Below are positions 1 to 64,000 of a stretch of DNA of 64,000 bases, in pieces. A program made the translations under genes and the position numbers. The notes under the pieces were generated by a model. It had not been told where the DNA came from. It was given only the letters and a program-made list of their open reading frames with translations, and searched no databases. The stretch lies in the NCBI GenBank assembly GCA_958009085.1, contig OY253687.1, positions 496,001-560,000 on the forward strand, written 5' to 3'. Source of the stretch: Protoeuglena noctilucae. Taxonomy: Eukaryota. Within the stretch, counting starts at the first letter, position 1; every line of letters starts with the position of its first letter.

Positions 1-332
1 GATATCGCCCCTTGCCATAGCGGCAGTGAGGCCCTCGCAACGCCGCGCGTAGTTGGTGCATCCCTGCCCGAGCTCAAGAGTTCTCTTCATTCGACCTTCT
101 CCACGATTCACTAGGCATGGAGCGGTACCACGAGCAGGGTTGTCCAGATTTTCGGAAGCAGCACATCGAACAGCGACAACCATGTCCAATTCCAATTCAG
201 GCCACGCTGCTGCCAGCCGTTGCCACGCCCAAAGTCTGGCACAGTGGTCCCGAGCCACTCCCGTGCCGTCACTCCCATGCTACAATCTCGTCCCGGAGAG
301 AGTCAGCATCTCGATGCCTCCAGTGAGCACCG

Positions 333-2613
333 CTATGCCTCCCCGGCCCTCCGATAGGACGCCTCGATGAGCTGACTCAGGTGATCCTGCAAACCGCTCT
401 CAATGCGCCTCTGGAACCCCTCCAGCTCCGCCTCCCAGTCGCTGTCGCTGCCCTCGCCAGAGCCAGAAACGCCCTCGGACGCGGTGGTCGGCCCCGACGC
501 GCCGTTCGACTCGGTTAGGCCAAAGAGTGCGTCGAGTTCCTCGGACGACACCTGAGGGAGAGATGAGCACAGACACACTTAAGCAGCGGGCAGAGGCAAC
601 CACCAACACACCGGCATCACCCACCCACACGCCCCTCCTGCGGCACCCGCCCCAACCCTGATCCACCCCTCCCTCACCTGCCCCTCCCGTAGCATCCGCA
701 CCAACTCTTCCCGAGGCAGCCCCACCAAGTGCATTGCCGGACCCCGGCCCACCCCGTTGGCCCCCTGCCCACCCTCCCTCGCGCCCCCGCCCTCGTCCCC
801 CGCGGGCCCAGGCACTCCCACACCCCCCTCGCCCCGCTCCGACTGCCCAGCCCCCTCCCCTTCCCTGTCCCTGCTACCCCCTGAACCCCTAACCGCACTC
901 GTAACCGCACTCGCACCCTCGCCCTCCGCATCGCTGCCCTCCTCTCCCGCCCCCGCCCCCGACTCCGCCCGAGCCGCGTCCCCATCCGCCTTCTTCCCCT
1001 TACGCTTGTGTCGCTTCTTCTTCTTCCCAGCTGCTGCCGCCTGCCCCTCAGCCTCCCGGCCGTCCCGGTCCGCCACCCTCTCCCCGATAAACTCCAGCAG
1101 CTCTTCGACGCTCCGGTGGTCCGAGGGCCCCACCGCACCCCTCGCCCCGTCGGCGCCGGGCCGGGCCCCGTCTGCCGCCGCCGCCAGCGCCCCCACGGCC
1201 CGCTCCAGCCCCGCCTTGGACTCTTTCAGGTCGCTAAGCTTCTTGGTGTACAGCCGCTGCAGCAGCCTCTGCCGCTGCGAGATGGTGCCGCCCTCCGGCA
1301 CCAATGGGTGCAAGTACGTCTCCATCTTCTCTTCCTCCGTCAAGTCGTCAGGCAGGCCAAACACAGTGCGAATCTCCTCTGCAGAACGTCCCTGGATGAA
1401 GCGTGCGATGCCACGGCTGGAGAGGTCCACCAGGGGCTGCGGGCAGGAGGGCAGGAGAGCATGTGGGCCGGGAGTTGGGTGACAGCTGGTCTCATGGGGG
1501 GGTATGCAGCTGTAGAAGCAATGGGGTTGACGGCGCAAGCTGCGAGGAGCGTCCGCAAGCCCTGCACCACCGGTGTCTATGTAGCCGCAGAGATGGTTCC
1601 AAGCTGCCATGGGCTGCTGTGGGCGTCACTGCAGCGTCACCTGCATGTCGAGCGCATCCGAGGCGGAGGCGAGGCCGCACAGCAGACCCGGGCCGAGCTG
1701 CTTGCGAAGGCGCTCGTCAAACTGCTTACGCTCCCTACGCGTCGGGGCGGCCGGGGCGTGGTCAGGGGCGGCGCTGCAGCGTGCGCATGAATGCGAGACG
1801 ATTGATATTGATATTGATAACGCGCGGGCCTCAGCCACACCGCCCGCACCTGTCCGAGCGACCCGGGGATCGATGGAAGGCTGCCCACTCGACGACTGCG
1901 TCCCATGGCTCGGGCAGGACTTGCTTGGGCAGGCGGATGGGCGCATCCTCGGTCAGGCCCAGCTTGGAGGGGAGGAAGACCTGCCGCCGGATGGCGGGGA
2001 TCATCCAAGCCGCTGCGGACGGTGCGGACGAATCGAAATATCACTGGAGAGCGCGTGGGCGTTGAGAGAAACGACGCACGCGCGGCGGCGGCTGCCCCAC
2101 AAGGCGCGCTATGGTGCCCGCGCGCGCTCAGGACCCAGCGCGCGCATGGGCGCATGCGCGAGAGCAGAGAAAGGAAACAGACAGACCAACCTTGCGTGTT
2201 GACCGTTTGAGGCTCGGACTCGCACTCCAACTTGACCCAGAGATTAGGGGGGAGGTCGGGGGGCGGCTCCGGGGCCCTGCGCGGGAGGACGGGGCGTCGA
2301 GCACGGCGTAGTCGACTCCATGTCACGCTGGAATCGCAGGCCTACCATCCCGCCCCGCCATCGCGGCGAGCACCAGTGCACAAACCACGGGCTGATTTGG
2401 ATGGACAGCCCCGGTAGGATGGGGGCTCGAGGCCCCGCCACGACGCTGTGCGGCCTCGCTTCGCTCGTAATGCCGCGTGTCCGTGTGCCCCAGCGCTTCC
2501 GGCGTCGGGGAATCGTCCTGCCCTCACCTGGACTTCTTCTGGAGCAGGCCGACGATATCCCGCACGCTCAGGCCGCCGCCCGCGGGCAGGAATATCTCCC
2601 TGCTTTCTGCCAT
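333..2613 (-). CDS. SKP1-like protein (ASK20/ASK21-type) with long low-complexity C-terminus, multi-exon
   Basis: Spliced peptides AFHRSPGRSDR|ERKQFDERL..LCGLASASDALDMQ|PLVDLSSRGIARFIQGRSAEEIRTVFGLPDDLTEEEK match the SKP1 dimerisation region of ASK21-like proteins. First exon MAESREIF..KKSR joins APEPPPD in frame across a GT-AG intron. Confidence 0.85.
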
Positions 2614-3052
2614 CCCTTCCGGCAAGGACCGCCCCTATTCCTTGGAGGAACTGCACGGGCCGCACAGGCCAGTTCGAAACCGCGCTTCTTCTCTCAAATC
2701 GCCACTCACGCCATGCCACGGAACCCGCTGCGGAGTGCTGGTCACGTCCTGAACAACTGGCGCCGCTGCAGCAGTCACGGCGCACCTGTGGTGCTAAGAA
2801 GCTGTGCAGGACACACGCCAGGATCAATTCTGACAGCTCTTGGCAAAACCTTGCCAGGTTCGATGACCAGCTTGAACACAATGCGGCGAGCGAAACTAAT
2901 GGCGTCACTCTCCTGGAAGCTCTGGCCAGGGTCGCCACGGTAAGAGCTCAGCCACGTTCTGTGATGCCGTCCAGCGTGCACAAACAAACTGGATGCGATG
3001 CCAAGCGGCCAAAACATCGCACCCCGCTCTTCGCTAGCCCCGCACGATATCG

Positions 3053-3991
3053 TCATCCATCGCCGAACATGAAGCGCACCCGGGCGAGGATGGAGTCCTT
3101 GGCGGGGTCGTAGGGGTGGTCCTGCAGCGGGGATGCGGGCGTGAAACAGAGGATCTATGGGCGCGCGAGAATGACACGAGCTACGCAGAGAACAGGGGGG
3201 GGGCATTGGACGGGCAGATAAGAGCAGAGGGTCACACACCCGCGTGCCGTGGTCACTCATGCCTTCCCACCCCACCTTCGAAGGGATTTCCAAGATTGCC
3301 GGGACGGGCTTGTCGTAGCGATCGACGAGCGGCCGGATCTTCTCGGCGACGAACTGGGAAATGAGCACGATGGCGATGTCCTCGCGCCTGTGTCGCAGAA
3401 TGCAGGGCGCTGCCTCGCCTCAGGGAGACGCGATGGCTTGCGTCCGCCTTGCACATAGCCAGGGACGAGGAAGGCCAGCACGCTAGCCCCCAGGAGCTCG
3501 CTGCAACAGAGGACGACGGGCTCTCTCGATGTGCCGCCCCCCAGCCTCACGTGGTGAAGTCCCGGAACGCGTTCTCGATGTCCTTCAGCGCCGTGGAGTC
3601 CTTGACAACGAGGAAATTCGACCGCTTCTTGAAGTCGACGTCCCCGACGCCGGCTAGCAGGAAGCCAGTGATGGTGTCCTGCGGGGGCAGGGCGCGCGCG
3701 TTCGTCAAAGGGATGCGACAGCTGGGGTTGCCATTCGCGCCATACGGATGCCAGGCATGCGTGTGCGCGTCGCGGGGCGAAGTTATCCTCGGGAGAGGCG
3801 GCCAGTGCTTCCCCCGCGCGTGCGACGGGGGAGAGGCGAGGGCGGCTTGGTCCGCGGCAAGCGGCGAACTGGCTTCGCTCCCGCGTCGCACAGGTGGAAA
3901 TCGGGCGGGGTTGCGTCGGCGGACGCACCTCATCGGCAATCATGGCCAGGATGGCGCCATCTAGGGCGTTGGCCGGCCCCTTCTCCCCCAT
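3053..3991 (-). CDS. VHA-F: V-type H+-ATPase subunit F, 4 exons
   Basis: ILAMIADE|DTITGFLLAGVGDVD..NFLVV..IENAFRDFTT|REDIAIVLISQFVAEKIR..PAILEIPSK|DHPYDPAKDSILARV. Confidence 0.97.
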
Positions 3992-4438
3992 CGCGCGGCC
4001 CTGCCGAGGCGGGCGGACCGTGACAGGTGCCCTGTGCAAGCCACTGACTCCCCACGAGTGATGAGAGGGACAGTGCGCTGCAAATCAGTGCCGCTCGAGT
4101 GCTGGCCTGCCGCGCAGTGTCCTGATGCCGACGAGCGCTGCACGCTCCCTCTCGCGATCCAATGGTTGAAACGACGAACTCTGCATCAGCCGGGGATCCG
4201 ATGGCGTCGGCTGCGAGGGGGCCTGTGTCAGACGCGTCTGACTAGGATCACTGCGGCCGGTTTGGTCCCCTTGAGCGCTCACCCGCTCGCTACTTTCGGT
4301 CCCGTCACGGTCGCCTGCTAGGAACTGTCCTTGACCATCCCCTGAGAGCAAAAGCGTCCGCTTGTCTCCCCCGCGCCTCCCCATCAGGCCCGGCCAAACC
4401 GGCCGCTCTTAGTTGCCCGTCGCTCGGTAGTTCCTGCC

Positions 4439-5363
4439 ATGGCACTCAGCTGCGCCCTCGCGGCCACCCCGGCCCGCTTCGTTGCGACGCCCCAGGCCAC
4501 CCCCGCGCGGAGGACGGCCGTCCGCGTGTGCGCCGCCAAGGGTGACGACAAGGGCGTCGTCCGCAAGGGTGAGCGGGCGTTGCGGGCGTCCCAACCGCTG
4601 CGCCCAGCTTCGCCCGCGTCGCCGTGGCCGATGCCGGGCCAAGGTCCAGATCAAGCGGGCAAAACGGCTATCCCGGGGATCCAGGAGGGGCACCTGGGCC
4701 GTCAGGCGGCCCCCCGGACCTCGCAAAGGGGCAGGCGATATCCGCAGTCCCCGTCCGCCATCTGAAGCCGTCGCGCCGCGCCAGATCGTCCAGGGGGACG
4801 AAATAGCCGTTTTCGCTTTTGTGCGGTCCATCCCGCCCGCGGATTTCGCGGACGCGCCCGCGGCCGATCGCATCCTCCTGCATCCCCCTGTTGCGGCCTT
4901 GCCGCGCCCACCGCGCCGCTCTGCGTCGGAACGGCACGTCCGCCGCGCCCTTTACCTTCCCGCAGAGCTGGCTGACGGGTCTATCCTGTACGTGTTCGCC
5001 ACCGCGCCCGAGAAGCCGGCCAAGAAGGCCGCCGAGAAGAAGGAGAAGGCGCCCAAGGCCGCCGCGGCCGCCGCTGCCCCGGCCGCACCTGCTGCTGCCA
5101 GCGACGGGAACGTGTCCGAGGTAGGGAGCGGGGCGGCGGCCCAGTCAGTTGACGAGGGCTGTGGTCGGCCAGCTCGCCACCGTCGGCACATGGCCCGTCT
5201 CCTGCCCTGCCCTCCTGTGCAGTACGGCGTGCCCATGCCGACGAACCGGGTGGAGCCCATCGTGTCGAGCAACACGCCGGAGCAGAACAGGAAGGAGGCT
5301 CAGGAGTGGATCGGCAAGTGGCGGGGCCGGGTCGCCGCGGGGGCCAAGGCGATGGCCATGTGA
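4439..5363 (+). CDS. Small plastid-targeted protein of unknown function, 3 exons
   Basis: Transit-peptide-like MALSCALAATPARFVA..RRTAVRVCAA, then ELADGSILYVF, an Ala/Lys/Pro linker and C-terminal EAQEWIGKWR. Canonical splice sites join the exons in frame. Confidence 0.75.
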
Positions 5364-5658
5364 GACGCTGTGACTTCCGCATCTCCGCATCTCCTAGCAC
5401 GAGGGTCGTGCAGGACGCTCATCAGGCCTTTTGAGCCGGGCGCTTCCCTGCGCCACCGCCAGCCTGGCACGCCCCAGCGCCCTGCACCCTTCCGTCCCAC
5501 TTCACACCCTACCCTTAGCGCTCTCTCTGAAAAGACATTGCGGAGCACGCCGACATCGGTCAGGGCGACCTAGCACTCGCATCCGCGCACATCACATCAG
5601 TGCTGTCGCTGGCATCACATGCCGGCCGCAGCTCCTGTGCCTCGCGAGGTGCCCGATC

Positions 5659-8600
5659 TCAGTTCCGCGACTCCACTAACGTCCGTACCAGGTCCTTCTT
5701 GTTGACCTTGCCCATGGCGTTCCTTGGGATGCGCGGCACCACGAACAGCTTCTGCGGTCCAAACGGGCGAAGCGATGTGAGTCCCCTCGACGTTCCGGCC
5801 ATGGTGAGTCGAGAATCAGCCAATGCCAAGTCGCAATGATGATCGTAAAAAGCGCAGACGGCACCTCGGGGAGGGCGTAGGGCGCCAGCTCATCCTTGAG
5901 GAACTTCCTGAGCTCGTGGATCGTCAGGGAGCGGCCGTCGTGAAGGGCCACGACAGCAGCGACCTTCTGGCCAAGCACTTCGTCTGCCAGACCGACGACG
6001 GCCGCCTCTGCCACCGCGGGGTGCCTCAGCACGGCACTCTCGATGCTGAGCGCGGAGAGCTTGTACCCGCGTGACTGCGAACACAGATCAAGGCGTCAAG
6101 ATTTGTCGCAAAAACCGATGAGTCAACACGTGACAGCACAGCGAGGTGGGGTAGGCGCAAGCTTGATGACAGCGGCTCACGCCTGATCGCCGCCGCGTCA
6201 GGCGGGGCCCATCGCATATTGTGCCGTGCAAGCCGTGCTTCACCTTGAGCACGTCCACGCTGGTCCTGCCCAGGATCACGTATCGCTCTGGGTCTCCCCG
6301 CAGTGCAGCCGTGTCTCCAGTCCGGAACCAAGGGTCCCCGTCCTCACTCGCGCAAAACGCCTCGTCCGTCGCTTGGCGCTTGCCCCAGTACTCCCTGCGC
6401 AACACACAATCACTCGGACGCTTATACTGCCGGTAGGCGAGAGCAGCGAGGATGCATGCGATGGTGCGTGCTGCTGCTGCCCAGAGAGTGCTGCTCACGG
6501 GACTGCTGCACGGTCCCCACCACAGCAGCACATGCCGTCTGTAAAGTACAATCACTCAGTCACTCACCGGAATAGGCATGGTCCCCTGATGAGCAGCTCA
6601 GCGCCGTCGTCAGAGTCGACGCCGCTTGGACTTGCCACGAGCCGCGACGCCTCTGCCGCCCTTGACGACTTGACACCGCGATCACCGCCCGCCGCCCCCG
6701 ACTCCCCCGCCACCGCACCCGCTGCACGGCCGTCGGGCCTCGACGAGCCCGACATGGACAGCGCCGCCGCCTGCGACCCAGCCACCCCGTCGCCACCCCT
6801 CGCAGCTGCCATGTCCAGCTTCGCCTCGCAATAGGGCAGCGGTGTCCCTACCGATCCAGGTCGCCTCTCGCCACGCAGGGGGTTCGACAAGGCCATGCCG
6901 ATCTCCGTCATCCTGGGAAAGCAAAGGCGGCAGCAGACATCTGAGGCCGCTATACCATGCGCACACGCTCGGACAGGAGCAACCCTCCTGTGACTGTAAC
7001 TGCCTCACCCGTATCTCTCGAGCAGGTACGTGCCCGTGGCTGCCTTCCACCTCTCCATAACGGGCACAGGACACGCCGCAGAGCCGCTGACCGCCAGGCG
7101 CAAGCCCCGAGCCGCCTCCTCACATGCACGGCGGTCGGCCTCCGGAAGGCCGTCCAGGTGGCTCAGGAGCAGAGCGTACATGGTCGGGACGCCCATCAGC
7201 GTCGTCAAGCTCCCTTCCCGGAGCCGCCCTGAGGGAACACGCGTGTCGGGTAAGCGTCGCTCCGGAGAGAGGGTTTAACAAGAGCCAGCCATTCCCCTCT
7301 ACTATGTCATACACGCCTCCATCTCATTCCTTGCTAAGACAAGTTTTTAGTTAAGAAGACAGCCCGGGAGTGCTGACACACGAGCTCTCGACACCACATG
7401 TTCACAGTGTGGCGCCTCACCCCATACGTCGCTCGGCACGAACTTGTCCATGAACTCGACCGTGGCGCCTGCATTGTGCGCGCAGAGCCACGCATTGACG
7501 ATGCCGTGGATGTGGTGCATGGGCAGCATGTGCAGGATCGCGTCCTTCTCGCTCCACTCCCACGCCTGCACCACGGCGAGGATGCCAGGAGTATCACTCT
7601 TGACATCATCATGAATATCCCAGCGGTATCGTGGACACCCACAGCAACTCGCTGATGATTGCAGTGCCAACCGCCGAGTTCCATGGGAACCCTGGCAGGG
7701 CTCGCCGCCAGCGACACACCTGACACAGGCTGGCCATCTGCGCTGCCAGAGACGCGTGCGTGTGCAGCACGCCCTTGGGCCGCCCGGTCGTCCCCGAGGT
7801 GTAAATGATCAGAGCGCCCACATCCTCTGCAGATCAAGGGACGCCCAGCGAGCTATAATCCTCAATCATAGTCCCTACCAGTCACCCCATGCAGCGCGGG
7901 ACCATGCCATGGCTGCCGAGGAGCAAGCACCCCGGCTAAAGGTGTGCTCCGCGTGCGTCAGAAAGGTCATTCTCGTACACAGGCAGATGCAGAGGGACGC
8001 CCGCAGCGATGCTGCCCTCGTCTACGGTCCCATGAACGACGTGTGGGAGTGCTGGCTCTGCAATTGGATGTGCAGGAGAATCATCTTCGCGTGGTCGTCT
8101 TCGATGTCACGAAGAAGAAGGTGCGAAGGACGAGGCTCTTGCACATCCAGTTGCAAGACCGACACTCCCATACAGCGCTGTTGGGGTGAGGTCGAGGAAA
8201 ACATGGCCAAGAGCGTCCCTCTACGTGATCTCGCGTGCGGTGAGAACCTTCCTAGCGCCCGGGTGGGATGTCGTCGCCGTCCTTTACGCCGAGCGCGACC
8301 ATGATGCCCGGCTCGCAGACGTCCAGCGGCACATGCACACCGCAGCGACAGCAGACCCCCGGCGCGCCTCGTCACCTGTAGAAAGCAGCCCCATTGTCTC
8401 GGCCTCAAACACGCCCCACGCGTCCCGCGCTCCGAGCCCGCGCATCGCGTCCGCAGCGTCGGCTGCCACGGGCGGGTCCTCGACGACAAGCAGCTCCGCG
8501 CCGAAGTCCCTAGCGAGGGACGCGGCTCGCTCCGTGTGCGGCTCGTCGGCCGCAACGACAGAGACCTGGGAGTCTTGCATGACATAGTCGAGCTCCGCGC

Positions 8601-9197
8601 GCGGGTGGGAGAGCGCCAGGGGAACGAGGATGCCACCCCGCAGCCACGTTCCCCAGGCGGCGGCGGTGAGGGCTGGGCCGGGGTCAGAGAGGAGCGCCAC
8701 GCGCTTGCTGCGGGACACGAGGCGAGCGTGTGTAAGGGTGCCGGATGCGCTGCTAGTAGTCTAGTCTCCTGGACGGCGCGGCAGGCGTGGCTTAGACAAA
8801 CGCTTCTGGCACCTATTCCAAGGCTCGCACCCTCGTCGCAATGGCTTGCTGTGATGGTCGAGGAACCACGGTCGAGACCCACTCGGCACTCGGTAGTGCG
8901 TCCCGGCGCTCGCCGGCGCCTCTCGCGCTCCCAGGCCCGGCGCGATCGGCCACGCATCGGTCTGACACGGCGGCAAGCGCCTCGCGACGCTCACCGAAGC
9001 CGCGAGGAGGTCTGCGTACCTGCGAGCGCACGACAGTTACCATCGCTGCGTGCAATCCGCTGCGGACGCGATGCCCGCGGCGATCGACTGGCGTCGTTTC
9101 CCGAACCAGCTCGCGCTGCAACTCACCTCCAGGCTCTGCCCCCCGAGCGCACGGCGCATCGCTCCGCGTACTTGACGGCACGCAGAGGGACCTCCAT
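5659..9197 (-). CDS. AAE13: Malonyl-CoA synthetase (AAE13/ACSF3/MatB-like ANL-superfamily ligase)
   Basis: AMP-binding IIYTSGTTGRPKGV, LPMHHIHG, LLERYG|MTEIGMALSNP, WFRTGD, ILGRTSVDVLK, IPRNAMGKVNKK. Start inferred at MEVPLRAVK. Confidence 0.9.
8041..8173. ncRNA. Long imperfect hairpin (pre-miRNA-like) inside the 549-nt intron (7827-8375) of the malonyl-CoA synthetase gene
   Basis: Arm GTGTGGGAGTG..TGCAATTGGATGTGCAGGAG..CTTCGC pairs with GCGAAG..CTCTTGCACATCCAGTTGCA..CACTCCCATAC over about 50 bp. Function is inferred. Confidence 0.5.
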
Positions 9198-9648
9198 GCT
9201 GCTGCTCTACTCGCGCGGGCTACCTGTAGATCTCGGTCTCTCAAAGGTTCGCGCTTGCTACCTCCTACGATGCCACGCGCGTCCCTGGGAGGTGACGGCC
9301 CGGTAGGGAAGGAGGGGCCGAGGCACGCTCGCGGCTGCGGACGAGGACGTGGCAGCCGACCCCGTCTCGACGAAGTGCGGGAACGAGAGGAACATCAGGA
9401 TGCGTTTTCCAGGCCAAAGGGGCCTCCGCTTGCTTCAGGTCGACGCGCCTCGCCTGCCAGAACTGGCAGCCACAGCTCGGGCATCTCGGGGAATCTCGGC
9501 CGCGATTACCGTCAGACTTCTGACGGTAGCACCGAGCATATGTGGTTCGCTGAGAAACATTGGGAGTGCTTCTTCGAACCCCCAACGCGCTGCCGGGAGC
9601 CGGCCGCAACGTGTGCCTTTTCGCTGGGCCGGTGAAGCCCAGCGGTCA

Positions 9649-12600
9649 ATGCTAGGGACCAGAATGGCCGTCCGGCTACATGCATCGAGCTTGGAAATCT
9701 GCGGGAGCCGTCGCGACCGCGGATCGGGGCCTAAGCCGATCGCGCATCGCAGGCGAGCAATATGCTCACGAGCTGCCCCCCGCGCCGCCCGCCCTGTCCT
9801 GGCTGGCCCCCAGCGTGGCGGCGGCATGTCTATCGTTGTCGACGTCGCATGGAATCATGATCGAGGACGCTTGTGCTGCCGGCGCGGAGTGCGCGCCTTG
9901 CAGTAACTGTCGCATTGCAGCCCCGCTGCGCGCGTGGCTTGGCCTATGGCGTGCGCTGGATGGTCGTGTTGGGCACAAACGACGAAAGACACATCACGCG
10001 ACCGCCCGATCAAGCGAGACGTGGTCCGAGTCCCCGCAGGACGCCCGCGAGGCGCACGTCAGGCTTTCTCGTCGGCGCGGGCCCCTCTTCCGCTTCCGCG
10101 GCTGTAAGGACCGCGGATGTGGCCGAGAACCTCGAGATCGTCTCTGCGACCGTCTCGGATGCGGCAGCCACCGTGAACACGATCATCACCACCGCAGCGC
10201 TGGAGGGCGGAGAGGTCACGGTCTTAACGCTCCCTCCCACGGACCCGGCCTCCTCGGGCTTCAAGAGGTGAGCGGCTTGACGCCATGATTGCTTTCAAAG
10301 AGAAACTCTTGGGATTTGCGGCGACAGGTAAACCGACCGGCAATAAACATCGCCTTCCTTTTCGCAGGGAGGTGGTCACGCTGCGAATTTGGACGCCGCC
10401 CGACTTCGCGCCGCACTCGGTTTGTGCGAAGCGGACGCCCGTGGTCTTCCTGAACGACGGGCAGAACCTTTTTGACGCCAAGCTGTGCATGTCGGGGCAG
10501 AGCTGGGAGGCGGCGCAGGTAAGCTATGCTGAGCACGTCGTGCCTCAAGTTCATAACATGAAGGAACGTGCGACACTGGTCCACCACGTCCACCAAATCT
10601 ACAGCCACCCACCCCACCCTGGCCGCAGACGGCGTGCGAGCTCATCGACGCTGGCGAGTGTGCCCCGTTTGTCATCGTGGGCATCGACCACATGAACGAC
10701 AAGCGGCCTCTGTACTACTGCCCCGTCAAACCCGGGACGGGCGGGTTCCTCACCAACCCAAACGCCAAGGACTTCCGACCTGAGGCCAAGGTGCAAGGCC
10801 CTGATGTGCGCTTGAGATGTCGGCGATGTCGAGCTTGTTGAGGAGTAGAGACTCCTCATAACAGACCTTGCCCACCAGCAGCCACTGCCTCGCCGTGCTG
10901 CGATTGCGCGCGACGATGGCACATGCCGACGGCTGTCCTGTGATGCGCCCTTCTCAGTGCCTTTCTGACAAGCCGCGTCAGTTGCTGCGCGCAGAACTGG
11001 CCGGGCGGTGAGGCTTTCTCCTATGTGGACCGGGTGGTGGAGGAGATCGTGCCTTTCGTGCTCGACCGTCTGGGCATCGACCACGACCCGGCCCTCCTGG
11101 TGACGATTGCACATTCCTTAGTACTATTGAGACGACTGCAGGCTCTGAGGTCGAGCAGGCGTTTGGGCTCATTCATGTGTCATCGTTTGCCCAATGTCTC
11201 TCTCCCACCCCCGATGCCATCTGCAGACGTTCGGCGGGTCCTCCTTTGGCGGCATCTGCTCCCTCGTGATGGCCATGCGCCACCCGGGGGCCTTCGCCAA
11301 CCACATCGTGGAGTCTCCCTCCTTCTGGATGGACAACGGGCGATTCCTCCAGCAAGGTATCGAACCCATACCTAGTCCCTTCCTTCTGTTGCAGCACGTT
11401 ATCAGCGCCAAACCGTGCCATGCAACGTGACCCTCCCATCTGCAGTGCTGGACTTCAAGGGCCCCTGGCCGCAGCGGATGTTCCTAGCCATGGGGAGCAA
11501 AGAGTACACGGGTGAGGCTGGCGCTTTACACAGGGTTGCCACGCCTGCGACTCTCCACGCGTGTCGGTACAAACGTAGTGTCGGTGCCGACGTCGACCTT
11601 GCTCGATGTGCTCAACCATCCCCTGCTCCACGTTCCCCAGGCACGCGTGGCAAGACCGCGAGCGCCGTGGTGGACAAGGGCCTGGTTGACAGCTACGAGA
11701 TCTTCCTGCAGCACCTCCAGACCCAATGCGGCCTCGAGCCCTGGAGGATCCAAGCCATGCTCGACTCTCGACCCGAGGCCTTTGCCCACACGGAGAAGTC
11801 CTGGGCTGTGAGGCTCCCTGATGCGCTGCGCTACTTCTTGCGGGACCCGATGCTCGCCGCCACAGAGCGGCGGGCCGTGTGGACGGTCCCTGCGCAGCCG
11901 GAGCCGGGCAGGCCTGCGATGTTCTATGCTCGGAGGGACCGCCTGCCTGCATTCCGTGAGACGGACGGGCCCCTGGTGAGGCCGAGGGGTGTCATGGAGC
12001 GCGAAGGGTGTCGATGTTGGGGGTGTCTCGATGTTGATGGCATGGACTTGGTGAAACAACTGGGAATGGCCTGGCTGCGTGGCTTGTCCGCAGAAACTGC
12101 ACCCGGGATGGAACAATTGGAGCCTGGGGACCGCACAAGACATCGAGCTGAAAGAGCTGGTGAGTCGAGCCAGTGTAACCATGTTCGTCGAGCAAGGTGG
12201 TGGGCCAGGGTGTCACAGATTGTACGCATGCAAAGCGGCGAGTGGCGTCGAAAAGTTACTAGCAACCCATGTAGTGGCTACACTGGCGTGCACGACTCCT
12301 CACCTCCCCGGCCCACCGCTCAACAGTGACACCCGATCCCCACCGCGCCTGTCCCACAGCCGGGCGTCCCGAACGTCTACTCCTGCCGCATCGAGGTGCC
12401 CCAGGATGCCTGGGACATGAACTTCGTCTTCACGGACGGCCACGGCAACTGGGACAGCAACAGTGGGTCCGAGTTCCGACACCGTGTCGATGCCTCTCGG
12501 CGCCTGGCCTCGCAGCAGGGCCCTGCCACCGTCGAGAAGGCCGCCGAGGTCGCGCGGACGCACGCGGGGGAGATGGCGAAGCTCAAGTGGGACAAGACCG

Positions 12601-14484
12601 TGTTCAACATGCCAGAGAAACCGCTTCCAGGCGCTCCCGCCACGCTCTACTTCAACCGGGCCAAGTCCGTGCTGCGGCACAACCCCAACATCAAGGCCAA
12701 GGTCGGATTTAACGAGTGGGACGAGGGCTGCGGCGTGAGGGAGCTGGTGCTGAGCCCGACCAACCTGTGGCGCGACGAGCACACGGATTGGTGGGCGGCC
12801 GGCATCGATGCGGTGCCGGAGGGCGCCACGCAGCTCGACGTGGTGTTCCACGACGGCTGTGGAACGTGGGACAACAACGACGGCAGCGATTACATGGTCC
12901 TGGCCAGGTGAGGGGCGTGGAGAAGTGAGTGCGTGGTCGTGGTCACCTGAGGAGCATGCAACTGCATCCCAGGTCTGAGGGAGATGTGACTGAGAGTGGG
13001 TGGCAGGGAAGGTAGCGTTGGCTGGGTTCGTTGCTGCGACATACAATCAGGCTTACAGCGGGTACGCCGGCTTAATGCGGGTACGCCTGAGCACGTTTGT
13101 TGTCCCTGAGCGTGCCCGACAGGTCGACCACACCCGCCCTGCCCCGCCCCTCCCTGCAGCAACGCGGCTTCTGCGGAAGTGCGCCGCATCGAGTCGATGG
13201 AGGTGTACGACCACGCGGGCGGCAAGCTGCACATCTGCCGATTGGCGCGGAAGGGCAACGTGAACCGGCGGGACCGATGGATGCAAGAGAGGCTCCTTCG
13301 CGTGTGGACGCCGGCGGGATTCGATGTCGAGCACTGGAAGCGGGATCCCAAGGGCATCCCCGTGCTCTACATGAACGACGGCCAGAACATGTTCGAGGAC
13401 TGGATCGCGCACCAGGGGCAGGCGTGGAACATCGGCTACGCCGCAGCGCACCTGATCGGCTCCAAGGCTCTCCCGCCCTTCATCATTGTCGGCATTGACG
13501 GTGCCGGGCCCTACAGGCGAGCGCTGGGCTGCGTGCAATGCCGTGATCACCTGGGGGCCTAGGTGCTAGCACACCTTGTAACATGACTGCCCTGTATCAC
13601 GGCCCGTTTCCACCCATCTCTGTCCGCCTCAGGTCCTATCAGTACTGCCCCTACCCGCCCGGCACGGGGGATGGCGGCTTCCGTGGCGACTGCGAGAGGT
13701 GGCCTGGAGGGGGCGTCGATGCTTACATGCGGCGTGTGGTGCAGGAGGTTATGCCGCTCATCACGACTGAGTTCGGTGGCTCCACGGGTGACGAGGGCGG
13801 CGACCACTGTCTGTTTGGGTTTACGGCAGTCTCATGCACCATGCACCAAGCATGCTACTTCGCATTCCAATGCCACCCCAAACCGCTCCACGCTCGCTTC
13901 ACATCCCCATGCCACCCCACCCCGTCCCACGCGCGTCGCAGACCCCGACCGCCTCGCCTTCGGCGGTGGCTCGTTCGGGGGCGTGTGCGCGCTCTACGCG
14001 GCCATGCACTACCCCCACGTGTTCGGGAGCATCCTGGCCGAGTCGCCTTCCCTCTGGATCGCACGGGGGCGCTTCCTCAGCGACCTGCGCAACCACGCGG
14101 GGCCGTGGGCTCAGAGGGTCTTTATCGGGGGCGGCACCCTGGAGTTCTCCGCGACGCGGCCCGACTGCGTGCGGCCGGACGTTGACCACCTCCTCCTGCA
14201 CTATCTGCGCGAGGCCAACGACATCCTCCGGAGCAAGGTGGGGACGACCGGCGGGACTGTCAGCGTCCATGCTTGCAGAGCTGGGCCCCTCTTTTCGCAC
14301 ATTGTCAAGTTTTGCTCCGCTTGCTGTCACTGACGCCTGGCGCTGGGCCCTCCACACGCAGGGCTTGCGGGGGGAGCAGCTGCGCTTCCAGATCGACGAG
14401 GGCGCGGGGCACCACGAGGGTGCCTGGGCGTACCGGCTGCACGGCTCCCTCAGCTACTTGCTGATGCCCTGGTGGGACGTCTGA
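9649..14484 (+). CDS. Probable plastid protein: alpha/beta-hydrolase esterase + 2 starch-synthase-III-like CBM53/CBM25-type modules + second esterase
   Basis: Esterase 1: LRIWTPPDF, VFLNDGQNLFD, GGSSFGG, ESPSFW, HTEKSWAVRL. CBMs: MNFVFTDGHGNWDSNSG and LDVVFHDGCGTWDNNDGSDY. Esterase 2: LRVWTPAGF, LYMNDGQNMFED, GGGSFGG, ESPSLW, HHEGAWAYRL. Start inferred. Confidence 0.85.
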
Positions 14485-14957
14485 AGGACGCATGGCATGG
14501 TCACCTGCTCGCGCAATGCTCCGACTCAGCGTAGGGCACCATGAACTCACCTAGGCCCCGACAACATCATCTCAGATGCGGATATCTGCGAAGCATGGCC
14601 GATATCTGCGCTGGATGCCATGTGCCCTATGCCCTTTCCCGTCACCGCGTTACCCCGTCTCGTGCCTCAGTCCTTGTTTGAAGAAGTCGGATCACAGGCA
14701 CATTGTGCACGGGCTAGGAAGAGCCCAAAGAAGACATGGAGCATAGGTGTGCCGCAATGCCAGTGGGGAACCCTAACCCCTCTTGTCATGCATGCGCCAG
14801 GTCATCCACAGCAAGGCCGAGCTCAAGAGGCCTGTATCGCCACAATTCCCGGCATTCTGCAACACCTTCCATCCTCAGAGACCTTCTGCTCTCCTCGGCA
14901 AGCCCATAACTTCCTTCGTCCTTCAACCCTTCACCCCTCGCTCGACGCCTCGCCAAG

Positions 14958-15299
14958 ATGTGCATGCGCGTCACCTGCTCGAAGTGCGGGAAGCCTTCCT
15001 ACGTGGGATGTGGAAAGCACGTGGAGCAGGCGAGCACGATGCGCTGCGTCTCTGTGCTTAGGTGTCGCGCCCTTTATCGACCGCTGGAGCGGCTTTGCTC
15101 CACGTCCCTGTTCGCGGCAGCACCGTGAAATCGTATGGAATGCGTCGGCGAGAAGCATTCCGTGGACCAGCGCGCGGACGCGGCAGGAAGCCGCCTGGTG
15201 TCATGCATGATGACGTGCGTCCCGACAGCAATTCCGACCCCGTCGACGCAGGTCCTTGGCGACGTTCCCCCTGAGAACCGCTGCCAGTGCCCGCGGTGA
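14958..15299 (+). CDS. 39-aa Cys/His-rich microprotein (putative Zn-binding), 2 exons, not in the ORF track
   Basis: Exon 1 14958-15029 MCMRVTCSKCGKPSYVGCGKHVEQ; GC-AG intron 15030-15251; exon 2 15252-15299 VLGDVPPENRCQCPR*. Confidence 0.85.
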
Positions 15300-15741
15300 C
15301 GCTCTAGCGTTGCTGACGCGGTGAGCCGGTGGTACACGGCCATTTCAGCGAGCCAGCCAATACTGAGCCAGTCTCTTTTTGCAACAGCGCCGCCCTCGTT
15401 CACGCAGGAGCGAAGATGAAGATTGGCCACGCAAGTTTGTCTAGGCGCTGCTAGTTCAGGCCCCACGAAGGCCGTGCATGCAAACTCCCCCAGTTTAGCA
15501 CCTTGAAGCAATATCAAGGCCAGGTTGCTTCAGCGCCGTCCTTCTTGTATCACTGATGCCGTAGCGCGCGTGCAGGGTCCCGGCGGGCCCGCACATTGCG
15601 CAAAACACGCTTCTGACGCGGTCAATCGGCGTTTACGACCTCCACGCGCATCCGGTGGTCGGTCTCGGCCTTATTCTCGTGTCGGAGCCGCAGCGACTCC
15701 AGTCCTCCCGCATCGCCCAACTGCAGCGCGAAATCGGGACA

Positions 15742-17713
15742 ATGTGCACGCGGGCCGCCCTCCCTGCGGGCTGCGTGGCGCCCGCCCGCCATGTGCCGGC
15801 ACGGCGTAACGCGCTTGTGTGCCGGGCTGCGTCGACCGGCCAGCCCCACGGCAGGTGGGGCAGCGGGTCTGTCGGCAGGCCGACCGATCGCGTCCACCGC
15901 GCAGTATAGAGCCTTGCCGGGCCGTTTATGCCATCCTTGCATCCACTGCGACTCGATGATTGCATGCATTCGGCCCCGCCGTCCCGGAACGCGTGCCACG
16001 GCGTCTCGGGACCCCGTGACAGCTCCCCCTCCCCTAGCGTTCATCTCCACACGTTTTCAGCCCCGGGCACTCTCCACGGCCTCCTCTCCGAAACATCGCG
16101 CGCGGGGGCGGGCCGTGCCGCCTCGCGAGGGGGAGGGGGCCCAGCGCGTGGAGAATCTGAGCCCGCAATGTGCCCGCGCGCCGGCCCCCGATCTGAGCAG
16201 GGCTATATGTGGGTCCCCGCAGGATCTTCAACTTCTCCGCTGGCCCGGCCTGCCTCCCCGTCGACGTGCTCGAGCGCGCGCAGAAGGAAATGCTCAACTG
16301 GAACGGCTCCGGGATGTCCGTGATGGAGATGTCGCACAGGTGGGACCGCGAGTGACATCACCAACGGAGAAAACCTTCCGCAACCTGGGGCGGCCCCTGC
16401 CGCGCCGCGAGCCGGGATCCCGCGTGCACATTCGGCGCTCCCGACGTCGGCGCAGGGGGAAGGAGTACATGGCGATCCAGGCCAAGGCGGAGGCGGACTT
16501 GAGAACGCTGATGAATATTCCCTCGAACTACAAGGCGAGCTGCGGCCGACGGCGGCGCGCGTGCCCGCCCCACACGCCGAGCCGTGACGCCCGCCCCAGC
16601 CTTTCCCTCGCCCAGGTGCTGTTCTTGCAAGGCGGCGCCACGACGCAGTTCGCCGCCATCCCTCTGAACCTGACTCAGGAGGGCGACGTGGCGGATTTCG
16701 TCATCACCGGGTCCTGGGTGCGTACCCGCGCTCTGCCCCCACCTGGGTACCGTTGTCGCTCAGGCTCGCTTAGAGTCGCCTCCGGCCCTCGGTCGCTCCG
16801 CAGGGGAAGAAGGCGCAGGAGGAGTCGGCGAAGCTGGGCTGCACGGTGAACGTGGCTGCCAAGGGCAAGAACGTCGACATCCCGGCACAGGCCTCGTGGA
16901 AGCTCACGGACGGCGCCAAGTTCGTCCACATATGCTCCAACGAGACCATCCAGGGCGTGGAGTTCAAGGAGGACCCGGACCTGAAGGGCAAGGTGCTCGT
17001 GGCCGACATGTCGTCCAACATCCTCTCCAAGCCCGTCGACGTCGCCAAGTATGGCGTCATCTACGCGGGCGCCCAGAAGGCGAGCGAGTCGGCAAATGGG
17101 TCGGCTTCCGCCGGCATGATATTTGCGCACCACCTCGCCGCCGCATCGCTGGGGCAGGGCAGGACGGGATGCCGTGTGGCGTGACGTGCGCCCGCCCACA
17201 CGCCTGCCGCAGAACGTCGGCCCCTCCGGCGCGACGATCGTGATTGTTCGGGAGGACCTGATCGGCAAGGCGCGCAAGGACACCCCGACGCTGCTGGACT
17301 GGGAGATCCAGGCTAGCAATGAGTCGATGTACAACACGCCCCCGTGCTACGCCATCTACGTGTGCGGCCTGGTGTTCGAGAAGCTCCTCAACGAGGGCGG
17401 TCTCGCGGCCATGGAGAAGCGCAACAAGGCCAAGGCCCAGCTCATCTACGACGCCATCAACGCCTCGGGTGGCTTCTACGCGTGCCCGGTCGACCCCGCC
17501 GTGCGCTCCAACATGAACATCCCGTTCACGATCCCCTCCAAGCCCGAGCTCGAGGAGGCGTTCATCAAGGAGGCCAGCAAGAAAGGCATGATCCAGCTCA
17601 AGGGGCATCGGAGCGTCGGGGGCATGCGCGCGTCCGTGTATAACGCCATGCCGGAGGAGGGGTGCCAGGCGCTGGCCAAGTTCATGCAGGAGTTCCACGC
17701 GACCCACGCCTGA
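15742..17713 (+). CDS. PSAT: Phosphoserine aminotransferase, plastid-targeted
   Basis: [48 protein letters not shown]-lysine motif [38 protein letters not shown]. Confidence 0.97.
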
Positions 17714-18153
17714 GCGGGTTGCAGGGCGCTGGGGGACGAAACTGCTGCGGGGCGCGCTGTGGCTGACGCCGGTGGCTGCGCTCCGGCGGTTCATGCGTGC
17801 ACAGTGTGCTGGCCTCTTGCGGGGTGGCAGTGCATCTACAGGGTTTGCCAGAGGGCGGTCGGCGAGCGCGTGCATGCATGCACCCATGATGAGTGCCCAC
17901 GTCTAGCTAGCCCCATTGACGCTTCTATCATGTTAAAGATTTCTCAGAGAGGGTATGGCGGCAAATAGAAAGGAAAGGAGCACATGCTTGCTCAGGAGCC
18001 AATGAACGCTACCCCTTTCTTGGCAATAGGGAAGGACCACAACTAGGCCTAGGGAAGGGAGGGAATGCAAAACAATGTCACTCTTTGGAAACATGGAACA
18101 AGATCTCGAGGATTGCGCTGCTTCTCGTGCTGATAAACCACTGGCACCTCGTC

Positions 18154-19526
18154 TCACTCCTCGGGGAGGATGAGCTTGGACTGCCGCGTGGACTGGCGTT
18201 TCCTACGCTTGGCTTTGGTCTGCTGCACCGGCCGGCCCCCGATCCGCTTGCTGGGCGCGATGCCCGCCTTCTTGAGCTCGTCCTCCAGGTGAAAATCTGG
18301 GCCGACTCGAAGGCTCTCGGACATCAGGCGGTCCATATCGGGGTCCAGGATGCACTCAACGGGCTGCGCATCAACGGGTCATCACAGCACCGTGGACGGG
18401 CTGAGATATAGCGAAGGGAGGTGCTCAGGAGCGGCAGGCATCGGCAAGTGGACACGCCTTGGTCCCTATGATAAGGGAGATGTCGTGTCTCCCTTGGCAT
18501 TGAGCGATGGTGGCACAACGCAGTGGCGCAAGCTGCACCTGAGTCGGGTACTGCAGGTCCCGCGGGAACGCCACCGGACACGCAAACGCCCGGGACCAGA
18601 TGAGGTAGATGTGGCGCTCGGATGCCAGTGCTTCCAGGTCTTGCTCGACGCCCTTGTATGCGTCCGACAGCTCCTTGACCGGGATGCCATACCTGCGATC
18701 AGATGGCGACGTGAAATCTTTGGGCAGGGGACCGAGGCAACGGAAGCGCTCACATGGATAAACCACATAACGCTGGGCGCAAGGTGCCAGCTTGAGCGAC
18801 GTCTCCCTGCGTCAAAAGCACCTGCGCGGGTCCTCCTGGCTCGTCTGCGATCGCTTCCACTCCTTCTGGATCACACCCAGCAGCTGCTGCTTGTTGAGGA
18901 TATCGTACTGCGGCCAGCACAAGCCATGAACGTCGCGAGCCTGGCACATCGCTCGCCCCACACGTTGCAGGGGCCATCCCAGCCATGCTAGCGCATCCAG
19001 CGCAGTCTTTGAGATTGTATCTCGACGCCCGTCACCTTCGGCTTGTACAAGTAGACGTCCCCGACCTGGTCGTAGTTGACGCGCGGGTTGGTCTGAATCT
19101 CCTTCCGCAGCTTCGCGTCCGAAGTCAGGTCCACGCCCGCCATGTTCTTCAGGTCGTCCGTGTTGAGCGCGCGGTCCGCGTTCCGCAGGCACCGCAGCAC
19201 CGAGTTCACCATGACGAGGAACGCGCTGCGCTCGGCCTCCTCGGGCGTCCGCAGCACCGGCTGGGCCGCCTGAGGGGCAGCCGAAGTGGATGGCCTGAGG
19301 ACAGGGGAATGTAGAGCTATGTGATGCATTGACGTCCCGCAAAACGCGAATGGGCGCGCAGCATTTGCCACCGTGCCGCGGAGCACCTGGTCTTGGGCAC
19401 TTGGGGGCGCGGCCTCGCAGGCTTTTCCTTCGCTTGTGCCTGTGCCTGCGCCTTCTTCTTCTCCGCCATCTTCTCCTGGAGCGCCAGCGCCCGCTCGCCC
19501 CACTTGGCCTTGAGATCCCCCATCAT
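18154..19526 (-). CDS. TFIIE-beta: General transcription factor IIE subunit beta
   Basis: Winged-helix-like segment ..IQTNPRVNYD..YLYKPK|YDILNKQQLL, GIPVKELSDAY, and a basic C-terminus (KRRKRQS). Confidence 0.8.
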
Positions 19527-19971
19527 CGTGCAGCGCTCCGCACTGGGGGCCAGCGCACGTCGTGCCCTCCTCGCCTCGTCCTCTGTGACAGCTGACCCGG
19601 TCGCGGGCGAATGAAGCAGCCACCAGGCGCCTGCGCGACTGGCAACGCCTTTAGAAGAAGCACAGGACACGTGTGCTCCTCCCCCAGCGCAGGAATGCAA
19701 AAGACGACCGGTCTGGCTCGTTCCTCAACTTGCTGGTTGTATGGCACAGGACCCCAACAGCGCCGTGGAAGGCCCCCACGATGGCTGGCACGTAAGCCTG
19801 ACGGTGCCGACGAGCGTCAGGACCTAAACTCGCAGTCACGGCCGCATCATCGACCCCCACGGCGCGCAAAACGTCCCACCCGTGCCGCTGGCGCTGTCGT
19901 CTGAGACCATGCGCTCCTAGCAGGCCAGCAGATTAATCCCCATCGGGGAAGGGCAGGGGCAGCGAAGGGAA

Positions 19972-21186
19972 ATGGGGGCGGTTGGGTTCTTTGGCTACGG
20001 CTTCATCGCCCTCAGCCCACTCGTGGCTGTGAGCGTCGTGGTCATCGCCAGGAAGAGCTTCCTCGTCCTGCTCGCCCTGCTCTCGAGCGCGTGGTACCTG
20101 CTGTCGATGCTCGGTGCGTCGCCTGCTCGGGGCAGTCCGCCATGGCACTGGAACAGCTCCATTAGAGGCGCAGAATTCGTGGCAGTCGCGACGCCGTCCC
20201 ACGAGCCCGCTCCGGTGCTCTGCGCCCAGTGACGTGGGGGATGATGCGAACATCCGCTCCGTTCGGCGACCGCGTGGGCCTCTACGTCGCGGGCGTGATG
20301 CTCTCTGTCGTCATCCAGGAGTGCGCGCGCTTCGCCCTGTGGTGGGCCCTCAGCAAGATGGTGAGCCCGTCGAAACAGTTACGCGCCCGTGCTTTCGACG
20401 CCTGGCCCTCCGCGCTGGGACCGATTGGCAGCCGTGCGACCCCATCTCAGATGAATTCACTCCAAGAACTAGCGAGGGATACGCCTAAAGGCCGGCTGAC
20501 CGCGCTGGAGCGTGTGGAAATCGCCCTGGCCGCGGGCTGCGGCCACGCCTGGGCCACCGCCCTCTTCTTCTTCGTCTCTTTCCTCCAACTGTCGTACGGT
20601 GAGGAAGCAACTGTCGATGCATCGTTCGCTGGCCTTCCACTGCTCTTTTGACTTCGTTCTTGTCCCTGCGAACGTATGCCTGCGTTGTGGTGATTCCTGC
20701 AACACCCTCAAGCGCTCTTGGTCACCTGCACGACACAAACCGACCCGACCTGCGCTCGCGTGCACCGCAGGACACAAGTCTCTCCGCTCGCCCGCCTGCG
20801 TCGCCCTCAACGCCTTCCTCGCCCAGGCCCTCAACTGCCTGGGCATGACCCTCCTGCACATGTCCCTCATGGTCGTCTTCGTCATGGGCATGGAGAGCGC
20901 TTTCGGCTTCCGGTCCAGACCCGCGACGCTGCTTGGGATGTTCGAGCCCCTGTCCGTGCCCTTTGCGCACCTCGCAGTAGCCCTCGTAACGGTGGCCTCG
21001 CTCCAAGACGGCGGGTGCCGCGGTGCTATCCCCGTCGTCGTCATCGCCGGCGTTGCGTCCGTCGCCTGGGCCACCGTCGTAGCGCGCAGGCGCCTAGCCC
21101 GCGGCGCTCTTGGGGCCCGGGGTGATGACCTCAGCGCTGTTGTGCAGCTCACTGGCAGCCAGGTCCCGTCGGCCCCGGTGCAATAG
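19972..21186 (+). CDS. APH1: Gamma-secretase subunit APH-1-like multi-pass membrane protein
   Basis: GFFGYGFIALSP, SVVIQECARF, IALAAGCGHA, TLLHMSLMV, PFAHLAVA; seven hydrophobic segments. Confidence 0.88.
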
Positions 21187-21394
21187 AAATTTCCACTGGA
21201 CCACTTTAAAAAAAGGGTTTGCTGTCACTTCCAGCCCACGATACCGCGGCTCCTCGCTGGCTGACCAGCGCTAGTGGGACGAGGCGGGTGCTGCAGTGTA
21301 ATGTCACTTATGAGGTGAAGCAAGACCAACACTTCAACCAGATAGCAGCGTTGACAACCCCAGTTCTACTAGCTCGAAAGGACGGCCCGTGCTG

Positions 21395-23075
21395 TCAGTC
21401 TGCGTCGAACCACCGCTCCTCGGCATCCCGGTCCATCTCCCCGACCCACGCGTTGTCCAGCTGGGTGTCCCCGTCCACCGCCACGTAATCCATCTCCGCG
21501 TCCATCCCGGCCATAAAGCGCACGCGCATCAGGTCCCCGAACTCCTCCCTCAAACGAGCCCTCTCGGCCTCGTCTGCGCGACCTGGCACATGGCCCGCCG
21601 CCACCGCCGCACCCTCAACACCCTCGCCCTGCGAGCGAGCAAGCACGATCGCTTTGTCGTGCGGCCACCGTATCACAACTGCGTTCCGCGGCATCTACTC
21701 CCGCCGACCGGCAGCTGCGTGCAGCGCCTGCGCGGACACGGCCATACCGCAAAACTCACCGCCGCATGACTCTGACCGGCACGGAACTCCTCTTGAGCCA
21801 CGTTGCGCATGTCCTGAGCCAAACCGTCCTGGCCTCTCCGTTCCTCCATCTCTCCCTGCGCTTGAGACACCAGTGTTTATGAGTGACAGGCTGCGGCACC
21901 TCAGACAGGACTGCCTCAGACCCCCTTGCCCCCGCGAAACGGCACCCACGCACCCAGAGACCCCCGGCCCTCGGCTCAATGAACTCGTTGTAGGTCGCCT
22001 TCGATCCCTCGCGAGCCCCCGAATCAGCGTCGTCCCCTCCCCGCACACGTGCACTCGCTGACCCATGCACCACCCCAGGCTCCTCCGCCACTCCCTCGCT
22101 TTCGTCCGTATCATGCTCCGATTCGAACGACGACCTGGCCTTTGCCAGTCCCACACGGTCGCCGCATGGCGCATCGGCCGTGGCTCCGCGCCCGTCCGAC
22201 TCCCTCGCAGAGCTTGGAAGCCCCGCGTCGCTCCCCGGTCCCTCCGGTTCCCGCGACATCTCGTCCGCAAACGCCTCGTCCCGACGCGCCAACAGCTGCA
22301 CCTCGTCGTAGATCCGCAGCAGCCTTTCTGGGGTAGCGGAGGTCGTGACTGCGGCTCGACATCGCATGCGGAGCTGGGCACGCGCGGCGAGGCGGCTGCT
22401 GCGCTGGCAGACGCACCAGAGAGGGGCTCTCCCGGAGGCGCCTCCCTTGCACCCCCTCGTTCGAGGTACTGCCCCACATAGAGGTGGTACAGAGCTGGCT
22501 CACGCTCCCGCATGGCCTCGTCCTCGAAGTATCCCTCCTGCGGCCGCACCCCGTTTGACAACCTGAGATGGCGCCTACGATGTAAACAAGCGGTTTCTGA
22601 ACGCGGCGCGAGCCTCGCACTGCGACCCTCGCCTGCTCGAGCTCTTTCATGCGAGCGTGGCGGCGGTTGCGCTGCTGCGCGGTCCGCTGGGAGGTACGGG
22701 GCTCAGTCGATGCATGTTTGCGGCGCTCTGCTATCGCAAGGTAATGATGGACCTCCTCGTTGCTGTCGCGGAGGGGCTGAAACGCCGCCAGCTCGTCGTT
22801 GGTCAGAGAGCCGGCGTACCGTTCCAAGAACGGGCCGGGCTGTTGAACAGCGAGCTTCTGGAGGTGATGCGCAACTTCATCTCTGCGAGGATGAGCAAGT
22901 GCGGACATCTCGCGGCCCTCTCGTTGTCCAGGCGCCGAGCAAATCAGAGCATGCCCGTACGGCACCTGGTGACGGCGTCCCCGCGCATGAGGATGAAGTT
23001 CGGCAGCAGAAGGTCCGGCAGACCGCTAAGCCTGGTGGCAAGATGCCTGGCCACCTCATCGGAGAGCCGCGCCAT
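21395..23075 (-). CDS. CCDC97: CCDC97/DUF2052-like protein
   Basis: PGPFLERYAG, RNRRHARM, EGYFEDEAMREREPALYHLYVGQY, MRVRFMAGMD..DYVAVD, DAEERWFD. Confidence 0.88.
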
Positions 23076-23422
23076 CCCCGGCGGCCATAAAACGTGCTCC
23101 GGGATCCCAGTCGGCCCTAATTCGGCCTGGCGATGATTGCAAGTCGGATTGATAATACCCACTGCCGTAGTGGGTGTTGGGGTGGTCCTCGCGTCGCCTG
23201 CATTTGGGAGGACGGCTCTGCGTCAGGCGCCTGACTTGACTGTGACCCTATCCGCCCGCCGGAGGCCCCATAAGAGACGACCGCGACCCCCTCGGCATCA
23301 TTTCTGCGTACGATACTGACCCACGCCGGGATTTACTGACCTCTCCAACGCCGCAGCAGAGCACCTGTGTTGTCAGCCATCGGCGGCCCCGCTTGGACAG
23401 AAGACGCGACCTTGGGACAAAG

Positions 23423-25594
23423 ATGGGTTCACTCTCTGCGCAAACGTCGCTCGGAGCGCCGTCGGTGCTATCAGCGAGCGCGGCGGCCGGCAGCAGGCGG
23501 CGCGCCTTCCTTGCGCGTCCCGACCCCGTCCTCCGCCCGCGCGTCGCGGCCGCGGCCGGCGGGGACGAGAAGTCAGGCTCAAGCTGGAACGCGGTCGAAA
23601 AGGCGAGCTTCGGCGGGCTGGCGGACCTTCCCGGCGATGGGCCGACCGCTGCGCAGCGTGGGAGGTCTTGCGGCTTACCCGACATCTGGCCCCGCCGACC
23701 GCGCCGTGCGCCGCCTCCACGCAGGGTGGGCCGTCGGAGGAGGGTGCTGACTTTTTGTACGAGCTCGGGAAGCGCCAGGACTACAATATCAACATCGACC
23801 ACGGGCAGACCACCGCTCATCTGGAGTCGCTGTTTGGGGGCGAGTTTTTGGGCACCAAGGCCGATATCGCCGACGGCTCTCTGCGCTACGAGGAGTTCCG
23901 CACCCTGAACAACATCATCGGAGAGTTTTACGTGGCTCCCAGGTGTTTGGGCGAGGCAGGCGTCGGCGCTCGCTGGCCCTCGTGCGCCGACAGCGTGGCT
24001 GACCCGCCCGGGCGTGCGCTCGCCCGCAGGTTCATGGAGCGCGTCGCGATGCACATCGTGAAGAACTTCGCCGCGTCGGAGATGGAGACGGAGGTCCCCC
24101 TGGCGCTGTCGATCTGGGGTGGGAAGGGCCAGGGCAAGTCCTTCCAATTGGAGCTGACCCTCAAGAAGATGGGCGTCCTCCCCGTCATCATGTCCGCCGG
24201 GGAGCTCGAGCACGAGTGGGCCGGCATGCCCGGGCGCCTCATCCGCGAGAGGTGACGGCGGCGGTGATAACGAGGCGGCCCGGCGGGTATGTTGAGATGG
24301 CGCCGATAGGGTCCGTAAGCAAGATCTGTTTTCCCTCCGTCATCCGCAGGTACGGCCGAGCGGCGGAGATGGGCAAGAACCAGGGCAAGCTGACGTGCCT
24401 GGTGATCAACGACGTGGACGCGGGCCTGGGGCGGTATGACAACACGCAAGTCACGGTCAACAACCAGATCGTCGTGGCCACCATCATGAACCTGTGCGAC
24501 CAGCCGGCGTTCGTGTCGCTGGGGGAGTCCTGGGAGAAGACGGAGGCCCAGAACAAGAAGCGCCAGAACCGTATCCCCATCTTCCTCACGGGTGCGTACG
24601 CGTATGCGTGTGCGAGGGGACCTGGAGGGCTGCGCTGGGCAGGGTTGGAGTGGCAGGGTCTACTGGGGATTGCTCAGATGTTTCAGAAGACAACGTTGTT
24701 AGTATGTGCACTGGTTGGCACACGACCTTGTGCTTTCGACGCAGGCAACGACCTGTCCAAGCTCTTCGCCCCCCTGACCCGCGACGGCCGCATGGACAAG
24801 TTCTACTGGTTGCCCGACCGCGACGAGCTCCTCAGCACGGTCTGGTTCATGTTCAAGGACGACGGGTTCACGCGCGCTGACATGGACGCGCTCCTCGACG
24901 CCTTCCCCAACCAGAGGTGAGGGACGCACGCGGGACCTCGCGGGCCTGCAGCATGTGTACCTCTGTGGGTGCTGCACACCTGCATCGGCGTGTGCCCGCT
25001 AGCCGACCCTCCCCACGCGGGCTGGCGAGGGTTGCAGGGTGACAGCAGCGCACCCTTGTTACCTCGGGTCATGTTTGATCCCTGGAATCATGTTTGAGCT
25101 CAAATACGGCGTCCCTGCTTGCAGCCTGGACTTCTTTGGTGCCATCCGCCAGGCGACGTACGACGACGTCGTGAAGGACTGGCTGGTGCAGGTGACGGGC
25201 GGCGGGACCACGGATTTGAACAAGGCCAAGGACCTGTCCGTGCTGCACAACCTCCTGGTGGGGAACAAGGAAGAGTTCGACAAGGAGAGCTTCAAGGTGA
25301 CACCTCGAAGCTGACCTGGAAGCTGAGCGCGCTCCCACCGGCGTAACCGTTGTGTTTGCTCGCAGGTGTCGCTGCTATAAATACGCAGCCAAGTCGCTGT
25401 CCCACGCACGCGGTGATGGCTCTGCGCACGCGTCGCACCCGCAGGCACCCGTCATCACGATGGAGCGGCTGATGGAGGAGGGGAAGCGCCTGGTGCAGGA
25501 GCAGGACTACATCAACAACCTCCGCCTGTCGGACGAGTACATGCGCAAGCAGAAGCAGACCGCCCCCGGGAGCATGATCGGGTTCAACGGCTGA
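23423..25594 (+). CDS. Rubisco activase-like AAA+ protein (RCA2-type paralogue), plastid-targeted
   Basis: Walker A IWGGKGQGKSFQ, MSAGELE, PGRLIRERY, Walker B LVINDVDAG, TQVTVNNQIV, APLTRDGRMDKFYW, LDFFGAIR. Confidence 0.9.
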
Positions 25595-25805
25595 AGAGCC
25601 AACCAGCCGCTGCAGAGCGGCGCGCCGTGGGGCTCGGTGCGACGAGGCAGGTGCGAATTTCTCAGTGAAATTCAAGAGACGCCTTCGCGACGCCCCTAGC
25701 GCAACTGACTGAGCCTGGCCTAGCAAGCGATGGCATACATGCGCGTCTGGCGTGCCCCTGGCAGGGCGGGCTTTTGGCGTGCACCGCGCGCGCTCTGCCC
25801 CGATG

Positions 25806-27081
25806 TTACATGATCTTTGCTTGAGAGAAGTCCATCTCCGGATGCGCCGCCATAAACTTCTTGAGTGCCTCCTGCTTCTTCATCTCTTCGCTGCGGGCCC
25901 AGCACGGGAACCCGGTCAGTCCGGCGGTGTCTCGCGCACCACTGCACCCGCCCACACTCACGCCCAGGCTCGCGCCTCGCATGCCCGTGCCTGTCACCAT
26001 GCGTCCTCACATAGTGTCACCCAGTGTCACAAGCCCCACCTGCTGCGGCCCCATCATCTGCGCCCAATCCAATCTCACCTGGTGGGCAGCCCCATCTGCT
26101 TCTGCCGCTGGTCGAACATCATCTTCTCGACCGTCGCCCGCGTCTCGGGGTCCAAGTCCGACAACTTGCTGTTCTCCGGCTCCACCTTGCGCGTGTTGAT
26201 CTCCGGCTCGCCCTTGACCACGCACGGCCACCACGTCATGCCCCTGCAAGCGCGACCCAGCACAAATGAAGCGTGCGGGATGCTGCCAGCGCAACTGCGC
26301 GGTTGCGAACCAGAAGCACAGCTGCAGCCCCAGTGAGCCTGCTCACTTGGCCTTCTGCAGCGTGACCTCGATGCTCCGGCCGTCCACGATGCTCCACATG
26401 CAGTCATCCGCCTGCACTGGCTCGTGGATCTCCCCGTCCAGCACCGGATCCGCGCCCTTGACAGCCACCTTCAGGCGCTTGTTCGTGATGGACACCACGA
26501 CCCCGCTGCTCCTCGTCCCGGGCGGCACGGGCACCGACACCGTCACGTCTTGGAGCGTCTGCACCCAGCTGTAGCGCCCCATGTCCGCCCCGTTCCCTGC
26601 GTTGGGCTTGATGCCCGGCTCGCTCTCCTCCTCTCCCGACCCCTCCTCCTTCCCCTCGGACCCCGGAGCCTCCGCCTTCTTGCCCTCCGAGCCCGACGCC
26701 TCCGCCTGTTTCGCCTCCCCCGACGCCTCCGCCTTCGCCTCCCCCGACGCAGCCCCCTTCTTCTCCTCTCGCAATACCTGAGGTGCCGCGGGGGCCGGGG
26801 GCGCGAACGCCGCGTCCACGAGGTCGTGGACCCGCCTCCTCGTGTCCGGGTCCTTCTCCAGCAGATACGTGCGCCCTGTTCGGAGAACGCAAGATCGCGG
26901 GCTCAGCGTTGACACTCCGAGAATTTCGCGCACGCGGGGGACGGCGGGCAGCCTCACTCGCGACGTAGCGCAGAACGGACTCGACCAACGCGAGCGGATC
27001 GTTGCCGCAGGCCACCAGGGCCTCCCTCAAGACCTCATCGGGGGCCCGCGCCCCCGCGTCAATCTCCTCTATGACGGGCAT
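25806..27081 (-). CDS. NUDC: NudC/BOBBER1-like CS-domain co-chaperone
   Basis: [87 protein letters not shown]. Confidence 0.95.
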
Positions 27082-27503
27082 CGATCGGGCGATCAGGCAA
27101 GCCGGGGACGACGCTACGGGAGAGGAGAAGGTGCGCTCACTGGCGGGACGTCGCTCTCAACCAAAGAGGAGGCCGACGCCTGGCTGGAGTGACGCAATCC
27201 GCCTGTCTCGTCCATGTGAATGCGCAGACGAGCAGTTTCGGGCAAAGCATTGCTTTCAAGCTGCATCGGGGGGAGGGTAAACGTGCTGGAAAAGATAGGC
27301 CGTGCGAATGCACCAATCCTGCATTCGCTGATGATGCTTATATGTTAGTGGACGTGCTGCTGCCTGACGGAGTCGCCGGAAGTATCTGCGGCGGGTGCGG
27401 GTTGCAGCAGCTGCAAAATCAAAATCGCGCAGCTTCCGGACGCCCGACTTTACAGTTCAAAAAGATCTGCAGCCGCGGCACTCGCGTGCATGGCGACCTC
27501 CAT

Positions 27504-27559
27504 GTCCCGACCCCCGCTCTCTGGGCAACCCTCCGGACCCTGGGTAAGGCCATATAAAA
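27504..27559 (+). promoter_or_regulatory. U1 snRNA promoter: USE-like box (27506-27519), second box CGGACCCTGGG (27534-27544), TATA (27553-27559)
   Basis: 32/41 ungapped identity with the U5 upstream region, at identical offsets (-79, -51, -32) from +1. Confidence 0.85.
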
Positions 27560-27584
27560 GCGCCGCGGGCGGCCTGAACCTGTC

Positions 27585-27745
27585 ATACTTACCTGCACTG
27601 CCAACTCGTCGATCACGAAGGACGGATCGGGTCCCGTCGCTGCTAGGCCTTGCACTTCGCCCTGCGGCGCGGGACGGCGGCCCCACGAGGGTTCGCCAAG
27701 TGACCATTTCTGGATTGCTGGGGACTTGTTCCCCGGCCCCCCCCC
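27585..27745 (+). ncRNA. U1: U1 spliceosomal snRNA
   Basis: 5' ATACTTACCTG; loop I GATCACGAAG; stem II GTCCCG..CGGGAC with loop CTTGCACTTC; stem III GGCGGCCC/GGGTTCGCC; helix CACT/AGTG; Sm-like ATTTCTG (27706-27712); 3' G/C stem. The 3' end is approximate. Confidence 0.95.
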
Positions 27746-27777
27746 TGCGTTCTTTAACGCAACACTGATCGGAAGCA
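27746..27777 (+). terminator. Putative snRNA 3'-end formation element: hairpin TGCGTT-CTTT-AACGCA + ACACTGATCGGAAGCA
   Basis: The same hairpin + identical 16-mer follows U5 (51355-51387, minus strand). Confidence 0.75.
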
Positions 27778-28156
27778 CAAAGAAAGCGAAAGCTGGCTAG
27801 TAGCGCGGTAGCTTCAAAGAGGAAGAGGCATGCGAAAGGATTGTGTTGCACAGATCCCAAAGATCACCCCAGATGATCTGCACATCCCACCTCAGCAAAC
27901 CAGGAGAGCTAAGTCGAGCAGTGCGTGGTCTCCCGCGTCTCCCCGCCACGTAGGATGTGGCTCGCTCTCGTTTTGACCGATGTTCCACCAATGCTGTGCA
28001 TTCCCGAGTTCCCGTCTTGCTGGCTTACTGGCTTTCGATGACTGGAGAGGCACCAAGGCACCTCTTCGCAACACCGCTCGCCGGTGACCAACCAAAGCAG
28101 CCCCATTCCGTTTCACCATTGGGGGTGCCAACACCCATCGCAATTGAGGTTTCGCA

Positions 28157-31100
28157 TCACACGTCTCTTCGCTCCGCATCGATCTCGCGGTTGGCCGTGC
28201 CCCCTCCGCGCGGCTTGGAGACGTACCCCGAAAACTTGTTCCCCTCCGAAAAGGTCCGCCCCGCCACCTCCTTGACACGCTGCGTAGGAGAGCAGGAAAG
28301 CAGATTGGTCAGTGCGGTCCATGGGGTCCCTGCCAGTTCCTAAAACGTCACAGCAACACTCGTACGTCACAAACACCCCCCAGCCCTCGCTCGCCTGGGC
28401 CGTCATGCTGTCGATGGCGTCCAGGTCGCGCAGCAGGCCCCGCCACGACCCCGTGATGGCGTGGTACTGGCACAGGATCTGCGCCATGGACAGGTTGGAT
28501 CTGCGGGCGAGCGAGAGAGGCCTCAAGCTCGCGGCCACTGGCCCCACCACGGCCCTGTTGCCGTCAGCATGACCGCCGACGCGCCCAACGGCACCCAGCG
28601 ACTTGCCCGATGACTTCCAGCAGCGAAATGCGGGATCCCTTCTTGACACGGTTCAGCTCCCGCTCCGTGGGCCCCGACTCGACGAGCCGGGCGAGTTCCT
28701 CCTTCAGCAGCGCCTCCTGCTGCTCCAGCCGCTGGTCGGGCGGGGGCACCCCGACCGTCAGAAACATCGACTGCCGCTTCTCCCCCGGGTACGACGGGAC
28801 GACCGACGCTGCGAGGCGGTGGGCGGGGAGCGGAACGGACTCGCTAGGCGTCGACTGCCAACTCCCCTCTCCCTCAGCACACACAAGCATGCCAGCATCG
28901 CCGGTCGCGCCCACGCCCTCACGCTTCCTGACCACGGCTACCCACTCCTCCGCCAGTCAGAGACTGCGCACTGGTTCCTAAAAGCTGTTGGCCAACGCAT
29001 CGAGGCCTGCAGCCTCACCCGACAGGGACTGGCCCCGAGCGATCAGGTTGGAGTAGAGGCGCGAGGAGCGACCCCCCGATAACACGTCAGCAGTGACCTG
29101 GAGGGCGATGGAGTCGTCAGAGGCAGCGGGGGGACGGTAGTAGCCCGCCATGAAGAGCGGGCCCGCGTCAGACTCCCAGCGGAGGCACTGTACTGCCTGC
29201 TTGGGCGGCGGGGGCGGCGGGGTGCCCAGGGTGCTGCCGAGGAGAATCATCTCGGACGGCGTGAAGGGGTTGGTGTCGTTGACGTTCTTGCGGTCCTGGA
29301 TAACCTCGTCGTCGTCCACAGGGGCGCTGGCCGGGGGCGGGGCTGCAAGAGTGCGAGAGTGTTGGGGGGTCGGTGACACAAAGCTCGCAGCGGCCAGGGC
29401 AAGCGGGGCGGGAGCGGGAGGACGCGCTCACCGGGCGCCGGCGAGCTGGTCCCCGAGGCGCTCTGCCCTGTGCCGGGGGTGGCTGTGGCTGTTGCGGGGC
29501 CTGGGCTCCCAGCGGCAGGGTCGGGGGAGGTATTCTTGGCAGTGGACGGCGATGGGGTGGGGACCACCCAAGCGCCCCAGTATTTGTTTGCGAACGCCTC
29601 GACCCTCTCCGCATCCACGTCACCCACCACGGCCAGCGTCAGCCTGCATGGATGGTGCCAGGCGTGTATGATGGCCCCAATGACACGACTTGCGCAGCCA
29701 CGTCCACTCGCTGCAGCTCGCGCGCACACCTGTGCGGGTTGTAGAATTTCTTGAAGAACTTCTCGACGTCCCGCCGGCTCGTGTTGCGGATGTCCGACTC
29801 GTAGCCAATCACGGGGCGCCGGTAATTGGTCTTGAAGCCCTTGAAGGCGAACGCCTCTTGGAACTTCCCCAGCGGCGCCACCTCCACACGCTGCCGCCGC
29901 TCCTCGAGCACCACGGCCTTCTCCTTGAAGAAATCCCTGAGCCCAGTCAAAGCGTGGCAGTGCATTATACAGAGTCTAGGTCCATGGATGGGGTGGGGTT
30001 CGACATGGGGGCGCGAACAGAGCTGTGTTGAAGCGCTTGCTCGCCACGTACCGGAACACGGGGTCCTGGAATCGGGCGCTCTCGAGGGCGAACCAGAGCT
30101 CGAGCTTGTTGCTGGGGAGGGACACGTAGTATCGCGTGCTGTCTTGGGACGTCATGGCGTTGAGGCCGACGCCGCCCTCGCGCTGCAGGATGGTCGCGAT
30201 CTCGTTGGGGACCACCAGGGTACTGGCGCGCGACACGAGCTTGTCCAGGTTGACCTGCAGGGGGCCGGGAGGGGAGCAGATGGGGCAGTCAGGTACTAGC
30301 GGGGCGGCCCATGGCATGCAAATGTTAAGATACCCTCAGACGGCGGCCATGGCAGAACGAAAATCGTGGAAAGACACACCTTCAGCTTCTTGATGTCGTC
30401 TGCCCGCCTCTGCTTCTCTGCCTCCCGGAGCTCGTAGAACGTCTCATCCATCGCAGACAGCAGCGCCCGCTCCTTCTGGTAGTCTTTCGTGCCGATCGTC
30501 GACGTCCCTTTGAACGCTGCGGGGCCAGGGAGGACGGTGTGTCGAACTGGACGGGTCTGATGAGCACCGAAAAGTACAGAGGAGCCAGCAAAGCATACAC
30601 CAGGGCTCACCCAGATGCTCCAGCAGGTGCGCGATCCCCGTCCGTCCGTCCTCCTCATCGCACGCGCCGACGTCCGCGTACGTGCAGCAGCTGATCACCG
30701 GCGCCGTGCGTCGCTCCAGCACGATGACGTGCAGGCCGTCGGAAAGCGTGAACTCCTTCACCCGCTCCTCCAGCGTGTCGTGCGCAACCATCGACCTCCT
30801 CTGCGGTGTAGTGAGAGTGTTTATCGACCCTTTGCGTCGGGGACCGACGCGCGGAGCTGCAGCGCGGACTCGCGCGAATGGGGCGCGCCACGCTTCATGC
30901 ACGGAGACCCGCGCGCGCCCGGCAAGCCACGGCCTGCCCACCTCAGCCGACATCGGAGCTATTATGCTCTCAGCGCGTGCCGGGCGGGCCTGCGAACCCG
31001 CCATAGCCAGGGTGGCGGCCCCGCCCAGCACGTCCCTCCGGCTCGCACCCTCCCCGGGCTCTCGGGCCCCCTGGCACCGATGCGGGGCCGCGTTCTTTCT

Positions 31101-31347
31101 CCTGGACCTGCGCGTGATGACAGCGGATGCAAGTGATGAGAGCGCGACGAGAAATCGCAGCGGAAAGGTGCAAAGGGCCGGGTAGTAGCGACGCATCAGA
31201 CTGCAGTGCCCAGGCAGCAAACCCCGCGGGACACCTGCATCCCAGGCCCGCTTTCCCCGACCAGGACCTCGACCTCCGCACGCTAGTGCTGGGGAGGGGG
31301 AGGTGATGGCACCCCGACGGCCACTGCCATGCCCCTGCGCCCGACAT
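28157..31347 (-). CDS. M16 (insulinase-family) zinc peptidase with bipartite transit + twin-arginine signal
   Basis: Inverted zincin GIAHLLEHL|AFKGT, GLNAMTSQDSTRY, LESARF, EKAVVLEERRQR, YRRPVIGY, VLSGGRSSRLY; N-terminal SRRDVLGG..ARA. Confidence 0.9.
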
Positions 31348-31771
31348 CCCGGGCGCAGGAAAGCGAATAGGTGCTGCCCGAGCCCTGCAGCGGAGGTGCA
31401 GCCGACCTCACAAAGAACGTATCGGACATCATGACCCGCTGGCGGGGCAGAAGAGGCGCGGGGACCGACTGGCTCTCCGTCTGACCAGCTGTCCAGCGGT
31501 CAAGTTTGCCGACGAAAGGCCGGAGAGCCCAGACCGCTCTGCCTGCACTTTTTGGTGATAACCTCGACGCGCAGGTGTAGCGGCTGCGGGCGTAACTCGA
31601 CCCCGCGCCTCGACCATCGCCATCACATCGAGTTTGGGCCTTCTGTAGACCCGTCCGGCTACGCTGGAGGCAAACTTGTATCTTTATTCTTGACCTGGCG
31701 TCAAAGCCAGCTCATTCCTGCGGTGCGCGCGGCTGCGCGGACCTCGTCCCCTTTTGCCTTCCCGCGGCGCC

Positions 31772-34700
31772 ATGGAGGGCGCTGGCGCAGGACCCAGGAC
31801 TGCGATGGACGACGTCACGACCGAGGGTGCGTTCCCCGCTGGCGCGTCGACGGAATGCGCTTAACCCTGGCCCAGGGGGGCGCGCAGCTGACAACGCATC
31901 CGAACGCTCCCGGGACCCACGCCCCTCCGCGACGGTCCCCCGCCCCGCCAGCCGCAGAAGCGCTCGCTGACGGCCAGCGCGGGGTGCAGCGCAAGCAGGC
32001 CAAGCCCTTCCCCGCCGGGGCGCCCGAGCCTTTGGCAGACGCCCTGCAGACCACCCGCGAGGCGCGGTCCTTCGTCGAGCTGCTCAATCGCATCGGTGCG
32101 CAGCGCGTTTTGATCTTCCTTGCTTTTGACTGCCGCGGCGGCACCTCGCCCGGCGTCCCCGCTGAGCCCTGGCCCCAACGCCCGTGTGCAGAGCGCCTGC
32201 ACAGCCCCACGGCCTGGGAAGCGCGCCAGGGATCCCCAGCGACGGGCGAATCTCAGCACTCGGCTTCGGAGCCCTACCAGCCGGAGCGCTACTCCGCGGG
32301 GAGCGCCGAGACAAGTCCGGGAGCTGCAACAGCAGAGGCGAGCGGCCCACCCTGCACTGCCTGCCTGCCTGCACTTCTCCGTCGCGATGCCATGGCTGGC
32401 TGAACGGCGCCAGCTCTTCTTTTGCCCTCAGAAAATCGCCGACATCCAGGCGAGGTTCAAGGACCTGCTGGATGGGACAGTGGCCCCCCGGGTAGCGCCG
32501 GCCAGGTCCAGGGTCGAAAAGACCGCAGGGTCGGTCCAGGCCCACAGCCCCGCGTCAAGCTCCGGATCGACGGGGGGCGTTGCGGGTCGCCCCGCGCGGC
32601 CGGACGGCTCGCGGAGAGCGTGGGACTCTGGGACTGCGTGGGACGAAGCGTCTTCCAGGCCCACGCGGGGGGCACCCAGCGCCACGGCAGCCAACGCGAG
32701 CGACGCGGCGAGGCTCGCCGGAGACAAGCGTCGGCAGGCGCGGGCGCCTGTCGCGTCCGTGCCGCCCCAGAGCACGTTTACGGTCGGAGACGCGGGTGCG
32801 GCCTCCGAGCCCACCCGGGTTGCCCCGCAGCCGGGGGCGGCGCCTGCGGACGCAGAGGGTCCGAGGCGGCACCGGGCTCATGAGGAGGTGTCGCGCGCGC
32901 CTCGGGCTGCTGAACAAGCCACGGCACGGGCCGCGAGGCCGGAGGACCCCAGTGCCGCCAATGGTGCCCGGCAGTCCCAGGACCGGGGTCCCAACGATGC
33001 CCTCCGCCGCATGTCCCTCCCGCGGGCGTCCCTGAGCGCCGCGCTGGGCAACGCGACGGAGGAGCTGCACAGCCGGATGCTGCGCAACTCGCTCCAGAAG
33101 CAGGCGGAGCTTGTGGCGGAGATCCAGCTGAGGCAGCAGAGGGAGGACGCGCTCTTGACGCGACTGCGGGCGTCGAGGAAGAAGGAAGCGGCACTCGCGG
33201 GTGAGGGCGCGGAAGCGCACGGGGCCGCATCAGTTGTCGCGTGCTGGGCCCAGCCGAGGTGTGGCGGTCGCGGCCCAGGGGTCCGCTGGCCCTCTGTCAT
33301 TATGTCGGTGATCGCATGGCTACTGTCGCTGGCGTTGCTTGCACGGGGCCAGGCCCGAGCAGCGGAGCATAGACGTGACGACGCCTGCCCGCCCATCGCA
33401 GCGCGCCTTGCTGAGTCGGAGGAGGCGCTTCGGGGCGCCCAAAACGCGGCGGCGGACACGTCCAAGATGGTGGAGGTGGAGTCCCGGCTGGCGGCGCTGG
33501 AGCGGGACTACCAGCGCGCCCTGGCCGACAACGCGTCTCTTACAGCGCAAGTGGCGGCGGCCGAGGGGGCGGCGGCGCAGGCGCAGGCGGCGGCGGACGC
33601 GGGTCGGCGGCGCGCGGAGGCTGCCGAGGCGCGCGCTGCCGAGTCCCGGTCGGAGATCCGCCGTCTGGAGGCGGTGGTGGCGGACACGGGGGAGGCACGG
33701 CGGCAGGCACGCGAAGCCCTGGGGGAGATGGCGCAGCAGAACGCACGCCTGGTGGCCGCCTTCATGGCCAAGAAGACCGAGTTGCAGCAGGCTCGGGACG
33801 CGCTGGACGCGGAACGCCGCGCTGCGTCCTTGAGGGACGTGGAGGCGGCCGCCGCGCTCGCGGCCGCCCGCGCCGACTGCGAGTGCCTCCGCCGGGTCGT
33901 GGCGAGGTACCAGGCCACCCTGCGCGGTGGGGGAGCCGGAGCCGGGGCGGTGCCGGCTGCGCAGCCCAGCCGCGAGGACGGGCAGGGCGGCGCGGCGGGT
34001 GCAGCCGGGCGCGACGGTGTCAAGGAGTGGCGCGAGGAGCGGGAACAGTGGCGACAGGAGCGCCGGGCTCTGTTGCAGGAGCTGGATCGAATCAAGGACT
34101 GGGCCTCGGGGGCTGCGGAGGGCCCGGGGGCCGATGGGGAGTTGGTGGGTGAGGATGGGCCGCAGGGAGCGGGCGCTGAGGAGAGAGGGGCGTACACGAG
34201 CGAGACCTACGCCGAGAGGACCGGGGAGGAGGTGGAGGGGGACGGGAAGGGCCAGCGGAGGGATGCAGAGATGTGTGGGGCGCCACCGCCGAGCGGGCCT
34301 CTAAAAGAGGATGCAAGGATCGGCGACCCCAGCGCAGCAAAGGAGAGCGCGGCTGGCGAGGGAGTCGCGAGAGGCGCGGGTGGCGCCGAGAGCGGTGCCG
34401 AGGGCGTGGGGGCGGCGGCCGCGGACCTGCGCCGGTCTCAGTCGCAACCCGCTCCGCGTGTGGGGGAGGGCCTGGACCGCGACCCACCTCCTTACAAAAC
34501 CGAGGGCGGAGATGGCGAGCGGGCCCCACGCCCCGCTGAGCCCGCGTCGACGCCGGGTGGTGACACTGGGGCTGCCCGGGCGGGCGACGGTGGGGCGGGC
34601 GGAGCGAGGGACGCTGGTGCTCGCAAGTCCTCGGAGACGACCGAGCGATCGGACGGGCAGGCCAAATATCCGGACGTCTCTCAGGGAAGCAGCTGGCGAT

Positions 34701-36178
34701 CGGACCTGTCCCCTTTGCGCCGGCGGCAGTGGGCCGGGGAGGGCTTTGCGGCGCGGGGGGCGTCGGGTCAGTGGACGGGGGGCTGGGAGGCGGGCGAGGC
34801 CGGCGAGGAGGTGGACTCTGGCAGCCAAACGCGCCCGTCGTCGCGTTCTGACAGCGGGGGCTCGGCGTCAGATCGGTACCGTGTTCCAACGTCCGGGCGC
34901 GCCTCCAAGGCCCACGCCGGCAGCGCCTCTCCGTCCAATAACACCGATACGGCCGGGAGCGCGGGGTCGGGGCGGGAGCACGGGGTCTCTGCGGAGGGCC
35001 TGAAGGAGAGCGGGAACCGGCTTTTCCGGGAGGGACGGTACAAGGAAGCCGTGCAGAGCTACACGAGGTGATGGGCGTGTGTTGGAGATGGGGTGCTGCG
35101 GCGTGAAGTAAGTGACATGTGATTGCTGGAGCGTCTTGGTGTGCCGGGAACTCTCTCGTGTTGCTGGCATTGGTGCAATGGCGCAGCTATGGGCTGCGGC
35201 CCTGTGTGCGCTGCAAGGCTGCAAGCGTGCCAAAGGTCCCTACCTCTTCGCACCGAAATGGATATCTATGTCCACGCCACCCCCCCTCTTCTGTCACGCA
35301 GGGCTCTGGAGGCGGCCAGCAGTGACTCGATGCGGGCCGTGCTGCGTGGCAACCGTGCCGCAGCGAGCCTGGCGCTGGGGCAGTACCCTGACACGATGGT
35401 GGACTGCCTCGTGGCGGCGAAGCTGGACCCGACGTACGCCCGCGTGCATCAGAGGCTCGCGGAGGCCCACGCGGCGGTCGGCGACTTCGCTAGCGCTCAC
35501 GCAAGCCTGTGCGACCTGAACAGGTGAGGCGCCAGGGGTGCCAGAGGTTGGTGTCCAAGGTGGTCCGCGTGCTCGTGTACATCCCAGTTGCCTGGCTTCT
35601 TTGGTCATTGCGGCGGCCCCTACTTCAGGGCTCCCTCTGGACACTCTTCCCACACAGGAGGGCGCCCTCGCTGATGACTCCCGACCTGACGGCAAAGCTC
35701 TACGCGTGGCAGCGCAAGGGGCAGTCCCAGGGGGAGCTAGAGCTGTACGCCGTGCTGGGGGTGCCAGAAACGGCGTCAGACAAGGACGTCCGTGCGGCCT
35801 ACCGCCGCATGGCGCTGCGTCTGCACCCGGACAAGGCGCCCTGCGAGGCGACGCGGGCTGCGCACGACCAGGTGAGGCGCAAGAGCCACGGGCATGCATG
35901 AGGTGCACGAGAGGCGTGATGGCGTGAACGGCGTCACACCCGCAACCACCTGCGACCACTCACCAACCACCCCGCGCCGCCTTGCTGCCCAGGTGTTCAA
36001 GCTCGTCGCACGCGCCCACAGCACTCTGTCCGACGAGACCCAGCGGCGGCAGTACGACGCGGCACGGGCGCGGCGCCGCCTGCAGCGCGCCTTCACGACG
36101 GGCGCGCACGGCTTCGCGGCCATGCCCGTCAACTTCAACGTGGGCATGGGCACGCGGTACAGCTACGGCAGATTCTGA
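31772..36178 (+). CDS. Large protein: coiled-coil + low-complexity region + TPR repeats + C-terminal J-domain (DNAJC7-like C-terminus)
   Basis: AEGLKESGNRLFREGRYKEAVQSYTR|AL, GNRAAASLALGQY, LYAVLGV..VRAAYRRMALRLHPDK, FKLVARAHSTLSDETQRRQYD. The 5' exons are less certain. Confidence 0.8.
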
Positions 36179-36400
36179 AGCCGCTCCAGGCGCCCCGCCT
36201 GCGGCGCACGTTCTGGATGCCCAGATGATAGGGGCAGGACGGCGCTGGCTTGCGATTTGTGAACGAAGCAAAGCGTAGAGGGCGAAAGTGCAGGAAGAGA
36301 GAGATGAAAAGAAAGGGTAGTCAAGTCAAACTGCCCTAACACACACCAGCAATGATGCATCGGTAGCACCGCGACCATCGCCTTGAGGAGATGCTCCTCG

Positions 36401-38066
36401 TCAAGCTGAGAGCATTTCCTTGACCTCCTGTCGATGCGCCCCCAGCGCCAGCCTGACCACCGGGTGCAGCCACTCCCCCTCCTCTCCCTCCACCGCTCTC
36501 AGCAGGTCGCTGAGCGCGAACCACCTCCACTCTGTGTGCTCCTCGGGGTCTAGCGTAGGGTGCCAGCTGTCCTTCTGAGAGACAGGGGCGAGATAAGGCA
36601 CTGTAACCCAGGAGGCGGCAGTCAGGAAACACTTAGGAGTGTTCAGTGCGCGTGACGGAGAGACACACACGTGCACACATGCCCGCACACACGCACCAGT
36701 TGGGGCTCCATCCGGCACACGAACACCGTGTAGTGCTTCTGCAAGTGCTTCCCTCGCATCGCCAGCACGTGCCCCAGCTCCGTCAGCTCTGGCACAGGAT
36801 CCATTTCCTCATGGGCCTCGCGCCACGCCGTCACTCTGCGCAACAAGAGCAGCTTAGCGTGTCGTGAACGGCAGCAGGAAGGCAGGTGATCAGCTTGGCC
36901 CAAGTGATGATGTGACTGCCACCCTGCGCCGCTTTAGGCACCGATGTGAGACGCACCCACAGCTGCAGTGACGCTGCCCTCACCTCAAGTCCCCGTTATC
37001 CTCCGGGTCCTGGTTGCCGCCGGGTATGCCCCACGTGTTGCCGTTGCCGCTCTCCGGGTGCCGCCGCATCAGGAAGATGTCCGTGCCGCACGCGATGAGC
37101 AGACCAGCGCCCGTCTTCTCCGGCGCCCGCGACTCCCCCGACTTGTGCAGGTGCCCCTGCGCAGCGCTCGACGCCTCGGGGGCATCGTGGGGACCCTCCC
37201 GATGGTGGTGGCGGTAGTGATGGTCGTGGTGGTGGTCGTGGAGGTGGGGCAGACGCTGGTGGGTAGGCGCGGGGTCCGCCGTGTGGTCCGCCCCACGCAG
37301 CGACGGGGCCGCGGCCCTCGGGACGGACCAGGCACGGTCCAGGCGTGCCACCAGGTCCTCCTCTGGCGCTGATTCTGGCACGACGCCAGCGCCGGAGGTG
37401 GGAGCGCCCTCGTCACTGCCCAGGTCGCCACCGGGCGCGTCCTGGCCCATCATCCGCAGCACCTCCGCCTCGTGTCTAGAGAACAGGATGTAGACGACGG
37501 GGTGCAGCCAGCCCCCGCGGTTGCCCCGGATGTCGTTTCGTATCTCCGCCACCGTGTGCCACGCCCAGTCGACATGCTCCGTCTCATCCAGCTGGGGCGT
37601 CCATGACTCTTTCTGCGATGGCGAGAGAGCCAAGCGATGGTTGAGCTGCGGCAGCCTGACGCGAATGGGATTGCGAGCCAGGTCGGATGCTCACCGTCGC
37701 AGCATCGACTTCGCAGACGAACACCGTGTATTCCTTCTCCTTCGCGACGCCCCGCACGGTCAGCACCGCGCCCTTCTCTTCGAACCGAGGCAACGGTCCG
37801 AGTTCCTCCCTCGCCTCCCGCATCGCCGTCGTCCTGGGCGCAGGGCCGGGAAAGATGCTCGGGCGGACTAGGGCATCGGCGCATGCGGCCACAGGACCCC
37901 GAAAGCCCTCCGCGACAAATCACCTCAAATCCCCTTGATCTTCGCGATCTGCGTTCCCTCCCGGGAGGCCCCACGTCCCGCCGTTGCTCTTGCCGGGGGT
38001 ACGACGGGCAAGCAAAACCTGCTGGCCACAGAAGGCGAGGACGCCCGCGCCACGCTTGCTGACCAT
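36401..38066 (-). CDS. Tandem two-domain Nudix hydrolase with His-rich linker
   Basis: GAGVL..LLARR..TWGLPGG..AMREAREELG and GAGLL..FLMRR..TWGIPGG..AWREAHEEMD; both domains end WLHPVV. Confidence 0.88.
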
Positions 38067-38573
38067 GGTAGACGGCCCTTCAATGACCACGCCCGCTGGC
38101 GATAGCTCCCCGGACCTGCAAAAAGGGGCCACAACGAGCGACTCACGATGGACGAAGTCCCGGGACCTGCGCGCGCGATGCCCCAGCAGCCAGTCACCTG
38201 AAGGCCCTCGCTTCAAAGTGCAGAGTCAACCACGCGAAGAAGATCGCGCATGCAATCGTCCACCAAGAAACCATGCCGCACCCACAGAAAAGTGCCACAG
38301 CGGAATCCGTCCCGCTGCAGCCTCGCTGTGGCGATGCGACGACAAGTGCGCCAGAGAGCAGCCGTTGGTCACCCATGGGGTGCGTGGATGCGAAAGATAC
38401 GCCCTGACAGACGTCCTGACTGGTCTGTCGCCCGGCACTCGTCCTGAGGGCCATGCGGCAGCGAGGACTTCTCACTGCGCTGTATCCAGTGTGTGTCGTG
38501 CGCATTCCCACTGGCAGGTGGGAGATCGCCCCAGCTAGCAACCCTCCCGGGGACTGCCTTGAGCGACGTGGTG

Positions 38574-41500
38574 ATGGGCGACCCGCCTCCGGCCCAGCCG
38601 GCCAAGATGATGCGCCCTCGGCGTAAGAGGGTAGAAGATGTGGCTGATGACGTGAAATTTCCCTCGTGGATCGGTCCATGGGACGTCATCTTTTGGATTG
38701 TGATGCTCGTGCACTTGAACAATGCGCCCTACACGAAGGTGAGGCTCGCGTGGCATCTGCTGTCGCCGATGATTAGTATGGCCGATCGTCTTGGTGTCGA
38801 GTGGGTCATCACGGTCAGAGACGCGTCCTCACGCTCAGGTGGAGGAGAGTTTCAACGTCCAGGCCATGCACGACTTCCTTCACCATCGGTGCGTCCGATG
38901 GCGGTGAATTTGCTTTCATGTACACCACAACCTGCTAATGCGCAGCGCTGGCGTCATGCTCGCCCGACACCCGCACCTCGCTGCGCGCGCAGGCTCGACT
39001 TCGCTTCATATGACCACAAAACCTTCCCGGGCCCGGTCCCCCGCACCTTTTTCGGCGCCCTGGTCGTGTCCCTGGTGAGTGCGTTTACATAACATTGAAA
39101 GGAATGCGCCGCAGCGGCACGTAACCCGCTCCTTGGCTGCAACTCCCGCCCTCCCTCGCGCGCAGCTGTCCGCCCCGGCAGTCTGGGCAGTCAGCGTCCT
39201 CGCGCATCCCACCACGAAGATCCTGGGCCAGACCATCTGTCGCGCTGTCCTCGGGACCCTCACTGCCGTCGCTCTCGGGTACTTCAGGCAAGGCCATAGC
39301 CAGGGGGTTGGGTTTCTCAGCAAGCGACCCCTGGGATCCCATTTAAAGACCCCTTTCACTATTGCCCCCCATTCGCTACCACGCAAGCCCAGTCCCTGCC
39401 CCTGTGCCCCCCCAGGCGTGCCCTTCGCGACGTCTTTGGCCCCGGCGCCGCTGCGTGGTTCTCCCTGCTGGCATGTGCCCAGTTCCACCTCCCCTTCTAC
39501 GCATCGCGCCCTCTGCCCAACACCTTCGCGCTCATCGCGTGCGCCGTGGCCCTGGCCGACCACCTGACCCAGCGCCGCCCGGCACGCGCCATCGCCGTCC
39601 TCGCCGCCACCGCAGCCGCTTTCCGTGCTGAGGCGGCCATCCTCCTTTGCCTCGTGGCAGCTGACGCTGTCTGGGTATCGCGCCGCATCCGCCTCGCCGC
39701 CGCGGTCGCCGCCGCCCTCTCGGGCGCCGCTGCCGCACTCGCGCTGACCGCGCCCCTCGACTCCGCCCTCTGGGGCCGCCCCGTGTGGCCCGAGGCCCAG
39801 AGCTTCTGGCTCAACGTCGTGCAAGGCAAGAGCGCCGAGTGGGGCCGCGAGCCCTTCCTGTGGTACTTCTCTGACGCCACGCCCCGCGTCCTCTCGGGGT
39901 CCTTCATCCCGGCCGTCTTCGCTCCCTTCTTCGCCCGCAAAGCCACCGTGAGTGACCATGTGCCGTGGCAGTCTCCGCAATGCCGGTCACATGCACTCCC
40001 GCTTGTAGCCAAGCCACCTTTCCTAACCATGGCAGCCCTTAGAAGCTCTGCTCTGCTTCACCAGCCTCTCTCAGCCCCGCACCCACCCTTCCCCGCAGAG
40101 GCCCCTTCTCCTGGCTTTTCTCTACACGCTCATCTACAGCTTCCTCCCCCACAAGGAGACACGTTTCTTGTACCCCGTGCTCCCGGCCTTGGTCGCGTGC
40201 GCTGCCGTTCCCTTGGCGCGCGTATGGGCCATGCGACGGAAAGCATTCGACGGACGGAGCACCAAGGAGTCCTGGCTCGCGCAAATGATGATGGCGGTCG
40301 CGGGCGGGTGCCTGGCGCTGACCGGCATGACCACGAGCGTTGCCTGTGCCGCATCGTACCTCAATTACCCCGGCGGGTACGCCCTGCAATTCCTGCATGA
40401 GTTTGGGCAGTGCGCCCGGGGCTACTGCTCGGTGCACGTCGGCAACCTGGCTGCGCAGACGGGCGTGACGCGGTTCGGGGAGAGCGCGGAGCAGGGGCGG
40501 TGGGTGTACGACAAGACGGAGGGGCTGCGGCCGTGGGAGTACGCGGTGAGGGGGCGTAACGGGTGGCATGTATGTGGTGGGTGGTTGTTAAGTGGTGAGG
40601 GGGTGGTTGGGGTGACATGCATGCATGCGGTGAGGTTTTGTGTGCGGGGTGTGGGTGCGTGCGTGGCGGAGTATCACGCGCTGCTGTTGCATGGGACGTG
40701 CACCCTCCTCACGCAAGACGAGTTTTCATCAACTGCTCGTCCTTTCTCGTCATCTTTCCCACCATCTCTTTCCTCACAGGAACGTCGGTACGATTACGTG
40801 CTGTCAGACGCTGCCCTGGGCGTGCTGCCCGGGTACAAGTACCTCGGGTCCGTGAAAGGATTCGAGGGGTGGCAGTGGTCGTTCCCGTGCTCCACGGACC
40901 CCCTGAACATGCTGCTGTGTCCGTTGGAAATGAAGCCGCCGGTCTTTGCGGCTCTGAAACTGGCGCCCCAGGTGCGGTGTGGCGAGCAGGGCTGCGTGTT
41001 GACAAGGAGGGGCTGCGTGTGGGAGAGCAGGGGCTGCATGTTAATGTGCTGCATGTGTCAAAGTAGCAACTTCAGGCTGGGAATGCCCTGTGTTTGCTTT
41101 CGTGCCAGCACCCTGACACAGCCCATGTGTTTGCTTGCATTCCATCACCCGACACTGCCCGTGCCCTCGCTTGTGTCATCGCAGGTGCATCTGTTGGTGC
41201 ATGAGGAGTCGGGCATCGTCATCCCACAGGAACTGGTCGACATGACGCGGGTGAGGCGCGATTGGAAGGTCGACAGCTTTAGAACGATGTGAAAGATCCT
41301 CCATCACTGGCCGTTACCTCCCCGCGCCTTCCGCAGTCCTTTGTCCAGCAAACCATCCTCGAGATCAATCAAAACGTGGACAGGATCGCCGACGCTGTGT
41401 TGGCGGCGGGAAGCATCGACCCGGCACTGGGCGAGGCGGCGGCTACGATGCGTGGGGCGGGGGAGGATGCACGCGCCCGTGCATCTGCAGGGGTGACGAG

Positions 41501-41807
41501 CATGGAAGGGGCTGCGACAAGCACGACACGGGATGCAGCAAGCACGAAGGGGACTGTGACAGGCGCGAAAGGGGCTGCGGCGGGAGTGGATGGGAAGGGC
41601 TCGCGTGGCGCACCCAGTGGCGACGGTACCACCAGGGTGGCCACGGCTGCGGCTGGGGAATCTGGGCAGGCCACGCGGGGGGTTGGGACTGGGGCGGGGG
41701 TCAAGGGGCAGGCCTCGGCAGGGAGCGGGGCGGAGGGTGGGGCCCGTGTGGGAGCTGACAAGGCGGCGGGGGCATCGAGCCCTGGGAAGCTGACTGGAGC
41801 GAGTTGA
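38574..41807 (+). CDS. ALG12: Dol-P-Man alpha-1,6-mannosyltransferase ALG12 (GT22) with probable Ala/Gly/Thr-rich C-terminal exon
   Basis: PYTK|VEESFNVQAMHD..YDHKTFPGPVPRTFFGA, WPEAQSFWLNVVQGKSAEWG, YSFLPHKETRF, SYLNYPGGYAL, NLAAQTGVTRF. If the last intron is unspliced the CDS stops at 41292. Confidence 0.92.
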
Positions 41808-42015
41808 CGTGGAAGCCTCTCTTAACGTGCATAGCGTGCTTCTTTGACTTTCAAGCTCGTAGCAGCTCTTGTCCGTTTCTGTCATAGTAGAAAATTGTAA
41901 GTGTATCAAGTTTGGTGAGCGGTGGGATGGCATCGCAGGAAAGGGAGGTCCGTGTTGCACTGTAGGTCTGCAGTCCAGTCCACAGCCGTGCCTTCGCCGC
42001 GTGGAGCGTGTAACA

Positions 42016-44055
42016 TCATGGCACACCGTGACACATCTGGTATGAGGAGATGCGGTGCACGCTCCCAATCCTCGATGTCCCCAGGAAGAAGCGTGTGTTC
42101 GAAAAATCCTCCGTCATGGGGTTGTAGCCAGAAGGCGTCAAGGTCTTGCTGGTATCTGCCCATGCCCTGCGAGCAATGGGTGTCAAGTGGGTGAGCCAAG
42201 TGGGTCAAGTGGGTTGGCCGACTGTGTGGCACGCGGCCAGGCACACAAACCCCCCCCAAGAACACCTCGCCTGAGGAAATGGGACGACGGCATGTGCTGG
42301 CATTCGACGTGCCGCACCCAGCCGTCCCCTACGGACCCCGCACTCTCCCCCGCACTTCGGTAGAGAGACTGCAGAGCCTCGAAATCCGTCGGGAAAAAGA
42401 TGTCTGCCTCCCCGCACCGCACTAAGACCGAGTCGTAATCGTGGGCCCTGCCGCCCTGCATGCGCCATGCTAAGTTGGCTGTGCCAAGGCCGAGAGATGC
42501 TGAACACGTCAAAGCATGTTAGTTGGTGAGAGCAAGGCGAGAGGAGAACTCGTGTGGATGCCCACCTTGGTAAATGACACGATCGGAGCGTTCCTGCCCG
42601 CTATCTGCACCTCTGGCAAAGCGTCGAAGTCTGCGAGTACCACTGAGTGGTTGGGCCGGGCACGCATGACCTCCGTCAGGAACGAGAGGGCCACCGTGGG
42701 AAGCCAGACAACTTGACTGCCGTCTTTGTCGTGCAGGCGCGTGTCCTGCGCCCTGCGGACCACGGCATGGCGATCAGCGGTGCACGGTCCTGCGCAACCC
42801 TGCACATGGTCAAAGCACATGGTCAAACAACACCAGCAGAGAGAGGCAGCAATGATGTCTGCAACATGGCCCATGCATAGCAACACTCACTCGCCCCCAA
42901 ACACCCAGTCGACGGCCGCCTGGGCCCATTGCCGAAGACTGGCACGCCGTGGCGGCCCCATCCACTCCCGACAGGACAGGGCGGCGGCCACGAGAGGGTC
43001 CGATAGGGGTCTCAAGACCTCCTCCACCTCGTCATTAGACAGGTTGAGCAACCACGGCGGCTCCGGGCCCCACCGGAGTGCGAACATGCCTGCACCCGTG
43101 CCACCTCTCCCGCTTCCGCTCGCCACGGCCTCCCCTGAGCGCTCCCCAGCGTCGCCGCCGTCCAGAGGGCCCGCGGCCGCACCCCGGGGCCGCACGCACG
43201 CCTCCATCCATGCCGAAGCTGGGTCGGCACGCACCACCTTGTCGTGCGGCATGTTGTCCAGCACCTCCATGGCCAGCACCACCGTGTGGCGAGGGTCCAC
43301 GTCTCCCCACGACCCAGCCTCCGCCGCGTCTGCACACGAGGAAAGTAGGGGTGTGATGACTGCCAGCCGCAAGAGCCCGCAACAACGCGGGGCGGACCTG
43401 GTGTGGGTCCTCTCGTTGCCTGCTCATGTGCATTACTCACACCGGCCTGGCTGGCACAAAGAACAGGTCCAAGCAGCTCTCACCGCGGACTTGGACTTGG
43501 AAACGGGAGCCGTGACCGCCGTCCTCAGACACACGCCGCGTCTGACGCGCCGCCAGCTCCGCGCTCGCCTCCACGCTCGTGTACTGGACGTCGCGGTACA
43601 CGTGCGGCGCGCTGTCCCGCACGAAGTCCAGGATGTCGCGCGCGAGGCCCCCGGCGCCAGCACCGACCTCAACGATCCGCAACGGATCGACCGTCCGCAG
43701 CTTGGCGTGCTCGGCCAGGACGTACCTCGCGACACCCTGCATGTCGCGGGTCGCATCTGGGAATGGTGTCGCATCCGCAGCCGTCGACTCTCATGCACTG
43801 TGCGGCAGGACAGCGCCGCACCTGGCCGAAATAAGGCCGGAACACTTCGGAGGGAGTGAGCCAGGCCGTCCCCAGCGTGCGGTACGCCTCTGCGAGCTTG
43901 GCGCGATAACCCGACTCTCCGAGGATGAACTTGTAATCGAGGGGCTGGTCGAGAGAGCCGACGCTCCCCGCCTGGCGCGTGAAATACCCGTGGCGAGGAT
44001 GGTACAGCGCCGCCCGGATGAACTCGCGCAGCAGGCGCGGGCGCGCCTCCTTCAT
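42016..44055 (-). CDS. NDUFAF7/MidA-family SAM-dependent methyltransferase
   Basis: REFIRAALYHPRHGYF, WLTPSEVFRPYFG, IVEVGAGAG, MEVLDNMPHD, ADIFFPTDF, GYNPMTEDFSNTRFF. The true start may lie upstream. Confidence 0.87.
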
Positions 44056-44793
44056 CGCGCTGGAGCGCGATCGTAATCGACAGCTATCGGGCAGTCACTA
44101 TTCACGGCGAATGCTTGCGCAGGAGAGCGCGAGCACGGGCCCCACCAGACCGGCTTTGCACACGCTGATGCGCGCTGTGTCGCGCACCAGGAGCCCGTGG
44201 CTCGCCGCAGTGCACTCCTCGCAAGCTACACGACAGAGTATGTTGCGGGATCGGCGATGTCATGGCTGAGATGCGAAGCGATATCAGGCGTCATGTCAGA
44301 GACGCGACGTCGACCGCATGAACACCGATGGCCGCGATTTCCAGCCACATATCGATCACCAGCACCGAGGGCGCGTTTCGCATCCGCTCCCTGCCGTCCC
44401 CGCTTTTTTCCCCTCCTCCCCCGCTCCGCTCCTTCCATCCGCTGTGCCCCTCGCCGGCTTTTCGCATCCACAGCCCACAAGCGTTTCGGTGGGGCTCTTT
44501 CTGCAGCTGGCGCTTTAGAAAGCGGCTGTTTGCTTGTCTGGGAGCAAAGGTAAGTTAGTCGTGGCTGCGGTGGACGGCAACAGCGAGTTTCTTTGAGCCC
44601 GACCGCCGGCTGAGGGGCCGTGGCTTGGAGGAGCGGGGATTTGCTCGTTAGGTAGCGTTGGACCGTTAGCCGCCCAGGCTCGCCCTCCTCGCCCTCGGTT
44701 GCGTCCCTTATCTCTCGAGCGAGGGCTGCTTGGCAGTCCGGTGGCGGCCCAGGGCCCTCCGCGCGCACTGAGGAGATCGTTTCGGGGGGCGAG

Positions 44794-46581
44794 ATGGCAG
44801 AGCCGGAGGCCAAGCGGATGAAGCCCGCGGCCAAGGACCCCGATGGTGAAGAGGGGGACGTGGACGCCGGGGGCGAAGCTGGATACGACGTCCAGTCGCC
44901 GGAGGAGCAGGCCGCGCTCCAGGAGCTGATGGCCTGCCAGGAGCAGCTGGCCGAGGTGCGCAGCGCGGGGGAGGTCGCGATCGGCGTTGCTGTGGGAGGA
45001 TAGTTACCAGTGCAATAGCCCGGGACGGTTAGCCGCCGGGCCGGGCCCGCCCTGGGGCGTCTCCAGGGGCTGATCGCCGCTGTGCCCGGAACCCTTGCAG
45101 ATCGACGACGAGTACCGCAAGGAGGCGCTCGCCTTGCAGCGCAAGTTCTTCGTCAAAAAGCAGCCTATCATGACGAAGCGCGCGGAGGCCACCGGGAAGA
45201 TCGGGAAGGTGGGGCCCGGGGGGCAGAGCCCGCTTTGCGCTGGGGTCGCCTCCTGCACGGCGCAGCGGCGCAATCGCACCCCCAATGGCCGCCCGCGCAG
45301 TTCTGGTACACGGTGATTACCGGGCACCCGATGCTCTCGACCGTCATGACGGTGGAGGACCACCAGGTCCTCCAGTACGTGAAGGAGTTGACGATCATGG
45401 ACACGGAGGAGAACGGGACGCAGGGGTTCGCGGTGCGAGCGCCGGCCTCACGCACGCGCTTGTTGACATGCATGTTTGCGTCCCATGCTTTCCGCGAACG
45501 CCCCTGGCGCAGCAATGTGGGCCGCCTGGGACGCACGCTGGGGCACGCTGGGTGCTCATGCCCGCGCCGCCGGATGGCTTCTTTGCAGATCACGATGACG
45601 TTCGAGGAGAACCCGCATTTCTCGGACGAGAGCGTCACCAAGTCGTTTAAGTACATGGACGGGGAGGACGGCGTCCCGGTGGTGAGCATGCGCGAGCGAT
45701 GCAGCGACATGAAAGCATTGGAACGTCGCCTGTGGTTTGCGCATTGATGCAGAGAGGCACAGAAGGAAGCGCGCGACTGATATGGCAGGCACAGCAGGGC
45801 CGCGTGTGTGAGCGCGAATGTGGCGATTTGCGCTGCAGATGGTGGTCGAGGGGCAGGAGCCCAACTGGAAGCCGAACGGCAACCCTTGGAGTGCGACGGA
45901 GGACGACGAGGGCGAGCGGGGCCGGAAGCGCCTGCGGGAGGCGCCCCAGGCGCGTTGCTGCCGGCTGCCATGACGCACTGGCTTGCCCGGAATCAGAGCC
46001 AGCGGCGTCCGCAGCGACGCTCCGTGCGCCATTTCTCGCAACAAATAACTCAATTTCCGATTTCCGCCGCCGCAGGAGGGCCTCTTCTCTTGGTTCATGA
46101 CGTCAGAGGCGCTCCCGGCCGCGGAGTCGCTGCAGGACGCCGACAACATCGCCCACATCTTCCGTCAGGAGCTCTACGCCAACCCGGTGCCGTACTGGTC
46201 CGGGGAGGCGCTGCAGCAGGCGCAGGAGGCGGCGCACGGCCTGGGCGAGGACGACGGGGAGGAGTTTGGCGAGGAGGACGGGGAGGGGCTGGAGCTGGAC
46301 GAGGGGGCTGAGGCGGGTATCGTGGGGGGACTCGACGACGAGGCCTTCGAGGGCACGGAGGGCGACGAGGGTCTCGAGGGTGAGCGGCAGGGTGTAGCCG
46401 GGGGGCGCTATTGAGGTGCAGGCTCTCGGGTTTGGGTTCGGGGGATTGTGGCGCCGCAGGCTGAGCAGGAGTTGAGCTGAGGGATTGATAAGTGTTGACC
46501 TGTTGCGCTGAGCTCGACGTGTATCGGTATTGCCCTGCAGGTGCCGCGTATGAGGACGATGGCCTTGGAGAGGACGCGTGA
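44794..46581 (+). CDS. NAP1-related (NRP/SET-type) histone chaperone
   Basis: LQRKFFVKKQPIMTKR..FWYTVITGHP, ITMTFEENPHF..VTKSF, LFSWF, IFRQELYANPVPYW, acidic tail. Confidence 0.9.
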
Positions 46582-46844
46582 GGCGAAGGATGCGTGGGGT
46601 GCTGTCGATGGTCACTCGCGGGGACCTCGTGTGGGCTCTCAAACTCAGCTGAGCTCACGCGCGCGTCGCACTAACCTCCCACGCGTGGCGTGCGTGCCGG
46701 ACGGGCTGCAGGGGTATGCATCGCTGTCCTGGACGGTAGTATGCTGTTCTACAAGCCGCGGTGGATTCCCTCTTCAACTGAACGCTTGAAAAAGATGGCT
46801 GAGGAGTCGGATGGGTCGGCCCGGAGTGGCCAAGGTCAGGCTGG

Positions 46845-48412
46845 TTACGCATTCGGGTTGATCGGGCTGCGCACCGGCGCCCGCACGCGCGCCGTCAGCT
46901 TGTCGCCCTCCCCCGGCTTGGCGAACATCTCCTCGATCGCCTGCTTGCGGTCCAGCTCCATCAAGTTGTCGAACTCCTCCATGGTCAGCAGAAGGCCCAT
47001 GGCGTCCTGTGGCACAATAACCAACAAAAGGCTCGTTCGCCTGCATCAACCCCAGTCGATCGACCTTAGCCGGCGCCCACGCGCTCGTCTCAACACCAGC
47101 TCACAGACTGTCCACGCTCGCTCCTCCCGGCACTCGCCTGCATCGACCCAGTGGCCTTGAGGTGGCCGTACGCCTTCATCATCGCCTTGGTCGCCGCGTA
47201 CAGCCCCGCCATTGGGTGGATGACGATGTTGTACCCGAGCGCCCCGAGGTTCTTCGTGCTCATCATCGGCGTCAGACCTCCCTCCATCATGTTGAGCATC
47301 TTCAGGCCCTCGACCTGCGCCGATGCAGCGTGGGTGGGTGCAAGTGAGTGGGTCCCAACCACGCCTGGCAGTCGGGCGCCTGCACGCTGGGCTTCAGCGG
47401 CGTGGACAACACCCAGAATACGCACACCATGCCACGCACCCGCTCGCAGATGGCCTCCATCTCCGCGCGGCTGCGGGGCGCCTCGATGAACGCCGCGTCC
47501 GCGCCCGCGCTCAGGTAGAGGTTGGCGCGCGCGATGGCGTCGTCGAGGCCGCGCTTGGCCGACGTGGCGCGGGCGTCCGTGCGCGCCACCAGGAAGAAGT
47601 CGTCGTTGCTGATCTCGTCCCTCGCCGCCGCCACCTTGGCCGCAAACTCGTCCATCCCCGTGACCTCGAGGTTGTACATGTGCCCGGGCCTCTTGGGCCA
47701 AACCTGGTCCTCGATCACCACACCCTTGGCACCCGAGCGGATCAGCGACCGCACCGTCCGCTGCATGTTCAGGATGCCGCCGCCGCCCGTGTCCGCGTCC
47801 ACCAGCAACGCCACCCCCGGCGCCGCCGACGCGATCTGCGACGTCCGCCGCGCCATCTGCGCGAGCCATGGAGGTCAGCTGCTCAGGCCCGCCACTGCCC
47901 GGCTGGCAACCAGGGGTCCCTGGTCATGGGACACGTGATGCAACAGCCCCAGGCCCGGACGCTCGCCTCGGGAGGGTAGAGCAGGCCGAGGTCGGGCTCT
48001 CCGAGCATGGCGGCCGAGACGGCGTACCCAGAGACGAAGGCGCCCTGGAAGCCCGCCGCGTGCAGGCACCGAGCCGAGAGGCCGTCGAAGCAGCCGGGCA
48101 GGGACAGGATGCCATCTGCTGCGTCGATCATCCGGTGAATGGTCGTGTCCTGCGACGCACGGCAGAGGCTCCACAGGCGCTGAGTGAGGACCGGGGGAGT
48201 TGCGTCGAGCAGCGCGGCACCATGTGACAGCCCAAGGCGGCATGTGACGAAGGGACGCCCGCGCCGGGCCTGCACGGATGTCACCTTACGGCGGTCTCCA
48301 TTGGCCGCGCGGCAAGGCCCCGGACCTGCGGGCGCAGAGGTTGAGCCGAGGTGCAGGATCGCCGGCAGCGGATATCACGCCCAGCCAGCGCATCCCACGC
48401 GTTGAGAAACAT
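46845..48412 (-). CDS. Isocitrate lyase/PEP mutase superfamily protein (CPEP mutase/2,3-dimethylmalate lyase-like), organelle-targeted
   Basis: PGCFDGLSA, FVSGYAVSAAMLGEPDLG, VDADTGGG, IEDQVWPKRPGH, VARTDAR, AGADAAFIEAP, NMMEGGLTP. Start inferred. Confidence 0.9.
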
Positions 48413-49246
48413 CGATCTTAGCGAAACCCAGGGACCATCGGGCGCGAGCCGCGAAATCGACGCGGGACGCGGGCGATAACTCCCGGGCAAGGTCGCTGCG
48501 TCGGTTTCGCGAGGGGAGACGGCGACAGGCCTCTGCCGCAAAACGCGAAGGTGTCATGGAGCATCTTCGGATAGCCCCCCAGGAAAAGGCGCGGAGAGGG
48601 CGTGGCCCGCGCAAGGGGGACCAGGGAAGCAAGTCCCAGGGCCGATGCCAGCGTGGGGGCGCTGCAGTGCCAGCCCAGCTCACGGACATAAGCTTTGGGT
48701 ACTGCTTATTAAGAGGCGTCCATGGCACGGGCGATCACGGGACAGGATCGTGCATTTGGCCATGCCCACCTCTCCGCTGCCCCCCCGCGACCCTCTGCGG
48801 CAACGCCGCCACCCTCTGGGACACCGAGCACGCCATCTGCCGAAGCCGTCGCCAGGCTGCACGGTATGCTCCCCGTGCCCGCCTCGGGGATGCACGCAGG
48901 TAGTAGTTGTTGGTGCACAGCTGTTCAGAGACCGAGTTCTTCAGACCAAGTCTTGCGCACTTGTCTGAGACCCGCATCAACGTCCTGGCGACGTCGGAGC
49001 CGGAACGGAGCTGCAAATCCTACATGGGGCAAAGCGCATGTGCAGGTACGGCTTGTTGCGCCTGGCGATGGATCTGGGCAGGCATTCCGCGCTGCCTACG
49101 AGGCAGCAAAAAGGTTGCCGTGTTGTTTGCCAGACCCGCGCCCCGCGCCACCGATCTGTGGAGGCCCACGACGCAGGCGTGCTCGCCATTCCCCGCTTTC
49201 CCCGCGGTTCCTGGCGCGTCCCTCTGCGAAGCGGCGGCATTTTGAA

Positions 49247-51004
49247 ATGCAGCCCGCTGCCGGTGGGTTTTTCGCCTCGCGCTCCCCGGAATGCGCGCCC
49301 GGCCCCAGTGCCCCGGCGCCGCCCCTTTTTCCGAGGGCCCCCGCGTCGCGTGCCTTCCCGTTGTACCGGACGCGTGACAGCCAACACCTGGGTATCCACG
49401 CGGATCGGTGGGCGCATCCTCGGGTCCATCCGTACGGGAGATCGTCATTGCCATGGGATGGTCTGCACGGTTCACACGGGGAGCGGGCTGCCCGACGGGA
49501 CGTCGCGGCGCGGCGGACGCATTGTGCAGCCTTCGATGCTTTCGATGGTAACCAAGCGCCGGAAGGGGCCGAGGCCCAGGAGTTTCGGCTCCCGGGGGAG
49601 AATGGTGCGGGCGCGCCGGGCACCTCAGGCAGCGGAGCGACGACGAGCGCGGGAGAGGAGCGCAAGCCTCCGGACGCCGACCATTCACCCGTCGATCTCC
49701 CCCGTCGGCTTCAGCGCGCCGTTCGGAGGGCGCAGGCGTTCACGAACGAGGTGAGTGCACCCTGTGTCCGGTGTCCTGTGCTGAGAACCGGACGAAGGCT
49801 GTGCGGTTGTCCGCTTCAAGCGGAGATCCTGACTGTGCTCGCGGGTCGCGCCCGCAGGTCTTGTCCGACCTCCGGGGCGACGTTCTCATGGACCGTCTCG
49901 CAGCACGTTCGGTGCCCTGGACGCTGTGGTCCGTGGCCCAGGTGCTCTTCAGCTGGCTCGTCGCATTCACGTGCATCGGGTGGTGGGCCGTTCCGTGGAT
50001 TCTCGGCCTGACGGGCCAGACCAGGTGCGCAGCCCATGCCGGTGTAGCCAACGCGACAGGGCTGTCCCTCCTCCCCTGCCCATGCCACGGCGCGACACCC
50101 TCGCCCCTGGCCCTGCCCCGCAGGTACACCATGAGCATGCGAGGGCAGGCCCTCCTCCACCTCGTGTTGGACGTCTGGCAGTGCATCATGACCATGTTCA
50201 TCCTCTGGGCGACGCTGCGCCAGCACAAGCCCCTCCAACTCGGCATATTCCCCTTCTCCCTCAAGCCCAGGCGAGGGCGACTGCTCGCGAGGGCCACTGT
50301 TCGCTCGCACTCCTTGTCACCGGCTGGTGGCGCCCAGCGTCTCACCGACTCCACCGGAGCCCCCGTTTCTTACAGGACCTGGCTGCCGTACGTGCTCCTG
50401 GGCCTCTGCTCCTTCCCCTTCATCGAGGGCCTGTCCAACATCGGCGCCGACATCTTCCCTGACGAGTCCGAGGCCTGGGCCCACGGGCTGGGGGAGACCC
50501 TCCTGTCGTGCGACCCGATCACCGCCGGGTCGTATTTCCTCGTGGTGGCCGTGTGCGCACCCCTATGGGAGGAAGTCATGTTCCGGGGCTTCCTCATGCC
50601 GAGTTTCGCCAAGGTAAGCCGTTTCGCTCGAATGCACGGGCGCCCGGGCCGGCCTCGGTGGTGCATCGCACACGCACCGTGAGTAGGACCCCTCTTTGTG
50701 TGCCCCTGCAGTACCTCAAGGTCCCAGGCGCCGTGGTTGCCAGCGCCGTCCTCTTCTCCATGGCCCACTTCTCCCTCTCCCGCTCCCTGCCCCTCGTCCT
50801 TCTCGGCGCCGTCATTGGCGTCCTCTTCGCCGCCAGCAGGTGCGCCAGGCAACATGAGACGTGCATGCATGCCCATGCGCTCGCTCTGCGCCGCATCGCG
50901 ACCCCGCGTTGTACCCTCGACGCAGGAACCTGACGACGGCGGTCGTGCTGCACTCGCTGTGGAACTTCTGGGTGCTCATCACCATCGGCGGGCGCGTGGC
51001 ATGA
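49247..51004 (+). CDS. CPBP/Abi (CAAX prenyl protease type II-like) intramembrane protease, probably plastid
   Basis: APLWEEVMFRGFL, FSMAH, LHSLWN motifs. Start inferred. Confidence 0.88.
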
Positions 51005-51354
51005 CCTCTGGCGCCAAAGGTGCGCAGCACGGCAGCGGAGCTTGCAGCTATGTTGATTCACGCCCAGATCCTCTCCTAGCAACTCTTTTTGAACGGTCAT
51101 CGACGCAGCTGCCAGCGCATGCTGCCACCCCGGCAGATCACCCCAGCACCATTGCAGTCCAAGGTACGCCTGGACTGATTCGGTGACGCCCAGTTGCGCT
51201 GACGTGTGATCACGGGTGACGTCATTTCTGGACAGCTTTTCCAGGGTCTGGTGTTACTGATTTCGCACATTTCAGCATGCACAGGGTCGTTTATATCAAG
51301 CTCCCCGCTGTCCTAGCCTAGTGCTTTCTCTACGCTTCGTGAGGGCGTCGAGTC

Positions 51355-51387
51355 TGCTTCCGATCAGTGTAGCGTTGAGATAACGCT
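51355..51387 (-). terminator. Putative snRNA 3'-end formation element: hairpin AGCGTT-ATCTC-AACGCT + ACACTGATCGGAAGCA
   Basis: Identical 16-mer and covarying hairpin also follow U1 (27746-27777). Confidence 0.75.
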
Positions 51388-51391
51388 GGTG

Positions 51392-51514
51392 TTCCCTCCC
51401 TGAAGGGAGAGGAGTGAGCCCACAAACTCCGTGATACGCCGTTTGGAGTAATTCCTCGGTTGTATTTAGTAAAAGGCGAAAGACAAGTACGCCGAGTGTT
51501 TACTCTGGCGTGAT
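51392..51514 (-). ncRNA. U5: U5 spliceosomal snRNA
   Basis: Invariant loop I in TCTTTCGCCTTTTACTAAA; nested stems ACGCC/GGCGT, GAGTAA/TTACTC, CTCGG/CCGAG; Sm-like AGTTTGTG; 3' stem CTCCC-TTCA-GGGAG. Confidence 0.93.
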
Positions 51515-51540
51515 AGAGGTCATTAGTTGTCCTCCAGCCA

Positions 51541-51595
51541 CTTATACTGGGGCCCCCAGGGTCCGAGGGGATGCTGACCGAGCGGGGGCCGGGCC
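51541..51595 (-). promoter_or_regulatory. U5 snRNA promoter: USE-like box (51580-51593), CGGACCCTGGG (51555-51565), TATAAG (51541-51546)
   Basis: Same motifs and same offsets as the U1 promoter. Confidence 0.85.
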
Positions 51596-51817
51596 GGTCG
51601 CGATGAGCTAGCGCTGTCCGGCGTCCTCCACGTGTGATTTTCTTATTTCAAAAGCGATGTCGGGAGCGCCGCAGACGCCACACCGGTTCCTGGCGCCCGT
51701 CGCACGCGCCTTTGGGCCGCCGTCCCACCCCGCCCACGGCATCGCGCGACCCCGCTCAGAGTGCCGGGGTTCAACATGCTCGCCGGCGATTGCCCCGGCT
51801 AGGCCACACGGCCCGCC

Positions 51818-53204
51818 ATGGACAAGAGCGCGTCAAAGAAGCGCCGTCTGGAGGCGCTGGGGGCCGTGCTGGGCAAGGGCGGGCCCCAGCGACCTCCCGT
51901 CAGTGCGTCTCGACCCCCGCCGGAGAAGGCGCGGCCAGCCCCTCGCGCCAGCGTCCCCACCCCTGCCCCCACACCCGCCCCGTCCGCCCCGCGCGAGTCG
52001 GACGTCGCATACCGTCGCCTGGACTCCGATGCGCTGCCCGTCCCCGTCTCGCGCGCGCTGGCGTGGCCCGACGCTCGCGCGGGGGACCCCAAACCCGCGC
52101 CCAAGCCCGGCCCCTCCATCACGTCTCGCCTGGCCACCCTCTTCGCTGCGTCGGCCCCCGCCCCGCCCGGCCCCGCCCCGCTTGCCGTCCCCGACTGGCT
52201 GGAGAAGGCGTCGTGCGGCCCTCGCGGGTGGGACTTCATGTCGGGTGTGCTGGAGGGCCTCATGCAGGGGTCCATGGGGGAGGCCAAGGCCCGCACCGAG
52301 ATGCGCAGCAAAATTGCCGAGCGGAGCCTCCTGCTCGACAATCCCGTCGCCGCGCTCGGCTCGGGCCCCACGCCGAAGCGGCAGACGCGGCGGCGCCTGC
52401 TGCGCGGGAGGGCGGCCAAGGCCGTTGCGGTGGGGAAAGGTGCGGGTGGCGAGGGTGGGTCACCTGGTTGGTTGGCGGCCGGTTGGGCAGCCCCCCTGCA
52501 GCTCCGTCACGCACCCTTCCTCGCCATGCGTCCCTGACGTGTTCTGCATCCATGTAAACCCCTGTGGCGCTCTCTTGCAGGCCATTCGGTGCCCTGGGAC
52601 GCGGCCGTGGCCCTTCGCAAGTCGTGGGATGCCTACGTGCACCCTATGCTCGTCGGAAAGTCCGCCGAGGACGCTCAGAAAGCTCTGTACGCGTCGACGC
52701 TCGTGGGAGCGCCCCTATGCATCACGCAGGCGAGCCGCTGCGACCTCAGCCCTGGCCACGGCCTGGCATTGGCCACGACCTGGCATCAGCCCCGACCCTG
52801 TCCGGCCCGTCCTGGCCTTACTCCCTGGAGTCCAGTCTGCTATCTGCTGCTCTGCGTCTGCCCTACGCTCTTCGCCAAGCACGCCTCTGCCTTTGCCACC
52901 GCAGAGCAGGGACCCCGCGCTCGCTGGGCTTTTGGGCATCGTGCTGTGGGAGTCGCGAACTGCATGGCACATTGCGCTGGATCCGTCCCATGGTGCGCCA
53001 AGTGCCACTCCGGGGGTTGCTGCTGGGCCAGGGGCGATATCGAATACGGGGGCGTCGAGAGTGAGGGTGGTTCCTAAGGCCGGGACTATGGCGACAGTGA
53101 CCCTGCCAGGAGGGGCGGGCACGCCAGTGCTGGTGTTGCTGGCAGGGGACGGCTTGCTCGGACGAGTGCCCGTGCTGGGGCAAGCGGGAGCCGGGACGAG
53201 CTGA
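51818..53204 (+). CDS. POP4: RNase P/MRP subunit POP4/p29-like, 3 exons
   Basis: LLLDNP, ALRKSWDAYV..LYASTLVGAPLCITQ|SRDPALAGLLGIVLWESRTAW..VRVVPKAG. Confidence 0.82.
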
Positions 53205-53458
53205 GGAGAGCACAAGTCATTTCATGGTTGGATGCAAGATGGTCAGGGTCGTATGCGAGAGGTCCAAGGACGAGGCACAGGGTCCGCAGCTGCGGGTGAG
53301 CTTTCCAGGGCCATTGCACGGCTTGCCTGGCATGCCGGAGATCGCGTATGGCGATCATTGCAGCTTGGCCGCTGCCACATGCGCACGTTGCTGGTCTGTG
53401 ACCACAGTGAGCGACGAGGGCCTGGCAGTGGGTCGGCCTCGACGGGCCGTGGCTGTGG

Positions 53459-53584
53459 CTCGCAGCAATGTGACATGAAGTGCCGGAGCGATGTTCAAGG
53501 GTTCACGTTAAGGCCAGCTGGGTTGGCCTCGACATGAGTCCTTATGGAACATGGCCCCTGCACTTCATGTCACGCCGCCGCGAG
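53459..53584. ncRNA. Long unbranched hairpin (pre-miRNA-like) between convergent genes
   Basis: GTGACATGAAGTGC (53470-53483) pairs perfectly with GCACTTCATGTCAC (53560-53573), and pairing continues to a 3-nt loop. Function is inferred. Confidence 0.55.
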
Positions 53585-54131
53585 GTGATGGGAGCAAGGG
53601 CTTCCCTGAGTAGTTTATGCCAGAGGTGTGTCGTGAGCGGACACGATCGTTGCGATGCGCAGGGTGGCTGCATTGGGCTGCTGCAGCGCCATTGCTGCTT
53701 AGGCGTGCGTGATGTGATGCAGCTGAGGTGCATAAGGCGCGGTGAGTGTGCTGCCAGGCTAGGCAGGCTCGACGCCGGTGCAAGGGACGTTGCGTGCGAG
53801 AGCGTGGGTTTAGGGCACGCAAACACAGCCTAGAGGTCAATTGAAGATGGATTAAAGGTGTACGCGATGCATGGTGGGGCACGTGCGACCTCGCATCCGG
53901 GGTAGCAGACGCAGGGACAGAGATGGCGTTTGGCTTGGCAACCAACTCGGTTTCACATCGTTCGCGCCTTGGGCGTCCCGTGGTGGTAGTGGTCACGCTC
54001 AGCCCGGCCAGAGAAAGAGAATTGGCGCGTAGGCTCGGAAAATGGTAATGGTAAGGAAAGCCAAGGGCTGGGGATCCCCCAGGACGCAACGCAGAGAGCT
54101 TGCAGCGCCCGCTGATGGCTGTCAGCTCCCC

Positions 54132-57100
54132 TCACGGGAGGCTCCCCTCAACGCGCCCAAACGCCTCCATCCGTGCCGCCGCGAGCACCGACTCCTCCCG
54201 CCACGCCTGGACGCAGTCGGCGACGCCGCACGCGAGCTCCCACCGGCGGCCCGTGGGGTTGGCGACCTTCACGGCCGCCCCGACCACCACGCGCGCCGTC
54301 CGCATGAGCCCCGCGAGGGCCCGGGACGCACGCAGGAGCAGCACACGGCCCGGCCCCACCTCGCGAACCTGCGGGGGAGCGCAGGGAGACGGCTTGAGCG
54401 TGGCGGGGTCTCCTAAGCAGCTTTGGGGTACGCATCACACGGTCACTGCCATGCTGGCACGTTTGCACACAAGCACCCCACGTCTCGTGCGCATCCTCTA
54501 AAACGTGCTATTGTCGATTGCCGCGCTCACCAGGTTCTTCAGGGCCCTCTCCTCCGCCTCGTTCTCCGCGCCCTCCACCACCAGGCGCCCCGCGACTGCC
54601 TTGACCGGGGGCAGGGAGTTGAGGAAGCCGATGACCTGGTCGTCGCTGGGAAGGACGCTCGCGACGGCCGACAGGACCGCTCCCACCGGCAGGGACCGCT
54701 GGGGCGTCGCTGGGGCGGGCGCGTCCCCTGGCTGGGACTGGAGGAAGGAGCCTGCCAGGCCCATGGAGGCAACTTGGTCCTGCAAGGCAGGGTCGATGCA
54801 AGGCAGGTGTTTGCTGGGCGTACATGGCAGTGAGCAGCTGCGCTGCAGTCGTGTATCATGCAACGAAGGCAGTCACGTCATTGCAAGCTCGCTCCTCACA
54901 ACCACAATGGCTGCGGACGCCGTGGCTGGCACCTCCACCTCGGTCTCCGCCTCAGCCAGCTCGACGTCATCGGCCTCGTCGTCCGTATCCAGGGCGATGG
55001 GGTGGGAGGCGGGCGTGGTGTCAGAGGGGTGCTGCAGCTGCGGTCCAGAAAGAAGAGAAGTCTCTTAGGTCATGCACAGGCGCACAGCGCTTTGCCGCAA
55101 ATGGTCCCAAGTCCTTTACCAAACCGCAGCCAGCTTTGCCTTGATTCCTGCCCCGATGGAAGCCGCCGCTGCCGCCTGCCCTCACCTTGCCACCGCTCCC
55201 GCCCTGGTCGTCGTCCCGGCCCTCATCCTCGCCCTCCTCCGCCCTCGCGTCATCCACGCGGCGCTCCGCCTGCGCACCACCCTCCCCTCCCTCGCTGCCC
55301 TCGTCAATTGAGGTGACCGCCATGCGTGCCACCGCCCACGGTGCCACCGCCTCCCTGGCGGGCAGCCACAGCGCCGTCAAGGGCAGCGCGTGCGGGAACG
55401 ACGGGCGGAAATCCGCGGGCGGCCCGCGGCGCTCGGCGGGGGCCGCGGCAACGGGGGCTGCCTCGTCTTGGGCACGGTCGATGGGCGGGCCTGGGAGGTC
55501 GTCCCACGCGACACTCGCCAGCTGCTCTGAGGTGAAGAGGACCTCGTCCGCGTCCGCCTCGAAGGCGAAGGGGTCCGCGGGCGAAGACTCGGGGGTCGCG
55601 GGGGGCGTGAGGTCCTCTGCCGTTGTGGGCGCGGGTGCCGTGTGCCGCCCCGCATCGCCCGTCGCCTCGGCTGTCGTGTCGACCGTGACCTCGGCCGCCA
55701 CGTCCACCACCGCATCAACGGGAGACGGCTCGGGCGCGACGAGGTCGGGAAGCGGGGCCTCCGTCGCCGCAGCGTCCGCGTCCGGCTGCACCGACACCGT
55801 CACGTCCGCCAGGGGCTCCGCCGGAGCCGAAACTGGCGCCGGAGCTGCCTCAACGGTCGCAGGTTCCTCCGCGACAACCGGCTCCTCCACCACAGCCGGC
55901 TGCTCCGCGACGGTCGCAGGCTGCTCCGCCACGGTCAGCTCTTCCACCGCCTCATCGGCAGCCCTGTCCACCGCCTCGCTCGCGGCCCCAAGTGGCGTGG
56001 CCACCTCCTCCGCCACCGACCCCAGCACCGGCACCTCCGCCGCCCCAGCTGCCTCCGCCTCCGCCTCTGCAGCCGCCTTCCTGGCACGAGTCCGACGCTT
56101 TGGCTTCACCTCCACCCCCTCCGCCTCGCCGCCCTCCTCGCCCGCCCGCGCCTCCTGCGCCTTCTTGGCCCGCGTCCGGCGCTTGGGCTTCGCAGCTGCG
56201 CCCTCCTCGCCCTCGCCGCCCTCGGCTGCCTTGGCCTTCCTGCTCCGGGAGGCGCGCTTGGGCTTGGCCTCCGCCCCACCCTCACCCACCTCGCCCTCCA
56301 TCACCACAGGCACGGAGCTGTCCACCTTGCCACTTTCCGCATCGCTCCCGGCCGCTAAGTCCCCTTCCGCAGCCTTCTTCGTCCTCCGGGTGCGCCGCTT
56401 GGGCTTGACCTCCTCGCCCGCACCCTCGCCCGCACCCGCCGCCTCCCCCGCCCCCGACCCCTCCGCCCCCTCCGTCTCCCCCTGCCCCGCCGCAGCCGCG
56501 ACCGTCTTCTTCGCCCGCGTCCGCCGCTTGGGCTTCGCCGGCGCCGTCAGAAACACGGCCAGGTCCTCGTCGTCGCCCACCGCCTCCGCCACCACCACCG
56601 GCTCGCTCGCGGCTTTGCGGCGCGTCGCCCGGGGCTTCTTCACCGGCGCGCCGTCCTCGGTGACCTCCCCCGCGGCCTCCGCGTCCCCGGTTGCCTTGCG
56701 GCGCGTGGCACGGCGCTTCTTGGCAGGGGCGGTCGCCGTGTCTGCCTCCGTTGATAACTGCTCCCCATCGGAGTCCGACTCCTGCGCCACCTTGCGCCTG
56801 CCGCGCGTCCTCTTGGCCGGGGCCGCGGCCGGCGCCTCCGTCACCAGCACCGCCGTCGGCGGCTCGACCGCCACCGTCGCTGCCGCAGCGATCGATGCTC
56901 CGTCAGAGACCCCAGCCGCCGCGCCCGGCGAGGCCGCAGCGCCGTGCGCGCCCGTGTGCGCCTCGGCTGCGCCTGCTGCGGCCCCGTGGCCACTCGCACC
57001 CTCCGTTGCCTCCGCCACCTCGACCGCCGGTGGAGCTGGGGCAGCGACCTCTGCCACCGCCGTGGACGCCGTCGCGCTCACCACCACGGGGCTCCTCGGG

Positions 57101-57437
57101 AACACACGCCGCTTCCTCGGCTCGCCCGCCCCCGGCAGCGCCGCGGACGCGCCAGAGCCCCCCGTCAGAAACGACGTGTCACCCCTGGACGCTTGGCCCC
57201 TGGGGTCACGGGCGAGACGAGGACGCTTAGAAGGATGGTCAGTTGCTGGAAGCCATCGATGCTGAGACTATTACGATGCTTCTGCGAGGGTGAGTGCAAC
57301 AGTGCAACCCTGTGCGGGGTCATCGGTGGTCGTGTTGGGAGGGATGGGTCATGAGGGTCGGGTCAAAGGCCGTCACGCGCGCTTCCGGCGATCAGAGGGT
57401 GCTCACGCACGTCGCTCTGCGCCTTCAAGCTCAGCAT
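54132..57437 (-). CDS. Large low-complexity protein with 8 basic KPKRRTRAKK-like repeats and acidic spacers, unknown function
   Basis: About 2-kb open exon (ORF 55021-57105) plus downstream in-frame exons ending ..GRVEGSLP*. The first exon and start are uncertain. Confidence 0.65.
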
Positions 57438-57840
57438 AGGTGAAAGGAAAGGGCAGCACGCTGTGTGCAGCCGGAAACTGGCGACGCGTGCTGCGTGCTG
57501 CGTGTGCGAGAATGCGAGAAAGAGGAACGGCCAAGGACGGGGGCAACGCATATGGGTAAGAGTAGACATGGGCAAACACGCGGCTGGCATGGCTAGGGCA
57601 CGTGGCTGTGTGGGGACAAGTCCTGCCCTGGTTGCCCCATTCGCCCGTCCTAACGCAATCATGCTGTGGAAAAAGATGCAGTCATGGAAATCCAAGATGC
57701 ATGTCATCAAAGCTCGTGATGACAGCGAAAGCCCGCAGCCATAGCTGGTGGTGACATTGCTTGCCACCCGCCCCGCCCCACCAGCCAACGTGCCGCCACC
57801 CTATCCCACGGCGCGGCGAGGCTCGGCACTCCCGCCGGCC

Positions 57841-60113
57841 TCAAGCGCTGCCACTGCTCCCAGCCCCGCCCTCTGCGCCGCTGCCCCTGCCCCGGCCACC
57901 CCTGCGCCACATGTGGCCCCGCCCTGGCATCGGCTCTGTGGTGAACCCGGGCGGTGTGTGGAACCCAGGCTTTGCGCTCGCTTCCGGCTCCGTGTTGAAG
58001 GCCACACCGCCCTCCTTGCCCGCTGCCTCAGCCCCCATCTCAGACTCGTGCACCTCCACTCCCTCAGCTCCCACCTCCACCCATGGCCCTTCCTCTGACC
58101 CCACCTCCGCACCGGCCTGGTCCCCCGGCGCCCCGCTCTGCGCGCCACGCTTGCCGGGCTGCCCCTGACCGGCCACAGCACCAGCACCGGTGGCTGCGGT
58201 TGGCGCGTGGTGTGTGCCCGCTTTCTCGTCAGAGCGGACAAATTGAGTGAGGGTGAATGGCACCCAGACGACGTCGTGGGGATCTGAGGAATCCGAAGGT
58301 CGCATCGGGTCCGCAGGTGGCGCGGCCCGTGGGATCTCTGCGGGCGGGCCATGCGGGGAGGGCACTTCAGCGCATGCGTTGGTTGGTGCGCCGTAGCTCT
58401 AAGCAAGCTGTGCTGCGCTATGCTGTGCTGTGCAACGTGGTTTTATGGTAAGCAAAGCGAACCACGGGCTCAAGCGGCAGCTCGGCAAACGATCACTACC
58501 ACCCCACCACCATCACCGCCACCAGCTCACCGGACTTGGCGAGTCCCGGGACCGCCTCGACGATGTGGAGTTCGGGGCTGAAGCACGCGATGACCCCGTG
58601 CGCCTGGTCGGGCGATGGGCCACCGTGGGCCAGCCTGCCATGGGGTAAAGGAGGCCGAGCAGGCACCGTGCCACCGTGCCCAGGAAAGAGATGACGTGCG
58701 ACATGCGATACTGGTGGGTGTGCTGTGTGCTGGCATGTCTCTGATAGGGACTGTAGCGGGGCAGCTGCCGGTGGCAGACGACGGTAGACATGACAGCATG
58801 AGGCATACGTGTGTCATCGCGACGGTATGGCGTCCGAGCCCCTTATCAGGCACACAGCACACGTGCAGAGAACGTCAGGGCAGGGTGGGTACTCACGTGG
58901 CGTAGGGGCTGTCCTGCCAGGGCACGGGCTCGCTCCACTTCTGGCGCGTCACTCGCCACTCGTCGTTCTGTTCCTGCGACAACACATGTCGTGCGGTATG
59001 TGGGCTTGAGGTTCTCGGAGCTACCGATGCCGTCCGCAGTCACCCTTGGGAGGGAGGGCGTCAGGAACCCATCCTTGTGATTGGAACTCGCCTTGAAGAG
59101 CTGCAGGCTCATTTCGACGAGGTCGTCCCTCCCCTGGCACTGCTGGCGGACGCACACGGTGGCCCAGGCCATGTCGCCCCCATCACTGCACGTCAAGGCA
59201 GGCGAGCATGTCGGTCGGCCTCGCTGCTATGGGTTCCCAGCTGCCCGGGCAAGCGCAGGCGCGCGTGGATCATCTATGACAAACGAGCCCGTCATCTTTG
59301 CGGGGCTCGCCTGAGGCCGATGTGCTTGATGTCGACGACGTTCGAGCGCAAGCCCCTCATCTGCTGCAGCATACGCAGCAGCTCGCCACGCCCGAGGAGC
59401 TGCGGGCGATCGGGGCAGACGAGGTCAGTCGCGCTGCCGGATGCTGCGAGACTGCTGGCTCGAGCGTCGTATGCTCCAGCAGACTCACCCGTTCGCCGGG
59501 GAGCACCGTGACGGCGCCGGGAGACAGATACTGCTTCGCCCAGTCTGGAGAGCCGAACGGGACCTCCTCGGCCAGCGGCTCGTGCGCGTCGGCGCTGAGG
59601 AACTGCGGGCGCGTGCGGGCGAGAGATGGAGCGCGGGCAGCGTCCCTCGCGGCCCCCGAAGCTCCCCACGCTCGAATACGGCAGCAAGGTCGAGGAGGCA
59701 AGGCACGCGAGCGCTCTGCGGCGAGCTCGCGCGCGCGCACCCCATGAACGACGCGCGAGAGATCCTGGACGGTCTCGATGCGGCTCTGGTGGAAATTGGC
59801 GACCTGCGAGCGTCACAACAAGGCATGGGACAGTTCGATGAGGCAAACACGACCTTAGAGATCGATCCCGGCCCCATGTGGCCCTCGCACATCGGCCCCA
59901 GGTTGGCCCAGGCGGCACCGCGCCAGGAAGCGCCGCACACTGCCTGTCCCAGTCTCATGCTCAGCCGATTCTCACCTGTAAGCTTCTGGCGCGGGGTCTC
60001 GCGTCTCGGGAGCTGGGGGGGAGGAGAACGGGGCACTTGGGGGCAGTGCTCAATCGCGTCCGGGACGGCAATGCCGGGCGAAGAAGGCGCCCGATATTGT
60101 ACCAGGAAAGCAT
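57841..60113 (-). CDS. Organelle-targeted protein with NTF2/SnoaL-like (DUF4440-type) domain
   Basis: Hand-spliced MLSWYNIGRLLRP..SLQ|VANFH..YLSPGAVTVLPGER|LLGRGELL..IGLS|DGGDMAWATV..SLQLFK|EQNDEWRVTRQKWS fits the SnoaL strand pattern. It needs two GC-AG introns. Confidence 0.65.
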
Positions 60114-60662
60114 ACGCCAGCCTCGAGTGCCTTTATATGCACTCTTTACCTCGTTGTGACGACGCGCGACACGGCCCTGCCGCTGAACCGCGTCGAGGGC
60201 TGGCTCCGCGACATCATCTCGCGTCCTCTGTTAAGGTAAAGCGCGTGGCGCGTGAGCAGCGCACCAGGGGGGGCTGGGGTGGCAAAGGACAGCTCTGCTC
60301 GCTCCGAGCTCAAAATCCGTGAGGAAAGGGACGCATGCGACGCGTGTGGTCGACGACAATTGCGTCTTACAAGGCCAACGGGATGACGGGGAGGCTGATG
60401 GGGGCGGGGGCGAGCCAAACTTGGCAAACCCTGACCTAGGGTCACCCCGGCCGGACATCTGAGCGCATAACTGGCCCCCAGATGACCCAAGTCAGTTCGC
60501 ATGAACTCTCCAACGAGCAGCCGTGCGCCGTGGAGTCCACACCTCTCGTCCCCAGCCACCCGGGCGAGTCAGGCGCGGATCGAACTTCAACGGTGCCTGC
60601 CAGGCGGGCGTCTAGTTTGCCCACAGCAGCCCTTGCTGCGGTGCCACACCAGGGGAACCTGC

Positions 60663-61362
60663 TCAGGGGTTCACCACGCGCTCCACGATCGCCGAAACGA
60701 TGTGCGTCCGCTGTCGCTCCGCGAACTGCTTCACTTCCGCGATCTGGCCCCGCGCCTCCTGCTCCAGCCGCGTCATGTTGGCGCCCGAGTCCGTCATGCT
60801 CTGCGCATCAGAGGCCAGGCGCTTGAATGGGTCTCAGCAGACGGCGCATCGCAAGGTCGCACCGCCAACCTGCTCCCGCGTGTCACCTGCTGCGTCATTG
60901 CCTGCAGCTGCGAGTCCAGCTGAGCCTTGAAGGCGGCCACCTCCCGCTCCGCCTGCTCGTGCGCCTGCTTCACCTTCTGCGCCTTGGCTGCGGGTGCGCG
61001 ACGGGGCGGGGCGGGTGCGTGGCGACGGGCGGGGCGAGCAGCGGCCTGCCAGGGTGGGCAGCAAGGCGAGGAAGCTATGACAGTGCCAGGTTACGAGGAT
61101 CTAAGCGCGGAATCGGCGGGTGCGGGCGGGGTGCGCGCCCCATTGGTCCCAGCTCGCAGGCTCGCCAACCCGCGCCCCCTCGGCGGAAAGCGTGCGCTTT
61201 GCATTCGCCGGCAGCTTGCGGACGTCCGTTCGCCGCGAGGGGCGTGCGAATGGCGGGCGGAGACCGCGCCAGGGGCGCACCTTCCCGGGCCCTAGAGACC
61301 GTGGCCTGAGCGTTCCGCTCCGCCTCCATCAGCTGGTGGATGGGGTCCTGCGAGCCGTCCAT
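60663..61362 (-). CDS. VHA-G: V-type H+-ATPase subunit G, 3 exons
   Basis: IHQLMEAERNAQATVSRARE..KAQKVKQAHEQAEREVAAFK..DSGANMTRLEQE. Confidence 0.9.
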
Positions 61363-61670
61363 CCCTCCTACGCGTAAATCTCGCGGTGATGCCGCGGCAG
61401 CGAACCCCGAGACGCCCCCCACGGACCGCTCTTCGAGCTTTCGACGAACGCGAGCGAGGGGAAGCTTTCGTCGGACACAGAACACACCGCGTGCTCTTTC
61501 GACAAACAGACCGCGAGATTCCCGGGCGCGATGGCCTGCCGGGGGTACACGGCGCGCGGCGTTCGTGCGGTGTCTGGCACCGGCGGACCCGCCTTCCGCC
61601 CGCTCCCTGCGCCCCGCCTGTCCTTTCCCCGGACCCTTCGCCGGCACAAACCCCGCGCGCAGGGACGACC

Positions 61671-63486
61671 ATGTCCCACCGGAAGTTCGAGCGTGAGTTT
61701 CCGCCCCGCGCCGGCTGCGACCCCCGCCGGGCCCCGTGCGCCCCCCGCGTCCCCGGCGCGAGGTGTCCGCGGATCCCTCGATTCGTACGCGATCCCGGGA
61801 GAGCTCGGGCCGCCCCCCAGCGCTTCGGGGTGCCTGGACCTCCCCGCGACGCCCTCCCGCCCCGCCCCCGCAGACCCCCGCTACGGGAACCTGGGCTTCC
61901 TGCCCAAGAAGCGCTGCCGGCGCGGTCGGGGCCGCGTCAAGCACTTCCCCAAGGATGACCCGGCCAAGAAGCCGCACCTGACCGCCTTCATCGGCTTCAA
62001 GGCCGGCATGACGCACATCCTGCGCGAGGTCGAGAAGCCCGGCTCCAAACTGCACAAGAAGGAGGTCATCGAGCCCGTCACCATCATCGAGACCCCGCCC
62101 ATGGGTGCGTGGCGCTCCCAGCTGCCGGCCTGCTCCGGGCGCTCTTCCCGCGCGCCCCCCGCACCGCCCGCGCCCCTCCCCCGCAGTCATCGTCGGCCTC
62201 ACTGGCTACGTGGAGACCTACCGCGGCGTGCGCAGCTACAAGACGGTCTGGGCGCAGCACCTCAACGACGAGGTCAAGCGCCGCTTCTACAAGAACTACT
62301 ACAAGTCCAAGAAGGCCGCCTTCCGCAAGTACGCTGCCGGTTTCGACGAGAGCAAGCTCAAGAGCGAGCTGGAGGACATCAAGAAGCACTGCTCGGTCGT
62401 CCGCGCCATCGCGCACACGCAGGCGCGTCCCGCCCCGCGCCCGGCCCGCCGCCGCCCCGCGCCTCCCCTCCTCTGCCGCCTCACGGTTCCCTCGCTGTTC
62501 CTGGTTTCGCAGAACAAGAAGGCCGGGTGCAACAACACCAAGGGGCAGCGCAAGGCGCACATCATGGAGATCCAGGTCAACGGGGGCAACGTGGCGGCCA
62601 AGGTGGACTTCGCCTACTCGCTCTTCGAGAAGGCCGTCTCCGTGGACACGGTGTTCGCCAAGGACGAGATGATCGACACGATCGCCATCACCAAGGGCAA
62701 GGGCACGGAGGGCGTGGTGGCCCGCTGGGGCGTGTCGCGGCTGCCGCGCAAGACGCACCGCGGTCTCCGCAAGGTCGGCTGCATCGGCGCGTGGCACCCC
62801 GCCGCCGTCAAGTGGACCGTGCCCCGCGCCGGTCAGATGGGCTTCCACCACCGTACGGAGATCAACAAGAAGGTCTACAAGCTCGGCAAGGCCGGCGAGG
62901 CCTCGCACAAGGCCACGACCGACTTCGACATGACGGAGAAGGTGCGGGGCGGGGCGGGACGCGGGGCCTGCCGCTGGCGGAGGGGGCCGGACGTTGCTGG
63001 CGAGGGGGCCGGACACCATCGCACTGTCTCTTTTCCTCGAGGTGCCCGTTTTCATGGCCCGCGGGATGTAACCCGGTGCAAGACTGACTCCCGATCCTGG
63101 CTCACGGCGGCCGGGGCCCACGTCCCCGGCTGCGGGTGCTGGGGCCGGGCACACGCGCGACCGCACGCCGCGCCACGACGCGCGCTCTGCCCTCTGCCCG
63201 CGCCAACCCCCACCCTCGGCTTCGGCGCCTGCAGGACATCACGCCGATGGGCGGCTTCCCCCAGTACGGTGTCGTGAAGGAGGACTACCTGCTGGTGAAG
63301 GGGTCGGTGCCCGGGACGCGCAAGCGGGCAATCACGCTGCGCCAGTCGGTGTTCAAGCCCACGACGCGCAACGCGCTGGAGGAGATCTCGATCAAGTTCA
63401 TCGACACGGCCTCCAAGTTCGGCAAGGGCCGCTTCCAGACCTCGGAGGAGAAGGCTGCCTTCTACGGCCGCACCAAGGCACAGTGA
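61671..63486 (+). CDS. RPL3: 60S ribosomal protein L3 (uL3), 5 exons
   Basis: [84 protein letters not shown]. Confidence 0.99.
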
Positions 63487-64000
63487 GCGCCCGCGGCTGG
63501 CGTGCCGCAAGTCCACGACGGCGCTGCTTAGCCGAGGGCCGCCAGGCCGCCTTCGCGTCGCGCTGCGCCACGCCCCTGGCAAGCTGCTCTGGCGCTGCGA
63601 TGGCTTGCCAGTGCCGGTGCCGGGAAGAGCTGTTGAAGGACGGGGAACTGACGGGAACGCTTAGACAGGGTGTGCGAAGGAGAGAGCCGCGCGCCCTGTG
63701 TTTGAGAGAGGAGTGTAGACGAGTTTGGGGAGATTTGGCCACACAAAGTCACACCAGGGACAGGCAGAGGGGGACAGGGAAGCCATGAACGCCTTGACTG
63801 GCAGGTGACTCGTTACGCCTCGCGGTCCGTTGGGGCGGGGCCCGCGGTCCTCGCGAGCGCGGCCTGCGACGCTGCGCTTGGCGTGAATCGCGAATCACGG
63901 TGCTCCCGTCCCATGCTTGTGCCCGTCGAGAAACGGATATAAGCTTTCATTGCTTTCGCGCCCGTGCTCCGTCCCTCCCGCGCGTCGAGCGACCGGGGAG

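Follow-up and report, generated by a model that had tools for sequence, protein, structure and literature searches.

To our knowledge, the formation of the 3′ ends of snRNAs transcribed by RNA polymerase II (Pol II) is understood in animals (Integrator), in land plants (DSP1/CPSF73-I) and in yeast, whereas for algae and the majority of protists there is very little understanding of it. The Pol II snRNA genes of animals and plants follow a known pattern, in which common signals frame the gene at both ends; the downstream signal of metazoans, the 3′ box, has the consensus GTTTN0-3AAARNNAGA and is placed 9–19 nt after the mature end. In yeast, the 3′ extensions of Pol II snRNAs feature Rnt1 hairpins, in which an AGNN tetraloop is borne on a long stem, as well as Nrd1-Nab3-Sen1 sites, and the Reb1-type roadblocks of the same organism provide the model for termination at the level of DNA. 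In the histone 3′ stem-loop system, which is centered on SLBP and the U7 snRNP, a 6-bp stem-loop is followed by a conserved single-stranded element. As described in one account (PMC5079582), the metazoan 3′ box is read by the Integrator complex, and its land-plant counterpart, CA(N)3-10AGTNNAA, is short and conserved, lies directly 3′ of the coding region of U-snRNA genes with USE/TATA-type Pol II promoters, is read by a DSP1-DSP4/CPSF73-I complex and is needed for co-transcriptional cleavage. A lineage-specific case is a 12-nt ncRNA 3′-end processing motif of Giardia, [T/A/C]C[C/A]TT[T/C][A/T/C][C/T/A]T[C/T/A]AA. According to its description (PMC3510501), small RNAs that are unrelated to one another have this motif at their mature 3′ ends, overlapping them or lying a few nucleotides after them; the genome is compact, and the motif has served as a handle for the discovery of new ncRNA genes.

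We uncovered a candidate for such a signal in a 64-kb stretch of DNA from a marine green alga (hereafter the window), in which the spliceosomal RNA genes found by Rfam are U1 and U5, which are not homologous to each other (Table 1). The U1 gene scores 65.9 bits, slightly under the Rfam gathering score of 69.5 (E-value about 4e-14 to 5e-16), and it has a canonical 5′ end (ATACTTACCTG), an Sm-like site (ATTTCTGG) and a terminal stem-loop at about 27717–27737. The U5 gene scores 57.9 bits, over the gathering score of 40, and the register of its promoter suggests a start at about 51514. Directly 3′ of both these genes lies an element of 32–33 nt, comprised of a 6-bp hairpin and, abutting it, a 16-nt box (ACACTGATCGGAAGCA) that is identical in the two genes. 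This arrangement had been claimed by an earlier reading made from the sequence alone (the sequence-only reading); on re-reading, the DNA agrees with it letter for letter, as it does with the further statements that the loops differ (CTTT in U1 and ATCTC in U5) and that the flanks are unrelated, with the similarity between the two loci dropping to background past the 16-mer. The hairpin begins 8 nt past the terminal stem of U1, after a run of C, and 6 nt past that of U5, after AACACC. The inner five base pairs are the same in both hairpins, and the outer pair is T-A in U1 and A-T in U5. The same reading had pointed to this closing pair as covarying, which is literally true; however, being a single pair in two sequences, it provides weak evidence for pairing.

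A search of both strands of the window with up to 3 mismatches returned exactly 2 matches to the 16-mer, and the pattern GCGTT-N3-7-AACGC likewise has exactly 2 matches, namely the U1 and U5 hairpins. A scattered repeat, which had been raised as grounds for discarding the motif, is not what is seen within the 64-kb window: there are only two copies, and neither is surrounded by a repeat body. The offset of the element from the transcription start site is +177 in U1 and +144 in U5, indicating that it tracks the 3′ end of the RNA and not the promoter. An AGAAAGC/GGCTAG-like word is present further downstream in both flanks, at differing offsets, and was judged to be a chance occurrence.

Table 1. 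Features of the U1 and U5 loci and their convergent neighbours, with positions in the window
Feature	Position	Strand	Evidence
U1 promoter blocks: CCCCCGCTC (-74), CGGACCCTGGG (-51), TATAAAA (~-32)	27511-27559	+	
U1 snRNA gene	27585-27744	+	Rfam RF00003, model positions 1-166 of 166
U1 3′ hairpin, TGCGTT-CTTT-AACGCA (6 bp, 4-nt loop)	27746-27761	+	direct reading; arms TGCGTT 27746-27751, AACGCA 27756-27761
16-nt box after U1, ACACTGATCGGAAGCA	27762-27777	+	exact match
U1 convergent neighbour: peptidase M16 gene pieces	28567-30335	-	Pfam Peptidase_M16 and M16_C
U5 promoter blocks: CCCCCGCTC (-74), CGGACCCTGGG (-51), TATAAG (~-32)	51541-51588	-	
U5 snRNA gene	51394-51513	-	Rfam RF00020, model positions 1-117 of 117
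U5 3′ hairpin, AGCGTT-ATCTC-AACGCT (6 bp, 5-nt loop)	51371-51387	-	direct reading; arms AGCGTT 51387-51382, AACGCT 51376-51371
16-nt box after U5, ACACTGATCGGAAGCA	51355-51370	-	exact match
U5 convergent neighbour: ORF in which an Rce1-like/CPBP domain begins	49552-50679	+	Pfam PF02517

The two genes also have their upstream regions in common, with three promoter blocks placed at identical offsets from the start site (Table 1), and they are framed by common signals at both ends, as parts of one regulatory design. When the block at -51 is set against the USE consensus ACCCAYAW given for a Micromonas assembly in PMC8287931 (Table 1 of that paper), the ACCC core alone is in common. Two other sites in the window were considered as further instances of this promoter and rejected: a one-mismatch match at 53276–53286, which would have marked a third gene, is accompanied neither by a TATA element nor by the upstream block nor by a small-RNA hit, and a copy of CCCCCGCTC at 44418 is isolated and does not constitute a third promoter.

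None of the described 3′-end signals that we compared accounts for the element. The metazoan 3′ box resembles it in its association with a dedicated snRNA promoter and in its placement, which is between a few and about 20 nt past the mature end; unlike the algal element, it is degenerate and unstructured, and its consensus has no match in the whole window, nor does the half-motif AAARNNAGA occur in either flank. The land-plant box offers a closer parallel, both in the type of promoter with which it is coupled and in lineage, green plants being the nearest one; it differs from the algal element in that the latter is longer, invariant over 16 nt and endowed with a hairpin, a feature that the plant box does not share. 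A regular-expression search for the plant consensus found no match in the 150 nt after U1 or U5, where AGTNNAA by itself is equally absent, and 13 matches elsewhere in the window. Hence, the earlier statement that neither the plant nor the metazoan box matches holds for the 150 nt downstream of both genes. A Pol III terminator is likewise absent, since neither gene has four or more consecutive T in the 150 nt downstream of it. The yeast systems are comparable in that the 3′-extended transcripts of Pol II snRNA genes carry a hairpin; unlike an Rnt1 site, the algal stem has only 6 bp and its loops are CUUU and AUCUC, and no Nab3/Nrd1-type words are common to the U1 and U5 flanks. The Giardia motif finds no exact match, with the best partial ones (10/12 positions in U1 and 9/12 in U5) falling inside the background of 500 random 150-nt segments (mode 9, maximum 11). 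Of the likeness to Giardia that had been proposed, the general arrangement, a motif just after the 3′ ends of unrelated small RNAs, stands, but the sequence match does not rise above background; further, PMC3510501 reports the Giardia motif to be devoid of secondary-structure potential, unlike the hairpin-bearing algal element. On segments of 66–71 nt, the element is not hit by any Rfam family, even with the threshold relaxed to E≤10. These genes need a 3′ signal of some kind, and the known ones are absent from the 150 nt downstream of each, which we count in favor of the element being that signal. What is generically expected of an snRNA 3′-end signal, a conserved element common to different Pol II snRNA genes at a fixed short distance after the coding region and in the same orientation, is found at 2/2 of the snRNA genes in the window. 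In the freely accessible literature searched, we found neither the 16-mer in print nor an account of green-algal snRNA 3′ signals.

Neither component of the element is significant when taken alone, because the window, which has a G+C content of about 65% throughout, contains 8 unrelated pairs of exact repeats of at least 16 nt and 88 perfect 6-bp hairpins with loops of 4–5 nt. The significance comes instead from the common position, order and orientation of the two components directly after two non-homologous snRNA genes: the chance of encountering the 16-mer within a 45-nt flank is ~4e-9 (a composition-based estimate), and 0/283 control segments have a word longer than 14 nt in common with the U1 locus.

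The core of the box, GATCGGAAG, is similar to a portion of a widely used sequencing adapter. That the element stems from an adapter or from the assembly is, however, rejected by a run from an independent study, in which one contig spans all 601 nt of 27400–28000 with 0 differences at a depth of 282. This region is present in full in marine-metagenome DNA runs, which may be its source, and in four runs of one organism from another study; given these runs and the green-lineage genes of the window, we treat the DNA as that of a marine green alga. In the comparison of 27400–28000, which drew on contigs and not raw reads and included three metatranscriptome runs along with the independent run, the contigs of the three metatranscriptome runs (all from one study) cover only the stretches from 27793, 27801 or 27813 to 28000; they begin 16–36 nt past the 16-mer, reaching neither U1 nor the element, and contig ends of this kind do not map an RNA end. 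These contigs, extending rightwards from the said positions, overlie the 3′ side of the peptidase M16 gene on the minus strand. In the public collections, an exact search for the 16-mer in metagenomes recovered at least 119 loci, and among the matches listed 0/119 have AACGC within 8 nt upstream; a scan of viral contigs yielded 11 loci with the 16-mer, none having an AACGC arm in the preceding 40 nt; and a scan of prokaryotic genomes with AACGCN plus 14 nt yielded 1 locus, which belongs to a Planctomycetota MAG, lacks a stem arm on its upstream side and is not hit by any Rfam model. The listed matches from these three sources are chance matches without the hairpin.

We propose, with about an even chance of being right, that the hairpin and the 16-nt box together form a lineage-specific cis signal for the 3′-end formation and termination of Pol II snRNA genes; as such, the element would do in a marine green alga what the 3′ box does in animals and land plants. 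In the corresponding proposal of the sequence-only reading, the parts that have stood are the position of the element, its tracking of the 3′ end, its presence at two non-homologous snRNA genes with a common promoter and the absence of the known boxes, and this support comes from n=2 instances, both in one 64-kb window. The retention of both hairpins in the folds of the whole snRNA plus flank also speaks for the proposal, as do the differing loops and the swapped outer pair, which suit an RNA hairpin better than a DNA site of fixed spacing; the weakness of the hairpins, their ordinary folding in a 53-nt context and the frequency of 6-bp hairpins in the window speak against it. From these features we infer a course of events in which Pol II would initiate at the common TATA-type snRNA promoter and transcribe through the snRNA and the element, whereupon the nascent RNA would form the 6-bp hairpin with the 16-nt box lying single-stranded beside it. 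A sequence-specific factor tied to a CPSF73/Integrator-like endonuclease could then read this bipartite signal as RNA and cut nearby, after which exonucleases might trim the product back to the terminal stem and the Sm core, 6–8 nt upstream, and the polymerase would be let go before entering the convergent protein-coding gene.

The last of these steps bears on the gene neighborhoods. Both U1 and U5 face a convergent protein-coding gene in a compact arrangement, which makes a need for prompt termination plausible; the chance of both being convergent with their neighbour is about 1 in 4. At the U1 locus, the peptidase M16 gene is recognized from hits on three minus-strand ORFs (29979–30335, 28981–29427 and 28567–28956), several of which are under the Pfam curated cut-off. 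At the U5 locus, the match to PF02517 (24.2 bits, cut-off 22.4) covers residues 328–355 of the plus-strand ORF. On the other side of U5, and divergent from it, a long ORF at 51657–53204 on the plus strand has its onset some 70 nt beyond the U5 promoter blocks, on their upstream side; it shows a weak, sub-threshold match to the RNase P/MRP subunit p29 (E-value 0.0027, 18 bits against a cut-off of 27).

An unlikely alternative is that the element operates at the level of DNA, with a DNA-binding protein on the 16-bp box, perhaps together with the palindrome, stopping Pol II as a roadblock, and the 3′ end being generated by exonucleolytic trimming. The strict invariance of the box (16/16) is as would be seen in a protein–DNA site, and at both loci the element is located in the short gap before the convergent gene. 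The folding results are also congenial to it: although the isolated hairpins have folding energies of -4.9 kcal/mol in U1 (2/200 shuffles as good) and -5.1 kcal/mol in U5 (0/200), they fold no better than shuffles when placed in a 53-nt context (z 0.16 and 0.00, respectively), and they are weak and thermodynamically unremarkable in that setting. However, the spacing of the half-sites differs between the genes (4 versus 5 nt), and the two members of the outer pair have symmetrically changed places, both of which are easier to reconcile with pairing in RNA than with a DNA site bound by a dimer; judging from these two sequences, the differing loop length and the swapped pair may thus weakly favor an RNA hairpin over a DNA site of fixed spacing. 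The orientation of the element is likewise fixed relative to the snRNA gene, which also tells against the roadblock.

Quite improbable, in our estimate, is the possibility that the stable snRNA or its long-lived precursor includes the hairpin, alone or together with the box, as an extra 3′ module common to both genes, which would bind a common factor for export, assembly or stability and would not be a signal for cleavage or termination. Such a module would be compatible with the proximity of the hairpin to the terminal stems (6–8 nt) and with its independent folding in both full-length folds: the U1 hairpin is retained in the minimum-free-energy and centroid folds of the 206-nt U1 plus flank, and so is that of U5 in both folds of U5 plus flank. 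The Rfam models, moreover, cannot place the real 3′ ends. Against this, the full length of both models is accounted for upstream of the hairpin, and a precursor of this kind would still need a separate terminator, none being visible within 150 nt.

A more elaborate version of the proposed 3′-end signal is a dedicated bipartite system, in which a stem-loop-binding protein, acting along with a trans reader of the 16-nt box (a U7-like guide RNA or an RNA-binding protein), positions a CPSF73-type nuclease. We hold this to be very unlikely; if true, it would mean that a histone-style logic for snRNAs has replaced the Integrator-type 3′ box, and that all Pol II small-RNA genes of the lineage are marked by the motif, through which unannotated ones would come to light.

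Still more doubtful is histone-type processing in the strict sense, with an SLBP-like protein on the stem-loop and a U7-like guide RNA pairing with the box to position CPSF73. Its appeal lies in the form of the element at U1, where a 6-bp stem with a 4-nt loop, the dimensions of the histone stem-loop, is followed directly by ACAC and, a few nucleotides on, by a purine-containing box, and in the homologues of SLBP and LSM10/LSM11 in green algae that are reported in a 2026 preprint (10.64898/2026.10.14.759114). However, the U5 hairpin, with the same 6-bp stem, has a loop of 5 nt, the element stands behind snRNA and not histone genes, and the histone stem-loop model RF00032 matches neither hairpin, be it at E≤1 across the window or at E≤10 on the 66–71-nt segments 27730–27800 and 51335–51400; with this, the analogy to the histone stem-loop and its downstream element that had been drawn earlier loses its footing. 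Histone genes are also not in evidence in the window, where a search with six short motifs of histones gave 0 matches. The suggestion that a guide RNA reads the box finds no support within the window, a complement of the 16-mer being absent elsewhere in it on either strand at up to 3 mismatches. Least credible of all is that the element has no role for the snRNAs and serves the convergent mRNAs on the opposite strand, or is a mobile fragment, a gene-conversion tract or a product of chance or assembly: at both loci, the convergent protein gene does have the reverse complement of the element just past its 3′ side, and the core of the box is adapter-like, but no other gene in the 64-kb window has the element, the similarity ends sharply at its borders without a repeat body, the sequence is identical in the independent run at depth 282 and the positional chance is ~4e-9.

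Returning to the proposed lineage-specific 3′ signal for snRNAs, a 3′ signal as long and invariant as this one, and including a hairpin, would be uncommonly rich in information. If it were general, it would provide a genomic handle for all Pol II small-RNA genes in compact algal genomes, as the Giardia motif has done, a bait with which to identify the recognition factor, the processing machinery of this lineage being uncharacterised, and a compact terminator for small-RNA expression in marine green algae.

The remainder of the window contains several genes of green-lineage character distributed over intron-split ORFs, including those with starch-binding CBM53/CBM25 domains, a class-V aminotransferase and ribosomal protein L3, among others; a Rubisco-activase-domain match is weak and sub-threshold. 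On the minus strand at 20313–20359 lies a match resembling the type I hammerhead ribozyme, under the Rfam gathering score (25.5 versus 34 bits), in which the core reads CUGAGG-G as against CUGAnGA and the cleavage-site triplet is not kept; judged by these substitutions, ribozyme activity is improbable here. The G+C content of the window is highest (71%) at 32001–36000, and within this stretch, on the plus strand at 32120–35071, lies a 983-aa ORF read with translation table 11.
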